From the NCBI GenBank assembly GCA_028718905.1, contig JAQUKV010000004.1, forward strand, positions 19,523-83,522: a stretch of 64,000 bases of DNA. The letters are read 5' to 3'. Below are positions 1 through 64,000 of the stretch, piece by piece. Numbering within the stretch: the first letter of the stretch is position 1; each line of letters starts with the position of its first letter. Source of the DNA: Candidatus Peribacteraceae bacterium (GTDB taxonomy: Bacteria; Patescibacteriota; Gracilibacteria; Peribacterales; Peribacteraceae). The notes under the pieces are model-generated. The model saw only the letters and a list, made by a program, of their open reading frames with translations, had not been told where the DNA came from and made no database searches. A program made the position numbers and the translations under genes.

Positions 1-344
1 GCAAAGAGTATGTCGACAACCTGCTCGCTTCTGATTTTGCGCTCTGTATCCGCGGTGACGGCAATTATTCGCTGCGGTTCTACGAGGCATTGAGTCTCGG
101 ACGCGTTCCGATTCTCCTCAATACCGATGTGCGTCTGCCGCTGGAGGGTATCGTTCCCTATTCATCCTTCGTCCTCACCATCCACATCGCGGATATGCTG
201 CGTATCGACGAGATTGTTGCCGATTTCTGGTCGTGCCAGACGGACCAGAGTTTTCTTGTCATGCAGCTTGAGGCGCGCAATGCATTCGAGAAGTATCTCT
301 CCTCTCCGCGCTATCTCGCCTATGCCGTGGAGCATCTGTTCTGA
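1..344 (+). CDS. exostosin-family (GT47-like) glycosyltransferase, C-terminal fragment cut by window edge
   Basis: Frame-3 translation from nt 3 reads KEYVDNLLASDFALCIRGDGNYSLRFYEALSLGRVPILL, the conserved exostosin C-terminal block; TGA at 342-344. Confidence 0.6.
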   Translation, partial: KEYVDNLLASDFALCIRGDGNYSLRFYEALSLGRVPILLNTDVRLPLEGIVPYSSFVLTIHIADMLRIDEIVADFWSCQTDQSFLVMQLEARNAFEKYLSSPRYLAYAVEHLF

Positions 345-383
345 AGATGCCTGCATCCTCCTTTCACCCGGTGTTCGGGAGTT

Positions 384-1187
384 TCAGACATCCTGGATTC
401 TCGTCATTTCATCCTGTAATTCCTGCCTGAGTGTTGTGAAATGCCCTTGAATCGTATGCAGATATTTTCCGCGCTCCGGTTCGGCCACGGCGTACGCAAT
501 AAAACTATTCAGCGCTTCGGTCACGCCCCGAATGTTTTCCATCACCAGATGCAGCCCCATATCGCTATTGCCCCCTTCCACGTTGTCCGAATCGTCGAGC
601 GAACAGGTGGCAGAGCCGTCTTGATCTTTTCGTTGCACAAAGAAGAAATACGCATCGAACGGGACGGAAATCCCGAAGAGGGTCGCGTGTCGCACAATGG
701 TACGGAGATGTTCCAGCATTTCAGAGAAGTTCGTGATAGAAAGCAGCGGTTGGAGTTCCAGCGCTTCCCGTGCGCAACTCTTGTTCTGGGACACCGTAAG
801 CCTGCCTCCTTCATTGCCGTCCGGCATCAGCACCATTTCTTGTGCTTCATTGAGATCGTAGTCCGCAAAGACGGGCAGGCCGGTTCTTTTCAGGAGGTCA
901 TGCTTGCGTTTGGCAGGCAATGCATCTCCACGAAGAATGAATGACTTAATGACACGTCGGCAGGTTTCAGAGGGTTCCGGCGAAGGTGTGCCTTCGATGA
1001 GTTGTCTGATCCTGCAACGTACGGCATAAATCACGCCGAAACTTCCCTCGCCGATCCATTCTGCTTCTTCCACAGTCACCAGTTTTTCCTCGCCCTTCCG
1101 GTCGCAGCGAAAGCGGAACACATCCCCTGGATGGACAACTGTATGGGTGACCGGCTCATCATCCGGTGTGTGATTCTCTGGATCCAT
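384..1187 (-). CDS. hypothetical protein with protein-kinase-like glycine loop
   Basis: 267-aa ORF; WIGEGSFGVIYAV (GxGxFGxV) then VIKSF; no HRD/DFG seen. Confidence 0.5.
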   Translation of the reverse strand: MDPENHTPDDEPVTHTVVHPGDVFRFRCDRKGEEKLVTVEEAEWIGEGSFGVIYAVRCRIRQLIEGTPSPEPSETCRRVIKSFILRGDALPAKRKHDLLKRTGLPVFADYDLNEAQEMVLMPDGNEGGRLTVSQNKSCAREALELQPLLSITNFSEMLEHLRTIVRHATLFGISVPFDAYFFFVQRKDQDGSATCSLDDSDNVEGGNSDMGLHLVMENIRGVTEALNSFIAYAVAEPERGKYLHTIQGHFTTLRQELQDEMTRIQDV

Positions 1188-1301
1188 ACATGCATTCTGT
1201 CAGCGTTTTTTCGCAACGGAAAGCGAAAAATATAGGATTCTTTTGTGGGAATTGCCGGATTTCCGGCTGATTCCTGTAGCGTGGCGCTGTACCCTAGTAC
1301 G

Positions 1302-2456
1302 GTGCAGATCATCTACATCTCGCAGGCGCGCTTCCCAACCGAAAAGGCCCACGGCCATCAGATCGCGCAGGTGTGTGCAGCGATGGTGCGGCTCGGTCAT
1401 ACGGTTACGCTCGTCGCTCCCGATGTGCGCGGAACAGTTGTCAAAGATCCGCGCTCCTACTACGGACTCAACGAACCTTTTTCCGTCGTGCGCCTGCCGG
1501 CGTTCGACGGGCTTCGCACGTGGTGGATGCCCGGGTTTCTCGCATTTTTCTTCACCATGCGGTCGTATGCGCGCTCGCTTCGGTCTTTTCTGTCACGTCA
1601 GACGGCGGATCTGCTCTACACGCGCTCTTCCGTCCTCCTTCCAACCCTGCTCCAGACGACCGTTCCGGTCGTTCTCGAGTTGCACACGCTGCCGCGCCGG
1701 TCTTCCGCTTTTGTTCGCAACTGCGGGGCATGCAGGCGGGTGGTGTGCCTGACCGCTCCCATGCGTGACGAACTTGTGACGTGGGGCGTCGATCCTTCGA
1801 AGGTGATTGTAGAAGGGGATGGCGTGAATCCGAGGCGCTTTGCGCAGATGCCATCGTCAGCCGATGCTCGAAAGGAGTGGCAGCTTCCGGCAGATCGGAA
1901 GATTGCTGTGTACGTGGGATCGCTCGTCACGCGGGGTACGATCGAGAAGGGAGTGAGAGAGCTGCTCGAAGCGGTGGCGCTGCTGAAAGCGAATAATCCT
2001 GTGTTCTGCTGGATCATCGGCGGACCGCGCGATCAGGTGGACCGCTACAAGACAGTCGCGCACACACTTGGGCTGGGCGGCGACGATATCCGATTTGAGG
2101 GCCCGGTTCCGAATGCCCGCGTTGTTTCTATCCTCGCTGCCGCCGACGTGTGCGTGTATCCCGCGCCGGCCCTGCAGCACCTCTTCTTCCTGCGCGACAC
2201 GTCACCCCTCAAGATTTTCGAATATCTTGCCGCAGGCAAGCCGACGGTGTGTGCCGATCTGCCGCCGCTTCGCGGCGTGATCGATCCTTCGCTCGTACAT
2301 TTCTGTCCTCCCGGCAATGCCTCTGCGCTCGCGCTGACCATCACGCAGGCTCTGGAGCATCCGAAGAGGAACGAAGAACAACGGGAAGCATTGCTCGCTC
2401 ACACGTCGTGGGATGCCCGCATGGAGCGGATTCTCCGATCTTCCCGCCCCGCGTAA
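1302..2456 (+). CDS. GT4-family glycosyltransferase
   Basis: IIYISQARFPTEKAHGHQIAQVCAAMVRLGHTVTLVAP N-terminus and FEYLAAGKPTV C-terminal block; ORF opens at 1245, GTG 1302 chosen as start (uncertain). Confidence 0.8.
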   Translation: MQIIYISQARFPTEKAHGHQIAQVCAAMVRLGHTVTLVAPDVRGTVVKDPRSYYGLNEPFSVVRLPAFDGLRTWWMPGFLAFFFTMRSYARSLRSFLSRQTADLLYTRSSVLLPTLLQTTVPVVLELHTLPRRSSAFVRNCGACRRVVCLTAPMRDELVTWGVDPSKVIVEGDGVNPRRFAQMPSSADARKEWQLPADRKIAVYVGSLVTRGTIEKGVRELLEAVALLKANNPVFCWIIGGPRDQVDRYKTVAHTLGLGGDDIRFEGPVPNARVVSILAAADVCVYPAPALQHLFFLRDTSPLKIFEYLAAGKPTVCADLPPLRGVIDPSLVHFCPPGNASALALTITQALEHPKRNEEQREALLAHTSWDARMERILRSSRPA

Positions 2457-2760
2457 TGCAGTTAGCACAGTTTCAGGTCCATGCCGATCTCGAGGAGCGC
2501 CACTGGTGGTTTCTCGGACGCCGTGCTTTTTCTCGATGTGCTCGAACATGTGCAGGATGATTTTGCTCTGGTGTCGCAATTACTGGCAGGCATGAAGCCC
2601 GGTGCTTATTTATTCATCGCCGCACCAGGGGATCCGAAGCTCTGGGGTCCGCACGACCGCGGGTTCGAGCACGAGCGCCGCTACAGTCTGCCGCGGTTTC
2701 GCATGCTCTGGGAGGGGCTTCCCGTGGAAGAAGAGAGACAAGCCCTATTGTCACGGCGTG
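2456..2760 (+). pseudogene. class I SAM-dependent methyltransferase relic (internal out-of-frame deletion)
   Basis: MQLAQFQVHADLEERHWWFLGRR (frame 2, 2456-2560) runs directly into DAVLFLDVLEHVQDDFALVSQLLAGMKPGAYLFIAAP...HERRYS (frame 0); the SAM-binding core between them is missing. Confidence 0.55.
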
Positions 2761-2850
2761 AGTGTGTTTGCACTGCTCCGGCGCGGATCACAGGAAATTA
2801 TCCCCCGCACGCGGCCTGTTTCTCTTCCTTCCGATCCCCGGCCGTGGATG

Positions 2851-3534
2851 TCAGAGCAGCGGTGAGGCGATGAAGAGCAGTGCATGCATGGTGAAATTTA
2901 CGATACCGAAGACCCACGTCGACAGAATCGGAACATTGAGAAAGATGCCTGCGAGGATGAGGATGAGCAGGATCATGGGGCCGCGCTGCAGCAGGGTTTC
3001 GTACTGATCTTCATACTTGAGCGGGATGAAAATGTGCAGGATTTTCGATCCGTCGAGCGGAGCGATGGGAAGCAGATTGAAAGCCATTAATCCCAGGTTG
3101 ATGAAGACGGAGCTGCCGAGGATCTGCAGGAGCAATTGTTCGATCACCGGCCGGCCCCCGCCCACCAAGAGTAACCCGAACGCCGATCCGCTCACCTGTC
3201 CGTGCTGAAGGAGGATGAGCCCGAAGAAGGAAAGGCTCCCCAGCAAAAGATTACTGAGCGGTCCCGCAAGCGACACCAGGGCGGTATCCCGTCTCGGGTG
3301 ATGGAAGTACATGGGGTTCACCGGCACCGGCTTTGCCCAGCCGAATCCGACGATGAGGAACATCAGTGCTCCCATCAGGTCAATGTGGGCTATGGGGTTT
3401 AACGTCAGGCGTCCGGCGTTGTAAGCGGTGGGGTCGCCCAACCGTGTCGCCATCCAGCCGTGCGCGGCCTCGTGTACCGAGATCGCGATCAGAATGGAGA
3501 TGATGAACGGTGGACTGACGAAGCTGCTCAACAT
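2851..3534 (-). CDS. M50 (site-2 protease) family membrane metalloprotease
   Basis: ISVHEAAHGW (HExxH) and FNLLPIAPLDGSK motifs; ATG at 3534 chosen, the 190-aa upstream ORF extension is low-complexity and overlaps rpmB. Confidence 0.8.
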   Translation of the reverse strand: MLSSFVSPPFIISILIAISVHEAAHGWMATRLGDPTAYNAGRLTLNPIAHIDLMGALMFLIVGFGWAKPVPVNPMYFHHPRRDTALVSLAGPLSNLLLGSLSFFGLILLQHGQVSGSAFGLLLVGGGRPVIEQLLLQILGSSVFINLGLMAFNLLPIAPLDGSKILHIFIPLKYEDQYETLLQRGPMILLILILAGIFLNVPILSTWVFGIVNFTMHALLFIASPLL

Positions 3535-3606
3535 GTCTCTACTGTAGCGGAAAAGGAGCAGAAAGCATTTGCGCCTGCATACATCTTTCAGTACGCTCTG
3601 CGGGCA

Positions 3607-3816
3607 ATGGCACGCCGATGCGTCAAAACAGGCAAACAGACCACATTCGGGAACACCCGAAGCCACTCCATGCGGCACACCCGCCGCACATACAAGGCGA
3701 ACATCCAAAAGAAGCGCGTGTACGATCCGGCTACGGGCCAGTACCGCACGATCAAGGTGGCCGCGAGTTACCTGAGGACTCTTGCCAAGCGGTTGCAGGC
3801 GGGAAAGGCCGTTTAG
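3607..3816 (+). CDS. rpmB: 50S ribosomal protein L28
   Basis: MARRCVKTGKQTTFGNTRSHSMRHTRRTYKANIQKKRVY matches L28 pattern; 69 aa. Confidence 0.9.
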   Translation: MARRCVKTGKQTTFGNTRSHSMRHTRRTYKANIQKKRVYDPATGQYRTIKVAASYLRTLAKRLQAGKAV

Positions 3817-4238
3817 TGCCCCAGTTCCTCCAGTGACTGGTGCAGCGCGTTTTGGCGTTGTTCCTTGAGGCCGCCGCGATGATGTTTTTCCTTCAGCATC
3901 TTCTCCTTGGCCTTGCGCGAGCGGCGTTGCTTCTGCTTGCGCACCTTGAAGATTTCCTGTTGTCGCTTCGATTCCTTCCCTTTGATTTGTTCCTCCAGCT
4001 TTTCGATCAGAAGCTTGTAGGCGGCAATGCGGTTTAAGTGTTGCTCCCGAAAACGCTGCACACGGACGACAATGCCGCTCGGGCGGTGCGTGAGTTCCAC
4101 GCAACTGGCGGTCTTGTTGATCTTCTGCCCGCCGTGGCCGCTGCCGCGTGTGAAGAATTCATCAATGTCTTCGGGCAGAATTTTGAGCTCTGCGGCGAGA
4201 GCGAGGAGTGGAGGAGAGAGTTCAACGGGGAAGTTCAT
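3813..4238 (-). CDS. class-I release-factor domain protein (GGQ), ArfB/ICT1-like ribosome rescue factor
   Basis: GSGHGGQKINKTASCVEL GGQ motif, ~140 aa, highly basic C-terminal tail. Confidence 0.75.
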   Translation of the reverse strand: MNFPVELSPPLLALAAELKILPEDIDEFFTRGSGHGGQKINKTASCVELTHRPSGIVVRVQRFREQHLNRIAAYKLLIEKLEEQIKGKESKRQQEIFKVRKQKQRRSRKAKEKMLKEKHHRGGLKEQRQNALHQSLEELGH

Positions 4239-4265
4239 GGAGTCAGTGTATCGTACGTGTGTATT

Positions 4266-4405
4266 TCTGCCATTTCTTTGTCAGACGCGACAAAGAAATG
4301 GCGAAAGAAAACGCTGCGCCTATGACCTCCTCCGCTATCGCCGCCACATAGGCGCGTTTCCGGAGATTTTGTTTGTTTCTGTTCTGTGTGTGTTTGTTGT
4401 GTGGG
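4266..4405 (+). repeat. structured intergenic repeat family, copy R1 (short form)
   Basis: 14-bp hairpin 4269-4302, 9-bp closing helix GCGCCTATG/CATAGGCGC (4315-4323/4347-4355) around CCTCCTCCG, then T/G-rich tail 4365-4405. Confidence 0.7.
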
Positions 4406-4413
4406 AATATTCT

Positions 4414-4914
4414 TTACCATTTCTCGCGGTGAATTCTCTTCGGATCGAACTCCGCATCCGTGTGCGGTGCCGGCTTCTCTGTCGGGTACCCGACGGGGAT
4501 CACATTGATGATGAGGCAGTGCTCCGGAATGCCGAGAATCGCACGCACCGCGGATAGTTCCTTTTCTGCATGCACGTGTTTCCACACGCAGCCCAATTTT
4601 AAGTGCGTCACTTGCAGCCAGATATTCTCGGTGGCGAGGGCGAGATCCTCCGTCGGTTTGCTCGCGATCTTGGTATCCGAAACAGGCACGATCAGCACTG
4701 GTGCCCTGGCCACGAAATCCTGCGCCACGAGCGCGCTCTGAATCGCCTGACGCACCTTCGGGTCCGTCACCACGACAAATTCCACTGCGCGGCGGTTATG
4801 GGCGGTGGGGGCGAATTGCGCAGCCTTGATGATTTCCTCAATCAATGCGTGCGAAACGGGATCCGGTTTGAAGCTGCGGCAGGAGCGGCGACAAGAGAGA
4901 GCATCGAGAATCAT
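4414..4914 (-). CDS. nitroreductase family protein
   Basis: RRSCRSFKPDPV...APTAHNRRAVEFVVV typical nitroreductase N-terminus; 166 aa. Confidence 0.8.
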   Translation of the reverse strand: MILDALSCRRSCRSFKPDPVSHALIEEIIKAAQFAPTAHNRRAVEFVVVTDPKVRQAIQSALVAQDFVARAPVLIVPVSDTKIASKPTEDLALATENIWLQVTHLKLGCVWKHVHAEKELSAVRAILGIPEHCLIINVIPVGYPTEKPAPHTDAEFDPKRIHREKW

Positions 4915-5014
4915 GGCAAAAGACTAGATCGGTCGGTGCATTCTGAAAAGGCCGCAAAAACCGGCAGGTTGTCGTAGTGTGTGCTGGCTTGTTCATCGCT
5001 ACAATGCCGGCAAC

Positions 5015-5224
5015 GGAGGGATGGCCGAGTGGTTGAAGGCGCCCCGCACTTTCACATTTCACTGGTGGGATGGCCGAGTGGATGAAGGCGCGCGACTCGA
5101 AATCGCGTAACCCCAAAAAGGGTTCCAGGGTTCGAATCCCTGTCCCACCGCCACCAATGCGATCATGAAAGTGCGGGGTAGGCCTTCTTTACTCTCGAGG
5201 GTTCGAATCCCTCTCCCTCCGCCA
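5015..5224 (+). tRNA. interrupted type-II (Ser-like) tRNA scaffold hosting another tRNA in its anticodon arm
   Basis: Acceptor GGAGGGA/TCCCTCC, D arm GCC-GAGTGGTTGAA-GGC, T arm GAGGG-TTCGAAT-CCCTC, G+CCA; anticodon region replaced by 13-bp helix 5042-5054/5166-5178 enclosing 111 nt. Confidence 0.55.
5064..5153 (+). tRNA. tRNA-Ser (anticodon CGA), CCA encoded
   Basis: GGTGGGA/TCCCACC acceptor, anticodon arm CGCGA-CTCGAAA-TCGCG, long variable arm ACCC/GGGT, T arm CAGGG-TTCGAAT-CCCTG. Confidence 0.9.
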
Positions 5225-5406
5225 TCACGGGCACGCGACCGTTCTGCCTAAAGGCTACAAATTCACCGACATATCCAGGTTCGAATCTCTGTTCTATTCG
5301 CGAGCCGATAACTTCACAAATTGTACAAAATAGTCTATAATATAATTATGGAAGAAGGCACCCGATTGGGGCTTTATGGATTCAGAAATTTTTTCTCCTC
5401 ATTCAT

Positions 5407-5763
5407 ATGAATATCGACATCAGCCAGGAACCCACCCGCTTCGGCACCCTGCCCGTAGACGAACTCAAGCGCGGCATGCCGCAGAAAGTCATCGTCATTC
5501 GTACGTCGAGCGGCGAGGAAATCGCGCACGTCTTCCCGATGCACATCCAGCACATCGACGAAGTTCGGAAGATCCTCTCCTCGGGCGGGACGCTCGTTGC
5601 CGCTGGGGCGGTAGATACAGGCATGGCCGTGAGCGATGGCGGCCCTTTCGTCGGGTGGGATTCCAACACCTGCCGGGAAGCCCCCGAAATCGGCCACGAC
5701 CAACCGGTGAATCCAGCAGAATCCCAGCGCGTCGCGGCTGAGGTTGCGGAGAAAGTGCGGTAA
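5407..5763 (+). CDS. hypothetical protein (shares N-terminal domain with next gene)
   Basis: 118 aa; ELKRGMPQKVIVIRTSSGEEIAHVFPMH aligns with EELRAGMPQSIAVIRNQTGKEIAYIFPLH of 5813-7189. Confidence 0.6.
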   Translation: MNIDISQEPTRFGTLPVDELKRGMPQKVIVIRTSSGEEIAHVFPMHIQHIDEVRKILSSGGTLVAAGAVDTGMAVSDGGPFVGWDSNTCREAPEIGHDQPVNPAESQRVAAEVAEKVR

Positions 5764-5812
5764 ATACTCGCATCCCCCAAAGACCAGTGAATGAATCTAC
5801 TCCCATGGATCT

Positions 5813-7189
5813 ATGGACGTCGTCCTATCTTCAGAACTGAGCCACACAGGAAAGAATCCCGCAGAGGAGCTACGGGCGGGCATGCCGCAGAGCATAGCGG
5901 TGATACGGAACCAGACGGGGAAGGAAATCGCTTACATCTTCCCTCTTCACGTACCGCGCAAAGAGGAGACGGGATGTCTCCCATATGGAAAACTCGTCGG
6001 GCTCGGGACAATTGATACGGGCATTGGTGACAAAGGAGCGCCTCCGCTCATCGACTGGGAAGAGCCGCCCGAAGAGGAACAATTTGCTCGCATCACGCAG
6101 GATGCCGCGCAGGCTATTCAGGCTCTCTTGGTAAATGGCAAGGAGGGCTTCTCTGACTTCTACGAGACCCTCATTTCGCGACCGAAAAAGGCGAAGAAAC
6201 TCTCGCCACTCGACTCCTATATCGATCTCTCTGTTGTGATGGATGAGATCGTCAGCGCGAAGGAACGGGGAAAGGAATTTCAGTCCGGCGGACAGCGCCG
6301 ACAGATGCTCAGAGTGTTGCAAGGACGCTGGGATCGAAGCCTTCCTTTGGAAACAACATTTCTTGCTGCCGACGATTGTTCGCCTCGGCTTCGAAACGAG
6401 GCGAATCGCCTTGTGGAAGCGGCGCATGAGATACAGGAATTCCTCAAGCACTATCCGACGCCCGAACAAGCATTCGCGGCGCTCACGGGAAAAGAGCCGG
6501 AGGGGAAACTCCAGTGGACTATCCGTCCTTATGGAATCTGTTTCCTGACGTCCAAGCGTGAAGATGCCACGCGGTTCACGTCTCTCGGCATTTTCGGTCA
6601 CGGCGCCGCGATGGTGAAGTGCGAAGCGATGCCGGAGATGGGGAAGTACATTGCGGTCATCAACGCCGATCCTGAAATGCGGACAGTGGAGAATGAATCG
6701 GAGCAAGAGCGGAGAGAACGGGTGAAGTCGGATGTCGTTGGCGTTGAGCATGAACTCCTGCATCTCCGCACTGAGCGGCTTCTGGAAGCGAATCTCAACG
6801 AACGGAGAAAGGCGGTGAAAGATACCTACGGCGACGAGCGTTTCCTCCTTCTCTCCGGCTCGCCTCCGCTGGAACGCTGCGAACAGGTCTACGGAGACGT
6901 TGCTGACGCATACGCCAACTACAACGTCAAACACGAGCTCATCAGCTATATGACGTCTTCGCCCGAGCGCCTCCAGCACAGTGACATCTTCGACAGTGGT
7001 TCCTACGAAATGCCGGAGCCCTATCTCGTCTACGTGTACACATGCCCTCCTTACAACAAGAAGGAGGACAACGATCTTTTTATCGCGCAGAGGAAGAAAA
7101 TCGGGTGGCCCGAATGGCTCGACGAAAAAAATCACCGCTGGAATGGCGTGTTCGGGAGCGCTTGCAAGTCGTCCGCAGGAACGTGCTGA
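5813..7189 (+). CDS. hypothetical protein with HExxH motif
   Basis: 458 aa; paralogous N-domain to 5407-5763; VGVEHELLHL (HExxH); A7 run near 3' end links to next frame. Confidence 0.6.
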   Translation: MDVVLSSELSHTGKNPAEELRAGMPQSIAVIRNQTGKEIAYIFPLHVPRKEETGCLPYGKLVGLGTIDTGIGDKGAPPLIDWEEPPEEEQFARITQDAAQAIQALLVNGKEGFSDFYETLISRPKKAKKLSPLDSYIDLSVVMDEIVSAKERGKEFQSGGQRRQMLRVLQGRWDRSLPLETTFLAADDCSPRLRNEANRLVEAAHEIQEFLKHYPTPEQAFAALTGKEPEGKLQWTIRPYGICFLTSKREDATRFTSLGIFGHGAAMVKCEAMPEMGKYIAVINADPEMRTVENESEQERRERVKSDVVGVEHELLHLRTERLLEANLNERRKAVKDTYGDERFLLLSGSPPLERCEQVYGDVADAYANYNVKHELISYMTSSPERLQHSDIFDSGSYEMPEPYLVYVYTCPPYNKKEDNDLFIAQRKKIGWPEWLDEKNHRWNGVFGSACKSSAGTC

Positions 7190-7557
7190 TACCATACGCC
7201 GATGCCTACCATCGCATTGTAGAACTGTGGGATCTCGCCAAATCCTCGGGTATCGCCCCCAAAGAGATTGCCGATGTCATACTGGATTTCGAATTTCTCG
7301 AGATCCCTTCCGCGCTGGATCGCTTCATCCGCTCGAGAGCCGTCATCATCGATCAGTACACTCCGGAGAATATACGCCGTGTTCTACTCCAAGCCCTGCG
7401 ATATCAGACGCGCGGCATGCCAGTGGTCTTCCCGGGCAACAAGAAAACATACGACGAGTACGGCCAAGAAGAATTGCCCGAACGTCCGCGCGAGATCTTC
7501 ACGGCGAAGGAGATCAACGAAGGGATAAAGCTACCACGCAAAAAAGAAGCCGCATAG
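7114..7557 (+). CDS. hypothetical protein, -1 frame relative to 5813-7189 and overlapping it
   Basis: ATG 7114; overlaps upstream ORF by 76 nt across A7 tract 7125-7131. Confidence 0.5.
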   Translation: MARRKKSPLEWRVRERLQVVRRNVLIPYADAYHRIVELWDLAKSSGIAPKEIADVILDFEFLEIPSALDRFIRSRAVIIDQYTPENIRRVLLQALRYQTRGMPVVFPGNKKTYDEYGQEELPERPREIFTAKEINEGIKLPRKKEAA

Positions 7558-7795
7558 TCGGCACAGTTACAACCCCACAAAAAAATGCATACCCCAAACG
7601 AGTACAGTGAAAGCAACTCTCTACAGCCAGAGAAAACTCGGGATCTGACATCTGCGAAGCAACAGCTTCGCGAGGAGACTTCTAAGAAACTCAAACAGGG
7701 GATATGCTGACGACGTATGCTCCTGATGCGCGATACGCCATCTACTGCCAAAAGTGTTTCTGGGAGAATGTCGGCTGATCCCATAGAATTTTTCC

Positions 7796-8239
7796 ATGCC
7801 TCAGAAAAGGAAGTCTGAAATCCGCTTGGGGGATCGGGCTAGGGATGTAATCGACCGCCGCATCGCCAAAGACAAATCCCGCCTCATCGCACAGCTCAAG
7901 AAAAATCCGAGCATCCATCTCACATTCGAGAAGATCGGCATCGGCAGACGGACGTACTACCTCTGGCGGCAGGAGGACAGAACATTTGCCTCCTGCGCAG
8001 CCGAAGCGATCCGAGCCGCCATCGAACTCCGGAATGATTTCGCCGAATCGAAGCTCCTTGTCGGAATACGGAACGGCGACATGCGAGCAATCAAGTTCTG
8101 GCTCGGCCATCACCATTCTGCCTACGGCGCGAAGGTGAAAGTAGAGAGGACGATCAAAGAATCCGGCCTGACTCCGGAGCAAGAAGCGCAGATCCGGAAG
8201 GCTCTTCGTCTGGTCGGTATGGATGAAACCGGAAACTGA
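7796..8239 (+). CDS. helix-turn-helix protein, phage terminase-small-subunit/phBC6A51-like
   Basis: IGIGRRTYYLWRQEDRTFASCAAEAIRAA...LLVGIRNGDMRAIKFWL resembles phage HTH/small-terminase-type proteins (by eye). Confidence 0.45.
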   Translation: MPQKRKSEIRLGDRARDVIDRRIAKDKSRLIAQLKKNPSIHLTFEKIGIGRRTYYLWRQEDRTFASCAAEAIRAAIELRNDFAESKLLVGIRNGDMRAIKFWLGHHHSAYGAKVKVERTIKESGLTPEQEAQIRKALRLVGMDETGN

Positions 8240-8252
8240 TCCTCCGTAGCGC

Positions 8253-9020
8253 CTATCGCGCGAACTCTTTCAAGTATTTCCGGATCGCAGCCTCATCCGG
8301 CTTCTCGACATTCGTGATGTAGTAGTACTCCTTCAACAGGATCTGTTTCCCGTTTGCCTTCCGCAACGCTTCCATGATCAGATCGTCCGGCGCGGTGTCG
8401 ATGTGGATGAGGATGGTAAGGAGGATATGCCTCGTTCCGTACGACACCTTCTCGACCCGGGAATTCCATCGTTCGCACGCTTTCGCGAACGCCCGCTTCG
8501 CCGCAGTCCGGCCTTTCGCTTGCCACGAGCGGGAACCGTCGGTGCCGATCACGACGTAGTAGCGCAATTGCTGACCCAGCCCACCCGAAGGCCCCATGAT
8601 CATGCCGCCCTCGTCCTCGTCGAGCAGGTCCATCTCGAGATACATCCGGCATTCCTCCAGACAGAGGACGGCCCATCCCTTCAGAGCGGGATCCGGCTTC
8701 TTCAGGTACTTGCAGAGGAGATCAAAGCTGCGGATGGTGCCGATGTGCGCCAGGCGGAACAGGAGTTCCCGCTTTTCATCCAATGATACGTTCTTGCCAA
8801 AGAGGCGCTTGGCGGAATGCAGCGCTTCCGTTTCGCTGCTCTGTTTGCAGTCAATCTTCTCATGGTATTGGACGTACGCCTTCTGCTCAGCAACGGGAAC
8901 ACGGATATCCGAACGGGCGACGGCAAATTGCGCTGAAATGTCCTTCGGGGAGGAGGCCATAGGATCAGAGTATGCCATTGCCTGCCGCATCCGGACAGAG
9001 TCCTTCAAAAGGCTTCGCAT
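8253..9020 (-). CDS. hypothetical protein
   Basis: 255-aa ORF with protein-like composition, no motif recognised. Confidence 0.55.
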   Translation of the reverse strand: MRSLLKDSVRMRQAMAYSDPMASSPKDISAQFAVARSDIRVPVAEQKAYVQYHEKIDCKQSSETEALHSAKRLFGKNVSLDEKRELLFRLAHIGTIRSFDLLCKYLKKPDPALKGWAVLCLEECRMYLEMDLLDEDEGGMIMGPSGGLGQQLRYYVVIGTDGSRSWQAKGRTAAKRAFAKACERWNSRVEKVSYGTRHILLTILIHIDTAPDDLIMEALRKANGKQILLKEYYYITNVEKPDEAAIRKYLKEFAR

Positions 9021-9071
9021 CGCGGAATACGGCAGGATGACATTATCCGGCTATGCTTCTAGACTGTACGC

Positions 9072-9980
9072 GTGTCCACCCATGTCGCTCTCTTCGAAGG
9101 CAAGTCCATCCGCCGCCTCTGGAACGCAGAGGAGGAGCAGTGGTACTTCTCGGTTATCGATGTCGTCGGTGTTCTTTCGCAGAGCGATAATCCACAAGTG
9201 TACTGGCGGGTGCTCAAGAAACGGCTCATGGACGAAGGTTCCTCTGAAACCGTTACAAAATGTAACGCTTTGAAAATGCGGGCGGTGGACGGGAAAATGC
9301 GCATCACGGACTGCGCCACAACCGAGACGATGCTCCGTATCATTCAATCCATTCCCTCCCCCAACGCGGAGCCATTCAAGCTGTGGCTCGCGCGGGTCGG
9401 CCACGAGCGCATAGAGGAAATGCACGACCCGGAACTCGGCATCAAACGTGCGCTGAACATCTTCCGCAAGAAAGGCTACAGTGACAGCTGGATCAACCAG
9501 CGTCTGAAGAGCATCGAGGTGCGCAAGCTCCTCACCGACGAATGGGAGAAACGCGGCGTAAAGAGGAACGATGAATTCGCCATCCTCACGGATGACATCA
9601 CGCTTGCCTGGGCGGGAATGGCGACGGGGGAGTACAAACGGTTCAAGGGGCTCAGGAAGGAAAATTTGCGTGACAACATGACGAACCTCGAGCTCGTTCT
9701 GAACATGCTGGCCGAAACCGCGACGACGGAAATTTCGGAGAAGAGGGAACCGCAAACCTGGGAGGAAAACAGGAAAGTCGCGCGCGAGGGCGGCGGGATC
9801 GCCGGCAACGCTCGCAAGCAGATCGAGAAGAAGACGGGCAAGAAAGCCATAAGCCCGAAGAGGTTCGAGCCGACCCTTCGACAACGCTCAGGGTCTATCG
9901 CAGATCGCTCAGATACGAGTGGCATGGGTCGATCAGAGCGCGGTCGAAGAGCGAAGAACTCGGAATTGTCTACCGGATAG
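9072..9980 (+). CDS. BRO-N domain / DNA-damage-inducible protein D (DinD)-like
   Basis: FEGKSIRRLWNAEEEQWYFSVIDVVGVLSQSDNPQVYWRVLKKRL...DGKMRITDCA is the BRO-N/DinD signature. Confidence 0.7.
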   Translation: MSTHVALFEGKSIRRLWNAEEEQWYFSVIDVVGVLSQSDNPQVYWRVLKKRLMDEGSSETVTKCNALKMRAVDGKMRITDCATTETMLRIIQSIPSPNAEPFKLWLARVGHERIEEMHDPELGIKRALNIFRKKGYSDSWINQRLKSIEVRKLLTDEWEKRGVKRNDEFAILTDDITLAWAGMATGEYKRFKGLRKENLRDNMTNLELVLNMLAETATTEISEKREPQTWEENRKVAREGGGIAGNARKQIEKKTGKKAISPKRFEPTLRQRSGSIADRSDTSGMGRSERGRRAKNSELSTG

Positions 9981-9984
9981 ATCC

Positions 9985-11471
9985 CTACCAGCTATCCGTG
10001 AGCAGCCGGTTCTGCATGTCGAATGCCTTGCGGGCATCGCCCTCGGCGAGGAGAAGCGCCACCTGCTGCGAGAGGAGATACGTCAAATAGAAGCCGAGAA
10101 GATCCGGCCCCTTGTCCTTCTGCTTTTTGTAAAGGGGATGGTCGAGATTGATGAAGACGATGCCGCCATCGGTGAATGCCGCGGGTATCTCCTTTCCGCA
10201 GTGCTCGAGCGCGCAGGTGATGCCGACGCCGCCGACCATGATGCGTCGCGCGGTGATGCTCTTCCCCTTGAGGTCGCGGACGCGGATTTTCTTGGCGGGA
10301 GGTTCTTTCTGTTCGGCCTGCCGCGGCTCTCCCTGCGGAAGCATTTGCCCTCCTCCCGCGAGCATCTGGTACGCCGGGACCGTTCCCTCTTCTCCCGGGT
10401 ATGCCGAGGGCGCCATGGCTTCGGCATTCGATTCCTGCGCCGTCGGATCAATTTCCCCGGTCGGCGCTACCACCTGCGGCGCGATGTCGGGGTTGCGGCG
10501 GATCGCGCGGCGCATGCGAGAGAGGGAATCTTTGAGCGCCTCATCCGCCTTCCGTTCCTCCTTCTGCTTCGCGATCTCCCGCGTGAGGCGGTCCACGGCG
10601 TGTACTTCTTTGATCAGTACCGCGACGAAGGAACGGTACTCCGGCGTATCCGTGATGAAGCGCGTCCGGTCGCTCGTGATGGGGAGGAAGTCCGCCTCGA
10701 TCTTCCCCCGAAGTCGCATAACGATGGGCAGCTCGATGCCGAACGTAGAGCGGCAGACGACGACGCTGCGCACGACGCACTCGATCCCCATGGCGTCGCC
10801 CTTGGGGAAGTTGGGAAGGATGAGTTCGCCGTGGATGGGGCCGTAGGGTGTCATTGTGTTCACGGGAAAGCGCCTCCCGGAAACATGCACGGCTTCCAGC
10901 CGCTTGCCGTTGAGGAAGATCTGGAAGTGCGGCGCGTTCAGAGGAAGCCTTTCGCGGACATACCGTTCGATGTCCGGGAGCGTGAATGCGCGCTTGAGAC
11001 GCTCGAGGGTTACCGTGGTGCCGTCGGATGACTCCGGATCGAGCGGGAGCGGGATGAGCGGGATGCGCCAGGAGTCGCTTGCTCTCCAGTCACGCTTGTC
11101 GAAGACGATCTCCGCCGCGAAGTCGCTGCGTTGCGTGCGGAGCCGGAACCGATCGCATGCCGAGAGCACGGCGAATTTCCCGATGCCGAACTGGCCGATG
11201 CGGTGCCGCGGAAGCGCGGCGAGAGCGGCGCGATTTTCTTGTTCTGCGATCCGATGTTGAAGTACTCGCGCAGTCCCGCCTCATCCATTCCCCAGCCGTC
11301 GTCGCGGACGGAGAGCCGATCCGGCACCGCCTCGATCCACACGTTCTCCGCGTCGGCGTCGTAGGCGTTGGAGATGAGTTCTCGAAGAAGCTCGAGGCTC
11401 TCCCCGTAGAGCCTCTCCCCGATCGTCACGAGATGGGATTTGTCGAACCGGATCTGGATTTCATCGGGCAT
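9985..11471 (-). pseudogene. GHKL (HATPase_c_3-type) ATP-binding protein with one frame break
   Basis: N-part LRELISNAYDADAENVWIE...VRDDGWGMDEAGLREYFNIGSQNKK in one frame; RHRIGQFGIGKFAVLSA and the remaining 390 aa in another; switch within 11205-11240 at an A-run. Confidence 0.65.
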
Positions 11472-11944
11472 GGACATCCATTCCATTGTGCATTGCCATG
11501 GTAGAACGGGCAAGGAAGACTCTACGATATCGCATTCAAAGTTCGGTTGCCTGAGGGAGGTGGGTCGCCCAAGAACCGCCGCTCCACCCATGTGGGCGGG
11601 TCTCTTGAGCCCAAAAGATGAAAGGGCAGTTCGACTCCACTGCGCTCCGCTCACTGTCATTCGACTCGAGTCGAATGGTGGAGGGAGATGGCCGTCTTCG
11701 TCTCGCTTTGCTCGACTTCGCCGTGCCTGGTAGGCATCGTCAAAATGAGCTCCGAAGCCAATCGCGGCGTAGTCCGCCGACGAAGCCGGAGTGCCCTTCG
11801 ACTCGTCGCTTCGCTTGGGTGCATGGCAGGCCACTCGGCCATCCCTCCACGTAAGCGGATTGTAGCTGACGTGAGGCGGTGCGTGTGCAATTTTCTGCCA
11901 TGTTCTTCTGCGTTCAGACTCTCTATTCTGTGATCCGGTTCTTC

Positions 11945-13384
11945 ATGCCCGCAAAGCTCCAGCGACGGCTCACGCTCCCGCTCTTCACGTTCTACGGGCT
12001 CGGATCCATTCTCGGAGCGGGCGTCTACGCGCTGGTGGGCAAGGTTGCCGGAGCGGCGGGGTTCTTCACGCCTGTCGCTTTCGTTGTTGCGGCCGTCGTC
12101 GCCGTGTTCACGGGGTTCTCGTATGCGGAGCTTTCGGCCCGCTATCCCAAGAGCGGGGGGGAGTCGATTTACACCATTCATGCGTTCGGCATTCCCGCAC
12201 TCTCCACCATGGTGGGTTTGCTCGGCGTCTTTTCGGCCATCGTTTCCGTCGGCGTCCTCACGGATGCATTCGTCGGCTACTTGCAGGTTTTTTTTCACGT
12301 CACGCCGTGGATCGCCACGCTGCTCACGGTGCTCATCGCCACGGCCATTGCCGTTCGCGGGATCAGGGAGTCCGCGTTCGCCGCTTCCGTTTTCACCCTC
12401 ATCGAGATCGGCGGGCTTCTCCTCATTCTCTGGGTGGGCCGGGCCGGTCTTGCCTCCTTTCCCGCGCACATCGGCGATTTTGTTCCGCCTTTGGACGGGG
12501 TCGTGTGGTCGGGCATTCTCACGGGAGCATTCATCGCGTTCTACGCGTACATCGGTTTCGAGGACATGGCGAACGTCGCGGAAGAGGTCAAAAATCCGCA
12601 CCACACTCTTCCTCTGGGGATTCTGCTGGCCATCGCCGTTTCAACGCTGCTGTACTGCGCGGTCGCAACGGTTGCCGTGCTCAGCCTGCCGGCACAGGAA
12701 CTCCGTACCACGGATGTCCCGCTCGCGCTCATTTACGAACGCACCACCGGATCGTCGCCCGTCATCATCACATTCATCGGCCTCTTCGCCATCGCGAACG
12801 GGATTCTGGTGCAGATCATTTTGGGGTCGCGGATTCTCTATGGGTTGAGCGGGCGAGGATGGCTTCCGGCATTTCTCCACCGTGTGCATCCCTCCACATC
12901 CACGCCGCTTGCGGCGACGCTCGTCGTCGCGGCGGCGGGTCTTCTGTTTGCGCTCTGGCTCCCGATTCTCCGTCTTGCCGAGCTCACCAGTTTCACGGTG
13001 CTCGTGATTTATGCGTTCGTGAACGCCGCATGTATGCGGGTGAAACTCCGCGATCCTCATCCGGAGGGGGTACGGACATTCCCGATCGTATTTCCTCTGC
13101 TTGGATTTATCATCATCGCCAGTTTCCTGATATACCGTGTGCGGGAGGCGGTGACGATTCCCGCGCCACGTTTCGAGACAGTACGAATGTCGGTTCCGCA
13201 GGGGGATCTCGTCTTGGATATGCGCGATCCCCGTGAAGTGTGCCTCGACCTTCAACAGGAAAGAGCAGGGATGCATCGCTGTACGCTCGAGGCGGCGAAA
13301 GCATCACAGATGGAGGAGGAATGCACGGACGGGATGAGCATTGCGGGGTGTTTTGCCTGTGAATTTACGTGTCCGCTGTTGTGA
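11945..13384 (+). CDS. APC-superfamily amino acid permease
   Basis: FTFYGLGSILGAGVYALVGKVAG...FSYAELSARYPKSGGESIY, ~12 predicted TM stretches. Confidence 0.8.
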   Translation: MPAKLQRRLTLPLFTFYGLGSILGAGVYALVGKVAGAAGFFTPVAFVVAAVVAVFTGFSYAELSARYPKSGGESIYTIHAFGIPALSTMVGLLGVFSAIVSVGVLTDAFVGYLQVFFHVTPWIATLLTVLIATAIAVRGIRESAFAASVFTLIEIGGLLLILWVGRAGLASFPAHIGDFVPPLDGVVWSGILTGAFIAFYAYIGFEDMANVAEEVKNPHHTLPLGILLAIAVSTLLYCAVATVAVLSLPAQELRTTDVPLALIYERTTGSSPVIITFIGLFAIANGILVQIILGSRILYGLSGRGWLPAFLHRVHPSTSTPLAATLVVAAAGLLFALWLPILRLAELTSFTVLVIYAFVNAACMRVKLRDPHPEGVRTFPIVFPLLGFIIIASFLIYRVREAVTIPAPRFETVRMSVPQGDLVLDMRDPREVCLDLQQERAGMHRCTLEAAKASQMEEECTDGMSIAGCFACEFTCPLL

Positions 13385-13567
13385 CTGCATTTCGCATCCC
13401 ATCCGGAAATGACGATATTTGCCAAACAGTGAGATCTACAGATTATTGCACTATTGGGCAATACGATGAAGTTTCCTGCAATCGACATAGGGTTGCTCCG
13501 CAGGGGAACCCCGAAGCGGTCAATTGAATATTTTAAGAGAATTTGCCCGAAAGACGTGTTTTTCCAC

Positions 13568-13597
13568 TTGCAGGGGGCAAATGGGGATGCGTAGAAT
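13568..13597 (+). promoter_or_regulatory. candidate sigma-70 promoter
   Basis: TTGCAG (13568-13573) - 18 nt - TAGAAT (13592-13597), ~33 nt upstream of ATG 13630. Confidence 0.3.
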
Positions 13598-13629
13598 CAC
13601 CCCGTTCCTTATTTTTTCCCCCCTATTTC

Positions 13630-13800
13630 ATGAGCTACGTCGTTGCTTCCAAGGTTAAGGAGCTCCTCAAGGGTTCCGACATGATGACGGCCGGTGATCT
13701 CGCCGATGCCGCCAGCAAGTACCTCGAGGACGCCCTCAAGAAGGCTGCCAAGCGCGCTCAGGAGAACGGCCGCAAGACGGTCCGCGCCTGCGACCTCTGA
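13630..13800 (+). CDS. small histone-fold-like protein (DUF1931-like)
   Basis: 56 aa MSYVVASKVKELLKG...LEDALKKAAKRAQENGRKTVRACDL, resembles single-domain bacterial histone-fold proteins (by eye). Confidence 0.45.
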   Translation: MSYVVASKVKELLKGSDMMTAGDLADAASKYLEDALKKAAKRAQENGRKTVRACDL

Positions 13801-13825
13801 ATCCTGTTTTCCTAGAGAAACCAAG

Positions 13826-13850
13826 AGCGCTCCGCAAGGGGCGCTTTTTT
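13826..13850 (+). terminator. rho-independent terminator
   Basis: AGCGCTCC-GCAA-GGGGCGCT hairpin (GNRA loop) followed by T6. Confidence 0.6.
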
Positions 13851-13853
13851 GGA

Positions 13854-13952
13854 GCAGTAAGCAGACCGCAGTACGCAGTAAGCGATACCACCCAATGGCC
13901 TATACAGTGCTTACCGCTTTCTGCGTACTACTGCGCCGCTGTACTGCGCTTC
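13854..13952. repeat. heptamer stutter repeat, inverted arm pair (GCAGTAA/GCAGTAC units)
   Basis: GCAGTAA GCAGACC GCAGTAC GCAGTAA GCG vs complementary arm 13905-13952, which also encodes the last residues of prfB. Confidence 0.7.
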
Positions 13953-15050
13953 AGTTCCGCATCGATGAACGACTGAATATCACCATCCAGAAACCCCGTG
14001 GTGTTGCTGGTCTCGGTATCGGTCCTGAGGTCTTTCACCATCTGGTACGGATGCAGGACGTAGCTTCGGATCTGCTGGCCGAAATCCGCGCTCTTCGAGG
14101 CACCCTTGAGCTCCGATTTTGTTTCCAGCTGTTCGCGGCGTTCCTTTTCGAGAAGTTTTGCGCGGAGCATGTTCATGGCCTGTTGCCGGTTTTGGAGTTG
14201 TGAGCGTTCGTTCTGGCATGCGACCACGATTCCGGTCGGCAGGTGCGTGATGCGGATGGCGGACTCCACCTTGTTCACGTTCTGGCCGCCCGCCCCGCCG
14301 CTCCTGTACGTATCGATCCTCAAATCCGAAGGATTGATCTCTATGCCCGTCGATTCCGGCAGCTCCGGCAACACCTCCACCAGGGCGAAGCTGGTTTGCC
14401 GCAGGTTCTTTGCGTTGAAAGGCGACAGACGCACGAGGCGGTGCGTCCCTTTCTCGCACTTCAGGTTGCCGTAGGAAAATTCGCCCTCCACGTGAATGGT
14501 GGCGGTTTTAATGCCCGCTTCCTGCCCGTCGGTCTTCTCGACGATGGTCGTCTTCCAGCGTTGTCGCTCGCAGTAGCGCAGGTACATGCGCATCAGCATC
14601 GCCGCCCAATCCTGCGCCTCGGTGCCGCCCGCTCCGCCGCTCACGGTGAGATAGCAGTTCTGCGCATCGAATTCGCCGCTCAGGTAGAGCTGCGTTTCGA
14701 GGGCGGCCCACTCCTGTGTCAGCCGTTCCACATCGGGTGCCAGCGCCTTCCGCTCTGCTTCCGTGGCCGCATTCGCCATTTCGAGCAGGGCATCAATTTC
14801 CTCCGCGATGGCCCGTACCGGTTCCCACTGTTTCTTGAGAATCTTGAGTTCGGCGAAGAGCGACTGCGCGCGCTTCTGGTCATTCCAGATATCCGCGGAG
14901 AGCGTCTGCGTTGTCAGTTCCTGAATGCGCTGGGGAATCTTTTTCGCCTCAAAGAGAGTCCTTTCCCGTGCTGATTGCGGACTTGAGGTCCCGAAGGTGC
15001 TGGAGCAGATCTTCCACGGAGAAAGGGGGGAGGAGGTACGGCGAAAGCAT
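13928..15050 (-). CDS. prfB: peptide chain release factor 2 with programmed +1 frameshift
   Basis: 33-codon leader [33 protein letters not shown] ends CTT TGA G (14954-14949) after an AGGA; +1 frame continues [10 protein letters not shown]... with SPF and GGQ motifs. Confidence 0.9.
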
Positions 15051-15087
15051 AGCGCATGCGGGTGCGGTTTGGTTAGTGCCTTTTGGG

Positions 15088-15181
15088 AAGCTATAAGACA
15101 TAAGCTGTAAGCGATAAGCGGCCAAGAAGATGCATGCGACTCGTGTTTATTGTTGCTTCTGTCTTACAGCTTATAGCTATT
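15088..15181. repeat. heptamer stutter repeat, inverted arm pair (ATAAGxx units)
   Basis: GCTATAA GACATAA GCTGTAA GCGATAA vs CTTACAGCTTATAGC arm; in divergent spacer prfB / 15261. Confidence 0.7.
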
Positions 15182-15260
15182 CAAACCATAGAATAGAAAT
15201 ACATCAAATTCACCTGCATATTCAAAATAACTCTTTTTGGCTATAATATAAGGAAAACAA

Positions 15261-15872
15261 ATGACAACTCTCCCCGCAGCGATCACCGGGAAACTGAGGG
15301 CGGACATGCCGGGTCCCCGGGAGGTGCTCCGGCGCGTGCTCTTTCCGTTCGCGCTCTTTTCGGTTGTGCTTTTGGCACTTCTCCTCCTGTCATGGTATCT
15401 GCTGCTGCCCCGGTTCACGCGCGTGGAATTGCACGGGGTCCCGCAGGATCCTTCCACATTGCAGACGTATGTGCAGGATCTACAGGATCAGACGAAGAAA
15501 ATGGAAGAGAAACGTCTGGCGCTCATCCTGCCTCTCGAAGGTTCGCCCTACGGCATTCTCGTGCAGGAAAAAATGTCCCAGCCGTCGCTCCTCGCCTTTC
15601 ATGAACAACTGAAGAATGTGGCGCGCACGTTCCTGCCGGAACAGTCGCAGGCCGTCTTCATTCAATCGATCAGTTTCGAGCGCGACGCCGTGATTCTTAC
15701 GGGTGATGTGCGCAACGTGGGACTCCAGAGCATGGCGGTGCTGGCACAATTCGTTTCGGCCGTCCGTGCGATGCCGGGTATCGGGCGCGTGGATTTTCCG
15801 TCGTTCACCCGCGAGCGGGATGAGAGCATCGGCTTCCATTCGCCGTTTACCCTCCGTATTCACTTTTCATGA
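15261..15872 (+). CDS. hypothetical single-pass membrane protein (PilN-like topology)
   Basis: 203 aa, one N-terminal TM (FPFALFSVVLLALLLLSWYLLL). Confidence 0.5.
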   Translation: MTTLPAAITGKLRADMPGPREVLRRVLFPFALFSVVLLALLLLSWYLLLPRFTRVELHGVPQDPSTLQTYVQDLQDQTKKMEEKRLALILPLEGSPYGILVQEKMSQPSLLAFHEQLKNVARTFLPEQSQAVFIQSISFERDAVILTGDVRNVGLQSMAVLAQFVSAVRAMPGIGRVDFPSFTRERDESIGFHSPFTLRIHFS

Positions 15873-16738
15873 TGCGTCTTTTCCGTTCGGTCGCCGGCTC
15901 ACCGCTCGTCCTCGCATTCGCGGGCGTCTTCTCTCTCACGCTTGCCGTTCCGATCCTCACGGCGCATATCCAGGAGGTGAAAACCGTGCGCGAGACCGCA
16001 CTGCCGCTTTTGGCCAGTTTGCCCCCTCTGGAGCGACGTCTCTCCCTTCTCAAGGAACAGGTGGAGGTGAGCGAACTGGATGCGGCGCTCAAGACGGGTT
16101 CGCAACTGGAGCGTGTGCGCGTCTCCGTGCTTCCGGCGGAGGCGGATATTCCCAGAGCGCTGGCGACACTCGAGTTGCTTCGTAGCCATCTGGAAGATCA
16201 GGGTGCCATCGGGTCACTGTCGCCGATCGAGGTCGGCAAGGAGCGACCGTACGGCGACGGACTTGCAGCCGTTCCTCTTACGTTCCAGCTCTCCGCGCGC
16301 ACCGACGGGCTGAAACGCGTGCTTTCCTTTGTGCGGCTGGCGGGGCTGGTGACCGTGGGCGATGCGCTCACGACTGCGGAAAAGAACGCCCTCATTCGCG
16401 CAACGGAAGAGGAGAATCCCGCGGGCATCGTGATGCTGGAACAATTCTTTGCCGCCGATTTGTTCGGTTATGCCGAGGAGCCGCGCCCGGTCGAGGAACA
16501 ACTCAAACGCTCCCTTCAGAGTGAAGGATTCATGACGGCGTTTGAACAAGCCGTCGGCACATCCCTTTTGAAAGACGCCAAGGAGTTCTTTCAGGGGCCG
16601 ATCGGTCCGGCCATTGCGCGTATGCATCTCTGGCCGATGGAATTTCTGGCCATTGACCGCCTCGAGTTCAAGCCGGGCTCCGCCCCGGACTGGTACCGCC
16701 TGACCGTGTCACTCTCGCTGATCCGCCGCACGAGCTAG
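15869..16738 (+). CDS. hypothetical membrane-anchored protein
   Basis: 289 aa, ATGA overlap with upstream gene, N-terminal TM. Confidence 0.5.
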   Translation: MMRLFRSVAGSPLVLAFAGVFSLTLAVPILTAHIQEVKTVRETALPLLASLPPLERRLSLLKEQVEVSELDAALKTGSQLERVRVSVLPAEADIPRALATLELLRSHLEDQGAIGSLSPIEVGKERPYGDGLAAVPLTFQLSARTDGLKRVLSFVRLAGLVTVGDALTTAEKNALIRATEEENPAGIVMLEQFFAADLFGYAEEPRPVEEQLKRSLQSEGFMTAFEQAVGTSLLKDAKEFFQGPIGPAIARMHLWPMEFLAIDRLEFKPGSAPDWYRLTVSLSLIRRTS

Positions 16739-16827
16739 AAGCCGGTTCCCGATCTACAAAGGGAATGCACTTGCCGCTTTTCTGCGCCTGGCCTAGGCTT
16801 CTCTCGTTTTCTTCCCTCCTTTTCCCT

Positions 16828-17370
16828 TTGCAGAAACGACGTCGCGGCCCGTACATTCCTCCCCGTCAGGAGAAGCGGCCGCGTATCAATGAACAGATCC
16901 GGGCGACGCAAGTGCTCCTGGTGGGTCCCGACGGGGCACAGGTCCGGCCGTTTGCCGAAGTCCTGCAGGAGGCGAAGGCGCAGGAGTTCGATGTGATCGA
17001 AGTTTCGCCCAAGGCCGATCCGCCCGTCGTGAAGATCGGGGATTTCGGGCAGTATCTCTATCAGTTGCGCAAGAAGGAGCGTAAGCAGCGTGTGCACAGT
17101 AAGCAGACGGAGGTGAAGATGCTGCGGTTCGGTTTCCGCACCGACAAGCACGATATCGAGCGACTGATGGAGCGTGCGAAGGAATTTTTCAAGGAGCGGC
17201 ATCTGGTCAAATTCGTCGTGCGGCTGCGCGGAAGGGAACTCGGGAACAAGGACTACGCCAAGGCCAAGCTTCTGGCCATCGTCGAGGGGCTTAAAGACTG
17301 TGCCGAGGTGGAACAGGATTTGAAGCAACAGGGGCCGATGTTCCATGTCATTCTTCGGGCCAAACATTGA
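16828..17370 (+). CDS. infC: translation initiation factor IF-3
   Basis: INEQIRATQVLLVGPDG...VKMLRFGFRTDKHDIE; no in-frame ATG near the N-terminus, TTG 16828 gives canonical 180 aa. Confidence 0.85.
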   Translation: MQKRRRGPYIPPRQEKRPRINEQIRATQVLLVGPDGAQVRPFAEVLQEAKAQEFDVIEVSPKADPPVVKIGDFGQYLYQLRKKERKQRVHSKQTEVKMLRFGFRTDKHDIERLMERAKEFFKERHLVKFVVRLRGRELGNKDYAKAKLLAIVEGLKDCAEVEQDLKQQGPMFHVILRAKH

Positions 17371-17447
17371 TAAGCAGTTCGTAGAACGCAGTACGCAGTA
17401 AGCTCGAGAAGTTATGCTTACTGCGTCATACGTACTGCTTACTACTG
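17371..17447. repeat. heptamer stutter repeat, inverted arm pair (CGCAGTA units)
   Basis: CGCAGTAAGC...GCTTACTGCG perfect 10-bp core, same unit family as 13854-13952. Confidence 0.7.
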
Positions 17448-17501
17448 ATTCTCAGGGATTTTCTTGGAACCAGCCTCCCTTTCCTATACAGTTTGCGCAC
17501 A

Positions 17502-17696
17502 ATGCCCAAGCTCAAATCCCACAGCGGCGCCAAGAAGCGGGTTTTTCGCACCGGCAAAGGAAGCATCGCCCTCAAGCGGCGTGGACGCGGGCACCTGCTG
17601 CAACAGAAGAGCAAGCGGCAGAAGAGTCTCAGTCGCACGCTTGTGGTGAGCCCTGTGCATCAACGCGCACTCTCTTCTCTTGCCCCCTACGCCTAA
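17502..17696 (+). CDS. rpmI: 50S ribosomal protein L35
   Basis: MPKLKSHSGAKKRVFRTGKG. Confidence 0.9.
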   Translation: MPKLKSHSGAKKRVFRTGKGSIALKRRGRGHLLQQKSKRQKSLSRTLVVSPVHQRALSSLAPYA

Positions 17697-17761
17697 GCTT
17701 CCATTAGTGTGTCATGGTTCGACAGCGCTCACCATGACGCGTCCTTCCCACTTTCCCTTCC

Positions 17762-18109
17762 ATGCGCGTCAAACGAGGCATCGTCCGGCATCGTCGTCAC
17801 CAGAAGATCCGCAAGCTCGCCAAGGGCTACCGCGGCATGCGTTCGAAGACATTTGTGATTGCACAGCAGGCCGTCATGAAGGCGGGGCAGCACGCGTACA
17901 AGGATCGCCGCCGCAAGAAGCGTGATTTCCGTTCCCTCTGGATCATCCGCCTGAATGCCGCGCTCCGTGAGCGGGGACTCAAGTACTCGACGGTGATGGG
18001 GATATTCCTCAAAAAGAAAATCGCGCTTGATCGTAAGGTTTTGAGTGAGTTCGCGATCCATGAGCCGGCTGTGTTTGATGCCGTATTGAAGGCGGCGGGG
18101 GTGAAATAA
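17762..18109 (+). CDS. rplT: 50S ribosomal protein L20
   Basis: MRVKRGIVRHRRHQKIRKLAKGYRG. Confidence 0.95.
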   Translation: MRVKRGIVRHRRHQKIRKLAKGYRGMRSKTFVIAQQAVMKAGQHAYKDRRRKKRDFRSLWIIRLNAALRERGLKYSTVMGIFLKKKIALDRKVLSEFAIHEPAVFDAVLKAAGVK

Positions 18110-18166
18110 GGCAGGAGTGGTTTGGTATCGCTGATGGTGGATTGGATGTGTTTCTTTTGTGTGATC

Positions 18167-18400
18167 TTTTCCACCTTTGTCGCGACAAAGCTTTGGCCAA
18201 AACGCCGGCGCGCCAACGCTCCTCCGCCTGGCCATGTGCTTCCTCGTCGGCTCCTACAAGGATTCGGAGCCGACTCGTCGGCATACTCGCGCACTTTTGC
18301 GTAACAAAAGTGCAGGGCATGGCTTTCCCCTTCACCCCCCGCCTGTCCGCCGTAGCCCGCATGGCGAAGGCGGATGTCGCGCCCCTCCCTTGCATCGCAA
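18167..18400 (+). repeat. structured intergenic repeat family, copy R2
   Basis: CTTTGTCGCGACAAAG, GGCGCGCCAACG, GGCTCC-11nt-GGAGCC, GCACTTTTG-5nt-CAAAAGTGC, CCCCTTCACCCCCC; lacks T/G tail. Confidence 0.7.
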
Positions 18401-18436
18401 AAAAATGTATTGGGCATGACCTCGCTGATATCTGTC

Positions 18437-19399
18437 TCATTTCCTCTTCACTCGCACGAACCCTGCGACGTCGAGGGTCTTTAAATTCTTTTCCTCCTTG
18501 GTCAGGAGATCGAGCATCAGGTTCATGCCGATCGTGTCGGAGGCGATGTGGCTGCACTGGATCATGTTCACATGCTTCTCTTTGGCTTTCTCGAGCGTCT
18601 TTTCCGTCACGTGCATCGACAGGATGGTGCCGACACCCGCAGCGGCCTGCGCCTCGAGAAATTCTTCGGGTCCGTTGGTGCCGCCGGTGAATTCCGTGGC
18701 CACGATTTTGCCGGGCCGCCCGCTCTTACTTCCGTTCGCGATGAGCGGCGGTACGCCCTTCTTGGCGTAGATCTTGAATTCCGGAATCTCGAGTAAAGCC
18801 GTGATGATCTCCCCGAGATCGTCATATGCCTTGTTGCAGATGGTTTTCTCCATGAAGCGCCACACCAGATTATCGGCGGGCGTGTGCGTGTTGAAGGCGG
18901 GAAAGCCGAGCAGCTCGGCCACGCGCTCGGTCGAGAAGAGATTGTCGGCGTGCACGGCGCGCGCCACTTTGTCCATGCGCGGACGCAGGTAGTTCTCGCT
19001 CTGGTTTACGGGTACGCCTACCAGCGCCAGCATATCCACCTGCAGGGACATCACCTTGCCCAGATCCCCGAGTGCCCGGCCTTCGGGGTGATGGAGCATG
19101 AGGGCGTCGATCTTGTGGCCGCGCTCGCGGAGCCTGTCCGCCAATAACACCTCCTCCGTCTCGATGTCGATGCCGACCATGAGCGTCTTCACATCTTCGT
19201 CACCGGTTCCGCAAATGATCCGCGAATCGGAGTACGGATTCCACAGTCTCTCTTCGTCGAAGTACTCTTTTTCCGCACCTTCCAGTTTGGCCGCACGTTC
19301 TTTCTGTTTCTTGAGGATCTTCTCCACTGCCTTGCGGCCGCGGGGATCGGCATCGATGCCGTGCTCGACTGCGGAGTGAAAAAGTTTGTTGAGTTTCAT
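18437..19399 (-). CDS. NIF3-family (GTP cyclohydrolase I type 2-like) protein
   Basis: 320 aa; LMLHHPEG and CSHIASD metal-site-like motifs. Confidence 0.65.
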   Translation of the reverse strand: MKLNKLFHSAVEHGIDADPRGRKAVEKILKKQKERAAKLEGAEKEYFDEERLWNPYSDSRIICGTGDEDVKTLMVGIDIETEEVLLADRLRERGHKIDALMLHHPEGRALGDLGKVMSLQVDMLALVGVPVNQSENYLRPRMDKVARAVHADNLFSTERVAELLGFPAFNTHTPADNLVWRFMEKTICNKAYDDLGEIITALLEIPEFKIYAKKGVPPLIANGSKSGRPGKIVATEFTGGTNGPEEFLEAQAAAGVGTILSMHVTEKTLEKAKEKHVNMIQCSHIASDTIGMNLMLDLLTKEEKNLKTLDVAGFVRVKRK

Positions 19400-19455
19400 G
19401 AAAAGAGCCTATCGCATGATCCGGCTTTGGGGCAAGAAAAAGGCGGCTTCCCGCT

Positions 19456-19872
19456 CTATGACCGTGTATGCCTGCCCATGACCACGCCTTGCCAGAGGAC
19501 CAATTTCTCCCGCAGAAGCTCATACCAATTGACATACGGCAAACTAGCATCAACGTAGTCCCGTGCTCCCGCTCTCTGCGCCTGTTGACCGAGTGCCGGG
19601 GTTCCGCATGATGTCAGACAGATAATGATGCATCGACGATGGCGGTCATGCAGTGTTCTGATGACTTCGATGCCGTCATCCAGCCGTCCGTCATCCGTGA
19701 GGTGCTGATTAACGACGGCAATATCTGGAACCATCTGTTGAATGAGGGCAAATGCTTCCTGCTGATTTTTGGCGATGTGGATGTTCTCCGATACGAACCC
19801 AGCCTCCTGTGCAGCCTGAACGACGTATTCTGTCATGTCGTCGTCTTTGATGATGGCGAGCTGAAGCCCCAT
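19456..19872 (-). CDS. stand-alone response-regulator receiver domain, degenerate (pseudo-receiver)
   Basis: IIKDDD acidic pocket and CLTS Thr present, but phospho-acceptor position reads VVN (Asp to Asn) and the conserved Lys is absent. Confidence 0.65.
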   Translation of the reverse strand: MGLQLAIIKDDDMTEYVVQAAQEAGFVSENIHIAKNQQEAFALIQQMVPDIAVVNQHLTDDGRLDDGIEVIRTLHDRHRRCIIICLTSCGTPALGQQAQRAGARDYVDASLPYVNWYELLREKLVLWQGVVMGRHTRS

Positions 19873-19929
19873 AAAGGAGCGGGATGGTAGAACCCATCTT
19901 GTTCCTTCGCAAGGAGCTTTCCAGTTCTT

Positions 19930-20163
19930 TCAACCTCGAGCCCGCAAGGTGAAACGGAGTTTCGTCTCCGAGCGTTCGCACATGGCTTCGAGTGTGACCC
20001 GGATTTCGGCTTCGGAATGATTCCAGAAATCGGCCACCACTTCGTCCCCCTGTGCCGCCTGAATCACGATGCCCTTGGCCGAGAGCTCGGCCACCCGCTT
20101 CGGATCCGCGTGCAGTTCTTGCATGAATATGTCTGCTGGTGCTGTGGTCAAAGCTGTTTCCAT
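19930..20163 (-). CDS. hypothetical small protein
   Basis: 77-aa ORF, no motif. Confidence 0.35.
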   Translation of the reverse strand: METALTTAPADIFMQELHADPKRVAELSAKGIVIQAAQGDEVVADFWNHSEAEIRVTLEAMCERSETKLRFTLRARG

Positions 20164-20275
20164 GGCTTCATTCTCTCCTCAATCGTCGGCGCGTCAATGC
20201 GCTTCAAAACCACCGACCTTTCCGTTCCCCGAAAAGCGAAGAGCCGCTACACTGCACATCTGTTTCCCCTTGCTC

Positions 20276-20746
20276 GTGGCGGTTCTGCACATCGTCTACT
20301 CCACTTCCACCGGCCACACGGAATACGTGGTCGATGCGCTCATCGCTGCGCTGCGCGCAGCCGCGCCCGCTCTCACCGTGGAACAACAGCGTGCGGAGAC
20401 CGTGCAGGCGGCGGACATCCTGCGCGGTGACGTGCTTCTGCTTGCCAGCGGCACGTGGAACACCGGCGGCAGCGAAGGCCAGTTGCATCCGCACATGTAT
20501 GCGCTTCTCAAAGACCGCGCAAAAGATTGTGACCTCCAGCAGAAACCGTGTGCGGTGATCGCGCTGGGGGATGACCGCTACTTCTACACCGCGCGCGCCA
20601 TGGAGCACCTGATGCAGTTTGTGACCCAGCATAACGGACAGGTGGCGGAGTCCTTTGTGATCGTGAATGAGCCGTACGGCCAGGAAGAGAAAGTGAACAA
20701 GTGGGCCGCCAAACTCCTCACCAAGTTTCCCGCCCTGGCCGCATGA
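20276..20746 (+). CDS. flavodoxin
   Basis: HIVYSTSTGHTEYV FMN-binding loop, LLLASGTWNTGG; GTG 20276 start inferred. Confidence 0.7.
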   Translation: MAVLHIVYSTSTGHTEYVVDALIAALRAAAPALTVEQQRAETVQAADILRGDVLLLASGTWNTGGSEGQLHPHMYALLKDRAKDCDLQQKPCAVIALGDDRYFYTARAMEHLMQFVTQHNGQVAESFVIVNEPYGQEEKVNKWAAKLLTKFPALAA

Positions 20747-20927
20747 GCAGAGTCGCCATCAAAATCGTCGGCCCGTCTCCGCTTCGCTCCGCCGAGGCAA
20801 TGGTGTTGGGTTCTTGCCCCGTTTTCTCATGACCAGACTGTCTCTGAAAATCGTCGGCGCACAAGGCCATGGTTCGACTTCGCTCACCATTGCCGCTCGT
20901 TCTGTTTGCGTTCCTCTGCTTTGAAAT

Positions 20928-22685
20928 ATGCCCCGTCTTGCTATTAAAATTGTTGGAGCGCAAGGGCAAGGAGTGAATTCCGTGGGCGAGATGTGCGCGA
21001 AGGGACTCAAGCGCAGCGGTTACTGCGTGTTCGGGTACCGCGAGTACATGTCGCTCATCCGGGGCGGGCACAGTAGTTACCAGCTTGATATCAGTGCGGA
21101 GCCTGTACGCAGCTCTGTGACCTCCGTCGATATCGTCGTGACTTTCAATCATCACGGTATCGAGAAAAATCTTCGCGATCTCAAAAAGGGCGGCATTCTC
21201 CTCCACCAGACGCCGCAGTGGAAATTCAGGAACGCCGACGATCAGGCGTTCATTGCCGAGCAGGGGATCCGCCTGATCGAGCTCCCCACCGAGGCGATCC
21301 TTAAAAAGCTCAAAGCGAAACCCATCTTGGGCAATGTGCTCATCACGGCGGCGGTGTGGTCGCTCCTCGGCCAGTCGCAGGAGCAATTGCATGCATTGGT
21401 GCGCGAGCAGTTCGGGCACAAGAAGGATCTCCTCGATCTCAATCTCGCATGCATCGCCGAGGGGTTTGCCGCGTGCAACTCCATTGCGCCCGGCGTGACA
21501 CTTGCGCTCCCCAAGGCCGATCTGCAGTGGAAGGACCATCTGCTCATTACGGGGAGCCAGGCCATGGGGCTGGGGCTCATCCATGCGGGGTGCCGGCTGT
21601 TCGCGGGGTATCCCATGACGCCCTCCTCGCCGCTCCTCACCTTCATTGCGGACATGCAGAACGAAACCAAGATGGTCGTGAAACAGGCGGAGGATGAGAT
21701 CACGGCGGCGCAGATGATGACGGGTGCGATGCACATGGGCACGCGCGCGGCCACGGCGACGAGTGGCGGGGGATTCGACCTGATGACCGAGACGCTTTCG
21801 CTCACGGGAGTCACCGAGACGCCTGCCGTTTTCATCATCGCGCAGCGGCCCGGTCCGGGTACGGGGCTGCCCACGTGGACGGCGCAGGGCGATCTGCTTC
21901 TGGCGGTCGGGAGCGGACACGGGGAGTTCCCGCGGCTCGTTCTTGCGGTGAGTGATGCGCAGGATGCGTTCGATCTGATGCCGCAGGCCTTCAACTTTGC
22001 CGAGGAATTTCAGATTCCCGTGATCGTTCTCACTGACAAGCATGCGGCTGAGGCGCTCTTCACACAGCCGTCTTTCGATCAGAAACGTGCCGTTCTCAAG
22101 CGCGGCAGGCTCGTCACCGATCCGAAGGAATTGGAGAAGCTTGCGTCCGCCGATCGCTACGATCCCGCCGCTCCCGACGGGATTTCGAAGCGGTGGCTGC
22201 CGGGCAGCGAAGCAGCGACCTATCTCGCACAGGGCTACGAGCATGCACCGGACGGCTCGTTCGACGAAACACCGGCCAATGCGCGCGCACAGATGGAGAA
22301 GCGTCTGAAAAAGATGGAGGCGTTGAAGAAAACCCTGCCCGAGCCGCTCTACATCGGACCCAAGAATCCCGAAACGCTGATCGTGAGCTGGGGCAGCAAC
22401 CGCGGAGTGATCTTGGACGTGCTGGAGAGTTCCGCGTGCAAGAAGCGGAGTATCGGATATCTGCACTATCAGTACCTCTGGCCTCTCAGGACGGAGGCAT
22501 TCGAAATGCTCTCGCGCACGGCCAAGCGCACCGTCTTCGTCGAGTGCAATCATGGCGGACAGCTGGCGTCGCTGCTCAAGCTCGCCTGCGGACGTGACGT
22601 GACGCAGCGCATCCTCACGTTCGACGGACGGCCGTTCTTCTATGAGGAACTTTGTGACCGCATTCTTTCCGTTTTGCAGTCATGA
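20928..22685 (+). CDS. korA: 2-oxoacid:ferredoxin oxidoreductase, fused gamma/alpha subunit
   Basis: IKIVGAQGQGVNSVGEM gamma-domain start followed by alpha-domain blocks (GYPMTPSS, ATSGGGF). Confidence 0.85.
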   Translation: MPRLAIKIVGAQGQGVNSVGEMCAKGLKRSGYCVFGYREYMSLIRGGHSSYQLDISAEPVRSSVTSVDIVVTFNHHGIEKNLRDLKKGGILLHQTPQWKFRNADDQAFIAEQGIRLIELPTEAILKKLKAKPILGNVLITAAVWSLLGQSQEQLHALVREQFGHKKDLLDLNLACIAEGFAACNSIAPGVTLALPKADLQWKDHLLITGSQAMGLGLIHAGCRLFAGYPMTPSSPLLTFIADMQNETKMVVKQAEDEITAAQMMTGAMHMGTRAATATSGGGFDLMTETLSLTGVTETPAVFIIAQRPGPGTGLPTWTAQGDLLLAVGSGHGEFPRLVLAVSDAQDAFDLMPQAFNFAEEFQIPVIVLTDKHAAEALFTQPSFDQKRAVLKRGRLVTDPKELEKLASADRYDPAAPDGISKRWLPGSEAATYLAQGYEHAPDGSFDETPANARAQMEKRLKKMEALKKTLPEPLYIGPKNPETLIVSWGSNRGVILDVLESSACKKRSIGYLHYQYLWPLRTEAFEMLSRTAKRTVFVECNHGGQLASLLKLACGRDVTQRILTFDGRPFFYEELCDRILSVLQS

Positions 22686-23593
22686 AAAAGTCCGATTCCT
22701 CCGCCGGCCCGTTCATGCACGACTTCGCGTCTCCCAATCCCTGCACGTGGTGCGACGGATGCGGCGACTACGGTATCTGGACGGCGGCCAAGCGCGCGCT
22801 CGTTACGCTCAAGATCGCTCCTTCGCAGGTGCTCCTCTGTTACGACGTCGGGTGTCACGGCAACATGTCCGATAAGATCGGCGGGTATCGCATGCACGGA
22901 CTCCACGGGCGCGTCATCCCGTTGGCGGCCGGAGCTGCGCTGGCAAATCCCGCGATTCCGGTGATCGCCTTCGGCGGCGACGGAGCCAGCTTTTCGGAGG
23001 GCGTGGGGCACCTGGTGCACGGAATCCGGAGCAACTACCGCATGACCTTCGTCATGCACAACAATGCGAATTACGGGCTCACCACGGGGCAGGCGAGCGC
23101 GCTGACGTGGCAGAACCAGCCGATGAATTCCTCGCCCAACGGCATTCCCGAAGAGACCCTGAACAGTATGGATTTCGTCTTCTCGCTCAAGCCCACGTTC
23201 GTGGCGCGCGGATGGAGCGGCGATATTGCACAGATGACCCGCATCCTCACGGCCGCCATCCGCCACCGCGGGTTCGCGTACGTGGATATGTTGCAGGCGT
23301 GTCCCAGTTACAACAAGTTCGCCACGCACGAGTGGCTGATGCAGCATTGTTACGACGTGAATGCGGACCCTTCGACTTCGCTCAGGGCAGGGGGGCATGA
23401 TCCCAAAGATTTTGCGAAGGCCCGTTCGCTCGCCGTGGATACCCAAAACCGCGTGGCGACGGGGATCCTCTATCAGACGGAGGACGTTCCTGCGTTCCAC
23501 GAGCGGCTGAAGGCTCGCGAGGGGGCCGTGACCACTCCCGTCGAAGAGGTGAAAATTGTGGATACGACGCAGTGGGAGCGCGTATTTCTCTGA
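22682..23593 (+). CDS. korB: 2-oxoacid:ferredoxin oxidoreductase beta (TPP-binding) subunit
   Basis: CTWCDGCGDYGI, GGDGASFSEG; ATGA overlap with korA. Confidence 0.85.
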   Translation: MKKSDSSAGPFMHDFASPNPCTWCDGCGDYGIWTAAKRALVTLKIAPSQVLLCYDVGCHGNMSDKIGGYRMHGLHGRVIPLAAGAALANPAIPVIAFGGDGASFSEGVGHLVHGIRSNYRMTFVMHNNANYGLTTGQASALTWQNQPMNSSPNGIPEETLNSMDFVFSLKPTFVARGWSGDIAQMTRILTAAIRHRGFAYVDMLQACPSYNKFATHEWLMQHCYDVNADPSTSLRAGGHDPKDFAKARSLAVDTQNRVATGILYQTEDVPAFHERLKAREGAVTTPVEEVKIVDTTQWERVFL

Positions 23594-23647
23594 TTGTTCG
23601 CTTGACGGTTCGCCGTGCATCCTTAGACTGATGCCTCCTTTTTCCTC

Positions 23648-24331
23648 ATGGAGAAGCCAACGGATCAGCAACGGGTGTTCATCGCGGGCCGCGTGCCGGG
23701 AGCAATCGCAGTCCTTCCGGCACAAGCCATTGAGGATCCCACGCTCGAAGGGTATGTCCGCGAGACCTGCGAGCAGGTGCTGACAGTGGTTGAAGTGGAA
23801 TTTGCTCAGGAAGGGAAGCTGCCGGAGGCGGTGTTCGTATTGGTCCGTGATCTTCGGGTCGCATATATCCGTGCCGTGGACGGGAGGCAGGAGGATGCAA
23901 GCCTCATTGCGAGATTTTGTCGTGTGCTTGGTGAAACACTTCCGGAGACGGAGCCTGTCGATTCTTCCGTTGTGGATACTTCTTCCCAAGAGCCCGATTT
24001 GGATTCCCTCTCTTCTGATGAGCTCGCGACTCTTTGCGCTGAGAAACTCTCGAAGGCAGAATTCATTTTGAAGCAAGGCGGAGATCTCACTCCATTCCAA
24101 ATAAATCGTCTTTACCGTCTGCGCGATGCGTACAACGAGGCGCTCGACCGTGAGGCGGAAGACGAAGACGATGAGAATGACGGGGATATGGCGCTGTATA
24201 CCCGGTTCAAAGTGGTCCTGGGTGAGGTGCCCAAAAATGAGCAGAAAGGTCGCCCCTTCCCGCGGAGTGATCGCGTAAAATCAGCGGAAACTTCACGGGG
24301 AGGGTCCACATTCATCGCACGAAAGCGTTGA
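23648..24331 (+). CDS. hypothetical acidic protein
   Basis: 227-aa ORF, no motif. Confidence 0.45.
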   Translation: MEKPTDQQRVFIAGRVPGAIAVLPAQAIEDPTLEGYVRETCEQVLTVVEVEFAQEGKLPEAVFVLVRDLRVAYIRAVDGRQEDASLIARFCRVLGETLPETEPVDSSVVDTSSQEPDLDSLSSDELATLCAEKLSKAEFILKQGGDLTPFQINRLYRLRDAYNEALDREAEDEDDENDGDMALYTRFKVVLGEVPKNEQKGRPFPRSDRVKSAETSRGGSTFIARKR

Positions 24332-24368
24332 GTACGGGGATTGATCGGGTGCTAGACTTTCGCATGTC

Positions 24369-25172
24369 ATGCGCATCGACATTCTTACGTTGTTTCCGGG
24401 CATGTTCACGGGTCCTCTGACCGAGAGCATTCTTGCGCGTGCGTCCACCTTCGTCCCGCAGGGCGGGACTACGGCGGACAGGCAGAACGAGAAACCGATG
24501 CAGATACATCTGCATGATCTTCGCGCATTCGGGCGCGGCAAATATCATCAGGTGGACGACTCACCGTACGGCGGCGGGGCGGGGATGGTGATGCGGGCGG
24601 ATGTGATTGTGCCGGCACTGGAGACAGTTGTTGCCGAAGGTATGGGGGGGAAGGGAGGCGTGGAAGGTCAGGAAGGACAGGAAAGTAAGGGAGGCGTGGA
24701 AGGTCAGGAAGGACAGAAAGGAAAGAAAAGAAATATAGGAAATAGAGGAGAACCGTGGAGGATCTATTTTTCACCGAGGGGCAAAAAGCTCACGCAGACG
24801 AAGGTGGAGAAACTGGCCAAGCGTGATTGGCTGGTCTTGCTCTGCGGGCATTACGAGGGGATTGATCAGCGCATCATCGACGGCGGGTGGATCGATGAGG
24901 AAATCAGCATCGGCGATTACGTGCTCACGGGCGGCGAACTTCCGGCTATGGTGCTCATTGATGCCGTCGCCCGGCAGATCCCCGGCGTGCTCGGCAAAGA
25001 TGAGTCGGCGGAAGAAGAGAGTTTCTCATCTTCCCTTGGCCGCAAGAAGGAATATCCCCACTACACGCGGCCGGAGATATTTGAGGGGCTCAAAGTGCCG
25101 GATGTGCTCCTGTCGGGGAATCATAAGGAGATTGAGAAGTGGAGGAAGGAGCGGGTAGGTGGCAAGGGATGA
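24369..25172 (+). CDS. trmD: tRNA (guanine37-N1)-methyltransferase with low-complexity insert
   Basis: MRIDILTLFPGMF, DDSPYGGGAGMVM, LLCGHYEGIDQR, ISIGDYVLTGGELPA. Confidence 0.85.
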   Translation: MRIDILTLFPGMFTGPLTESILARASTFVPQGGTTADRQNEKPMQIHLHDLRAFGRGKYHQVDDSPYGGGAGMVMRADVIVPALETVVAEGMGGKGGVEGQEGQESKGGVEGQEGQKGKKRNIGNRGEPWRIYFSPRGKKLTQTKVEKLAKRDWLVLLCGHYEGIDQRIIDGGWIDEEISIGDYVLTGGELPAMVLIDAVARQIPGVLGKDESAEEESFSSSLGRKKEYPHYTRPEIFEGLKVPDVLLSGNHKEIEKWRKERVGGKG

Positions 25173-25438
25173 GAGCCATCCGTTTTTGTTGACGCGACGG
25201 AAAGCGGTTCTACAATTTCCCCCTTATGTTCGACTGTGACAAAATCGGCCGCGAGTGGGCGGAGCAGCAGAAACGGCATCCGACAGAATTGGAGATGGCA
25301 GGGTTGCTCAGCCATGCCCCCGAGTCGAACAAGGGTGCACTCTCCGTCGCGATACGCAGAATCATTAAACGCTGTCTCTCAAAACAGAATCGGGATGATC
25401 CGGCGGCGAACCATCGGTGAGGAGCGTATGCTCTGCGC

Positions 25439-25705
25439 ATGTTTTCCGCGCTGATCCGCAAACTGCATCAGAACGGCTCTGTTGATTTTTCTGTCCGCGT
25501 GCATCCCGGCTCGAAGCATACTCACGTGAAGGCAGTCATGGCCGATGGCACACTCAAGATTGATATTGCGGCGGCTCCGGAACACGGCAAAGCCAATGCG
25601 GCACTCATTTGTTTTCTGGCGGAGAGATTCGATGTGCCAAAGTCGCACGTGGAAATACAGAAGGGTCAGACATCGAGGGCGAAAATCGTGCGCGTGCGGA
25701 GTTAG
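25439..25705 (+). CDS. DUF167 (YggU-like) protein
   Basis: LKIDIAAAPEHGKANAALICFLAERFDVPKSHVEIQKGQTSRAKIV. Confidence 0.65.
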   Translation: MFSALIRKLHQNGSVDFSVRVHPGSKHTHVKAVMADGTLKIDIAAAPEHGKANAALICFLAERFDVPKSHVEIQKGQTSRAKIVRVRS

Positions 25706-26256
25706 CGGAGCCTGCCCATTTCATCCAGTAACCGCTGAAATGTCGTGTAGCCCGCCGCTGCATTGAAGTGTCCTCCCTTCTTGATCAGTGTCACTTTCAC
25801 GCCGAGATTCCGCGCAAGCGCTTCGGTCTTCTCCGGTGCGATGTACGGGTCATCATCCGATCCGATCACATGGATCTCCCCTGCGTATTTCCGGATTGTC
25901 TTCCAGTCGTAGGTGGCAGCGGTGAAGCTCGTCATGAGAGAGTCGAAGGCATTGCCCATCACGTTCCAGGCGGGGGCGATGAGAACGGTGGCGTGCACCG
26001 GCTGTCTGCACCGTTCGAGCAGTCGGAGAGCGAAGGCACTTCCGAGACTGTGACCGATAAGAATGGAATGGTCATCGAGGTTGATCCGGCATTGCGAGAA
26101 GCATGCCAGCCACTCTTCAAGATTCGGATGATCGGAGCACGGGAACGCGGGAATAACCACACGGTGCCCCGCCTTCTGAAGCTCGGTCTTGAGCCACGGG
26201 AACCAGTTTTCTTCCGGATGTCCCTGAATGCCGTGAAAGATGCAGACCAGAGCCAT
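25702..26256 (-). CDS. alpha/beta hydrolase, YdeN/RBBP9-like serine hydrolase
   Basis: 184 aa; ILIGHSLGS nucleophile elbow. Confidence 0.6.
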   Translation of the reverse strand: MALVCIFHGIQGHPEENWFPWLKTELQKAGHRVVIPAFPCSDHPNLEEWLACFSQCRINLDDHSILIGHSLGSAFALRLLERCRQPVHATVLIAPAWNVMGNAFDSLMTSFTAATYDWKTIRKYAGEIHVIGSDDDPYIAPEKTEALARNLGVKVTLIKKGGHFNAAAGYTTFQRLLDEMGRLR

Positions 26257-26265
26257 GTTGTCAGT

Positions 26266-27003
26266 TTACTCCTCTTGTTCTTTTTGTTGTTTCAGCGCCT
26301 CCGTGATTCTGCCTTTGAGGTCGGAGTAGTATGGTAAACCGATGAATTTTTCGCCGTTGAGGAAGAAGGTCGGTACGACCTCCACGCCCAAGCTCTGCGC
26401 CCAGATTTGCTGGCTTTCGAGGAGCATTTTCGTCCGGGCGCTTTTCATGCAGTCGTCCAACAGGGCGGTAGAGAGCTTCAGATCCACCGCGTACGACAGG
26501 ATGGCCTCTTTGGATTTGTTGGGGTTGCGGAAGAGTGCGTCGTGCATGACGAGGCCCTTTCCCTGTGCGGCACTGCAAATGAATCCGATCGAGGCGTCGG
26601 TGCTCTTCTGGTACTTCTGCAGCGGAAGCATGGCGATCTCAAGCTTGAGCGTTCCCGGATCCAGAAAATCGGTCTTGAGCCGCGGAAAGATTTCGAAGAG
26701 GAACTGGCGGCAGTAACTGCAATGGTGTTCCGTGATCATGAGGAGGGTCAAAGGGGCATGTGCATTGCCCACCTCCAGTATGCCGGTGGCAAGGAACCGT
26801 TCCGCAAGCGCTCCCGATTCCGTTCGCTCTTCGGTCGCCGGCATACCTTCGCCGATTTCCTCCCCCTGTAATTCAATGAAAGCCGCACTCTCGCTCGATG
26901 AAGAGGACGAGGCATTCTGCTGTTGCTGTGCGGGCGGTGATGGGAGGGTGCAGGCTGCGAGGAGGATTCCGCAGGAGAGAGTGAGGAAGGTGATTTTGCG
27001 CAT
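26266..27003 (-). CDS. DsbA/thioredoxin-fold lipoprotein
   Basis: MRKITFLTLSCGILLAAC lipobox, CSYC (CxxC) active site; ATG 27003 chosen. Confidence 0.7.
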   Translation of the reverse strand: MRKITFLTLSCGILLAACTLPSPPAQQQQNASSSSSSESAAFIELQGEEIGEGMPATEERTESGALAERFLATGILEVGNAHAPLTLLMITEHHCSYCRQFLFEIFPRLKTDFLDPGTLKLEIAMLPLQKYQKSTDASIGFICSAAQGKGLVMHDALFRNPNKSKEAILSYAVDLKLSTALLDDCMKSARTKMLLESQQIWAQSLGVEVVPTFFLNGEKFIGLPYYSDLKGRITEALKQQKEQEE

Positions 27004-27048
27004 GGGGTGCCACTCTATCAGAGGGAGGAGGGGGAGGCGAATGAGTTT

Positions 27049-27282
27049 CTTCCACCTTTGTCCGAGCGACAAAGGTGGAGCCCAGCCTTCGTCCCGCAGA
27101 TGCGGGACTACGGCCGGCAGGCAAAACGCGTGCGCGCCAATCCCCGCTCCACTCGGCCCTGCGCCTCCTCGCTGGCTCCTCCAAGGTTTCGGAGCCGACT
27201 CGTCGGCGACCCGCTTCGCGGCAGGGCCTCCCCCTTCACCCCCGATGGCGCGCCCTCCATGTTTTCTGTTTTGTATGTTTTA
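27049..27282 (+). repeat. structured intergenic repeat family, copy R3 (most complete)
   Basis: 12-13-bp hairpin 27050-27080, extra hairpin GTCCCGCAGATGCGGGAC, GCGCGCCA/TGGCGCGC closing helix, GGCTCC-11nt-GGAGCC, CCGC-TTCG-GCGG, CCCCCTTCACCCCC, T/G tail. Confidence 0.75.
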
Positions 27283-28026
27283 TTGTCTTGGTGCGGATTT
27301 TCCGAAACGGAGCACGAGCAGCGGAAAGATCACCACGGCCCTCCAGATTCTGCCGATTCTGCGGGGTTCCCTCATCAGGCGCCAGAGCCATTCGAGGCCG
27401 AGGCGCTGCATCCGGATCGGGGCGCGCTGTCGTTTTCCGGCGAGAAAATCGAATGTGCCCCCGACGCCCACTGCCACGCGCACGGATGGCATTTCTTGCA
27501 GATGTTTTGCGATCCACAGGTCCTGCGCGGGGGCACCGAAGGCGACGAGGAGCAGGTGCGGGGCAGCCGCGCGAATCATTGCAAGAATCGTCGGTGCATC
27601 CTCTTCCCGCGGGCTCCCCGCAAAGCATCCGACGATTTTCAAACGCGGATTATTTTTGAGGAGCACGCTGGCCGCTGCTTCGGCAATGCCGGGTTGCGCA
27701 CCCAACAGGAACACGGGCGCTTCTTTCGTGAGTGAGGCGCATAGAGCCGTGACCGTGTCTACTCCTGTCACACGCTCAGGGAGACGCTGCCCCGTGAGCC
27801 GTGCCATCCACACGAGGCCGGTGGAGTCGGGGATATTCAAATCCGTTTCGTTCAGGAGCGCCCGGAAGTCCGCATTGTGTGCCGTCTCCATCAGCATTTC
27901 ATTGTTCGGCGTCATGATATGTCTCTGTTTTTCCTCTCGCAGAAAACCACGGATCATTTCCAGAGCTCCCGTCCGGGTGACGGCATCAATCGATACGCCG
28001 AGGAGGAAGACGCGGGATGAAGACAT
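27280..28026 (-). CDS. WecG/TagA/CpsF-family (GT26) glycosyltransferase
   Basis: IMTPNNEMLMETAHNADFRALLNETDLNIPDSTGLVW; alternative ATG 28047 lies inside the heptamer tract. Confidence 0.8.
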   Translation of the reverse strand: MSSSRVFLLGVSIDAVTRTGALEMIRGFLREEKQRHIMTPNNEMLMETAHNADFRALLNETDLNIPDSTGLVWMARLTGQRLPERVTGVDTVTALCASLTKEAPVFLLGAQPGIAEAAASVLLKNNPRLKIVGCFAGSPREEDAPTILAMIRAAAPHLLLVAFGAPAQDLWIAKHLQEMPSVRVAVGVGGTFDFLAGKRQRAPIRMQRLGLEWLWRLMREPRRIGRIWRAVVIFPLLVLRFGKSAPRQ

Positions 28027-28082
28027 AAGTTTTAAGACATAAGACATAAGCTTTAAGCTTACGGCTTATAGCTTACAGCTTC
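28019..28082. repeat. heptamer stutter repeat, inverted arm pair (TAAGACA / TAAGCTT units)
   Basis: TAAGACA TAAGACA TAAGCTT TAAGCTT ACGGCTT ATAGCTT ACAGCTT. Confidence 0.75.
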
Positions 28083-28113
28083 CCCGAAATGAGCGTTACA
28101 TACACGTACACAA

Positions 28114-28449
28114 TTATTCTCTTAGCTTCTGTACTTCCTCCACATACCACTGTCTGTCCCCCCTCTTCAGGCGCACCAGCTTGGGGCCGTCTTTGGTCTC
28201 GGCGAGGTAATCACGTTCGTTGTCTTTCTCCCGCAGCAGGACGGTGCGGCCGATTTCCTCCTCAGGCAGCAAAAGATAGATGGCGATATCGGGTTTGTCG
28301 GTGAGGGCGGCTTTCAGGTTCAGAGTCGCGCGGCCGAGTGTTGCGGCGACGCCGACGATCAGTGCGCACAGGAGCACCGCCCACCCGATGGTGTGGAAGA
28401 ACCGGAAGGAAGAGACGCGGTTAAAGTCCATGTCGGTGCCAGTATACAT
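28114..28449 (-). CDS. hypothetical membrane protein
   Basis: 111 aa, one TM. Confidence 0.4.
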   Translation of the reverse strand: MYTGTDMDFNRVSSFRFFHTIGWAVLLCALIVGVAATLGRATLNLKAALTDKPDIAIYLLLPEEEIGRTVLLREKDNERDYLAETKDGPKLVRLKRGDRQWYVEEVQKLRE

Positions 28450-28521
28450 CGGCTTTCCTTGTGTGGAAGTACACTCTTTTCGGGTGTGTAGTGCGGGACA
28501 CGAGATTCGGGTACGCTTCTA

Positions 28522-30042
28522 TTGGTGGCGCGCTTGGCACTGATCATCATCGACGGCTTCGGGGTTGCTCCTCCCGGTTCGGGCAATGCCCGCTCACTTG
28601 CAAAGCTTCCCACGATCAAACGTCTGGAGCAGGAGGTTCCCAATGTCATCATGCAGGCGTCTGGAAATGCAGCAGGCTTGCCGGAAGGTCAGCAGGGTGC
28701 CAGCGAGCCGGGGCACCTCGTCATCGGTGCCGGGCGGATCGTGTGGCAGCCGCTGGAGGAAATCAATCGTGCCATCCGCTCCAAGGAATTCTTTCGAAAC
28801 GATGTGCTGGTCAGCGCCTGTCAGCGCGCAAAAAGGAAGAATGTTCCGCTGCATTTGCTCAGTATCTATTCCCTTGGCGGAGTCCACGGCCATGTGGAAC
28901 ATGTGCATGCCATGATGCAGCTTGCGGAGGAGCAGGGAGTTTCAAAAATATTTTTGCATCTCATCGGCGACGGGCGTGATGTGCCCACACAACGATTCTG
29001 TGCGGACTATCCGCTCCTGCAGACACAATTACAGAAGCATCCCCGCGTTCGCATTGCTTCGCTCGTCGGTCGGTATTACGCAATGGATCGTGACAAACAA
29101 TATACAGATCGCACGAAAGTTGCCTACGATCTTTACACGCAGGGAACCGGCGAGGAAGTGGAGGATCTCTGTGTCGGCGTACAGAGCTGGTACGCCAAAG
29201 CGCCTGAGAAAGAGAAAACGGACTACTACTTGCAACCGCTCAAGACGGCCGATTTTGTTCCCATCCAGCCCGATGATGTCGTTGTGTGCGTGAACTTCCG
29301 ATCAGACCGGATGATCCAGATCGTGCAGGCGCTGTCCGATGAGAATTTTGTGGAGTTCTCACGTCCAGTGCGGATCAAGGATGCGGTCTGCATGGGGCCC
29401 TATTCCGATCGTCTTCCTGTTGCGTTTCCGGCACCGAAAGTCGAGAACACGTTGGGTGAGGTTGTCTCACGGTCGGGGCTCAAACAATTACGCATCGCGG
29501 AGACTGACAAGATGGCGCATGTCACATTCTTCTTTAATGCCCAAGTACACGAGCCGTTTCCGGGGGAAGACCGTATTCTTGTGGAGTCGCCCAAAGTTCC
29601 GAATTTCGCCACGGTGCCCGAAATGAGTGCAGACGAACTCACCGATCGTCTCGTGCAGCAGGTCGAAACAGAGAAGTATGATTTCATCGTCGCAAACTTC
29701 GCCAATCCCGATCTCGTCGGGCATGGGGCGAATATTCCCGCGGCCGTGATCGCCTGCGAAACGGTGGATCGCGATATCGGCAGGCTGCTTTCTATGCTGG
29801 AGAAACATGCCTACGACTGGATCGTCACATCGGATCATGGGCATGTCGAAGAAATGCTCTTGCCGGATGGCAGTGTCTCGCCCAGTCATACGACGAATCC
29901 TGTGCAGACATTCGTGCATTCGAAAATGATCGCTTCATCCAAGGATTTAAAGCATTTCACGGGGATCAAGGATATTGCTCCTTTGTGTCTTACGATCATG
30001 GGTCTGCCAATTCCCAAAGAGATGAAAGAGGGCCGGGTGTAG
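28522..30042 (+). CDS. gpmI: 2,3-bisphosphoglycerate-independent phosphoglycerate mutase
   Basis: LIIIDGFG, GNAAGLPEGQQGASEPGHL, GDGRDV, ADELT, TSDHG blocks. Confidence 0.9.
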   Translation: MVARLALIIIDGFGVAPPGSGNARSLAKLPTIKRLEQEVPNVIMQASGNAAGLPEGQQGASEPGHLVIGAGRIVWQPLEEINRAIRSKEFFRNDVLVSACQRAKRKNVPLHLLSIYSLGGVHGHVEHVHAMMQLAEEQGVSKIFLHLIGDGRDVPTQRFCADYPLLQTQLQKHPRVRIASLVGRYYAMDRDKQYTDRTKVAYDLYTQGTGEEVEDLCVGVQSWYAKAPEKEKTDYYLQPLKTADFVPIQPDDVVVCVNFRSDRMIQIVQALSDENFVEFSRPVRIKDAVCMGPYSDRLPVAFPAPKVENTLGEVVSRSGLKQLRIAETDKMAHVTFFFNAQVHEPFPGEDRILVESPKVPNFATVPEMSADELTDRLVQQVETEKYDFIVANFANPDLVGHGANIPAAVIACETVDRDIGRLLSMLEKHAYDWIVTSDHGHVEEMLLPDGSVSPSHTTNPVQTFVHSKMIASSKDLKHFTGIKDIAPLCLTIMGLPIPKEMKEGRV

Positions 30043-30076
30043 TGCGAAGCGCCCGCCCCCGCTATGCTGGCTTCAT

Positions 30077-31426
30077 ATGAAGGAAATCATCTACCGTTCC
30101 GCTCGCTTCTTTGACGAGGTGGCCGCTCATCCCTCGAAGCACGTTCATCTGATCCTCATCGCAACCAAGCCCGACATCATCAAGCAGCTGCCGCTGTATT
30201 TCGAATTGAAAAAGCGCGGGCATCTTGTGCTCCTCGGCCACACGGGGCAGCACTACAGCGAAAACCTGAGTGGCGGCATGCTCAAGGAGTATGGCGTCGA
30301 GCCCGACTTCAACCTGAATGTACGCGGAGTGATGCACGAGATCGTGAGCCAGATCATCGGACGGCTCGGTTTTGTGATCGGAGAGCTGAAGGAGAGAGGG
30401 AAGACCGTTATCCCCTATGTGCACGGTGACACGACCACGGCCATGGCGGCGAGCAACGCGGGGTTCGCGCACGGGTGTGCCTCGGTGCATGTGGAGGCGG
30501 GTATTCGCACGCTGACGCCGAATTATAGGGATTGGGGATTGGGGATTGGGGATTGGGACGATCAGAAATGCGGAGAGTGGAGGAAATTCCTCATGGGCAG
30601 AAAAAACTGGGAGCGGGGGAGTCTGGAGCCGTATCCCGAGCAGTTCAATACGCGCTGCAGTGAGGCCGCAACCGGCGTGCATCTAGCGCCTGTGGAGTTA
30701 GATCGGGAGTTTTTGCAGAGTGAAGGGTTTCCGGACGATCGCATTTTCGTCGTGGGCAATTCCGTAGTCGATGCAGTGGAGGAGGCAAAGGGGCGCATGA
30801 AACAATCCACCGTGTTCGAGCGCTATCCGCTCCTTGCAGACGGTGACTTCGTTCGCTTCTGCATCCATCGGCGTGAGAATTGCGGATCGGATACCCGCTT
30901 CAAGTCGATCTACGATGCCATGGTCTCGCTCATCAAGGACGGCCGGAACGTGCTCCTCATCACGATGACGCAGACGGAGCGTGCATTCGAGCGGATGGGA
31001 CTGAAGAAGGATGTCGAAGCGCTCGCCAAGAAGCACAAGAACTTTCTCTACTCGCCGGTGTGGCCGGAGTATGTGGATGTGATGGCGGCCATGGCCAAAG
31101 CCGCCGTGTGCGCCACCGATTCCGGATCCATGCAGGAGGAGATGAATGCGATGGCGATTCCGTGCGTCACACTCCGCTTCGGGTCTGACCGCAGCGAGTC
31201 GGCCATGGCGGGAGGCAACCTGATCGCGCCACCCACGGATGCCCGAGCTATCAAGCAAATCATCGAGTATGCGTGGGGCAACAAGGATATGAAGAAGGCG
31301 CCGAAGCTTTATGGCAGGAATGTCAGTGCCCAGTGCATCGACGCGGTGGAGAAGGTTTTGGAGAACGGGGATGTGTTTCGAACGGAGGAGGAACGGTTGG
31401 GTAAACGAGGGGGAATGAGGAATTAA
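30077..31426 (+). CDS. UDP-N-acetylglucosamine 2-epimerase-like protein with repeat-encoded insert
   Basis: TKPDIIKQLPLY, VHGDTTTAMA, HVEAGIRT, then ~40-aa insert, then EPYPEQFNTR. Confidence 0.75.
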   Translation: MKEIIYRSARFFDEVAAHPSKHVHLILIATKPDIIKQLPLYFELKKRGHLVLLGHTGQHYSENLSGGMLKEYGVEPDFNLNVRGVMHEIVSQIIGRLGFVIGELKERGKTVIPYVHGDTTTAMAASNAGFAHGCASVHVEAGIRTLTPNYRDWGLGIGDWDDQKCGEWRKFLMGRKNWERGSLEPYPEQFNTRCSEAATGVHLAPVELDREFLQSEGFPDDRIFVVGNSVVDAVEEAKGRMKQSTVFERYPLLADGDFVRFCIHRRENCGSDTRFKSIYDAMVSLIKDGRNVLLITMTQTERAFERMGLKKDVEALAKKHKNFLYSPVWPEYVDVMAAMAKAAVCATDSGSMQEEMNAMAIPCVTLRFGSDRSESAMAGGNLIAPPTDARAIKQIIEYAWGNKDMKKAPKLYGRNVSAQCIDAVEKVLENGDVFRTEEERLGKRGGMRN

Positions 31427-31504
31427 GAATTATGAATTATGACTTAAACTAACGGGGCTGCCCATTCGTCCTTGATTCTTCATTCCAAATTCATAATTCT
31501 AAAT
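31413..31504. repeat. heptamer stutter repeat, inverted arm pair (GAATTAT units)
   Basis: GAATGAG GAATTAA GAATTAT GAATTAT GACTTAA vs complementary arm 31471-31504. Confidence 0.75.
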
Positions 31505-31507
31505 CGC

Positions 31508-32956
31508 ATGCTTCAGCACTTCCGCGAACGGCTCACGCTCCTCCTGATCGCTCTTCTGCCGCTGCATGCATTTTTGGTGACGGTGGGCACGAAGTTACTT
31601 GCGGGCAAAGGTCATGCCCCGCTCGCATATTTGGCAATCTGGAAAGAGGCACTGTTGGGGGTGATTCTTGTGTTGGCGGTGGCGGAGCTACTGCAGAGTG
31701 AAAAGTGGCCATTCGGCCATAAGGGGCCTCATGCCCTGAACGGGAAAGTTGAAAGTAGAAAGTTATGGAAGGGAGATGCCATTGACGGTCTGATTCTCGC
31801 GCTGTTGCTTCTTGGATTGGTGGTGACGGTATTCACGCATGGGGATTGGAAGCTTGGATTACTCGGATTGAAGTACGACTTTGTGCCGCTTATCGCCTTC
31901 TTGATCGCACGGAGAGTGCCGTGGTCGGATAACTTCCGGCACTGTGCGTGGAAGGTTTTGCTCGGGGTCGGCGTGGTCGTTGCCGCCTACGGCATCCTGA
32001 CAGCGTTCCTCCCGATGCAGTTCTTCCTCTGGCTCGGCTATTCTCCGGCACACTCACTGTACTTCGCCGACGGGCCGCTGGCGGCGTTCCAGCAGGTGAG
32101 CGATACGGGGCTTCGGCGCATCCAGTCCACCATGAGCGGGCCGAATCAGTTGGGGCTGTGGCTGCTCCTGCCATTGAGTGTGTGTTTGGTGCGCATGTTC
32201 TCCCGGAGAGCGGTGAGCGATAAGCGGTTAGCGATCAGCATGTTGACTGTTTGTATTCTGTTTGTGAGCGTTGCTCTCTTCCTCACCTTTTCCCGCGCCG
32301 CATGGATCGCGGCGTTCGTGATCGGTATGGTGGTGATCCTCCAAAGCGTTCCGCGCCGGCTATTGCGGAGCGTGGCCGTCGGTGCCGTGCTCATCGTGGT
32401 GGGCATTGCCGTGATCGCGTCTTTTCTGTTTCCATCGGTCTTCTTCCGCCTTTCCTCTTCGCGCGGGCATCTGGTCCGGCCGCTGCAGGCGATCGGCAGG
32501 ATGGCAGCTCATCCGTTCGGCGAGGGACTGGGCGCGGCGGGACCGGCCAGCAATCGCGTGAGCGAAACGTGCGTCTTTCTGCGGCCGCAGGATGATCCTT
32601 CGTGGGCGAAGACGACTCCTTCGCTCTGCGTCTTTCTCGGCTCAACGCAGGTGCAGCCCGCGGATCATGTCTGCCGCTGCCCGTTCCTGCCGGAGAACTG
32701 GTATCTGCAGATCGGGGTGGAGATGGGAGTGGCGGGGTTTACATTGTTCCTTGTGTTGGTGGTTGTTGTTCTGCGGCGACTTCGGGAACTCGGGAACTCG
32801 GGGAATAGGGAATTAGGGCAGATCGCTTTCCTCGTTTTCCTCGACATCAGCATCGCCGCACTCTTTCTTCATGCGTGGGAGGATAGTGCTGTTTCGTACA
32901 CCGTGTGGCTCCTCTCGGCGCTGCAGCTTCCTCTTCGTCGTTCAGAGAAGGGGTGA
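31508..32956 (+). CDS. O-antigen ligase (Wzy_C)-like polytopic membrane protein
   Basis: Many TM segments; LFLTFSRAAWIAAFVIG block. Confidence 0.65.
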   Translation: MLQHFRERLTLLLIALLPLHAFLVTVGTKLLAGKGHAPLAYLAIWKEALLGVILVLAVAELLQSEKWPFGHKGPHALNGKVESRKLWKGDAIDGLILALLLLGLVVTVFTHGDWKLGLLGLKYDFVPLIAFLIARRVPWSDNFRHCAWKVLLGVGVVVAAYGILTAFLPMQFFLWLGYSPAHSLYFADGPLAAFQQVSDTGLRRIQSTMSGPNQLGLWLLLPLSVCLVRMFSRRAVSDKRLAISMLTVCILFVSVALFLTFSRAAWIAAFVIGMVVILQSVPRRLLRSVAVGAVLIVVGIAVIASFLFPSVFFRLSSSRGHLVRPLQAIGRMAAHPFGEGLGAAGPASNRVSETCVFLRPQDDPSWAKTTPSLCVFLGSTQVQPADHVCRCPFLPENWYLQIGVEMGVAGFTLFLVLVVVVLRRLRELGNSGNRELGQIAFLVFLDISIAALFLHAWEDSAVSYTVWLLSALQLPLRRSEKG

Positions 32957-33148
32957 TTACTTCTTGCCTTGACCGGGAGTATCGTCGGTCCTGAATCCCA
33001 GCAGACGTTCCAAATCCTCGTCGGGCTTGTCCGGAATCTGGGGATCAATATCATCCATGCCGATTGGCACGTCCGTATCCGGCTCTACAGGGTTGAATTC
33101 AACATCACCCGGCCATGCGGCGAGATCGAGTTCACCGGTGTCCGATGG

Positions 33149-33874
33149 TTAGGCAGGTTTCTTCGCCGATTGAGGAGCTGTTTTCTGCGGTTGCGCCGGT
33201 TTCGCTGGAGCAGCGTTCTGCGTCGGCGAGAGGGTCGGAGCGATTCTTGCATCGCCGAAAGCATCGGCAGCGAGTGTCGGCTTGCGCACGGCTTTCGCTG
33301 GCGGGGGAGCTTTGGGCGCGGCAGGAGCTGTCGGTGCCGGTGGCGCTTTGCCCGCAGCAGTGGGTGCTGGCTTTACGTCGAGAATTGCTTGGAACAAGGC
33401 CGAATCATCTGCTGCTGCATCCGCTGCCGCCGCATTTGCGCCGTGGGAGGCGTTGTGTTCCGCTATCCTCGCTTCCAACGCGGGGAGGATCGCGCCTGCA
33501 TAGGCCTGGCAGTTCGCGTGCAATTGCTTGTAGGCTCTGGCTTGTTCATGACGAGGGTCGGTCTTCTTCTGGATACCTACTGCTGTCTCGACTTCCGCCA
33601 TCACACGGCGATACTTCTCGGTCAGCGTTGCCAGCACTGCGCCGATTGCTTCCCGGGTGACTCCGGTCCTCTTTGCGATTCCCGCGAGGATAGTGAGTGT
33701 TTCCTTTGCGGTCTGCGCGATATCCTGCTGAGCAGTATCGGCAAGTACTCTCTGTAAAGTGGTGCGGAAGTTTACGTCGCCTCCGGCTGCGAGAGTTCTG
33801 CATTGCGCTAATCGAGCAGAGGCATGAGGTTTCCCTGTGACTACGATAGAGAGGAGATTGTCGGGTTGTGCCAT
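33149..33874 (-). CDS. hypothetical Ala/Pro-rich protein
   Basis: 241 aa; ends at TAA 33149-33151 with 63 further sense codons in frame. Confidence 0.5.
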   Translation of the reverse strand: MAQPDNLLSIVVTGKPHASARLAQCRTLAAGGDVNFRTTLQRVLADTAQQDIAQTAKETLTILAGIAKRTGVTREAIGAVLATLTEKYRRVMAEVETAVGIQKKTDPRHEQARAYKQLHANCQAYAGAILPALEARIAEHNASHGANAAAADAAADDSALFQAILDVKPAPTAAGKAPPAPTAPAAPKAPPPAKAVRKPTLAADAFGDARIAPTLSPTQNAAPAKPAQPQKTAPQSAKKPA

Positions 33875-34046
33875 AGTGTCCCATGAGACTCCCGCGAAGC
33901 TTCCTTGTCAAGGAAGACGTCCCGAAGGCATTTCCTGTACTCTGTTCACATGAATCACTCCCATTGCCGTTCTATAGTCATTTTCGACCCGGCTTCGTTC
34001 TGCAGCACTTCGCCGTGGTCTTCTGGCTTCCATTTCCGTTTTTACA

Positions 34047-35843
34047 ATGGCAGATAAGAGATCCATCATCATTCTCGACTTTGGCGGTCAGTATGCGCAT
34101 TTGATCGCGCGCCGTGTGCGCAGTCTGGGGGCGTATTCCGAAATCCGCGACCCTTCGGTTTCCGCGAAGGATCTTAAAGATGCGGCGGGCATCATCCTCT
34201 CGGGCGGACCGCAGAGCGTGTACGACACGGCGAGCCCGGTGGCCGATGCCAAGATTTTTTCGCTCGGTGTTCCGGTACTGGGCATCTGCTATGGGCTCCA
34301 GTGGATGGCCAAGACTCTCGGCGGCACGGTGTCGCCCGGCAAGGTGAAGGAATACGGTCATACCGAGATCAAGGCGGTGAACGGCGGCGGCATTTTGCTG
34401 AAAGACATCGGGGACCATTGCACCGTCTGGATGTCGCACGGCGATGAAGCCGCAAAGCTTCCCGACGGTTTCCAACTCACGGCGACATCCGAGAGCTGTG
34501 CCAACGCGGCGTTCGAAGATCCGCGCCGCAAATTCTTCGCGGTGCAGTTTCATCCCGAGGTCACGCACACGGAGCACGGCAGCGAGATTCTCCGCCGGTT
34601 CGTCGAGCTGTGCCCCGCCACGCCGTGGTCCGTCGAGGGCTACGCCAAGCGCATCGGCGATGAGATCGCGGAGCAGGTGCAAGACCGGCGCGTCTTCATG
34701 CTGGTGTCGGGCGGAGTCGATTCCACCGTGGCGTTCGTCCTGCTCAACGAAGTACTGGGGGCGCACCGCGTGCAGGGGCTTCTCGTCGATACCGGTCTCA
34801 TGCGCAAGGATGAAATTGCCGAAATCCGCGCCGCCTTCGATCGTCTGGGCGTGACCAATGTGCGTATCGAGGACGCGTCGGCGGAATTTTTTCACGCACT
34901 CGAGGGCATTCTGGATCCCGAAGAGAAACGCCGTGCCATCGGCGACACCTTTCTTGCCGTGCAGAAGCGCGTGAGCGAAGACATGGGGCTCACGACTTCC
35001 GACGGATGGATGCTGGGGCAGGGGACGATCTATCCCGATACGATCGAAACCAAAGGCACCAAGCATGCCGATCATATCAAGACGCACCACAACCGCGTGC
35101 CGGCGATTCAGGAGATGCTCAAGAAAGGTCTCGTGATCGAGCCGCTCAAGGAGCTCTACAAAGACGAGGTACGTGCGCTCGGTGAGGAGCTTGGCTTGCC
35201 GCATGAGCTCGTACAGCGGCATCCCTTTCCGGGTCCCGGGCTCGGGGTGCGGATACTCTGCGCGGCCAAACCCGATACCTTTGTGGTGGATGACGTGGGT
35301 ATCAAGCGCTGGGGCGGCGGGTGGGCGGTGTTGCCGGTCAAAAGTGTCGGTGTGCAGGGCGACGGGCGGACGTACCGCCACGCACTCGCGCTCTTCGGAA
35401 AAGAACCCTGTACCCTTACGGAGCAGCTGCTCCGTTTCGCGATCGAGATCCCCAACCGCCGTCGCGAGTTCAACCGTGTGCTCCTCTGCACCTCTTCCGC
35501 GGAGGTGCGTCCCTTTGTCTTCTCTCCGGGCGCGATCACGAAGGAACGGGCGGATCTGCTTCGTGAAGCCGATGCCATTGCCACAGAAGAGATGTGTCTT
35601 GCCGGTCTGTACGAGCGGATCTGGCAGTTCCCGGTGGTGCTTCTGCCGTTCGGCGAGAAGCCGGGCGGCCAGTCCGTCGTCCTTCGTCCCGTGGAATCGC
35701 AGGAAGCCATGACGGCCCGTGCGGCGGCGCTCCCTGCCGGGGTTCTGGAGCGTATGACGCAGAGAATCATGAAGCTTTCGGGCGTGGATTTCGTCTTCTA
35801 CGACCTCACCAGCAAGCCGCCGGCAACCATCGAGTGGGAATGA
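34047..35843 (+). CDS. guaA: GMP synthase (glutamine-hydrolysing)
   Basis: IIILDFGGQYAHLIARRVR, GICYG, SGGVDS, C-terminal PATIEWE. Confidence 0.9.
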   Translation: MADKRSIIILDFGGQYAHLIARRVRSLGAYSEIRDPSVSAKDLKDAAGIILSGGPQSVYDTASPVADAKIFSLGVPVLGICYGLQWMAKTLGGTVSPGKVKEYGHTEIKAVNGGGILLKDIGDHCTVWMSHGDEAAKLPDGFQLTATSESCANAAFEDPRRKFFAVQFHPEVTHTEHGSEILRRFVELCPATPWSVEGYAKRIGDEIAEQVQDRRVFMLVSGGVDSTVAFVLLNEVLGAHRVQGLLVDTGLMRKDEIAEIRAAFDRLGVTNVRIEDASAEFFHALEGILDPEEKRRAIGDTFLAVQKRVSEDMGLTTSDGWMLGQGTIYPDTIETKGTKHADHIKTHHNRVPAIQEMLKKGLVIEPLKELYKDEVRALGEELGLPHELVQRHPFPGPGLGVRILCAAKPDTFVVDDVGIKRWGGGWAVLPVKSVGVQGDGRTYRHALALFGKEPCTLTEQLLRFAIEIPNRRREFNRVLLCTSSAEVRPFVFSPGAITKERADLLREADAIATEEMCLAGLYERIWQFPVVLLPFGEKPGGQSVVLRPVESQEAMTARAAALPAGVLERMTQRIMKLSGVDFVFYDLTSKPPATIEWE

Positions 35844-35921
35844 CGGAGGGATGGGAAGCACGGTTTTCTCCGTTTCTCGGCTTCTTTGCACCTCCATTAC
35901 GGTATACTGCGTTCTCTTTCG

Positions 35922-36494
35922 ATGGCGGAGATCCCTTCCCTCACCGAGCCGGAAATCCTCGCTCTCGTGCGCAAATCCCAGGAGGGTGATACGCAGGCGT
36001 TCAGCGCGCTCTACGATCACTTCTTTCCGCAAGTCTACCGCTACGCCGCGTTTCGTTTTGACAGGGAGGTGGCCGAGGATCTTGTGGCCGATATCTTTCT
36101 CAAAGTCTGGGAGAAGCTCCACACCTATCAGGAACGCAAGGGCATTCCCTTTGCGGCGTGGCTGTTTCGGATCGCGCGCTATGAGGTGATCGATATTTAC
36201 CGTTCGCACAAAGAGACCGACGAAATGCCCGAAGAGCTGCACGATCCCGACGAGCTGAATCGTGCCGATACCGATGTCAAACGTGCGGATGTCCTCAAGA
36301 TGGTGCGCACCGCCATGGACAAGCTGCCCCGCCGCTACCGCGATATTCTGCAGCTTTCGTACATGGCGGATCTGCCCCACAGCGAAATCGCCCGCACGCT
36401 CAACATGCGCGAGGGTGCCGTGCGGGTGCTCAAGTTCCGTGCCCTGGAAAAACTGGAAGAACTCCTTCCCCCTGAAGCTCATGGCATGCTGTGA
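35922..36494 (+). CDS. ECF-type RNA polymerase sigma-70 factor
   Basis: GDTQAFSALYDHFFPQVYRYA region 2; RYRDILQLSYMADLPHSEIARTLNMREGAVRV region 4. Confidence 0.8.
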   Translation: MAEIPSLTEPEILALVRKSQEGDTQAFSALYDHFFPQVYRYAAFRFDREVAEDLVADIFLKVWEKLHTYQERKGIPFAAWLFRIARYEVIDIYRSHKETDEMPEELHDPDELNRADTDVKRADVLKMVRTAMDKLPRRYRDILQLSYMADLPHSEIARTLNMREGAVRVLKFRALEKLEELLPPEAHGML

Positions 36495-36621
36495 AATTGT
36501 GCATTCCCTACGGCCCCCCTCACCCTCCCTCTCCCCCCTTTGGGTGGAGAGGAGATCGGGAAGGTATTCTCTTTCGTTTGCTGTAACAAAAGCGCCTTTT
36601 CCCCGTTTTACCTGATGTGAT

Positions 36622-38541
36622 ATGTCGACAGAGGACCTCCTCCTGCGGCTCCAACGTGACCTGACGCCCCCGTCGGGCGCACAAGGCCGTATCCGTACCC
36701 GTTTGCAGGCGAGGATTGCCGCACCAGAGGCGTTGCGCGCAACCAAAGCGTTGCTCACCCCAACATCCGAATCGAAGCGCGTGATCTGGGAGCGCATTTC
36801 CGCTTCTCTGCTCGCTCATCGAGCGCACGGATTCCTCGTCGAACTCCGCGGGTGGTTATCGGCTCCGGAAGGGGTGCGCGCGTTTCTCTGGCAGCGTTTT
36901 TCTGCGGAGCTTGTTCCGGTGCAGCAAACCAGACACATGTTCTGGGGGGTGAAGTGGGTCGCCACGGCGGTGCTCCTTGTGTTCGTTACGCAGATGAGCC
37001 CCCGGTTCTTCTGGGCGTCCCCGTCCGCCGCGCTCTCCGAAACGATGCTCCTGCCGCATGGCGATGTTTCCATTCTCGTCGACGAAGTGTGGCAACCGGT
37101 GACGCAAGAGGTGACGCTGCGTGCGGGCATGCGCATTCAGACGGGCGAGGACGGGCAGGCAAGCATTGTGCTCAGCGATGACGGGGTCGTCCGTCTCGAT
37201 CATGGGACGATGATCGATCTTGTGGATCTTTCGGATCGCATGGAGCCCGCCTCGGAGCTGGTGCCCACTCTTTCGCTCTATACGGGCCGTCTCTGGATGC
37301 AGGGGCTCGTTCCTGCCAATCTGCGCGGGCTCACGGTCTATACCCCCGTGGGTCTCGTCACCGTGAACGGCGGCAGCGTGTCGATCGGCGGGGAGCGGGA
37401 AATGCGTGTCGCGGTCTATGACCGCACTGCGCAGGTCACCCGCAGCGGAAAGAACCTTCCTCTTGTTGCGGGAGAGTGGACCGTTCTCCGCGCAGCCGGC
37501 AATCCTTCCGCGCAGAAACTGGCCGATGGTTCCTACCAGTCCCCGTGGGTGCAGGGCAACCTCACGCTCGATGCCGTGCATCGTCAGGAGATCGCCGCGC
37601 TCCAGCAGACCCGTCTGGCCGAGCGCGCACGCATTCTGCCCACGTCCACCCTTTATCCGGTCAAGCGTGCCGTGGAGGCGGTGGATCTTTTTCTCACCAT
37701 CGGTGACGAAGCCAAGATGCAGAAGCAACTCCAGCACGCCGATACGCGCCTGACCGAGGCCGCAGCCTTGCTCGCACAGGGGCAGACTGGCGCCGTGGCT
37801 CTTCCGCTCGAGGAGTACCGGTCGACGCTCGTGGCGCTCGCAACAGGTTCCGGTGATGCGACGCTCGCCCAGTTCCTTCTGAAGAAAGTCGTGTCGCAGA
37901 ATGCGAGTGATCTTGCAGCCACGTTGCCGGGCGATCAGGCGTATGTGCTCAAGCAGGCGGTGCTTGAAACGAGCTCCACGCTTGCTGATGGCGTGAGCGC
38001 GCCCGAAGACGCCCGCGACAGCATGCTCCTCGATGCCCTGAGCGTGCTCACGCAGGCCGTCGAAACGGGCAACCTGAAAGGCCTGCCGGACATGTGGACA
38101 CAGTTGAGTCCGCAGCTGCAGATTCTGAAAGGCGGTATTGACGCACTCAAACCGGAGGTGCAGCGCGAGGCGTCGGCGGCACTGGCAATGCTTGCGCTCG
38201 CGTTCGACAAGCAGGAGGAGCAGGGCCAGATGCAGAAAGTGGATCCGATCCTGCTGCAGCAGATCAGCGCATATCTGCCGGCGGAGGAAGCCCCCATCCT
38301 GTCGGAGTCTGATATTCAATTGATTGTGGCGGGCATCCGGCAGCGTATTTTCGTCTACCACCTCACGCAGGCCCGCCTGAATCAGTTCACGCAGGAGCTC
38401 AAGCTGCTCGAGGGACATGCCGATCAGGGCAGGATTCTGCGCAGACTCTACTTCGCGCTCCCCGGCGGACCCGAGAATTTCCCCGATCGCGTGCGGCAGG
38501 AGATCATCCGTCTCGGCTGGCAGAAGGCTTCGCAATCATGA
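36622..38541 (+). CDS. membrane protein with FecR-like domain (candidate anti-sigma partner)
   Basis: Follows the sigma gene; one TM (~aa 110-130); GDVSILVDEVWQPV...LRAGMRIQTGEDGQASIVLSDDGVVRLDHGT FecR-like strand pattern. Confidence 0.5.
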   Translation: MSTEDLLLRLQRDLTPPSGAQGRIRTRLQARIAAPEALRATKALLTPTSESKRVIWERISASLLAHRAHGFLVELRGWLSAPEGVRAFLWQRFSAELVPVQQTRHMFWGVKWVATAVLLVFVTQMSPRFFWASPSAALSETMLLPHGDVSILVDEVWQPVTQEVTLRAGMRIQTGEDGQASIVLSDDGVVRLDHGTMIDLVDLSDRMEPASELVPTLSLYTGRLWMQGLVPANLRGLTVYTPVGLVTVNGGSVSIGGEREMRVAVYDRTAQVTRSGKNLPLVAGEWTVLRAAGNPSAQKLADGSYQSPWVQGNLTLDAVHRQEIAALQQTRLAERARILPTSTLYPVKRAVEAVDLFLTIGDEAKMQKQLQHADTRLTEAAALLAQGQTGAVALPLEEYRSTLVALATGSGDATLAQFLLKKVVSQNASDLAATLPGDQAYVLKQAVLETSSTLADGVSAPEDARDSMLLDALSVLTQAVETGNLKGLPDMWTQLSPQLQILKGGIDALKPEVQREASAALAMLALAFDKQEEQGQMQKVDPILLQQISAYLPAEEAPILSESDIQLIVAGIRQRIFVYHLTQARLNQFTQELKLLEGHADQGRILRRLYFALPGGPENFPDRVRQEIIRLGWQKASQS

Positions 38542-38617
38542 GGGATTGGGGATTGGTCTATTAGGGATTAGGGCTGTTTTTTTGTATCCCAATTCCCAAT
38601 AACTAATCCCTCATCCC
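38541..38617. repeat. heptamer stutter repeat, inverted arm pair (GGGATTx units)
   Basis: GAGGGAT TGGGGAT TGGTCTA TTAGGGA TTAGGGC - T-run - CCCAATTCCCAATAACTAATCCCTCATCCC. Confidence 0.75.
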
Positions 38618-38661
38618 TTTTCTTGCCCTCTGGTGATACAAAAGGCACACTTCCCCTCGAT

Positions 38662-39219
38662 ATGTACGTGATCACCGAGCTCAAACCGGGCCGCGCCATT
38701 CAACTCGACGGGATTCCGTATCTCATCGTCGCCTCGCAATTCGGTCGCAAGAGCCAGAGCAAGGCGAACATGCAGTGCAAACTGAAGAATATGAAGACGG
38801 GGGCGGTCATTGCCAAGAACTTTCAGGGCAGTGAGCAGGTGGAGCCGGCCGACGTCGGGTATCGCCGCGTGCAGTACCTCTTCAATGACGGAGAGCAGTA
38901 CACGTTCATGGATCTGCAGAGTTACGACCAGTTTTTCCTGAATAAAGAAACGCTGGGCGATGCCGTGCAGTACCTCGTGGAGGGCGGCGAGGTGGATGCG
39001 CTGATGTTCGAAGATCATCCCATCGGCATTCAGCTGCCTTCGACGGTGGATCTGAAGGTCGTCGAAACGGAGCCGGGGGTCAAGGGCGATACGGCGTCCG
39101 GCGGCGGCAAGCCCGCCAAATTGGAAAGCGGCCTCATGGTTCAGGTGCCTCTGTTCATCACTGAGGGCGATAAGGTGAAGGTGAATACCGAGACGGGGGC
39201 GTATATGAAGAAGGCGTAA
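38662..39219 (+). CDS. efp: elongation factor P
   Basis: LKPGRAIQLDGIPYLIV...KPAKLESGLMVQVPLFI. Confidence 0.9.
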   Translation: MYVITELKPGRAIQLDGIPYLIVASQFGRKSQSKANMQCKLKNMKTGAVIAKNFQGSEQVEPADVGYRRVQYLFNDGEQYTFMDLQSYDQFFLNKETLGDAVQYLVEGGEVDALMFEDHPIGIQLPSTVDLKVVETEPGVKGDTASGGGKPAKLESGLMVQVPLFITEGDKVKVNTETGAYMKKA

Positions 39220-39231
39220 TGCAGGGGCAAG

Positions 39232-40374
39232 CTATTCTTCGGATGCTCCGATCTTCGCGAGATCGCCTTTCAGGCGTTCGAGGTCATAGGCACTGTTCTC
39301 GTCGATTCCCATCAGGAAAACCACCCCAGTCCTTCCCTCTTCGGGTTCCAGATTATGCGAGGTGATGGCCGTGATATTGATGCCGTTTTTGCTGAGGACT
39401 CCGGCGATTTTTTCCAATGTTCCGGGTTTGTTCTCCGGCGAGTAGATCCCCATGCCTCGGATGTCGAGGTTGGCCATCTGCTCGAGGACGCTGCGCGTCC
39501 GTCCCAGCATTTTTTCCCTCCAGGAGCCATCCTTGTCCAGGGCATCCATATCCGCTTGGAACATCGTCACGAGCGCTGTGGCATCACCGTCGCGCATACG
39601 GGTCAGCGCGGCAATGAGGGCATCGAGGACGATCCGCGTGTCGTCACTCGCTTGCGATTCACGGATGATCTTCGCCGAGACGGAAGGCGCTTGGATGGCG
39701 ACGCGTCCGGTCCCCAGTGCACCGATGCGCGTATTGGCAAATGCCATGGTTTCCGCCTGAGCAAAGGTAAGCCCGAAATGTTTCAGTGTTGCGGCCAACG
39801 CATGGATTTTCCCTCTCTGGAGCGCATGATCCAGTGTCTGCGTGACGGCCATGGCCCGTGCGTGCTGTGCGAGGGTGATGAACTCAATCGGGTTCATTTG
39901 GAGCAGAGCGGCGAGCTCACGCGCCTGTGCTTGTGCGGCTTCCCCATTCGTGCCCACCGGCATGATGAGCATGTTCTGTCCTCGGGCAGGAAGGTCCGCG
40001 CGGGCTCCCGGGTGGATGGAGCACACGCTCATCCCACGGCGATCGAATCCATGGAGCGTCTCGGCGATCTGTCGTTTCGTCGTTGAACATTCGATGCAGA
40101 CTTGATCGGGATGGAATGCCTCGCCGTGTTCCGATGCAATCGCGTTGATCTGTTCATCGGGTGTGACGGCGAACAGCACGGTATCCGATTCAGCGATTGC
40201 CCGCTTGGGATCGGCGCTCTGCGCTCCCAGCCGGGGATCGACTCTCCGTACCTGCCGTGCGAGCGGTTCGAGACGATCGGCGAATTTACTACCCCATGTC
40301 GGCACGGTGGCCTCTCTTCGTGCAGCGCCGAAGATGCTCACGATTTTGCCTTCGAAGGAGGGGCCGTGCTCCAA
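39232..40374 (-). CDS. prephenate/arogenate dehydrogenase-like protein with C-terminal ACT domain
   Basis: SIHPGA segment and C-terminal ACT-like PGTLEKIAGVLSKNGINITAI; N-terminal Rossmann motif atypical. Confidence 0.45.
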   Translation of the reverse strand: MEHGPSFEGKIVSIFGAARREATVPTWGSKFADRLEPLARQVRRVDPRLGAQSADPKRAIAESDTVLFAVTPDEQINAIASEHGEAFHPDQVCIECSTTKRQIAETLHGFDRRGMSVCSIHPGARADLPARGQNMLIMPVGTNGEAAQAQARELAALLQMNPIEFITLAQHARAMAVTQTLDHALQRGKIHALAATLKHFGLTFAQAETMAFANTRIGALGTGRVAIQAPSVSAKIIRESQASDDTRIVLDALIAALTRMRDGDATALVTMFQADMDALDKDGSWREKMLGRTRSVLEQMANLDIRGMGIYSPENKPGTLEKIAGVLSKNGINITAITSHNLEPEEGRTGVVFLMGIDENSAYDLERLKGDLAKIGASEE

Positions 40375-40431
40375 AGAAAATAATCATAACAGAAAAATCC
40401 GTACTTGCAACAAATCGTGTTCTTCCGTTCC

Positions 40432-41877
40432 TTATGCAATCTTTCGCAGAAGAATCTCATTCACCTTCTCCGGATGCGCCTGGCCTTTGGTCTCTTTCAT
40501 CACCCAGCCCACGATCGCGCCCAACGCCTGTGTTTTACCATTCTTATATGACTCGATGGCCTTGGGATTCGCCGCGATCGCTTTGTTCACAAGCGCTTCG
40601 AGAGCTCCTTCATCCGAGATTTGCTCGAGCCCCTCTTCCGCGATGATCTCGGGAGCGGACTTGCCGGTTTCCACCATCTTCTGGAGCACCTCTTTTCCTT
40701 TGCTCCCCGATACCTTGCCGCTCTCGATCGCATCCACGAGGTCGAGCATGGCCTGTGCGCCCGGACCCTGTCGTACGGTTTTTCCCGCAGCGTTCAGGAA
40801 TCCCGTGAGTTGTGTGATCACGATGCCCGAGGCGCGCTTGGGGTCCTTCAGCCGTCCCAGCACCGCTTCGTAGATTTTTTTAAGATCAAGATCCGCGTTT
40901 AGCTGCTGTGCTTCGGCATCTGTGAGACCTAAGCCGGAGAGCTTTTTCTTCTCTGCGCGGGGCAGCGGCGGGAGTGCGGACCTGATTTTTTCCAGTTCCG
41001 CCGCATCGAATGAGAGCGGCGGCAGGTCGGGCTCGGGAAAGTAGCGGTAGTCGCCGGCGGTTTCCTTATCGCGCAATATTTGCGTTTTCTCCTCTTCGTC
41101 CAGCCAGCCGACGGTGATGTCGCGGGGCAGCGGACCGTTGTCTTTCTTCCACTGCTCCCTGAGGCGTTTTTCCTCGTAACGCAGCGCTTTTTCCAGTGCC
41201 TTGAAGGAGTTTAAGTTCTTGATCTCGCTTCGGGGATTGAGCTTGGTTGACCCTTTTTTCTTGAGCGAGATCGAAGCATCGAACCGCATCATGCCCTTGA
41301 ACATGTCTGCGTCGCTCGCTCCAACAGAGATCAGGATGCGACGCAGTTCCTGCGCGAAGGCGACGGCATCTTCCGCGGACTTCAAATCCGGTTCCGTGAC
41401 GATCTCCATAAGCGGCGTACCGGCGCGGTTGAAGTCGCACAGGGTATTCGTGCCGTAATGGCTCAATTTGCCCGCATCGTTCTCCATATGCAGCCGTGTG
41501 ATGCGGCAAGAGCGCTCTCCGGTCGAGTTTCCGCTCGCATCGGTGCGATCAAATTCCACGTTCCCGCCCTTGGCCAGCGGGAAGTCGTACTGCGAAATCT
41601 GGAATCCCGCAGGCAGATCGGGGTAGAAGTAGTGCTTGCGGTCAAAGTGGCATTCCGGCGCGACCGTACAGCCGATGGCGAGCGAAGTCTTCACCGCTTT
41701 CGCGATCGCTTCTTTGTTCGGCACGGGGAGCGTGCCCGGAAATCCCATGCAGATCGGACAAACCGTCGTATTGGGCGCCTTGCCGAAGGCGTCATTGTCG
41801 CACCCGCAGAACATCTTGGACTTCGTGTTCATCTGCGCGTGCACTTCCAAGCCGATCACAGCCTCCAAGTCAGTCAT
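40432..41877 (-). CDS. gatB: Asp-tRNA(Asn)/Glu-tRNA(Gln) amidotransferase subunit B
   Basis: EAVIGLEVHAQMNTKSKMFCGC...VCPICMGFPGTLPVPN; ATG 41877. Confidence 0.9.
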   Translation of the reverse strand: MTDLEAVIGLEVHAQMNTKSKMFCGCDNDAFGKAPNTTVCPICMGFPGTLPVPNKEAIAKAVKTSLAIGCTVAPECHFDRKHYFYPDLPAGFQISQYDFPLAKGGNVEFDRTDASGNSTGERSCRITRLHMENDAGKLSHYGTNTLCDFNRAGTPLMEIVTEPDLKSAEDAVAFAQELRRILISVGASDADMFKGMMRFDASISLKKKGSTKLNPRSEIKNLNSFKALEKALRYEEKRLREQWKKDNGPLPRDITVGWLDEEEKTQILRDKETAGDYRYFPEPDLPPLSFDAAELEKIRSALPPLPRAEKKKLSGLGLTDAEAQQLNADLDLKKIYEAVLGRLKDPKRASGIVITQLTGFLNAAGKTVRQGPGAQAMLDLVDAIESGKVSGSKGKEVLQKMVETGKSAPEIIAEEGLEQISDEGALEALVNKAIAANPKAIESYKNGKTQALGAIVGWVMKETKGQAHPEKVNEILLRKIA

Positions 41878-42046
41878 GCGCACGACAGTAACGGGAGTAA
41901 TTTGACTTGCCCTGAGCGAATGAAGCGGGACGGAGTGATCCGAAGGGTGACGGCTTCCGATTGGGGCATGGCAGAAGAGTAGCGGTCGAAAATGCCTGCG
42001 TGCAAATGAATGGTGATTTCTTGACTGGCTATGGAAACATCGTAGA

Positions 42047-42682
42047 TTGACCGCAATGTCGATGCCGTGCGAGACACTGGATCTGCGGGCGGATACGGAG
42101 CATGACGAGGATGCAGGTCTCGTCACGGCTTTTCTGGAAGGGGACGGGGATGCGCTCGTGCGGAAGTACCACCGATTGGTCGTTCATTCATTCCTTCGAT
42201 TCAGCAGCAGCATCCGCCCGGAGGACGCCGAGGATCTCGCTCAGGATTTGTGGATTCACGTGCGTGACAAAGCTTCCGCTCTCCGGGACCGGCGCTGTTT
42301 CCATTCGTGGCTCTCCACGATCATCAGGCGTCAGGCCATCAATTTCTGCGAGCGAAAACATCATTCTGTGCCGTCGAATGACGGATACTTCCACGAACGC
42401 AGCGCGCCGGACGGCGATCCGGCTGCGCCTTTGCTTCGCGCAGAGCAGATCCATTGCATCCATGATGTCCTCGGGCAGTTATCCCCCATGGACAGGGAGG
42501 CGCTGGATTGCTCCACATTTCAGAGGATGAGCATTCGGGAAATAATGCAGACACTCAGGAATGAGCAGCATCCCGACGGTCTCCCTGAAGGCACCGTGAA
42601 GCGCAGAATTCACGTCGCCCGCAAACGGTTTGCCAAGGCGTTCATGCGGCGGTTTCCCGAGATGGTGCCGGAAGTCGCGTAG
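42047..42682 (+). CDS. sigma-70 family (ECF-like) sigma factor
   Basis: AEDLAQDLWIHV region 2-like; LSPMDREALDCSTFQRMSIREIMQTL...GTVKRRIHVARKRF region 4. Confidence 0.65.
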   Translation: MTAMSMPCETLDLRADTEHDEDAGLVTAFLEGDGDALVRKYHRLVVHSFLRFSSSIRPEDAEDLAQDLWIHVRDKASALRDRRCFHSWLSTIIRRQAINFCERKHHSVPSNDGYFHERSAPDGDPAAPLLRAEQIHCIHDVLGQLSPMDREALDCSTFQRMSIREIMQTLRNEQHPDGLPEGTVKRRIHVARKRFAKAFMRRFPEMVPEVA

Positions 42683-43121
42683 GGAGGTAATCCACCAGCA
42701 GCACGCCGTTTAAGTGATCCACCTCGTGTTGCACGGTGCGTGCCGAAAAATCGATGAGTTTGCGTTCCTCCGGCAGGCCTTTTTCGTTCAGGTACTTCAC
42801 GGTGACCGAGAGGGGACGTTCCACAGCCACCTGCAGCTTGGGCAAACTCAAACAGCCTTCTTCTTCGGTCTTCAGCTCTTTGCTCTTCCACACGATTTCG
42901 GGATTGATGAGCACTGTCATCTTTCCTTCCATCAACGCAAGACAGAGCTGCAGCGACTGCCCCACCTGCGGAGCGGCCAGCCCGGCTCCATCCTCCGTTT
43001 TCACCGTCTCGTACATATCTTTGATGAGTTTTTTGAGTGGTTTGGTGACTGCGGGAATCTTCACTCCTTTCTTGCGGAGGATCGGATTATCGGCGCCTTT
43101 CTGGATGGGGAGGAGGGACAT
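42642..43121 (-). CDS. def: peptide deformylase
   Basis: GAGLAAPQVG, EGCLSLP, HEVDHLNG motifs. Confidence 0.9.
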   Translation of the reverse strand: MSLLPIQKGADNPILRKKGVKIPAVTKPLKKLIKDMYETVKTEDGAGLAAPQVGQSLQLCLALMEGKMTVLINPEIVWKSKELKTEEEGCLSLPKLQVAVERPLSVTVKYLNEKGLPEERKLIDFSARTVQHEVDHLNGVLLVDYLPTRLPAPSRETAA

Positions 43122-43122
43122 G

Positions 43123-43177
43123 GTAGGATTAGGGCGTAGGATTAGGGCGTAGGGTTAGGGTGTAGGGCGCAGGGATT
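43123..43177. repeat. G/T/A stutter repeat (TAGGATTAGGGCG units), single arm
   Basis: TAGGATTAGGGCG TAGGATTAGGGCG TAGGGTTAGGGTG TAGGGCGCAGGGATT directly upstream of def start. Confidence 0.7.
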
Positions 43178-43240
43178 GTTTGAACATATCACAACTACAG
43201 GCGCATTCAGTATACCGTACATTGCTGTACGCGCAGGAGA

Positions 43241-43816
43241 TTATGCCACCAATTGCTTTATGCTGGCTTTTTTGCGCAACTCCTCGATGCTTTGGATTGT
43301 GCCGGTTTCGAGCATTTTCAAGAGCGCCTGTGCCGTCACCAGCACGTCCGGAAGGGCTCGGTGACGCCGGACAGGGATACTCAACCCGAGTCGCAAGGAT
43401 ACGACATCCAGATTGTGCCTGAATTCATGCGGAAAGAGCGTCTGACTTAAGCGCATCGTGCAGAAGCATTCCGGCAGATCGATGTAGCCCCAGCAACACT
43501 CCTTCTCGCGGCGAAGGAAGCCCATGTCGAACTCCGCGTTGTGCGCGACCAACAATGAACCCTGTGCAAAACGCAGAAACTCCGGCAGCACCACGTCAAT
43601 CGTGGGGGCGCCGGCCACTTCTGCATCACTGATCTTGTTGATGCTCTTCGCTTCCCAGGGAATGGGACGTTCGGGATTCACCAGCTGCGAGAATGTCTGC
43701 TCCTCCAGAATCTTTCCGCCTTCCACGCGCACGCCGGCAATCTCCAAAATCCGATGGCCCTGACGGGGGTCCAGGCCGGTCGTTTCGACATCGAAAACTG
43801 TGAATGCAGGAAGCAT
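43241..43816 (-). CDS. DEDDh 3'-5' exonuclease (DNA polymerase III epsilon-like)
   Basis: FTVFDVETTGL, LVAHNAEFDMGFL, HRALPD. Confidence 0.8.
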   Translation of the reverse strand: MLPAFTVFDVETTGLDPRQGHRILEIAGVRVEGGKILEEQTFSQLVNPERPIPWEAKSINKISDAEVAGAPTIDVVLPEFLRFAQGSLLVAHNAEFDMGFLRREKECCWGYIDLPECFCTMRLSQTLFPHEFRHNLDVVSLRLGLSIPVRRHRALPDVLVTAQALLKMLETGTIQSIEELRKKASIKQLVA

Positions 43817-43878
43817 GGGAGCCGACTATACCCGAACGGAGGATGGGAGCGAGGGAGTGGGCTTGACGGAGAAGTCGT

Positions 43879-43906
43879 GAGTTTTGAGTTATGAGTTTTG
43901 AGTATT
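43879..43906. repeat. heptamer stutter repeat (GAGTTTT units)
   Basis: GAGTTTT GAGTTAT GAGTTTT GAGTATT, overlaps the annotated nth start. Confidence 0.65.
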
Positions 43907-44577
43907 CCTCCTATCATGGCTTCGTGTTCCCAGTGGATGCCATTGTCGTTCTGCATGAGTTCAAGAAGCTCTACCGTCCGCCGAAATCGTTCCTGCACTG
44001 GCGGACACCTTTGGATTTGCTCATTGCGACGATCCTCTCCGCGCGCTGTACCGACGCGCAGGTGAATCGTGTGACACCGGCTCTTTTCGTACGGTGCCGG
44101 ACAGCACATGACTATCTTCGTATGCCCAGAAAGGAACTGGAGAAGAGCATCCACTCCTGCGGGACATTTCGGAGCAAGGCGAAGTACATCCACATGCTTT
44201 GCAGAACACTTGAGGCGAAGCATGGCGGTGCGGTGCCGCGAACAATGGAAGCACTTACGCAGCTTCCGGGCGTCGGCCGCAAGACCGCTTGCATCGTCCT
44301 GTACGGAGCGTTCGGCAGGAACGAGGGGATTGCAGTGGATACGCACGTGTTTCGCGTGACCCGGAGACTCGGGCTTTCGAGAGGCAAGACACCGGAACGG
44401 GTGGAGCGGGATCTGATGAAGCTTTTCCCACGCGGTGAGTGGGGGAGGATCAATGCGCTTTTCATCAGTCACGGGCGGGCGGTGTGTACGGCGCGGAACC
44501 GGCAATGCGGGCAGTGTGTGTTCCGGAAGAAGTGTCCATCGTCACTGGAGTTGGGGAAGAGGGATCTGGCGAAGTGA
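43891..44577 (+). CDS. nth: endonuclease III
   Basis: HhH-GPD block LPGVGRKTACIVL and C-terminal CX6CX2CX5C cluster (CTARNRQCGQCVFRKKC). Confidence 0.85.
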   Translation: MSFEYSSYHGFVFPVDAIVVLHEFKKLYRPPKSFLHWRTPLDLLIATILSARCTDAQVNRVTPALFVRCRTAHDYLRMPRKELEKSIHSCGTFRSKAKYIHMLCRTLEAKHGGAVPRTMEALTQLPGVGRKTACIVLYGAFGRNEGIAVDTHVFRVTRRLGLSRGKTPERVERDLMKLFPRGEWGRINALFISHGRAVCTARNRQCGQCVFRKKCPSSLELGKRDLAK

Positions 44578-44828
44578 CTTTCTTCTTTCTCTGTCTGCCC
44601 GACAGAGAAAGAAGCAAAGAGAGCGCACCGCGCGCCAATCCCCCTCCACCCGGCCCTGTGCCTCCTCGCCACGCCTCCAAGGCTTCGGCTCGTCTCGTCG
44701 GCGCTCCCCGCTTTCGCGGGGCAGGGCCTTCCCCTTCACCCCCAGTGGCGCGCGGAGCCTCCAACATAGACTGTTTGCTGTTTTCTGTTTGTGTTTTTTG
44801 TATTGGTGAGTTGTTTGTTGTTTTTTTA
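44578..44828 (+). repeat. structured intergenic repeat family, copy R4
   Basis: 14-bp hairpin 44582-44614 (CTTCTTTCTCTGTC/GACAGAGAAAGAAG), CCGCGCGCCA/TGGCGCGCGG closing helix, CCCCGC-TTTC-GCGGGG, CCCCTTCACCCCC, long T/G tail. Confidence 0.75.
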
Positions 44829-44851
44829 GACAACATCATTATGCTCTGCCC

Positions 44852-45598
44852 ATGGCGGCCGATCTGCTCCATATCCTGCGTTCCATCGGTTTAGATGAGA
44901 AGGAATCTGCGCTCTACCTTGCTGGTCTCTCACTCGGATCCGCGCCCGCTTCGTCGTATTCCAAAGCCGCGAAACTCAATCGTATCACCGCGTACAACAC
45001 GCTGGAGGGGCTGGCGCGGCGGGGTCTTCTCACCGTTTCGCGCAAGGTGCGTGCCAAGTGGTACCAGCCGGTGCCGCCGGAGCATCTGGCCATCGAGGCG
45101 CGCAAGAGTGCCGATGCCCTGCAGCGTGTCCTTCCGGAACTGCGCAGTCTTCAGGGCAAGGACCATCGGCGTCCGGTGATCCGGTTCTTCGAAGGCTGGG
45201 AAGGCGTGCGGCGCGTCTACGAAGACACCCTTACCGCCCGCAGCGAGCTTCTGAACTTTGCCAACTCCGCCGTGGTCCGGCATTTCTGGCCACACTATGA
45301 CGAGGAATACGTCACCGAGCGCGTGCGTCGCAGAATACGACTTCGGGGGATCGCCCCTGATGATGAGGCGGGCCGCAAAGTGCATGGAGAAGACCGCAAG
45401 CGCCTCCGCGAAATCCGACTCGTCCCTTCCAAAGATTTCGACTTTCGAAACGAAATCAACATTTACGATCACAAGGTGGCGATTTGCTCATTCGGCTCTG
45501 CCGATCACGTGTTCGGCGTGATTATCGAAAGCGTCGAAGTGGCCGAGACGCAACGGCAGATCTTCGAAATGGCGTGGCGGTATGCAAAGAGTTTGTAG
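44852..45598 (+). CDS. TrmB-family transcriptional regulator
   Basis: LGLDEKESALYLAGLSLGSAPASSYSKAAKLNRITAYNTLEGLARRGLL winged-helix N-terminus. Confidence 0.7.
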   Translation: MAADLLHILRSIGLDEKESALYLAGLSLGSAPASSYSKAAKLNRITAYNTLEGLARRGLLTVSRKVRAKWYQPVPPEHLAIEARKSADALQRVLPELRSLQGKDHRRPVIRFFEGWEGVRRVYEDTLTARSELLNFANSAVVRHFWPHYDEEYVTERVRRRIRLRGIAPDDEAGRKVHGEDRKRLREIRLVPSKDFDFRNEINIYDHKVAICSFGSADHVFGVIIESVEVAETQRQIFEMAWRYAKSL

Positions 45599-45616
45599 CT
45601 GGTAGCTTGTAGCTGG
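45595..45616. repeat. heptamer stutter repeat (GTAGCTG units)
   Basis: GTAGCTG GTAGCTT GTAGCTG G, first unit supplies the TAG stop of the TrmB-like gene. Confidence 0.6.
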
Positions 45617-45655
45617 CTTGCCCTGAGCCAGGTCGAACGGGTAGTTTAGTTACCC

Positions 45656-56292: not shown

Positions 56293-56356
56293 TTAGGGAT
56301 TGGGGATTGGAATATTAGGGATTGGGGGGGGTAGGGTGTTGGGCGTAGGGCGTAGG
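56293..56356. repeat. G/T/A stutter repeat (GGGATTG / TAGGGCG units), single arm
   Basis: TTAGGGATTGGGGATTGG...GGGCGTAGGGCGTAGG fills the whole spacer between secD start and the upstream gene stop. Confidence 0.7.
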
Positions 56357-57013
56357 TTACGGAAGGGAGAAGGTGACGTGCGTTCCCACGTTCACATCGT
56401 CGGCGAAGATGCCGGCCATGTCGGGGACCGGGATACCCGCAATGATGATTTCACTTTTCGGCTCCGCCGTATCGACGGGCATTTTGGCCATCAGTCTGTC
56501 ACGGACGAAGAGACCCATGTTTCCGCCGATGTGTGCCTTGAAGACCTTTGCAAGCAGCGCACGGCCTTCGTCCGAGAATACCAGCCGCACGACCCCTTTG
56601 CCATCCTGATCGGCGTTTCCTTCCGCCCAGAGTATATGCTTCTGCGTGATGCCGGTGTCTGTGAACCAGCCTTGTTCCTCAATGAACAGATCTCCGGTTC
56701 CCGTGCTCGCAATCATGATCTTGAGCGAGTAGGGCGTGAGCAGTTCCTTCGTGAGCGCCGTGCGCGCCTCCTCATTGTTCACGTCAAATGAAAGCAGCAC
56801 CGCGCCGTTCTGTGCATTCTCCACCGTCATCTGTGCAGGGGCGGCATCATCGAACCGGGCCAGGCGCCGCTCGATCACCTTTTTGCTCTCCTCCAGGAGG
56901 ACGGTGCGGTCCACGGGATCCTGTACGTCGAACGTGAGAGAGAGGCGCACCGTCTTCGAGCCGCACCCGGCAAGGGCGAGCGTGAGCAGTGCAAGCGGAA
57001 AGAGGCGCTTCAT
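56357..57013 (-). CDS. lipoprotein resembling the SecD periplasmic (P1) domain
   Basis: LLTLALAGC lipobox; KKVIERRLARF and GGNMGLFVRDRLMAKMPVDTAEPKSEIIIAG parallel SecD VLERRINALG and GKRIAIFVGGDLVSAPRVQTEIAGGTAIITG. Confidence 0.5.
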   Translation of the reverse strand: MKRLFPLALLTLALAGCGSKTVRLSLTFDVQDPVDRTVLLEESKKVIERRLARFDDAAPAQMTVENAQNGAVLLSFDVNNEEARTALTKELLTPYSLKIMIASTGTGDLFIEEQGWFTDTGITQKHILWAEGNADQDGKGVVRLVFSDEGRALLAKVFKAHIGGNMGLFVRDRLMAKMPVDTAEPKSEIIIAGIPVPDMAGIFADDVNVGTHVTFSLP

Positions 57014-57063
57014 AGCAGGAGGAGTGTAGGGAAGTGCACTCGTACCCGCAAACACGTCCGGCC

Positions 57064-58020
57064 CTATTTTCTTTCGAGCGTTGTGCCTTCTCGCAGCATC
57101 TGCCGCGAGAGGTCAATGCCCTTCAGTGTGCAATGATCATCCAGGATGCAATCCGTCAGGACACAGTTCTCCACGGTGCAGTGTTCGAACAGAATGACAT
57201 TGCGAAGAACGGAATGGCGGATGACCGAGTGATTGCCCAGCACCACAGATCCCTCTGCCTCCGTTTCCGTGCATGCCGCCTTATGACCCAGCAGTACATG
57301 GTCGCCCACGAGCGAGCGTGTCGCTTCCAGATAGGATTCGAAGGACCCGATGTCGAACCACGGCTCCGTGAATGCACGGAATTCCACCGCGATAGAGCGG
57401 CGCAGGAACTCCTCGAAAATTCCGCCGACGTTATCGGGCTTCGACTGCGCATATTCCACGACAAGCGGAAGATGGGCAGCCGGCAGAATCGTCATCCCCG
57501 TGCTCACGAGTGAGCTGTTCGGCTGGGCGGGCTTTTCTTCGAATGCCGCGACATGCCGCCCGTCCGGCAGGGGAACGACGGTTCCGAATCCCTGTGCACG
57601 CCTGAGATCCCTGATGTCGTGAGCCGCGAGGAGCGGCGTTCCGGGCGTGTACTGCGTGAGGAACTGTGCCATCGGAAAGCCGAAATAATTATCGCCTGTG
57701 AGCAGAAGGATATCTTCGGTGATGTGATCGCGGGTGATCCACTGGGCGACGGCACCGAGCGCACCGAGCTTCTCGGTATCCTTGTGCGTCTGCTCCACCA
57801 GAATCCCGGCCCGGGAGTGATTGCCCTGTGCTTTCCACTGCGTAAAGCTCCGCTCGAATGCGGCGTTGATGCTCACCGTCACGGGCAGATCCGCGGGCAG
57901 TTGCTCCAGCAGGTGATCAATGAGCGGTTTGCCTGCGAGCGGAAGGAGCGGCTTGGCGCGCTTTTCCGTGAGCGGCCAGAGTCTGGTGGCAAAGCCGCCG
58001 GCTAAGATGAAGGCATACAC
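57064..58020 (-). CDS. sugar-phosphate nucleotidyltransferase with C-terminal left-handed beta-helix
   Basis: MYAFILAGGFATRLWPLTEKRAKPLLPLAGKPLIDH. Confidence 0.8.
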   Translation of the reverse strand: MYAFILAGGFATRLWPLTEKRAKPLLPLAGKPLIDHLLEQLPADLPVTVSINAAFERSFTQWKAQGNHSRAGILVEQTHKDTEKLGALGAVAQWITRDHITEDILLLTGDNYFGFPMAQFLTQYTPGTPLLAAHDIRDLRRAQGFGTVVPLPDGRHVAAFEEKPAQPNSSLVSTGMTILPAAHLPLVVEYAQSKPDNVGGIFEEFLRRSIAVEFRAFTEPWFDIGSFESYLEATRSLVGDHVLLGHKAACTETEAEGSVVLGNHSVIRHSVLRNVILFEHCTVENCVLTDCILDDHCTLKGIDLSRQMLREGTTLERK

Positions 58021-58048
58021 GGCGACAGCATACTGGAGTGGTTGAAAG

Positions 58049-58183
58049 TTAGGGAACTAGGGAACTTGGGAAATAGGGAAATAAGGAACTTGGGAAATAG
58101 GGAACGAGACATTTCTCATGTCATTCTCAGCATTCCCTCCCATTTCTCTCCTTCCCGAGTCCCCGATTTCCCTCGTTCCCTAT
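58049..58183. repeat. 7-9-nt stutter repeat, long inverted arm pair (GGGAACT/GGGAAAT units)
   Basis: arm 58049-58108 purine-rich, arm 58131-58183 complementary pyrimidine-rich; abuts stop codon at 58186. Confidence 0.75.
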
Positions 58184-58185
58184 GC

Positions 58186-58998
58186 TCATCGGAAGAACCA
58201 CTTTCCCCGCATTTCGGGTCCTACCACCGTCACAGCATGCCCCTCCAGCGATTCCACTTGCTCATCCCGCTCCACGATGCCGAGCACGGACGGCAGGAGC
58301 ATGTACGTGATACCGCGCCGCCGGCACGCGCTGAGCAGATTCAGGCTCTGCTCCAGATTGCTGCACTGGATCATGTGTGTGATGCGGTGGTGCACCAGCA
58401 CATCCTCCAGTCGGTCGAGTTTGCCCAGCACCGGCACACCGTCGACCTCCGCCTCTTTCGCTCCCTGCCCGTCTAAGATGGCGACCGGTGTGAGCGGGTT
58501 CAGATGCTGGTTCAATTGCGCGATGAGTGCTTTCGACTCGCGCGTGAGGCCCACGATGAGCGTGGGAAAGCTGGGCGGGGACCGGCGCAGGATCATCCGC
58601 CGCAGCACGTCGAAGACGAGATGCCACAGCCAGACACCGCCTGCCGTGAGGAAGAATGCCTCGAGCAGCAGCAGTCTGCTTACACCCTGAAACGATGTCT
58701 TGAAGCGGAAGTAGAAGGCGAGCGTGAACAGGGCCGTTCCCACCAGTGCGGCGTACGCGATGTACGCGGCGTTACGCACGGTGCGCTGGTTTCTGGTGAG
58801 GGCGAACGTGCGCGTGGTCAGAAGCACGAGCAGCCATGCCGGCGCGACGAGAAGTGCGGTCGTGAGGAAGGGGAGGAACGGAAAGTTGGTCGAAAGCACG
58901 AAGCCGACGCGGATGAAGTACGCGACGCAGAAGAGACCTGCGAAGAGCAGGATGTCCGTGCAGAGCCAGAGGAGGAGAAGAAGACGGGGGCGGGACAT
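58186..58998 (-). CDS. N-terminal (TM + CoA-binding-like) part of a polyprenyl glycosylphosphotransferase; catalytic domain absent
   Basis: 4-5 TM then IVGLTRESKALIAQL...VPVLGKLDRLEDVLVHHRITHMI; ORF stops where the sugar-transferase domain normally begins. Confidence 0.5.
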   Translation of the reverse strand: MSRPRLLLLLWLCTDILLFAGLFCVAYFIRVGFVLSTNFPFLPFLTTALLVAPAWLLVLLTTRTFALTRNQRTVRNAAYIAYAALVGTALFTLAFYFRFKTSFQGVSRLLLLEAFFLTAGGVWLWHLVFDVLRRMILRRSPPSFPTLIVGLTRESKALIAQLNQHLNPLTPVAILDGQGAKEAEVDGVPVLGKLDRLEDVLVHHRITHMIQCSNLEQSLNLLSACRRRGITYMLLPSVLGIVERDEQVESLEGHAVTVVGPEMRGKWFFR

Positions 58999-59005
58999 GG
59001 GTGAG

Positions 59006-59073
59006 GCTTAAGACTTAAGACAAAAGCTATAAGACATAAGCTTACAGTTTACAGTTTACAGTTTACAGCTTCG
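59006..59073. repeat. heptamer stutter repeat, inverted arm pair (CTTAAGA / TTTACAG units)
   Basis: CTTAAGA CTTAAGA CAAAAGC TATAAGA CATAAGC then TTACAGT x3. Confidence 0.75.
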
Positions 59074-59082
59074 TCTTTCATC

Positions 59083-60006
59083 TCACTGGTTCGCAACAAC
59101 CTGTCTTTTCCATTCATAGGCCAGCTTCGTCGCATCCCACGGGACCGTGCCGTCCCATGCGGTACCCAGCGTGCCCTGCGCAACGGGAGCGACGGGCAGG
59201 AACGTCTGCAGCCATTTCAATTTTGTGGCGAGCGCGGCGTCGGTCCGGGCCCGCTGCCGGAAAGTGTCGTTATGAAGAATGTAATAGATGGCGCTCTCCG
59301 CAAGATCCTCGAACGGATCGCTGGCTGCATATCCGCTCACGAAATCCTCCGCCGTTGTCCCTCCGCGCTGGTGCGTGCTGTCCGCCCACGAAATCCGGTA
59401 AAACGAGAGGCTGGCGTCATCGCGGAAGATCGGTTCGTTCCCGTCCTTGAAGATGCTGTTGCCCGCAAGAGGGGAACCGGTCAGGCAGCCCAAGTCGAAA
59501 ACATGCCCCAGTGCCTCGTGGATCAAGACCGCGCGGAATTCATCGTCGGGCAGCGTGCCGTCAAGAATGATCGTGTCCTTGCCCGCGAGTCCACGTCGGT
59601 CCGGCTTGTCGTAGCGGACGTAGAAATTTCTGATCCGGCTCGTGCACCGGTCGGGCAGCAGACGCAACACCTCGTCGGCGATGATCTTGTGACGTTCCTG
59701 GATATCGGGCTGGTCCACGACGGACAAAAAACTTCGTTTGGGTTTCGCGGGAGGCATCGTATTTTCGACGGCAGGTGCGCTCACCGGTACGGGAACCCAA
59801 GTACGTTGCTTCGACAGAATGCGCGTGCCGCTCCGCGCTTCATGCTCGGGCGAAAGGGGAAGCAGCGAGACCGTCGGCATGGCTTGCGAAAGCGCCTGCG
59901 CGCTTGCGGAGGAGGTTTCTTGTGCTATGCTGACCGTCGTTCCGGTGGACCCGGATACGCTGACCGCAAGGGTGACGCCGATCATGAGGAAGGCTCTTCC
60001 TTGCAC
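59083..60006 (-). CDS. secreted hypothetical protein with HExxH motif
   Basis: N-terminal signal-like segment; VLIHEALGHVFD. Confidence 0.5.
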   Translation of the reverse strand: MQGRAFLMIGVTLAVSVSGSTGTTVSIAQETSSASAQALSQAMPTVSLLPLSPEHEARSGTRILSKQRTWVPVPVSAPAVENTMPPAKPKRSFLSVVDQPDIQERHKIIADEVLRLLPDRCTSRIRNFYVRYDKPDRRGLAGKDTIILDGTLPDDEFRAVLIHEALGHVFDLGCLTGSPLAGNSIFKDGNEPIFRDDASLSFYRISWADSTHQRGGTTAEDFVSGYAASDPFEDLAESAIYYILHNDTFRQRARTDAALATKLKWLQTFLPVAPVAQGTLGTAWDGTVPWDATKLAYEWKRQVVANQ

Positions 60007-60048
60007 GTGAAGGCAAAAAGGTGTTATTTATACTACTTTTTCGGAGTG

Positions 60049-61578
60049 ATGTCAACATCTCATGAACCAGAGGACACAGGGCTTTTGCCCAAGGGCGGCT
60101 CATCGGACGGTCATTCTCCTATTGGAGGATCCGCCGTACAGGCGGCGAATGCGCGGGCCGGTCAGCGGCACACCGTCCTGATCGAAAAACTCACGCACGG
60201 CGGCGCAGGACTGGCGCATGTCGACACGCTCCCCGTATTCGTGGCCGGTGCTCTGCCGGGTCAGAAGGCGGAGATCATGATCACGAAGAACCGTGGCAAT
60301 TTCGCCGAGGCAAAAGTGGAGAAAATCCTCAAGCGGTCGAAGGATGAAGTGATGCCCAAGTGCCGGCACTGTCATGCGTGCGGAGGATGCGTGTGGCAGC
60401 AGCTCTCGTACATCAAGCAAATCGAATATAAAGAGGAGATCGTGCGCGAGACACTGTCTCACCTCACGCCCGCCGATCCCGCGGTCCGCGCATCGCTCGC
60501 AGGACGCGTGCTGAAGATCATCCCGAGTCCGCAGATATTCCACTACCGCAATAAACTGGAGCTCTCGTTCGGATTCGAATCCATGCGCAGCGAAGAGAAG
60601 AACGGACGCAAGCAGTACATCGACGAAAACCCGTCCATCGGGTTCCATCTGCCCGGCCAGTGGTCCACGATTCTGCCGATTGACGAATGCCACTTGTACG
60701 ACGAGCAGTTGCCGAGCCTGATCACCGATGTGCAGCGGTTCATGCGCGAAACGCGGCTGCCGGTCTTTAACCCCAAAACGCACCGCGGAATGCTGCGGAT
60801 CCTGCTGCTGCGCCGGGGAATCAATACGGGCGAGCAGATGATCGCGTTCCTCGTGAACGCACGCAAAAAGGAACTGGAGCCGCTCTTTCAATATTTCATG
60901 CGGTTCGGCGGACGTTCCGGTCTCGCCTCTCTGCTCGTGGTCGAACATCTGGGCCTCAATGACAAGCCCGAGAGTCCCAAAGTGCATGTGCTGACGGGCA
61001 AGCCCACCATCACCGAAAAGCTCTTCGATCTCTCGTTCGAGATTTCCCCCTTCTCCTTCTTTCAGACCAACACGCTCGGCGCCGAAAAACTCTATCAGGC
61101 CGTGGCCGCGGCGGCGGACTTAAGTCCCCGCGACACGGTGCTGGATGCGTACTGTGGCATGGGAACGATCGGGCAGTATCTCTCGCGGTTCTGCGAGAAG
61201 GTGGTGGGGATCGAGAGTCATCCCTCGGCCATCGAAGACGCGCTCAAGAGCGCCGGCAAAAACCGCATCGGCAACATCAGCTTCTACCGAGGGCGTACGG
61301 AACAGGTTCTGAATGATCAACTCAAGCCCGGATCCAAATACAAGTTCAATACGATCATCGTCGATCCTCCCCGCGCGGGACTGCACCCCGACGCGCGCGA
61401 GGCCGTTGCGGCACACAAGCCCGACAAGATCGTGTACGTTTCGTGCAACATGGCGACGTTCGCGCGGGACCTGGGCGAATTCCTCAAGAGCGGCTACGAG
61501 CTTCGGACCGTGCAGCCGGTGGATTTATTCCCCCACACCGCTCATATAGAAGCAGTTTCGCTTCTTCAGAGAAAGTGA
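60049..61578 (+). CDS. RumA/TrmA-family RNA (uracil-5-)-methyltransferase with TRAM domain and Fe-S cysteines
   Basis: CRHCHACGGCVWQQLSY, FFQTN, DAYCGMGTIG, VDPPRAGL, YVSCN; ATG 60049. Confidence 0.8.
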   Translation: MSTSHEPEDTGLLPKGGSSDGHSPIGGSAVQAANARAGQRHTVLIEKLTHGGAGLAHVDTLPVFVAGALPGQKAEIMITKNRGNFAEAKVEKILKRSKDEVMPKCRHCHACGGCVWQQLSYIKQIEYKEEIVRETLSHLTPADPAVRASLAGRVLKIIPSPQIFHYRNKLELSFGFESMRSEEKNGRKQYIDENPSIGFHLPGQWSTILPIDECHLYDEQLPSLITDVQRFMRETRLPVFNPKTHRGMLRILLLRRGINTGEQMIAFLVNARKKELEPLFQYFMRFGGRSGLASLLVVEHLGLNDKPESPKVHVLTGKPTITEKLFDLSFEISPFSFFQTNTLGAEKLYQAVAAAADLSPRDTVLDAYCGMGTIGQYLSRFCEKVVGIESHPSAIEDALKSAGKNRIGNISFYRGRTEQVLNDQLKPGSKYKFNTIIVDPPRAGLHPDAREAVAAHKPDKIVYVSCNMATFARDLGEFLKSGYELRTVQPVDLFPHTAHIEAVSLLQRK

Positions 61579-61663
61579 GGCGTTTACCCCGCATCCGAGC
61601 CCCGCGACGGGGCGAGTGGTGCCGGGGCATATCGAAGCGGTGAGCTTGCTGCAGAGGAAGTAG

Positions 61664-61898
61664 GTTTCCACCTTTGTCGCGACAAAGGTGGAGCCAAAAC
61701 GCTGGCGCGCCAACGCCCCTCCGCCCGGCCCTGCGCCTCCTCGTCGGATCCTCCACGGCTTCGGATCCGCCTCGTCGGCCCCACTTATTCCGCGGAATAA
61801 GCGGTAGCAGGGCCTGCCCCTTCACCCCCCGTGCCGCCCCCCATCCCGTATGTTGTTTTGTTTGTTTCTGTTCGGTTGGTATTTGCTGTTTCTTTTCG
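61664..61898 (+). repeat. structured intergenic repeat family, copy R5
   Basis: Palindrome TCCACCTTTGTCGCGACAAAGGTGGA 61667-61692, GGCGCGCCAACG, GGATCC-11nt-GGATCC, CTTATTCCGCGGAATAAG, CCCCTTCACCCCCC, T/G tail. Confidence 0.75.
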
Positions 61899-61993
61899 CG
61901 TGTTAAGCAAACGGTAGCTCTGCCGTAGGTGACCATAACGAAGAGCCCCACGGAACGTGAGGCTCTTCTCTCTGGCATTGGTTGGCATGAGGC

Positions 61994-62998
61994 CTACTGT
62001 TTGGCCTTGTCGAAGGCGGCGTCGAACGCCACGCCGCTGGGCGCGAAGTCGACCTGCCGCACGAACTCGCAGGCTTCCTTGGCGCCGTGCTCGCGGTCCA
62101 TGCCGCTGTCTTCCCACTCGACTGAGAGCGGACCCGTGTAGCCGGCATCATTCAGAGCACGGATGATCCCGTCGAAGTCCACATCCCCGTGGCCGAGCGA
62201 GGCGAAGTTCCACGGACGGGCCGGGATACCGAACCGGATGTGGTTATCGAGCACGCTGGTCCATCCGTTCGGCTTCACGCGGACGTCCTTCATGTGGACG
62301 TGAAAGATGCGATCGCTGAAAGCCCGGATGAAAATCACCGGATCGACTCCCTGCCACTTGAGGTGGCTCGGGTCGAAGTTGAACCCGAAGGCGTCGTGGT
62401 GATCCAGAGCATCCAGCGCCCACTCCGAGGTCGGCCCGTCATAGGCGATCTCCGTGGGATGCACCTCCAGGGCGAACCGCACGTCGTTGTCACCGAACGC
62501 ATCGAGGATCGGCATCCAGACCTCGTGCAGGAGGTCGAAGCCCGCCCCCACCATCATCGGCGGCACCGGCGGGAACGAGTACAAGAGGTGCCAGATGCTC
62601 GATCCCGTGAATCCGTTGACGACCTTGACCCCGAGACGCTTGGCGGCGACAGCGGCATCCTTCATGTGCTGTACCGCGCGCTCGCGCACGCCGGCGGGGT
62701 TGCCGTCGCCACAGATGGCCTTGGGCAGGATCGATTTGTGCCGGGCATCGATGACGTCGAGCGTGGCCTGACCGACCAGGTGATTGCTGATCGCCCAGAC
62801 GCCCAAGCCTTTCTGTTGGAGTACCCCCCGTTGGCGATCGCAATAGTCCAAGTCCGCGATTGCGCGTTCGACCTCGAAGTGGTCTCCCCAGCAAGCCAAT
62901 TCGAGTCCATCATAACCCCACGCCTTGGCTTTCTCGGCGAGGGTCGCCAGGGGAAGATCTGCCCACTGGCCCGTGAACAACGTGACAGGTCTACTCAT
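61994..62998 (-). CDS. sugar phosphate isomerase/epimerase (xylose-isomerase-like TIM barrel)
   Basis: [20 protein letters not shown]; ATG 62998. Confidence 0.7.
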
Positions 62999-63300
62999 GG
63001 TACACACTCCTAAAACATGCATGTTGCCTTCGCTCAGGAGAGGAATGTCGACCGCAGCGCGGCCGCAAATCCACCATTCGCTTCCTGACGATGGCAGCCT
63101 GTTCTCGGTCGGGAACACGATGCCACCGTCAGTTATTTCTCATGCCAATAGTGCCAAAGAGCAGCCAACTTCGGAAAACGAAGCTGGATCGGTATTGTGA
63201 GGTTTTCTTGACGTGCGTCAATGCTCTTCGTTTGAGAAAACCCGGCACCTCCTTGCGGGGGGCACCGGGTAGATTCGTCTTTGACGATGGTTGCGATTGC

Positions 63301-64000
63301 TTACGCCAGCACTTCGGCCAGCTCGACTCTCGCGCCGTTATGCTCCGCGCTCTTCACGTGAGCGTGGACATAGGCGGTGGCCTGGATGCCGGCACCCTCG
63401 AAGGTCGGCGGCTCGATCTGCATGCAGAGCGGCAAGTCCGTCGGCACGCGCGGCAAATGGAGATCACGGTAGATCGCGCCTGCGATCCCGAGGAACAGGA
63501 AATACCAAAGGGTGTCCCATCCCTGAATGTGGCCCGGCGGGTTCTTGCCGTATTGCTGAGCCAATTGCCCGACCAGCGCTTCATCCCCCAGTTCCTTGGC
63601 AAAGAAGTCGCTGTGTCCCCGCAAATGAGGAGTGAACGCGGCGCGGCTTTCGACTGTGAGCGCCGAGTGTCCAACGAAGAGGGCGTCGGGATTCCATTCC
63701 ATGCGCCACATGAGCCTGCGGCCGTCCTTCAAGTTCACGCAGACGTAGATGTCGTCGGCGTGACCGGCGCTGGACTGGCTGCAGAGTGCATTCCCCTGGA
63801 GGCCGTTGCCGAACAGCACATTCCCGGCTCCCGTGTCGAAGAATTGCTTCTTCTGCGCGAACTCTCCTGTCATGCCGACTGTAGCATGTTCGACGCCGGT
63901 GATGGGCGATCCGGCCACCCAGCTTGCCAGATCCACGGCGTGGCTGAGGATATCCAAGAGCGCACAGAGTTTGTGAGCCGTGCGCCAGTTCGCCTGTCGG
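63301..64000 (-). CDS. Gfo/Idh/MocA-family oxidoreductase, C-terminal part (5' end beyond window)
   Basis: ORF open to window edge; dimerisation-domain-like sequence next to a TIM-barrel isomerase, a common pairing. Confidence 0.5.
   Translation of the reverse strand, partial: RQANWRTAHKLCALLDILSHAVDLASWVAGSPITGVEHATVGMTGEFAQKKQFFDTGAGNVLFGNGLQGNALCSQSSAGHADDIYVCVNLKDGRRLMWRMEWNPDALFVGHSALTVESRAAFTPHLRGHSDFFAKELGDEALVGQLAQQYGKNPPGHIQGWDTLWYFLFLGIAGAIYRDLHLPRVPTDLPLCMQIEPPTFEGAGIQATAYVHAHVKSAEHNGARVELAEVLA

Follow-up and report, generated by a model that had tools for sequence, protein, structure and literature searches.

A serine tRNA gene was found nested inside the remains of another in an uncultured groundwater bacterium of the Candidatus Peribacteraceae (CPR). 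In the window (the whole 64,000-nt stretch of DNA that was analysed), positions 5015-5224 carry an outer tRNA-Ser scaffold; inside it lies a 13-bp inverted repeat, and inside that an intact tRNA-Ser(CGA). Every coordinate that the initial annotation had given for this nest was borne out when the sequence was re-read. By homology, the outer scaffold is what remains of the resident tRNA-Ser(CGA), a gene for the same isoacceptor as the insert. Comparison with relatives showed that approximately 32 nt of the resident gene, comprising the anticodon arm and most of the variable arm, were swapped for a cassette of approximately 150 nt (5043-5193). The nested layout is real, since a related species repeats it. 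With moderate confidence, we infer that the cassette-borne replacement tRNA is processed from one precursor that also contains the remnant of the resident gene. In the literature, we came across no earlier description of one tRNA gene within another.

The inner tRNA-Ser(CGA) (5064-5153; this and all features below are on the forward strand unless stated otherwise) is complete and is presumed to be the working gene. It was called by ARAGORN and matched Rfam RF00005 over the full model (1-71) with 57.5 bits, compared with a gathering score of 29 bits (E = 8.7e-10). Its 90 nt have the canonical form of a tRNA-Ser, with a 7-bp acceptor stem, a 3-bp D stem as usual in class II, a paired long variable arm, the T-loop TTCGAAT, G73 and an encoded CCA, and the anticodon CGA sits in a 7-nt loop in the ARAGORN drawing. 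It is identical to the inner tRNA of a second nest (locus L003, see below) at 86 of 90 positions and to the plain gene of locus L005 at 84 of 90. The acceptor pair T3:A70 is common only to the inner tRNA of L003. Judged by such comparisons, the cassette tRNA is of a different allele type from the resident tRNA-Ser(CGA). The 9-nt spacer in front of it (5055-5063) would constitute its 5' leader, and the 12-nt spacer behind it (5154-5165) its 3' trailer. No similarity was detected between the 9-nt spacer and the corresponding 12-nt spacer of L003.

The outer scaffold had been described as having all parts of a class II tRNA. This held for the acceptor strands (GGAGGGA, 5015-5021; TCCCTCC, 5214-5220, with G and CCA behind it), the D arm (GCC-GAGTGGTTGAA-GGC) and the T arm (GAGGG-TTCGAAT-CCCTC, 5197-5213), whereas the anticodon loop and the variable stem are absent. 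The scaffold thus does not have the canonical tRNA-Ser form, with its 5-bp anticodon stem, 7-nt loop and stable variable stem. When positions 4900-5400 were searched by ARAGORN (intron and pseudogene modes) and by Rfam, neither program called the outer gene, and ARAGORN reported only the inner one.

Two parts of the resident gene are left. The outer 5' part (5015-5042) represents nt 1-28 of the resident tRNA-Ser(CGA): it runs from the 5' strand of the acceptor stem through the D arm to the opening base of the anticodon stem. It is identical at 28 of 28 positions to the plain genes that L034/L035/L036 and L004 have at the syntenic site, beside a nitroreductase gene. The outer 3' part (5194-5224), consisting of the T arm, the acceptor 3' strand, G73 and the CCA, is identical to L034 and L004 at 31 of 31 positions. 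The initial annotation had proposed a look at the orthologous locus: at the site syntenic to the nest, beside the nitroreductase gene, the relatives (L034, L004) carry a plain tRNA-Ser(CGA). Because the two halves are identical (59/59) to the plain gene at the same syntenic site, the outer scaffold is assigned to the resident CGA gene. Of the readings offered at the outset, a tRNA-Ser(UGA) pseudogene came closest: the gene is indeed disrupted, but homology and synteny give it the identity CGA, not UGA. The flanks are 74-76% identical to those of the relatives (72/97 on the promoter side, 51/67 downstream), and the flank beginning with tcacgggca 3' of the outer CCA is common to L034. The complete lack of changes in the 59 nt of the outer halves may reflect a recent event, or a constraint that the processing model does not explain.

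Between these two parts, resident sequence is gone. The 15 nt of the relatives' anticodon arm (ACGACTCGAAATCGT) are absent from the outer scaffold and not merely interrupted. By comparison with the relatives, the right-hand end of the imported segment probably lies in the outer variable-arm region (5179-5193). Its central patch (5185-5193, TTCTTTACT) differs from the relatives' CCCAAGGGT at 7 of 9 positions, and the outer variable stem is therefore considered lost: the G-C-rich stem GGCCC/GGGTC of the relatives is missing, and only a weak, G-U-rich alternative can be drawn. As aligned, the insert replaces resident sequence instead of simply interrupting it, and it brings the same tRNA that the insertion destroys. 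Since the destroyed and the delivered genes have the same anticodon, decoding capacity is kept. The arrangement looks like an insertion that repairs its own damage.

The cassette begins at 5043 and is framed by the inverted repeat. A repeat search located the left arm, CCCCGCACTTTCA, at 5042-5054 and the right arm, TGAAAGTGCGGGG, at 5166-5178; the two 13-nt arms are 100% complementary and 111 nt apart. Analytically, approximately 4.5e-4 perfect 13-bp inverted repeats are expected by chance in 210 nt of such base composition (approximately 22,000 position pairs x 0.256^13). The predicted minimum fold of the 210 nt is the nested structure (-99.7 kcal/mol; z = -5.2 compared with shuffles). Its junction helix is an unbroken run of 13 Watson-Crick pairs; a 2-nt bulge and a 2x1 internal loop, the irregularities closest to it, lie further out. 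When the 3' arm was shuffled, at least 90% of the inner cloverleaf pairs were kept in just 84 of 200 variants (predicted folds). The inner cloverleaf still folded in silico in truncated transcripts without the 3' arm, showing that the arm stem is not strictly required. In the predicted fold, the helix can be extended to approximately 26 pairs with small loops. This extension, which runs via the altered patch and the D-arm region, was rejected as evidence, since random 9-mers equalled its pairing in 9.3% of cases.

A second nest was found in Candidatus Peribacter sp. (L003/L010; L003 is GCA_030647195.1), that is, in another species, from another study and at another locus. These two are the only nests found in the Peribacteraceae. 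The layout of L003 is outer 5' half, CCCCGCACCTTC, tRNA-Ser(CGA) and GAAGGTGCGGGG, and its left junction falls after the same base as in the window, between GAAGGCGC and CCCGCAC. Its arms, (G)CCCCGCACCTTC on the left and GAAGGTGCGGGG(C) on the right, form 12-13 pairs. When the helices of the window and L003 were compared, 11 of 12 homologous pairs were unchanged, none was broken, and one was changed on both sides (T:A to C:G), a two-sided change seen between two sequences, which are too few for statistics. No G-U intermediates were observed, all 13 pairs being Watson-Crick in both species. The spacers between the arms and the inner tRNA have diverged past alignment, while the helix was kept. 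It should be mentioned that paired changes in the arms are equally expected for the half-sites of a symmetric DNA-binding recombinase, which speaks against the processing-stem model.

In L003, a recognisable outer 3' half was not found within approximately 5 kb. A candidate for a decayed 3' half was dismissed because its similarity was not significant (857-1663 of 2000 shuffles scored equally). Since L003 does without a recognisable outer 3' half, the outer tRNA appears to be dispensable. The locus L039, from a close relative of L003 (permease 90% identical, flank approximately 97%), retains a plain gene, the first 27 nt of which are the outer 5' half of L003. Because this close relative still has the plain gene, the L003 nest is regarded as derived.

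Outside the family, a Candidatus Kerfeldbacteria genome was found to carry a tRNA-Ser(UGA) exactly within the anticodon loop of a tRNA-Ser(UGA) remnant. This nest of the same general kind hints that tRNA-in-tRNA replacement may recur in CPR bacteria. The arm motif CCCGCA/TGCGGG, present in the Peribacter and Kerfeldbacteria nests, was not accepted as homology, because 6-mer pairs of this sort are frequent by chance in such GC-rich sequences. The locus L009, moreover, has an alternative leader-trailer pairing.

How the inner gene may be expressed is suggested by the upstream region. A -10-like element, GCTACAAT, is located at 4998-5005, 9 nt upstream of the outer 5' end, and is conserved in relatives: the identical octamer recurs 8-10 nt in front of each tRNA-Ser(CGA) unit at 9 related loci and in front of a second relic in the window (see below). 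It is absent between the outer and the inner gene, and a generic sigma-70 scan did not flag it. From its conserved position, we infer that GCTACAAT is a promoter. According to the account we favor, this resident promoter would transcribe the inner gene, which is without a conserved element of its own, within a single precursor of approximately 210 nt. The arms would pair as a leader-trailer stem, holding the near-identical outer and inner halves in register, and RNase P would cleave at 5064. Because the stem and the outer acceptor helix would close off the inner 3' end, its release would take an endonuclease that cuts within the stem or trailer, with RNase III as the natural candidate, and then trimming to the encoded CCA. 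The outer halves would be by-products without a decoding role. The nested allele was acquired or transferred at least two times in the family, perhaps via homologous exchange of an old nested allele or via site-specific insertion.

The arms could also act on DNA. In a tentative alternative, the cassette is a small non-autonomous mobile element that is served by a recombinase or transposase in trans. It would target tRNA-Ser(CGA) at the boundary between D stem and anticodon stem and would avoid lethality through its own tRNA; its excised ends would join as a perfect 26-bp palindrome, TGAAAGTGCGGGG followed by CCCCGCACTTTCA, with TGAAAGTGCGGGGCCCCGCACTTTCA as the circle or palindrome junction. 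This would fit the identical left junction in two species, two loci and two resident alleles, with each outer 5' half matching the plain gene of its own lineage at lineage-specific bases. It would also fit the arms, which are perfect, entirely Watson-Crick and symmetrically altered in the two species, and a cargo with the anticodon of its target. The cassette is without an ORF and has terminal inverted repeats (13/13 in the window, 12-13 pairs in L003), as expected for a MITE. Moreover, the site is an insertion hotspot: there are an island and a third tRNA fragment, L005 has the hairpin element, and L030-L032 have a large serine recombinase element next to the same tRNA.

On the other hand, a clean insertion would not have replaced resident sequence. 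The 15 nt of the anticodon arm were lost, and there is no target-site duplication: the cassette is flanked by GGCG and TAGG in the window and by GGC and AGCC in L003, resident bases being lost. The target's 3' half does not follow the right arm in L003. The cassette occurs once in the 64-kb window and nowhere else in the related loci, and a search of both for a second copy of the arms was likewise negative. A search for a recombinase in the adjacent 6.5 kb was negative: none of the ORFs in the adjoining stretch, 5.3-11.2 kb, had such a match in Pfam, PHROGs or NCBIfam. Neither the D-arm signature of the nest nor the inner tRNA nor the left junction had a match in the viral contigs scanned (0 each). 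As with a genomic island, element sequence restores the target tRNA, but it supplies the entire gene instead of a 3' part, and neither direct repeats at both ends nor an integrase at one end were found. It is possible, though less likely than not, that the cassette represents a new selfish or mobile tRNA unit of approximately 150 nt, without an ORF and with inverted ends, which homes to its cognate gene at a single fixed position, destroys it, takes over the promoter, puts its own tRNA copy in place and makes the host dependent on it.

The neighbourhood of the nest was searched for traces of other elements. A phage-like island begins directly 3' of the outer CCA, and its Bro-N protein matches phrog_15286 (E = 5.8e-115). 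A 458-aa ORF of the island was rejected as a recombinase, since it lacks a family match and has a single homologue; that a neighbour in L030 is also 458 aa long was judged a coincidence. At 5274-5302, a third, degenerate tRNA-Ser 3' fragment was detected (TCCAGG-TTCGAATCTCTGTTCTATTCGCG), which is similar to an inner-type T arm and 3' end (3 mismatches in 18) and is probably the scar of another insertion at the hotspot. A far att repeat of the tRNA 3' end was not found in the window; downstream there is only this degenerate fragment. Sequence comparison further revealed, on the reverse strand at 11676-11866 and convergent with the first unit, the relic of a second promoter and tRNA-Ser unit. 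It contains, in this order, GCTACAAT, GGAGGGATGGCCGAGTGG (18 nt), approximately 40 nt of unrelated sequence, a hairpin-like element of approximately 100 nt, and CATCTCCCTCCACCA. Its upstream flank is orthologous to that of the L003 and L039 unit, beside an amino-acid permease gene. The relic is unchanged in two independent Logan assemblies (SRR22315506 and SRR22315508), the contigs of which are identical to the window at 11.6-11.9 kb.

These traces, together with the fact that tRNA fragments are common at island ends (PMC9897764, PMC4383910), would be compatible with scar tissue: successive islands integrated at and deleted from tRNA-Ser, the arms being leftover att sequence without present function. 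The phage-like island adjoining the outer CCA, the 3' fragment and the convergent relic all fit such a history, as do five loci in other phyla (L013, L019, L020, L021 and L026), in which a tRNA-Ser 5' fragment is located just upstream of a complete tRNA-Ser and, where it reaches the anticodon, has the same anticodon as the complete gene. We nevertheless consider this explanation improbable. Integrase scars are direct repeats at element ends, whereas the arms are inverted and 111 nt apart; classical integration puts 3' fragments downstream, not a 5' half upstream; and resident nucleotides were lost. In addition, neutral sequence would not retain 12-13 perfect pairs and a two-sided change beside fully diverged spacers.

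Another early proposal was a functional outer gene, which would yield a tRNA-Ser(UGA) by splicing once the insert is out, or would work as two halves joined by 13+7 bp in the manner of archaeal split tRNAs. This is very improbable, although the outer gene has kept its acceptor stem, T arm, G73 and CCA intact and the same as in relatives, and although its 5' half, the complementary 13-mer and its 3' half are laid out like the split genes of Nanoarchaeum. Joining ...CACTT to TGAAAGTG... does yield a UU-UGA-AA loop, and ARAGORN accepts the product as tRNA-Ser(tga). However, when the outer halves were joined arbitrarily, in all 704 ways, ARAGORN accepted 322 of the products and read more than 20 different anticodons in them, so that its Ser(tga) call is uninformative. 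The UGA join requires an 8-bp anticodon stem (6-bp as ARAGORN draws it) and a distorted D arm. According to homology, the outer gene is a CGA tRNA with the anticodon arm deleted, and the UU-UGA-AA loop, previously taken as a clue to identity, is a by-product of the arm sequence. The canonical variable stem, which is an identity element for SerRS, is lost from the outer gene, and L003 has the arms, yet no outer 3' half. The initial annotation was right that there is no bulge-helix-bulge, the helix being 13 uninterrupted pairs. Neither this motif, in which 4 bp separate bulges of 3 nt, nor two conserved halves that rebuild a full tRNA, as in archaeal split or intron-containing genes, were found. 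It was also right that the insert is not a group I intron. Such an intron has a P1-P9 core of at least 200 nt and lies in an intact anticodon loop; here the loop is not intact, and of the 111 nt between the arms, 90 are tRNA. At E <= 10, Rfam returned no intron, ribozyme or other family for 4900-5400 beyond tRNA-derived matches. To our knowledge, no tRNA-splicing ligation pathway of such a kind exists in bacteria.

Least credible is the suggested assembly chimera, in which a metagenome assembler fused two tRNA-Ser genes or strains at shared k-mers: the inner and outer genes do share direct repeats of 28 nt (93%) and 33 nt (88%), and several short-read contigs of relatives end inside the same tRNA (L028/L029, L039), but a k-mer join would give a plain hybrid gene, whereas both junctions have unique, exactly complementary 13-mers, and the architecture and the left junction recur in an independent genome of another species from another study (L003/L010). 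The recurrence in L003 without an outer 3' half therefore argues both against a chimera and against a working outer tRNA.

Genes for tRNAs are classic landing sites of mobile DNA, and as a rule the gene is repaired with a 3' end that the incoming DNA carries. The locus embodies another solution, a whole replacement tRNA in a conserved hairpin, located within the remains of the displaced gene and apparently on its promoter. If the cassette is mobile, it would be a minimal "addictive" element, with little beyond a tRNA and two arms, and would offer a new route for tRNA allele turnover in reduced CPR genomes. If an old allele was spread by recombination, the locus would provide a rare bacterial leader-trailer stem around a single tRNA and a natural system in which to study how nested, almost identical RNA halves escape misfolding. 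For annotation, such loci are to be read as one working tRNA plus fragments, and the outer scaffold can mislead intron-aware finders.

Islands and prophages that target tRNA genes restore the target tRNA (Islander, PMC4383910; tRNA fragments, PMC9897764). As in these islands, a foreign segment inside a tRNA gene keeps the same tRNA working, old fragments remain, and the site is a hotspot with a neighbouring island. However, tRNA islands bring only the 3' part of the tRNA, leave the displaced 3' fragment as a direct repeat, span multiple kilobases and have an integrase. In contrast, the cassette has a whole tRNA on approximately 150 nt, both old halves around it, inverted repeats, lost resident bases and no integrase. 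Like MITEs, it is short (approximately 135-150 nt) and ORF-less, has perfect terminal inverted repeats and occurs at more than one locus across species. Unlike MITEs, it has no target-site duplication, is single-copy in the 64-kb window, carries a presumably functional tRNA gene and replaces its target.

Intervening sequences (IVS) of bacterial 23S rRNA are reportedly excised by RNase III without re-ligation. The nest is similar to them in that a native hairpin has become a longer capped stem, it occurs sporadically among relatives, a conserved stem encloses a variable interior, and cleavage in the stem is proposed. The difference is that fragmented rRNA still works, whereas here the host tRNA cannot decode, the "loop" is the product, and the RNase III cut is a proposal. 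Split and intron-containing tRNA genes are known from the archaea Nanoarchaeum equitans and Caldivirga. In archaeal split tRNAs, as here, the 12-14 nt behind the 5' half are reverse-complementary to those in front of the 3' half. The archaeal halves, however, rebuild a full tRNA through a bulge-helix-bulge cut by the splicing endonuclease, whereas in the nest the motif and the anticodon arm are absent, and the halves would be parts of one continuous transcript with another tRNA between them, in a bacterium. Finally, CPR bacteria have insertion sequences inside rRNA genes (PMC11270868). There, too, structural RNA genes are hit, but by introns and insertions in rRNA, some of them with homing endonucleases.

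Within the 64-kb window, ARAGORN detected only one tRNA gene, tRNA-Ser(CGA) at positions 5064-5153, which scored 57.5 bits against the Rfam tRNA model (threshold, 29 bits). It is enclosed by a tRNA-Ser-like scaffold (5015-5224). A repeat finder revealed a 13-nt inverted repeat with 100% complementarity (5042-5054 and 5166-5178) and two direct repeats (5015-5042 versus 5064-5091, 93%; 5124-5156 versus 5195-5227, 88%), which reflect the two tRNA-like layers. By an analytic estimate, a perfect inverted repeat of 13 bp would arise by chance ~4.5e-4 times in 210 nt with such a composition. The predicted fold of the 210 nt is exactly the nested structure (-99.7 kcal/mol; z = -5.2), with the helix lengthened to ~26 bp by an altered variable-arm patch. 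This extension was not counted as evidence, because 9.3% of random 9-mers paired equally well. The feature is real and was accurately described in the initial annotation as a tRNA gene nested in a second tRNA scaffold.

The nitroreductase (4414-4914, minus strand) and the amino-acid permease (11879-13384) encoded in the window are 100% identical to proteins of Candidatus Peribacteraceae bacterium (Peregrinibacteria, CPR); the next-nearest relatives are 70-77% identical. The two proteins were used to retrieve the orthologous neighbourhoods of a dozen relatives. Near these genes, the relatives harbor a single plain tRNA-Ser(CGA), always preceded by the octamer GCTACAAT at a distance of 8-10 nt. 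In four related loci (L034, L035, L036, and L004), a plain tRNA-Ser(CGA), named type A, adjoins the nitroreductase gene in the orientation of the outer scaffold. Over the first 28 nt and the last 31 nt, this gene matches window positions 5015-5042 and 5194-5224 at 59/59 nt, and the intergenic flanks are only 72/97 and 51/67 identical. This homology and synteny show that the outer scaffold is the resident tRNA-Ser(CGA) gene, and not a tRNA-Ser(UGA) as originally proposed.

In comparison to the intact gene, the outer scaffold lacks 15 nt of the anticodon arm (ACGACTCGAAATCGT), and 135 nt (5043-5177) are new. In addition, 7 of 9 central positions of the outer variable arm (5185-5193) are changed, so that the GGCCC/GGGTC variable stem is lost. 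The clustering of these changes beside 59 unchanged positions suggests that they were imported with the insert rather than accumulated in place. Overall, ~32 nt were replaced by ~150 nt (5043-5193).

The inner tRNA is a different allele (type B), which is 84/90 identical to the plain gene of the related locus L005 and 76/90 identical to type A, and its anticodon (CGA) is that of the displaced gene. All plain genes have the acceptor pair A3:T70, whereas T3:A70 is common only to the inner tRNA of the window and that of a nested locus from Ca. Peribacter sp. (L003). As a result, pairing between the acceptor strands of the two layers (outer 5' with inner 3', or inner 5' with outer 3') would contain a mismatch, a property that was possibly selected. 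At the sequence level, the resident gene is broken, and a complete gene with the same anticodon lies inside it. The most plausible interpretation is that a hairpin-flanked tRNA-Ser(CGA) cassette disrupted a resident tRNA-Ser(CGA) gene and took over its function.

Among 185,579 species-representative genomes, a search for pairs of tRNA-Ser D arms separated by only 10-40 nt yielded 12 matches: seven protein-coding repeats, two exact tandem duplications, one displaced 5' fragment upstream of a complete tRNA-Ser, and two nested layouts, both in CPR bacteria. None of the eight matches obtained with the same D-arm scan of metagenome contigs was nested; in L022, L024, and L025, the 5' part was exactly duplicated in tandem, and in L019, L020, L021, and L026, a displaced 5' fragment closely preceded a complete tRNA-Ser.

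The Ca. Peribacter sp. locus (L003/L010) has the order promoter, GGAGAGGTGGCCGAGTGGTCGAAGGCG, CCCCGCACCTTC, 12 nt, tRNA-Ser(CGA), 27 nt, and GAAGGTGCGGGG. In L003 and in the window, the junction with the resident 5' half falls after the same base (GAAGGCGC|CCCGCAC), and the inner tRNAs are 86/90 identical. Eleven of the 12 homologous helix pairs are unchanged, one is changed on both sides (T:A to C:G), and the spacers are not alignable. The inverted arms thus appear to be maintained across species and the adjoining spacers not. The L003 unit occupies another site and orientation: it adjoins the permease gene and reads away from it. At this site, a close relative (L039; permease 90% identical, flank ~97%) contains a plain, self-consistent tRNA-Ser(CGA), the first 27 nt of which equal the outer 5' half of L003. 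The L003 nest is therefore derived and recent, and the two nests represent at least two separate acquisitions or transfers. An outer 3' half was not recognisable in L003: there was no T-loop motif within ~5 kb, and the similarity of the flank to a tRNA 3' half was not significant. An intact outer tRNA is evidently not needed.

Upstream of the outer 5' end lies a conserved promoter element that has no counterpart before the inner gene. The resident promoter would give rise to one precursor of ~210 nt, in which the arms would pair and RNase P would cut at position 5064. The inner 3' trailer would lead into the stem and on to the outer acceptor helix, so that the inner CCA would become accessible to exonucleases only after endonucleolytic cleavage of the stem or trailer, for which RNase III is the obvious candidate, given a perfect stem of at least 13 bp. 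When the 3' arm was shuffled in silico, only 84 of 200 variants retained at least 90% of the inner cloverleaf pairs, whereas transcripts without the outer 3' half were still predicted to fold correctly. Thus, the stem may serve mainly to keep the near-identical halves in register.

Instead or in addition, the arms could act as DNA, as two half-sites of a symmetric recombination site ending a tiny non-autonomous element. Consistent with this, the junction is the same in two distinct resident alleles, each at its own locus, the arms pair strictly by Watson-Crick rules, and the change affects both arms symmetrically. However, resident bases were lost, there is no target duplication, the cassette is single copy within the available sequence, no recombinase was recognised nearby, and the right-hand target half is missing in L003. 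There is a fair, though less than even, chance that the cassette represents a hitherto undescribed type of mobile tRNA unit. Another possibility is that homologous recombination at the conserved tRNA ends has transferred an old nested allele from genome to genome; this would account both for the replacement of resident sequence and for the imported patch in the variable arm. A spliced or split tRNA-Ser(UGA), the functional reading favoured initially, is unsupported, since there is no bulge-helix-bulge, the exon set is incomplete, and the halves are evidently dispensable. ARAGORN did not call the outer gene with introns allowed. It accepted the proposed join as tRNA-Ser(tga) but, since the score derives from the intact acceptor and T arms, also 322 of 704 arbitrary joins of the outer halves, spanning over 20 anticodons; the call is therefore no evidence. 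An assembly chimera, also considered in the initial annotation, is unlikely.

The site at which the cassette replaced the resident gene is a hotspot. Approximately 45 nt directly after the outer CCA are still alignable to L034. At ~50 nt past this CCA, there is a third tRNA-Ser 3' fragment (5274-5302), in which an inner-type T arm and acceptor strand have degenerated through several C-to-T substitutions and the deletion of 1 nt; another insertion probably left it as a scar. A strong promoter-like site follows (5313-5341). The ~6 kb between the two tRNA units (about 5303-11675) are absent from relatives. They contain an orphan 458-aa ORF (5813-7189) with a single homologue among 5.8 billion proteins, a small helix-turn-helix protein similar to terminase small subunits (7796-8239), a Bro-N protein (9072-9980; phrog_15286, E = 5.8e-115), and a minus-strand ORF (9985-11169). 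The stretch before this ORF, to ~11497, resembles by eye a GHKL-type ATPase N-terminus but is out of frame, and the two may be a frameshifted gene. No integrase or recombinase was recognised in the island.

The second unit (11676-11866, minus strand), convergent with the nested one, is a relic: GCTACAAT, an 18-nt tRNA 5' end broken in the D loop, unrelated sequence, a ~100-nt hairpin-like element, and a decayed 15-nt 3' end. The upstream flanks of the relic and of the L003/L039 unit beside the permease gene are orthologous, and the relic is unchanged in two Logan assemblies (L037 and L038). The hairpin-like element (~11691-11790) is homologous to a long imperfect hairpin of ~95 nt (tccggcttcg...gaagccggc) in two related loci (L005:2322-2431 and L006:2088-2197, minus strand), where it separates an intact tRNA-Ser(CGA) from a 15-nt copy of the tRNA 3' end (CCTGTCCCTCCGCCA). 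This is a second kind of small hairpin insert tied to tRNA-Ser(CGA) in Peribacteraceae. In three further loci (L030-L032; L030:1-2191), AT-rich, foreign-looking DNA starts right after the CCA of a plain tRNA-Ser(CGA), and a large serine recombinase (Resolvase, Recombinase, and Zn-ribbon domains) and a primase-helicase lie ~2 kb off its 3' side. Short-read contigs of relatives start or end inside the tRNA-Ser gene (L028:1-30, L029:1-30, and L039:1-20), which suggests branch points in those populations, due to presence or absence of an insert or to repeated tRNA pieces.

The window also contains a ~115-nt repeat family with 60-86% identity (18168-18282, 27093-27207, and 61665-61779), adjoined by a shorter conserved motif ending CCCCTTCACCCCC, with four intergenic sites (18312, 27216, 44716, and 61802). 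Many short tandem arrays of 7-13-nt units (e.g., GGGATTG, TAGGGAAC, AAGACAT/AAGCTTA-type, and GTAGGATTAGGGC) recur at several sites, which is unusual for a small genome (24651-24721, 28015-28082, 30528-30557, 32782-32813, 38540-38573, 43123-43166, 56294-56327, 58050-58105, and 59005-59072).

A nest from Ca. Kerfeldbacteria (JACRFN010000130.1; L009:647-1011, minus strand) consists of tRNA-Ser sequence in three concentric layers. An intact tRNA-Ser(UGA) (782-871), plus ~60 nt, lies exactly between anticodon-loop positions 35 and 36 of a tRNA-Ser(UGA) remnant, which is flanked by pieces of a third gene (16 nt of the 5' end, cut in the D loop; 20 nt of the 3' end, cut in the T loop). A plain tRNA-Ser(GCU) comes next. 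This nest and the Peribacter nests share a common theme of same anticodon and concentric fragments, but differ in the junction. Similarity of their arms was rejected as a sign of kinship, being short and within chance. In various phyla (L013, L019, L020, L021, and L026), a complete tRNA-Ser is preceded, at a distance of 7-15 nt, by a tRNA-Ser 5' fragment that extends into the anticodon arm or barely beyond it; fragments that reach the anticodon have the same one, and the fragments differ in sequence from the complete gene. Such fragments are unexplained by classical integration, which leaves 3' fragments. They may have arisen by the same kind of replacement, except that the 3' half was displaced or lost.

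Full-text literature searches revealed no published bacterial case of one tRNA inside another and no such tRNA insertions in CPR. The likeness to archaeal split tRNAs is only superficial, since the window locus has neither a bulge-helix-bulge nor a complete exon set, and its halves appear dispensable. Structurally, it is similar to the RNase III-excised intervening sequences of 23S rRNA, in which a native hairpin becomes a longer capped stem, but here the loss is fatal to the host RNA. In its mode of action, the arrangement is closest to tRNA-targeting islands, which repair their target upon insertion. In contrast to such islands, the cassette brings a whole gene on ~150 nt, with inverted instead of direct boundary repeats and without an integrase. 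Read as a replacement cassette, the locus is a new variant of how tRNA-gene insertions compensate for their own damage.

Follow-up and report, generated by a model that had tools for sequence, protein, structure and literature searches.

What kind of folded sequence recurs five times, always on the same strand, in a 64-kb stretch of Candidatus Peribacteraceae DNA (hereafter the window), and does it act as RNA or as DNA? A preliminary description of this DNA had offered two answers, a candidate noncoding RNA and a non-autonomous element moved as a single strand. We find that the family is a previously undescribed folded repeat of Peribacteria, placed between unrelated genes. It is a lineage-specific, non-coding, interspersed repeat of these CPR bacteria and lies outside every named family.

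The copies were located with a covariance model (R1), which was run over both strands of the window with its filters off. Exactly five copies were recovered, all on the + strand and at the places that had been described, and the arms of P1, the closing helix and P2 and the P3 hairpins read as they had been quoted. The minus-strand matches of the model in the window were to the palindromic P1 hairpin only. A weak match at 47372-47454 was rejected as a copy, as it is an unrelated GC-rich hairpin cluster. The core motif of the family, GCAGGGC-N3-9-CCCCTTCACCCCC, occurs 4 times in the window compared to 0.00 expected. The P1 apex TTTGTC..GACAAAG is found at 4 sites (8 matches over both strands) compared to 0.01 expected.

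The focal copy, copy 3, spans 27048-27292 including its T/G-rich tail and scores 133-137 bits with the covariance model. All of its parts are on the + strand. It begins with a 12-bp hairpin, P1, which reads TCCACCTTTGTC-CGAGC-GACAAAGGTGGA (27051-27079) and was assigned from sequence and fold. A nested mini hairpin of type a, which folds alone, is inserted in the forward direction (27083-27122) at the junction GGAGCC|AAAACGC, and a different hairpin is inserted at this same junction in a relative (L104:6207). The linker AAAACGC (27123-27129), in nearly invariant alignment columns, leads to the 5' arm of the closing helix P0, GCGCGCCA (27132-27139), whose partner lies at 27246-27253. Next comes the 5' junction strand ATCCCCGCTCCACTC, with its C-rich CTCC motif (27140-27154; family alignment), and then GGCCCTG (27155-27161), the proposed 5' strand of a helix Px with the partner CAGGGCC at 27222-27228. 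Helix P2a, GCC/GGC (27163-27165/27205-27207; family alignment), is separated by a 5x5 internal loop, TCCTC/TCGTC (within 27163-27207), from P2, GGCTCC/GGAGCC (27174-27179/27191-27196), which carries the 11-nt loop TCCAAGGTTTC. The variable hairpin P3, CCGC-TTC-GCGG, occupies 27211-27221. It is followed by CAGGGCC and the near-invariant 3' junction strand TCCCCCTTCACCCCCGA (27222-27245), which form the most conserved block of the family, and by the P0 3' arm TGGCGCGC with a terminal CCTCCA (27246-27259). The T/G-rich tail, with a period of ~7 nt (27260-27292), overlaps the stop codon of a minus-strand gene of the WecG family (27280-28047). The C-rich single strand of the preliminary description is present, but part of it can pair: GGCCCTG may do so with CAGGGCC, and GCC pairs with GGC.

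The other four copies, also on the + strand, vary this plan. Copy 1 (4268-4405; sequence and covariance model, 36.8 bits, E 1e-7) is a short form. Its P1 (4269-4282/4289-4302), the linker GAAAGAAAACGC (4303-4314) and the closing helix TGCGCCTATG/CATAGGCGC (4315-4324/4347-4355) were read from the sequence; the helix encloses a 22-nt C-rich loop, and a T/G tail runs from ~4366 to 4405. Copy 1 lacks Px, P2 and P3, and 85 model positions are deleted, so that it is an internal-deletion form that retains P1, the linker and the closing helix. Comparison of folds revealed a similar short form in a relative (L092:6714-6834). Copy 2 (18167-18389; sequence and covariance model, 115.5 bits) has a P1 whose 3' arm is partly degenerate, the P3 hairpin GCACTTTTG-CGTAA-CAAAAGTGC and the closing 3' arm ATGTCGCGCC (18374-18383). 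It also has a nested mini hairpin of type a in the reverse direction, on the minus strand (18341-18373; nhmmer, E 4e-5), between the strand CCCCTTCACCCCCC and the 3' arm of the closing helix. Copies 2 and 3 owe their extra length to these nested insertions of ~33-40 nt. Copy 4 (44581-44828; sequence and covariance model, 147.8 bits) has a class C P1 (44582-44595/44601-44614), the closing helix CCGCGCGCCA/TGGCGCGCGG (44628-44637/44746-44755), the P3 hairpin CCCCGC-TTTC-GCGGGG and a tail (44771-44828). Copy 5 (61664-61898; 152.9 bits, with P0 mismatches flagged by the covariance model) has P1 at 61668-61691, a closing 5' arm at 61704-61712, P2 as GGATCC/GGATCC, P3 as CTTATTCCG/CGGAATAAG and a tail that extends to about 61898. 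The compensatory change reported for the closing helix is seen in these copies, but the 3' arm of copy 5, TGCCGCCC, is degenerate. A T/G tail is present in most copies, as described, but copy 2 has none, and among relatives the tail is confined to the clade closest to the window.

Small repeats of other kinds accompany the family. Nested hairpin insertions within its copies measure 25-45 nt, and intergenic heptamer arrays are ubiquitous in the same genomes. Together they suggest an unusually active, unreported small-repeat biology in Peribacteria.

To see how far the family extends, the core motif was scanned over the GTDB species-representative genomes, which gave at least 110 loci. About 70 of these are in metagenome-assembled genomes (MAGs) of Candidatus Peribacteria, Peribacteraceae or Peregrinibacteria, and the others are single chance matches in high-GC genomes. 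Among the matches listed, the family is seen only in Candidatus Peribacteria/Peregrinibacteria MAGs. A search with nhmmer and then with model R1 found 78 matches in 550 kb from ~18 MAGs, with at least 21 copies in UBA11694 alone, and the copy number is ~80-100 per 1.25-Mb genome. The G+C content of the window (0.54-0.62 in 2-kb windows) resembles the value for Ca. Peribacter riflensis, whose genome has 1.248 Mb, 58.5% G+C and no CRISPR (PMC4736985). The paper on that genome does not mention the repeat (PMC4736985), and our literature search on Peribacteria, Peregrinibacteria, Patescibacteria and CPR found no account of it. No match to the core motif was found in the viral contigs of IMG/VR.

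The preliminary description had allowed that the copies might be fragments of a known Rfam family, but no Rfam 15 family matched. With the gathering threshold, the whole window gave only a tRNA-Ser. Scans of copies 3 and 5 and of two L090 copies at E<=10 gave chance-level matches well below the gathering scores, and none covered the element as a whole.

The fold was assessed in 58 copies from ~18 genomes, which were aligned with MAFFT without structural information. The element is ~190 nt long and its order, from 5' to 3', is a T-rich run of 3-5 nt, P1, the linker, the P0 5' arm, the body, the P0 3' arm and CCnCC. P1 has 11-14 bp and the apex TTTGTC..GACAAA, and the linker after it reads (AGCC)AAAACGC. 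P0 occurs in three complementary classes, the self-complementary GGCGCGCC, CTCCGCCGCC/GGCGGCGGAG and CCGCGCGCC/GGCGCGCGG. The P0 5' arm is followed by the C-rich 5' junction strand and GGCCCTG. GCC/GGC of P2a, which flanks the TCCTC/TCGTC internal loop, is replaced by GTC/GAC in 11 copies, and the 11-nt loop of P2 reads TCCAAGGATTC. On the 3' side of P3 lie CAGGGCC and the near-invariant TTCCCCTTCACCCCCCGT. Conservation sets in only 3-5 nt upstream of P1, and similarity stops after CCnCC, so that the conserved region reaches ~10 nt beyond P0.

Complementarity was found in 91.3% of cells, compared to 81.2% in shuffled alignments (0 of 500 shuffles were as high) and 37-54% with the partners slid. 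The covariation score of this structure-blind alignment was 0.291 versus 0.126, and 25 pairs have changed on both sides. Double changes affect 9 of 13 pairs in P1, 9 of 12 in P0 and 6 of 9 in P2. The fold is therefore under selection, and the compensatory change noted in the window holds across the family. The GGCCCTG/CAGGGCC columns of Px are almost invariant, with 0 double changes and an uncompensated C-A in 5 copies; Px is an unproven helix because near-invariant columns give no two-sided change. P3 is a variable, dispensable hairpin: there are 49 distinct sequences among 64 copies, 52 of the 64 form a hairpin, some loops are C(UUCG)G, and P3 is essentially absent from the G01 and ERP119705 lineages. 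Two further structures were considered and dropped by eye. In a pseudoknot between the P2 loop and CCUU, variant loops such as that of copy 5 are uncompensated, and for a G-quadruplex or i-motif over the two C-rich strands, the 5' strand is without C-tracts in several lineages.

A selected fold raises the question of which molecule folds. One explanation is that the copies are multicopy, independently transcribed structured small RNAs with the + strand as the sense strand. Their C-rich loops would find partners in G-rich targets, for instance in Shine-Dalgarno regions, and they would be co-oriented with replication as highly expressed genes are, which thereby escape head-on collisions with the fork. 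The strong covariation of three helices and the conservation of unpaired strands and loops are as in functional RNAs, and this explanation also draws on the C(UUCG)G loops and on the U-rich tail 3' of the closing helix in the clade of the window. Most lineages are without that tail, however. Conservation begins only 3-5 nt before P1, and there is accordingly no conserved promoter. Scans for sigma-70-like promoters and for intrinsic terminators (a G+C hairpin with a T run) at copies 3, 4 and 5 found none, and clear TGnTATAAT boxes occur elsewhere in these genomes. P1 itself has T before it and A after it. For either strand, the RNA fold is more stable than those of shuffled sequences (z = -3.0 and -4.0). 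This agrees with an RNA gene, but fold stability does not separate RNA from DNA.

Base pairing offers another view of the same question. G:U exceeds A:C by little in the helices overall (85 versus 73) and is the rarer of the two in well-defined pairs (22 versus 33), and the balance is unchanged by strand or by the direction of the flanking operon. With ~50 informative cells, the missing excess of G:U argues weakly against selection for folding of one strand as RNA and is consistent with pairing at the DNA level. A further point against an RNA gene is that ~80-100 copies in a 1.25-Mb genome, among them truncated, deleted and insertion-bearing ones, would be unusual for one, and the failure to match Rfam points the same way. 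Overall, we regard a family of small RNA genes as unlikely, and the earlier proposal of a candidate noncoding RNA found no support in the upstream conservation, the promoter and terminator scans, the G:U counts or the gene arrangements that follow.

The ten genes beside the window copies are unrelated housekeeping genes. They encode an RF-1 domain protein, a nitroreductase, L20, NIF3, a DsbA-like protein, WecG, endonuclease III, TrmB, an RNA methyltransferase and an AP endonuclease. Clustering of the flanking proteins found no multi-copy gene family adjoining the copies and no partner. The element has no coding capacity and no neighboring partner gene. For the rest, the window is ordinary chromosome with a small phage-like island.

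For the family as a whole, flanking genes were called by a program based on codon usage, for which these loci had served as the training set. The arrangements <E<, >E>, >E< and <E> (E being the element) were found 18, 16, 13 and 13 times (chi-square p = 0.75), and the fraction of co-oriented genes in the loci was 0.50. These counts bear on a cis-acting transcript element, that is, a riboswitch or leader, a terminator, or a stabilizer of mRNA in the 3' UTR like REP/ERIC. The copies do fill short intergenic spacers, often at 25 nt or less from a stop codon, and their hairpins are very stable. Yet the four arrangements are equally common, 13 copies lie between divergent promoters, and the flanking genes share no function. 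For a riboswitch or leader, we found no constant position or orientation and no shared pathway of the neighbors. The arrangements, together with the absence of promoters and terminators in our scans of copies 3, 4 and 5, exclude a riboswitch, leader or terminator and make an independent RNA gene less likely.

Orientation relative to replication was examined through GC skew, which was calculated over 8-kb loci oriented by the element, with the element itself removed. Positive values were obtained for 47 of 63 loci (p = 1.2e-4) and for 37 of the 43 loci with |skew| of at least 0.03 (p = 1.6e-6). On the long contigs of UBA11694 and STB_179, the + strand coincides with the G-rich strand for 25 of 29 copies, and copies occur in extended runs of the same orientation. 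The cumulative skew of the window rises, and all five copies are on its + strand. This link is not a by-product of composition because the + strand of the element is itself C-rich. Orientation follows GC skew and not genes. The strand bias noted in the preliminary description is therefore real, and it takes the form that single-strand mobilization predicts. It also largely refutes a cis-acting transcript element, as orientation tracks replication rather than transcription, and we consider this explanation highly improbable.

In most bacteria, G exceeds C on the leading strand. If the same is true here, the element's + strand falls on the lagging-strand template. Positive skew probably does mark the leading strand in these genomes, and the skew plot of Ca. 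P. riflensis has the expected form (PMC4736985). An orientation that follows replication and not the reading of genes looks like that of a single-strand DNA element, not of a small-RNA gene. The small-RNA explanation can nevertheless claim the same observation, with the + strand on the presumed leading strand in ~85% of cases. The bias could also have arisen by selection, either through co-directional transcription or against a lagging-strand template that carries the G-rich complement. A KOPS/SRS-like reading of GTGAAGGG on the complement was dropped, as its polarity is opposite to expectation.

Comparison of related genomes provided information on how the copies are inherited. Copy 2 shares its orthologous position with L104:6207-6481 and L004:6581-6776, and copy 3 is orthologous to L008:2162-2353; the genes that flank orthologous sites are only 72-84% identical. 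Orthologous copies are no closer to each other than paralogs are. Copy 3 is 84% identical to its ortholog in L008 and 86% identical to copy 5, while the L004 copy is 81% identical to its ortholog, copy 2, and 92% identical to a paralog in L096. Orthologous copies are 76-84% identical in all, compared to up to 98% for copies within a genome, and in divergent MAGs copies have their nearest neighbor among the paralogs of their own genome. Some signature changes are genome-specific and common to all paralogs, as in the G01 MAG. Copies therefore evolve in concert within genomes.

The family is not uniform in every respect. Subfamilies defined by P1, P0 and P3 coexist inside one genome, and 5'-truncated, 3'-truncated and internal-deletion copies exist. 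The presence of copies differs between UBA11694 and STB_179 or STD1_181, always together with other changes in the spacer. A comparison of filled and empty sites among relatives, whose intergenic spacers differ wholesale, found no clean empty site, fixed target or defined cleavage ends.

Retention at orthologous sites whose flanks are 72-84% identical fits an element that is retained by the host as well as a mobile one. The copies might be host-domesticated DNA that is not currently mobile and serves as a structured binding site. A protein of replication, recombination or the nucleoid would read this site on the lagging-strand template, and selection and gene conversion would keep the copies of each genome uniform. 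Such a role would agree with the retention and the greater likeness of copies within genomes, with the orientation that follows replication, and with persistence in reduced genomes of 1.2 Mb. The near-invariant unpaired motifs, namely CCCCTTCACCCCC and TCCAAGGATTC in the loop of P2, point to recognition of specific sequences, and the signatures carried by all paralogs of the G01 MAG look as if the copies were co-evolving with one protein. Against a domesticated site stand the tolerance of truncated, internally deleted and insertion-riddled copies, the differences in presence or absence between close relatives and the several structural subfamilies inside one genome, and no candidate protein is known. 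We consider a domesticated site unlikely, though it is partly compatible with the explanation we prefer and the two are not mutually exclusive.

The explanation we prefer, tentatively and at a little under an even chance, is a REP/PATE-like repeat, non-autonomous, whose folded and active form would be single-stranded DNA of the lagging-strand template and on which a putative partner enzyme would act. The repeat is modular, with the P1 hairpin and the AAAACGC linker followed by the body closed by P0. The body comprises the two conserved C-rich junction strands, P2 and the variable P3. The element would act at the DNA level, with its + strand on the lagging-strand template and transiently single-stranded at the replication fork. 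The hairpins may fold there and be recognized by an enzyme acting in trans, which would copy, move or homogenize the element by the logic of IS200/IS605-derived PATEs and of REP/RAYT elements. The folded species is probably single-stranded DNA and not RNA, and a putative enzyme would mobilize the element.

Genes for such an enzyme were searched for in two ways. A Pfam search of the window found no HUH/Y1 transposase, RAYT, reverse transcriptase or integrase. A tblastn search with two TnpA queries found none in ~550 kb of Peribacteria DNA, which covers at most ~15% of any genome. The queries work, since both matched an IS200-like gene in an unrelated Meiothermus locus. Membership in IS200/IS605, to whose mobilization the preliminary description had likened the strand bias, is not evident: the element has only one terminal hairpin, and no Y1 transposase was seen in the DNA sampled.

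Among free-standing genomes, those of CPR bacteria rank with the smallest known. In the Peribacteria, this one repeat family nonetheless makes up ~1-2% of a 1.25-Mb genome and keeps its fold across the group. It is a clean new case for studying the spread of structured repeats through reduced genomes and their continued uniformity there. It bears on whether HUH-type single-strand mobilization operates in CPR, and on whether the host can make use of a DNA structure with replication-linked polarity. A bolder form of the latter idea, to which we give little credence, is that the element is not selfish at all but a host-maintained part of ~190 nt peculiar to Peribacteria. It would fold on the lagging-strand template or as + strand RNA, and its near-invariant C-rich strands would recruit a host factor. 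If this were true, the copies would act throughout these minimal genomes as a replication-polar signal that serves priming, recombination/repair or the organization of the chromosome. To our knowledge, replication-polar signals have so far been known only as words of 5-8 nt (Chi, KOPS) or as single-copy origins of plasmids and phages. On the practical side, the repeat breaks assemblies, as several MAG contigs end inside copies, and it is usable as a lineage marker with a covariance model ready.

How does the element compare with known systems? It was first set against classical MITEs, and its ends (T-rich/P1 versus CCnCC) are not inverted repeats, with no flanking duplication; a replication-linked orientation is also not expected of MITEs. 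For a group II intron or ribozyme retroelement, there is no Rfam match and no reverse transcriptase domain in the window. The ERIC repeats of enterobacteria and the bcr1 repeats of the Bacillus cereus group are closer in kind. They too are intergenic repeats, of the 125-155-nt class, with stable predicted folds, compensatory substitutions and variants that carry internal insertions or deletions, and a genome has tens to a hundred copies. Each is essentially one long imperfect palindrome, however, and bcr1 has a TTTAT duplication. Neither has sequence similarity to our element, which belongs to a different phylum (CPR), and we know of no report of replication-direction dependence for either.

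REP/BIME (REPIN) sequences share with the element their abundance as intergenic palindromic repeats, compensatory changes, homogenization within genomes, a modular or mosaic organization and a presumed trans-acting HUH enzyme. They differ in that REPs are single hairpins of 20-40 nt with a 5' GTAG, usually in inverted pairs. Our element has ~190 nt, 4-5 helices, long conserved unpaired strands and no GTAG, and it occurs singly, in one orientation per replichore. Since it fails the tests for Rfam families, REP/BIME, MITEs, riboswitches and terminators, it is not a member of a named family.

PATEs are short, non-coding, structured elements that are mobilized by the Y1 HUH TnpA and act on one DNA strand. 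They have no terminal inverted repeat (TIR) or evident target-site duplication (TSD), a hairpin near the end and a strong bias in orientation to replication. The element resembles them in being short, non-coding and structured, in showing no TIR or evident TSD, in having P1 near one end and in its replication bias. Unlike a PATE, it has a single terminal hairpin, P1, 3-5 nt from its 5' boundary, and its 3' end is the closing-helix arm with CCnCC and no P1-like hairpin. Where a PATE has a fixed target of 4-5 nt on its 5' side, the element has only a T-rich run: the 5' flanks of copies (TTTT, TCTT, TTTG, TATG) are merely T-rich, with no TSD or TIR seen. Its body contains several helices inside a long-range closing helix, and no TnpA was found in the sampled Peribacteria DNA. 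Judged by the PATE criteria, orientation bias is the only one found in the element, assuming that G exceeds C on the leading strand.

A last comparison is with single-strand origins and initiation signals on single-stranded DNA, among them the sso of rolling-circle plasmids, ssi and the minus-strand origins of phages G4 and M13. These are non-coding sequences of 130-300 nt that function in only one orientation to replication, and their single-stranded DNA, like the proposed fold of the element, forms several hairpins with short conserved unpaired motifs. The motifs RS_B and CS-6 are not seen in the element, and the origins are single-copy features of plasmids and phages, whereas the repeat described here is a dispersed chromosomal family.

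The main repeat, the ~190-nt folded interspersed repeat of Peribacteria, hosts nested hairpin insertions of only 25-45 nt, which occupy several sites within it and can face either way. Within the window, one lies on the + strand in the third copy (27083-27122) and one on the - strand in the second (18341-18373). Among loci from other genomes that bear the main-repeat motif, mini hairpins were found at L102:1112-1146, L068:7694-7725 and L032:3642-3673. Type a, the form of both window insertions, has the sequence GCCTTCG-hairpin-CTACGGCCGGCAGGC, and L104 carries a related form, CGCCCG...TACGGGCGGGCG. Type b, CCTTCGWCARGCTCAGGRCAGGC, was found at L054:7119-7143, L065:1690-1713 and 5072-5094, and L031:5594-5617, and three times within a single main-repeat copy of L023 (4097-4121, 4138-4161 and 4277-4301). 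Two mini hairpins present in L098 (3416-3450 and 3520-3548) are absent from its near-identical relative L101, and some mini hairpins are located beyond the main repeat. Possibly, the mini hairpins are an ultra-small mobile element in their own right.

Since contigs of several MAGs begin or finish inside a main-repeat copy (L010, L029, L033, L050, L073 and L110), the repeat evidently breaks short-read assemblies, and MAG copy numbers are therefore underestimates.

Three clustered G+C-rich hairpins downstream of the DHFR gene (47363-47460), CCCCTCCCCC-GGA-GGGGGAGGGG, CCTTCCCCC-ACT-GGGGGAAGG and GCCTGCCTGCC-GGCAGGCAGG, give a weak match (15.9 bits) to R1, the covariance model of the main repeat, but do not belong to the main-repeat family. 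A tandem 9/18/36-nt repeat of the GGAAGGTCA type (24636-24749; 97% identity for the 36-nt unit) sits within the predicted TrmD (tRNA m1G methyltransferase) ORF at 24369-25172, upstream of the start of the Pfam domain match (residue 121); an essential gene may here have gained an in-frame repeat expansion. After the tRNA-Ser(cga) gene (5064-5153) come a duplicate tRNA 3' end (5195-5227) and then ~6 kb of ORFs, most of them without a Pfam match (about 5400-11200). In this stretch, the ORF at 7796-8239 is terminase-small/HTH-like and that at 9072-9980 encodes a BRO-N protein (phrog_15286, E 6e-115). AT skew also changes across this region, which is probably an integrated phage-like island.

The window also contains many short tandem arrays of 7-nt units (8-nt in one), including those at 13854-13880, 15088-15120, 17374-17400, 28020-28081, 30528-30557, 31420-31447, 38542-38556, 43130-43174, 43878-43903, 45595-45616, 47363-47386, 56296-56356, 58050-58105 and 59007-59068. 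The unit varies from spacer to spacer (GGGATTG, GCAGTAC, AAGACAT, TAGGGCG, TTACAGT and others). Most arrays either occupy the space between tandem genes or have a start codon 4-60 nt away, and 17 of the 19 tandem arrays in the window are intergenic. Relatives have heptamer arrays as well, for example CCATTTT in L056, and the main repeat's own T/G tail has the look of such an array. The arrays in the window resemble the STRR heptamers of cyanobacteria.

In the Peribacteria genomes UBA11694 and STB_179, several main-repeat copies have another repeat of ~30 nt, GTCGTACCACGGCGGCTCGCAGRGCGCCG, on their 3' side at a distance of 10-60 nt. This repeat and its P1-like fusion were located at L076:~1975-2005, L032, L064 (~2010-2040 and 3380-3420), L021 and L105 and, on the - strand, at L065:1737-1851 and L064:3246-3279. 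At one site, GTCGTACCACGGCGGCTCGCAGRGCGCCG takes the place of the usual body and is joined to a P1-like hairpin and linker. This fusion suggests a mosaic make-up for the Peribacteria repeats, with modules that can be exchanged, as in BIMEs.

Follow-up and report, generated by a model that had tools for sequence, protein, structure and literature searches.

The first bacterial heptamer repeats, the STRR sequences, became known around 1990, and the over-representation of heptamers was demonstrated in 2007; we know of no accepted origin or function for them. The STRR units of filamentous, heterocystous cyanobacteria, reportedly set out by Mazel and colleagues in 1990, are said to be CCCCAGT, TTGGTCA and CAACAGT. 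In Xanthomonas, arrays of GGGAATC are 89–93% intergenic and form 70–75 convergent inverted pairs per genome (Rehm et al. 2015, PMC4692102). The same paper describes Nostoc arrays of GGGGA(C/T)T and notes a general excess of heptamers in many phyla; a polymerase-slippage hypothesis, under which the replication machinery favours 7 nt, is attributed to Mrazek 2007 as quoted there (PMC4692102). The TAACTGA repeats of Beggiatoaceae, Cyanobacteria and Bacteroidetes form sets that are almost all direct (169 direct, 1 indirect; MacGregor 2015, PMC4679880).

A second relevant system involves PF05635, a ~120-aa four-helix-bundle protein that is also called S23p or ‘23S rRNA intervening-sequence protein’ and is a relative of DGR Avd. 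Its structure has been solved since 2006 and, to our knowledge, it has no known function. Over the past 30 years, rRNA intervening sequences (IVS) have been described as the remains of some unknown mobile element. The 23S IVS of Coxiella contains an S23p ORF and a terminal stem that RNase III cuts; the GACAGAT heptamers at the site of cleavage vary between strains, one of which has a deletion inside the IVS ORF (PMC4990558).

The locus described here belongs to an uncultured groundwater bacterium, a relative of Peribacter (CPR). The window, which is the whole 64,000-nt stretch that was analysed (C4:19523–83522), comes from a 1.42-Mb assembly of 28 contigs with 57% GC. The GMP synthase has 89% identity to the enzyme of a Candidatus Peribacter MAG, and the close matches all belong to Peribacteria/Peregrinibacteria. 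The whole of this genome was used for comparison, together with partial samples (35–100 kb each) from 24 related genomes. Genes were called with a crude codon-usage caller that left ~23% of the genome intergenic, and the spacer-class statistics given below are approximate. An Rfam scan of the window returned a single tRNA and no other known RNA family.

The focal spacer (58021–58185) is flanked by two minus-strand genes, whose order is kept in relatives. Upstream is a CoA_binding_3 protein (58186–58998; Pfam PF13727), the stop codon of which is 3 nt from the repeat structure, and downstream is a sugar-phosphate nucleotidyltransferase (57064–58020; Pfam PF00483, E = 5e-31). Between them is a 134-nt imperfect hairpin with ~55 imperfect pairs. 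The first-pass annotation had assigned a 7-nt unit, GGGAACT, to 58049–58183; the unit is in fact 8 nt, TAGGGAAC repeated seven times (TRF period 8/24). The left arm (58050–58105) consists of seven 8-nt units of the forms TAGGGAAC, TTGGGAAA and TAGGGAAA (TRF period 8, 7.0 copies, score 70; direct-repeat family D1, spacing 8). The right arm (58139–58183) consists of degenerate complementary units of 8–9 nt that contain TTCCC (inverted repeats I1–I8, 73–100% complementary). The 33-nt loop (58106–58138) has a small inner stem, ACATTTCTCATGT, and no gene. The predicted minimum free energies are −61.0 kcal/mol for the plus strand and −59.8 kcal/mol for the minus strand, with z about −3.5 on either strand.

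The sequence in the focal spacer differs between relatives. Hairpins of GGGAACN 8-mers are present in two sister genomes (G002 and G007), a GGGATTA 7-mer hairpin in another (G008) and GCAGTAM arms in two more (G003 and G005), and the spacer is short and without an array in G001 and G006. In other genera and one other family, the spacer holds GAATGGC, GGTTCAGT or GTCCART hairpins. A PF05635 gene was absent from the orthologous spacer in all the relatives examined, and an HMM search of the six-frame translation found no PF05635 remnant in the focal loop or on contig C4. In G005 and G011, this spacer contains additional inserts of ~750 nt; these encode unrelated ORFs of ~200 aa rather than PF05635.

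Arrays with a 7-nt period are a general feature of this genome. The commonest non-coding period over the 1.42 Mb was 7 (TRF), and 120 of the 195 period-7 TRF rows were intergenic, a compartment that is ~23% of the DNA by our crude calls. A locally shuffled genome gave 42 period-7 rows over its entire length, so that ~10 would be expected in intergenic DNA; the genome-wide intergenic enrichment is thus ~12-fold. With a lag-based tract finder that is independent of TRF, the count of tracts was 116 for lag 7, compared with 47 for lag 8 and 7–20 for lags 4, 5, 10, 11 and 13. Recurrence of 5-mers at lag 7 occurred 4.2 times per kb in intergenic DNA versus 1.7 times per kb in coding DNA, and recurrence peaks at lags 7 and 14 were seen in intergenic DNA only. 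Many of the tracts scored as genic are located at ORF ends. The genome therefore has the over-represented 7-nt unit and the non-coding bias of heptameric simple-sequence repeats, the focal locus itself being 8-nt. By the crude gene calls, the number of tracts per kb was alike in divergent and tandem spacers.

The enrichment at a period of 7 that had been proposed from the sequence of the window is therefore upheld by both the TRF and the lag-tract spectra, with the shuffled control far lower, and the arrays extend beyond the window to all the large contigs and to many related genomes. The period-7 arrays are real and clade-wide. The description of arrays in nearly every spacer was too broad, as only about a quarter of the spacers in the window are affected. 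At the other sites that had been listed, TRF returned period 7 at 13854, 15088, 17374, 28020/28056, 31420, 38542, 43123/43130, 43878, 45595, 56296/56327 and 59007/59042; an intragenic array at 30528–30557 had been missed.

Several of these arrays form hairpins. A gene-less GCAGTAM-armed hairpin at 13849–13954 (C4:33390–33453) overlaps the 3′ end of a release-factor gene (13928–14779, minus strand), and another at 17371–17441 (C4:36910–36967) directly follows the stop codon of infC (IF-3). RTAAGNN arms (ATAAGAC/ATAAGCT/GTAAGCG) form a hairpin at 15100–15174 (TRF period 7/14; fold), and GGGATTR arms form one at 38540–38619 that fills the spacer before efp (TRF; fold). GAATTAT arms are found at 31412–31486, where the partner arm has z = −4.5 (C4:50934). 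Pairing was partial, imperfect or weak in three further cases: TAAGACA and AGCTTAC arrays at 28019–28082 are partly paired (TRF rows 28020–28050 and 28056–28081; fold), TAAGACN and TTACAGT arrays at 58999–59076 form an imperfect hairpin (TRF; fold), and a GTAGCTG array at 45595–45653 has a weak partner arm (TRF; fold). Single-armed arrays are present at 43123–43177, 43878–43906 and 56293–56356.

Within the window, ~8 of the 12 arrays are paired, in keeping with the earlier view that most arrays are followed by a complementary arm; genome-wide this applies to a minority, with a partner arm within 110 nt at z < −3 for 31% of lag-7 tracts versus 4% of random intergenic controls. Pairing depended on the unit, with 58% of GCAGTAM arrays but only 12% of G-rich (GGGNNTA) arrays being paired. 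The units do belong to several families, as had been reported, yet they are not free-form: two superfamilies, GCAGTAM and GGGNNTA (GGGCGTA/GGGGGTA/GGGATTA/GGGGATT), account for about two thirds of the tracts. ATAAGxx and GCAGTAA, which had been listed as separate classes, are phase-shifted relatives (RTAAGNN). There are ~27 GCAGTAM hairpins in the genome, with loops of 4–101 nt that are mostly unrelated, barring two or three near-identical pairs. Given these loops, a single MITE-like GCAGTAM hairpin family was rejected.

These properties overlap extensively with those of the Xanthomonas and Nostoc repeats (PMC4692102), which are also tandem heptamers, typically of 2–6 units, located overwhelmingly in intergenic DNA near ORF ends, with frequent convergent inverted pairs and a length and sequence that vary between close species. 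The Nostoc unit GGGGATT and the Xanthomonas unit GGGAATC occur here and in sister genomes. Hairpin-paired heptamer arrays are thus an already known, unexplained type of repeat, and their pairing cannot be taken as the departure from known repeats that was first claimed, as the Xanthomonas inverted pairs are already published (PMC4692102). Where Xanthomonas and Nostoc each have one G-rich consensus, however, unrelated families coexist here (GCAGTAM, RTAAGNN, GGGNNTA, GAATTAT and others), and the host is a 1.4-Mb CPR bacterium. With the STRR and TAACTGA repeats (PMC4679880), the arrays share the arrangement of intergenic tandem heptamers that often abut start codons and a patchy phylogenetic distribution. 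Unlike them, they have other unit sequences and frequent inverted pairs, the TAACTGA repeats being almost all direct. No STRR unit was present among the top 40 canonical units here and the host, a Peribacter relative, is not a cyanobacterium; the STRR analogy that had been drawn is therefore fair as a comparison of how the repeats work and does not extend to the unit sequences.

The arrays are associated with PF05635 genes. There are seven PF05635 matches in the genome and 0–24 in its relatives. Six of the seven genes do not adjoin a reverse transcriptase (RT) gene, and all six sit between inverted periodic arms that abut the stop and start codons of the neighbouring genes; the arms begin at the upstream stop codon, as in TAG followed directly by GGCGTAGG. 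We refer to such a unit of arms plus gene as a cassette. The arm units of the six cassettes are each different: TTAGCTN, GCAGTAM, purine 9-mers, GGGATTN, TAGGGAAG and GTTTACN. The seventh, weaker match (C13:16172) is near one of three RT genes. The six cassette genes are not near RTs and so lack the Avd + RT (DGR) arrangement. An HMM search in six frames found no PF05635 remnants in this genome beyond the seven genes and two faint Avd-like matches near RTs. The six copies are 21–36% identical to one another, and in a protein tree the arm class follows the protein clade. Arms are inherited along with their protein, each combination forming a lineage of its own.

To compare the flanks with those of other genes, arm pairing was scored by the sharing of complementary 6-mers, as RNAduplex (130-nt flanks) and harsh local alignment proved too blunt. 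For the 35 unique PF05635 genes from this genome and its relatives, the median number of complementary 6-mers shared between flanks was 18, versus 4 for 850 control genes (p = 5e-18). The score was above the 95th percentile of the controls for 26/35 PF05635 genes (74%) and above the 99th percentile for 21/35. Cassette genes were co-oriented with the upstream neighbour in 25/33 cases and with the downstream neighbour in 28/33, which is modestly above the genome baseline of ~62%.

A PF05635 ORF looped out by a terminal inverted-repeat stem is also the organization of the S23p IVS of Coxiella, Leptospira and Brucella (Warrier et al. 2016, PMC4990558), and it is found in the six cassettes here and in 26/35 of the genes in the clade, the focal hairpin having no such ORF. 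Further shared features are stem heptamers beside the ORF, which vary in copy number between strains in the IVS, decay of the ORF by internal deletion, and an ORF that is co-oriented with the host transcript. In contrast to the S23p IVS, which are inserted in helix 25 or 45 of 23S rRNA, the cassettes lie between protein-coding genes, at ComM–PyrF, between a UmuD-like gene and a Y-family polymerase, at S18–YebC and after YchF; LSU rRNA is absent from the assembly. Both arms here are composed of 3–7 repeat units, and gene-less copies far outnumber gene-bearing ones. Excision from the transcript by RNase III, a defining property of such IVS, may apply to the cassettes as well. REP/BIME and MITE palindromes are likewise intergenic hairpins that are often within operons, with non-autonomous copies outnumbering the gene-bearing form. 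Unlike those elements, the cassettes have no conserved element sequence, the arms being lineage-specific tandem arrays and the loops unrelated, and the associated protein is a four-helix bundle rather than a Y1 transposase.

Comparison of orthologous sites showed that cassettes come and go. At ComM–PyrF, a PF05635 cassette is present in our genome and in G001, G005, G006 and G007, all of the same genus. At the same site G004, which has no PF05635 gene, contains a 152-nt gene-less hairpin that corresponds to the G006 cassette minus ~308 internal nucleotides, with 89% identity over 151 aligned nt and with retention of the two arms and of the final ~75 nt of the gene. This hairpin is a cassette that lost its gene by internal deletion, and which way causation runs between gene and arms is established at this locus only. 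G011 has a 69-nt gene-less periodic hairpin at ComM–PyrF and G012 an empty 28-nt spacer. At S18–YebC, a GTTTACN-armed cassette is shared with G001 (proteins 73% identical), and G008 has instead a GAGTTNT-armed cassette with a protein that is only 28% identical, although YebC is 97% identical; the spacer in G007 is empty (41 nt). At one and the same spacer, cassettes are thus present, absent or of a different lineage in sister genomes. The occupancy of orthologous sites, together with the tracking of protein clade by arm class, indicates that arms and gene act as a single unit, the cassette, which can be gained and lost and can decay.

Array density also followed PF05635 content across genomes. 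The number of PF05635 copies per Mb correlated with lag-7 tract density, counted at distances above 400 nt from such genes (Spearman 0.73, p = 3.5e-5; 25 genomes, kinship ignored). The median was 1.1 tracts per 100 kb in the ten zero-copy genomes versus 10 in the fifteen gene-bearing genomes (p = 2e-4), with the proviso that fragmented assemblies may have lost repeat-flanked genes. The genomes without a copy belong to several genera within one family. GC content was uncorrelated with tract density and is not the explanation. Five array-rich genomes (G018, G010, G027, G038 and G007) have no RT. RT is therefore not required for the arrays, and an origin by reverse transcription (by analogy with Avd/DGR or a rolling-circle RT) was rejected.

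From these data, we consider that the 7–8-nt arrays probably form the stems of small cassettes that fold as hairpins and that, when complete, would carry a PF05635 gene in the loop; the flagged hairpin and most of the others in the window would be gene-less members. We put the probability of this reading at roughly 60%. The first-pass annotation had attributed the hairpin arrays to an active slippage or templated-extension process or to a structural role such as terminators or nucleoid-protein sites; it had missed the link with PF05635/S23p cassettes and their gene-less derivatives, of which the arrays would be the arms. The unit class of the focal hairpin is the same as the arm class of a cassette on contig C1 of the same genome (TAGGGAAG 8-mers) and of the G005 and G007 cassettes. 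On the basis of its architecture and unit class, we infer that the focal hairpin is a gene-less member of the cassette population, and it may descend from a GGGAAC-armed cassette lineage. Most gene-less hairpins could have arisen without ever holding a gene, given ~27 GCAGTAM hairpins against a single GCAGTAM-armed gene and loops that are mostly unrelated. The arms would be continually remodelled by slippage during replication, perhaps along with arm-to-arm conversion, and the diversity of units would result from this. The cassettes would be transcribed with their host operons and, by analogy with the rRNA intervening sequences, RNase III may cut the long stem of the read-through transcript so that the insert does little harm. 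As RNase III is encoded in this genome and cleavage of the Coxiella IVS is published, such processing would be the most economical guess at a function for the stems. Folding energies gave no asymmetry between strands, the sense strand being more stable in 6/16 hairpins and 17/35 cassettes. With sense and antisense folding equally well, selection on the stems acting through RNA alone was rejected and there is no positive sign of RNA-level selection; the Watson–Crick complementarity of the arms could be preserved at the level of DNA instead.

The alternative that retains most force is that these are ordinary slippage-born repeats, produced because the replication machinery favours 7 nt (as Mrazek 2007 is quoted in PMC4692102), and that PF05635 genes are passengers that land or survive in hairpins. 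In its favour is the concerted evolution of units at fixed sites, which include a coding loop with neither a partner arm nor a PF05635 gene nearby. This loop is in a UDP-GlcNAc 2-epimerase, where the array missed in the first listing (30528–30557, plus strand; TRF 100% match) is an in-frame (GGGATTG)x4.3 that encodes WGLGIGDW in a variable loop (translation; Pfam). The corresponding surface loop has (GGGCGTA)x3 in G001, G004 and G005, GGGAACTN 8-mers in G002, (GGGAATC)x3 in G007 and (TCGAATAC)x4 in G008, with a degenerate tract in G006 and a short loop without an array in G003. The arrays are in frame and mostly of a total length of 57 nt. In both this loop and the focal spacer, arrays that are uniform within a genome have different units in sister species. 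Such within-array uniformity and between-species divergence amount to concerted evolution and support the active slippage that had been suggested. Slippage would also be compatible with the excess of heptamers in many phyla (PMC4692102), with gene-less hairpins being many more than the genes and having unrelated loops, and with the presence of some arrays in genomes without PF05635 (zero-copy G004, G026 and G036 still have 4–6 tracts per 100 kb). However, close relatives with the same replication machinery and a similar GC content that lack PF05635 have almost no arrays (0–1 per 100 kb in G009, G015, G033 and G021), strongly complementary flanks occur in 74% of PF05635 genes versus 4% of controls, the arms track the protein lineage, and one gene-less hairpin demonstrably derives from a deleted cassette. 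Slippage with PF05635 as a passenger seems unlikely.

It has also to be considered whether the single-armed G-rich arrays (GGGCGTA, GGGATTG and similar) are G-quadruplex elements, as in Xanthomonas and Nostoc, and separate from the hairpins. One such array, GGATTAGGGCGTA at 43123–43177 (plus strand; TRF period 13/7), has no partner arm in the fold and is G-quadruplex-capable by sequence. A second, in which GGGATTG units are followed by GGGCGTA, fills the whole 64-nt spacer after secD (56293–56356, plus strand; C4:75849). These two arrays and the epimerase array at 30528 have at least four G3 runs, the sequence requirement for a G-quadruplex, and arrays with at least four G-runs are common. G-quadruplex formation by such G-rich units has been obtained in vitro (Rehm et al. 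2015, PMC4692102), GGGGATT is a Nostoc unit and, as noted above, a partner arm is present for few G-rich arrays. The same G-rich units nevertheless form the paired arms of the C1 and C7 cassettes of this genome and of the G006 cassette, the single-armed arrays are found on both strands with respect to transcription (6 antisense, 5 sense), and a half-decayed cassette would likewise leave a single arm. We regard a separate class of G-quadruplex elements as distinctly unlikely. Neither these single-armed arrays nor the array in frame within the epimerase gene can be described simply as stems, a point against the cassette reading. The single-armed array at 43878–43906 (plus strand; TRF) consists of GAGTTTT units, the unit class of the arms of the G008 cassette at S18–YebC.

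The share of tracts with a partner arm was highest in convergent spacers (71%), followed by co-directional (38–46%) and then divergent (12%) spacers, and in several species the focal spacer has kept a hairpin despite replacement of its sequence, both of which would favour host-selected structures such as terminators or attenuators, REP-like stabilizers of mRNA 3′ ends or sites for nucleoid or RNA-binding proteins. Such host selection is very unlikely, given that the corresponding spacers of sister genomes can lack a hairpin altogether (the focal spacer in G001 and G006, two cassette sites in G007 and G012), that there is no folding advantage for the sense strand and no conserved sequence for a protein to read, and that a terminator role is unsupported in view of a focal stem without a T-run, the absence of any terminator-like call at 58021–58185, the separate canonical terminator (13823–13848) that adjoins the 13849–13954 hairpin and folding that is alike on both strands.

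Returning to the hairpin cassettes, the PF05635 proteins may be the active component of a widespread and unrecognized class, in which each lineage recognizes, maintains or propagates its own arms, possibly acting in trans on gene-less hairpins; we put this forward tentatively. An active PF05635 protein would, if confirmed, account for the heptamer excess (STRR, GGGAATC and TAACTGA), for the origin of the rRNA intervening sequences and for the ancestry of DGR Avd. The present data tie heptamer repeats, PF05635/S23p proteins and rRNA intervening sequences into one picture, the basis of which is presence/absence polymorphism in sister genomes, a deletion derivative and quantitative co-occurrence. 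It offers a testable origin for the excess of 7-base repeats, and Xanthomonas, Nostoc and Coxiella are among the cultivable organisms in which the question can be addressed.

The structure PDB 2GSC, solved for XCC0516 of Xanthomonas campestris, is a match for one of the PF05635 proteins of this genome (E = 6.7e-15), and a GGGAATC array lies over the XCC0516 start codon (supplementary table of Rehm et al., PMC4692102). The association between PF05635 and arrays can therefore be seen in an organism that can be cultured. Rehm et al. 2015 (PMC4692102) drew no connection between the repeats and PF05635 genes, and this matching case is unremarked in the published tables.

The arrays also affect annotation: they provide stop codons, they lengthen or shorten the ORFs that are called, and they can lie in frame within the genes of housekeeping enzymes. 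The overlap of arrays with stop codons that had been pointed out earlier is borne out at two sites: the TAA at 31424–31426 is inside a GGAATTA unit of the GAATTAT-armed hairpin, and the TAG at 45596–45598 is inside the first GTAGCTG unit of the array that begins at 45595.

In two relatives, G005 and G011, the spacer between the CoA_binding_3 and nucleotidyltransferase genes (window 58021–58185 in our genome, where it holds the 8-nt-unit hairpin) contains an insert of ∼750 nt that codes for an unknown ORF of ∼200 aa (loci L083 and L092, respectively). On either side of this insert, the 3′-terminal part of the upstream CoA_binding_3 gene is present as a direct duplication, which is perfect over 33 nt in G011; the arrangement resembles that of an insertion by which the target gene has its end restored. 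The S18-YebC spacer of G005 (locus L214) has an insert of 482 nt that codes for a 109-aa ORF, which is not PF05635, and terminates in an (AGTATTC)n array. Cargo other than PF05635 may also be accompanied by periodic arms.

Two individual PF05635 cassettes are described here. In our genome, the cassette at C5:109825–110273 is flanked by the genes for a UmuD/LexA-like peptidase and a Y-family DNA polymerase, and therefore interrupts a pair of genes that normally form an operon by themselves. The cassette of relative G001 at the ComM-PyrF spacer (locus L202) has arms made of (TTAGGG)n and (CCCTAA)n hexamers, a unit identical to the vertebrate telomere repeat.

Three reverse-transcriptase genes in our genome have weak Avd-like (PF05635-like) ORFs nearby: C8:31437–32060 (ORF at C8:29580), C13:17186–17872 (C13:16172) and C3:73209–73814 (C3:70560). 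These loci are probably diversity-generating retroelements, separate from the six hairpin cassettes.

A heptamer or octamer array was also seen in frame within a coding sequence, in a loop of UDP-GlcNAc 2-epimerase (window 30528–30557; loci L232–L239). Its units vary among nearly all same-genus genomes (GGGATTG, GGGCGTA, GGGAACTN, GGGAATC and TCGAATAC), while the overall length mostly remains at ∼57 nt.

The tandem repeat of period 9/18/36 (AAGGAAGGCGTGGAAGGT...) at window 24651–24749 lies within an ORF (24369–25172) and is probably a coding repeat. The T/G-rich tract of period 7 (CTGTTTG) at window 44771–44823 is part of the tail of a separate repeat element named in the first-pass annotation. 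Elsewhere in our genome, two homopolymer runs may be assembly or sequencing artefacts: 61 nt of poly-G at C12:17983–18043, and poly-C at the end of a contig (C16:1–21).

According to Pfam, the minus-strand gene at window 53860–56292 encodes a SecD/SecF-type protein of 810 aa, whose periplasmic region holds an inserted parvulin-type PPIase domain.
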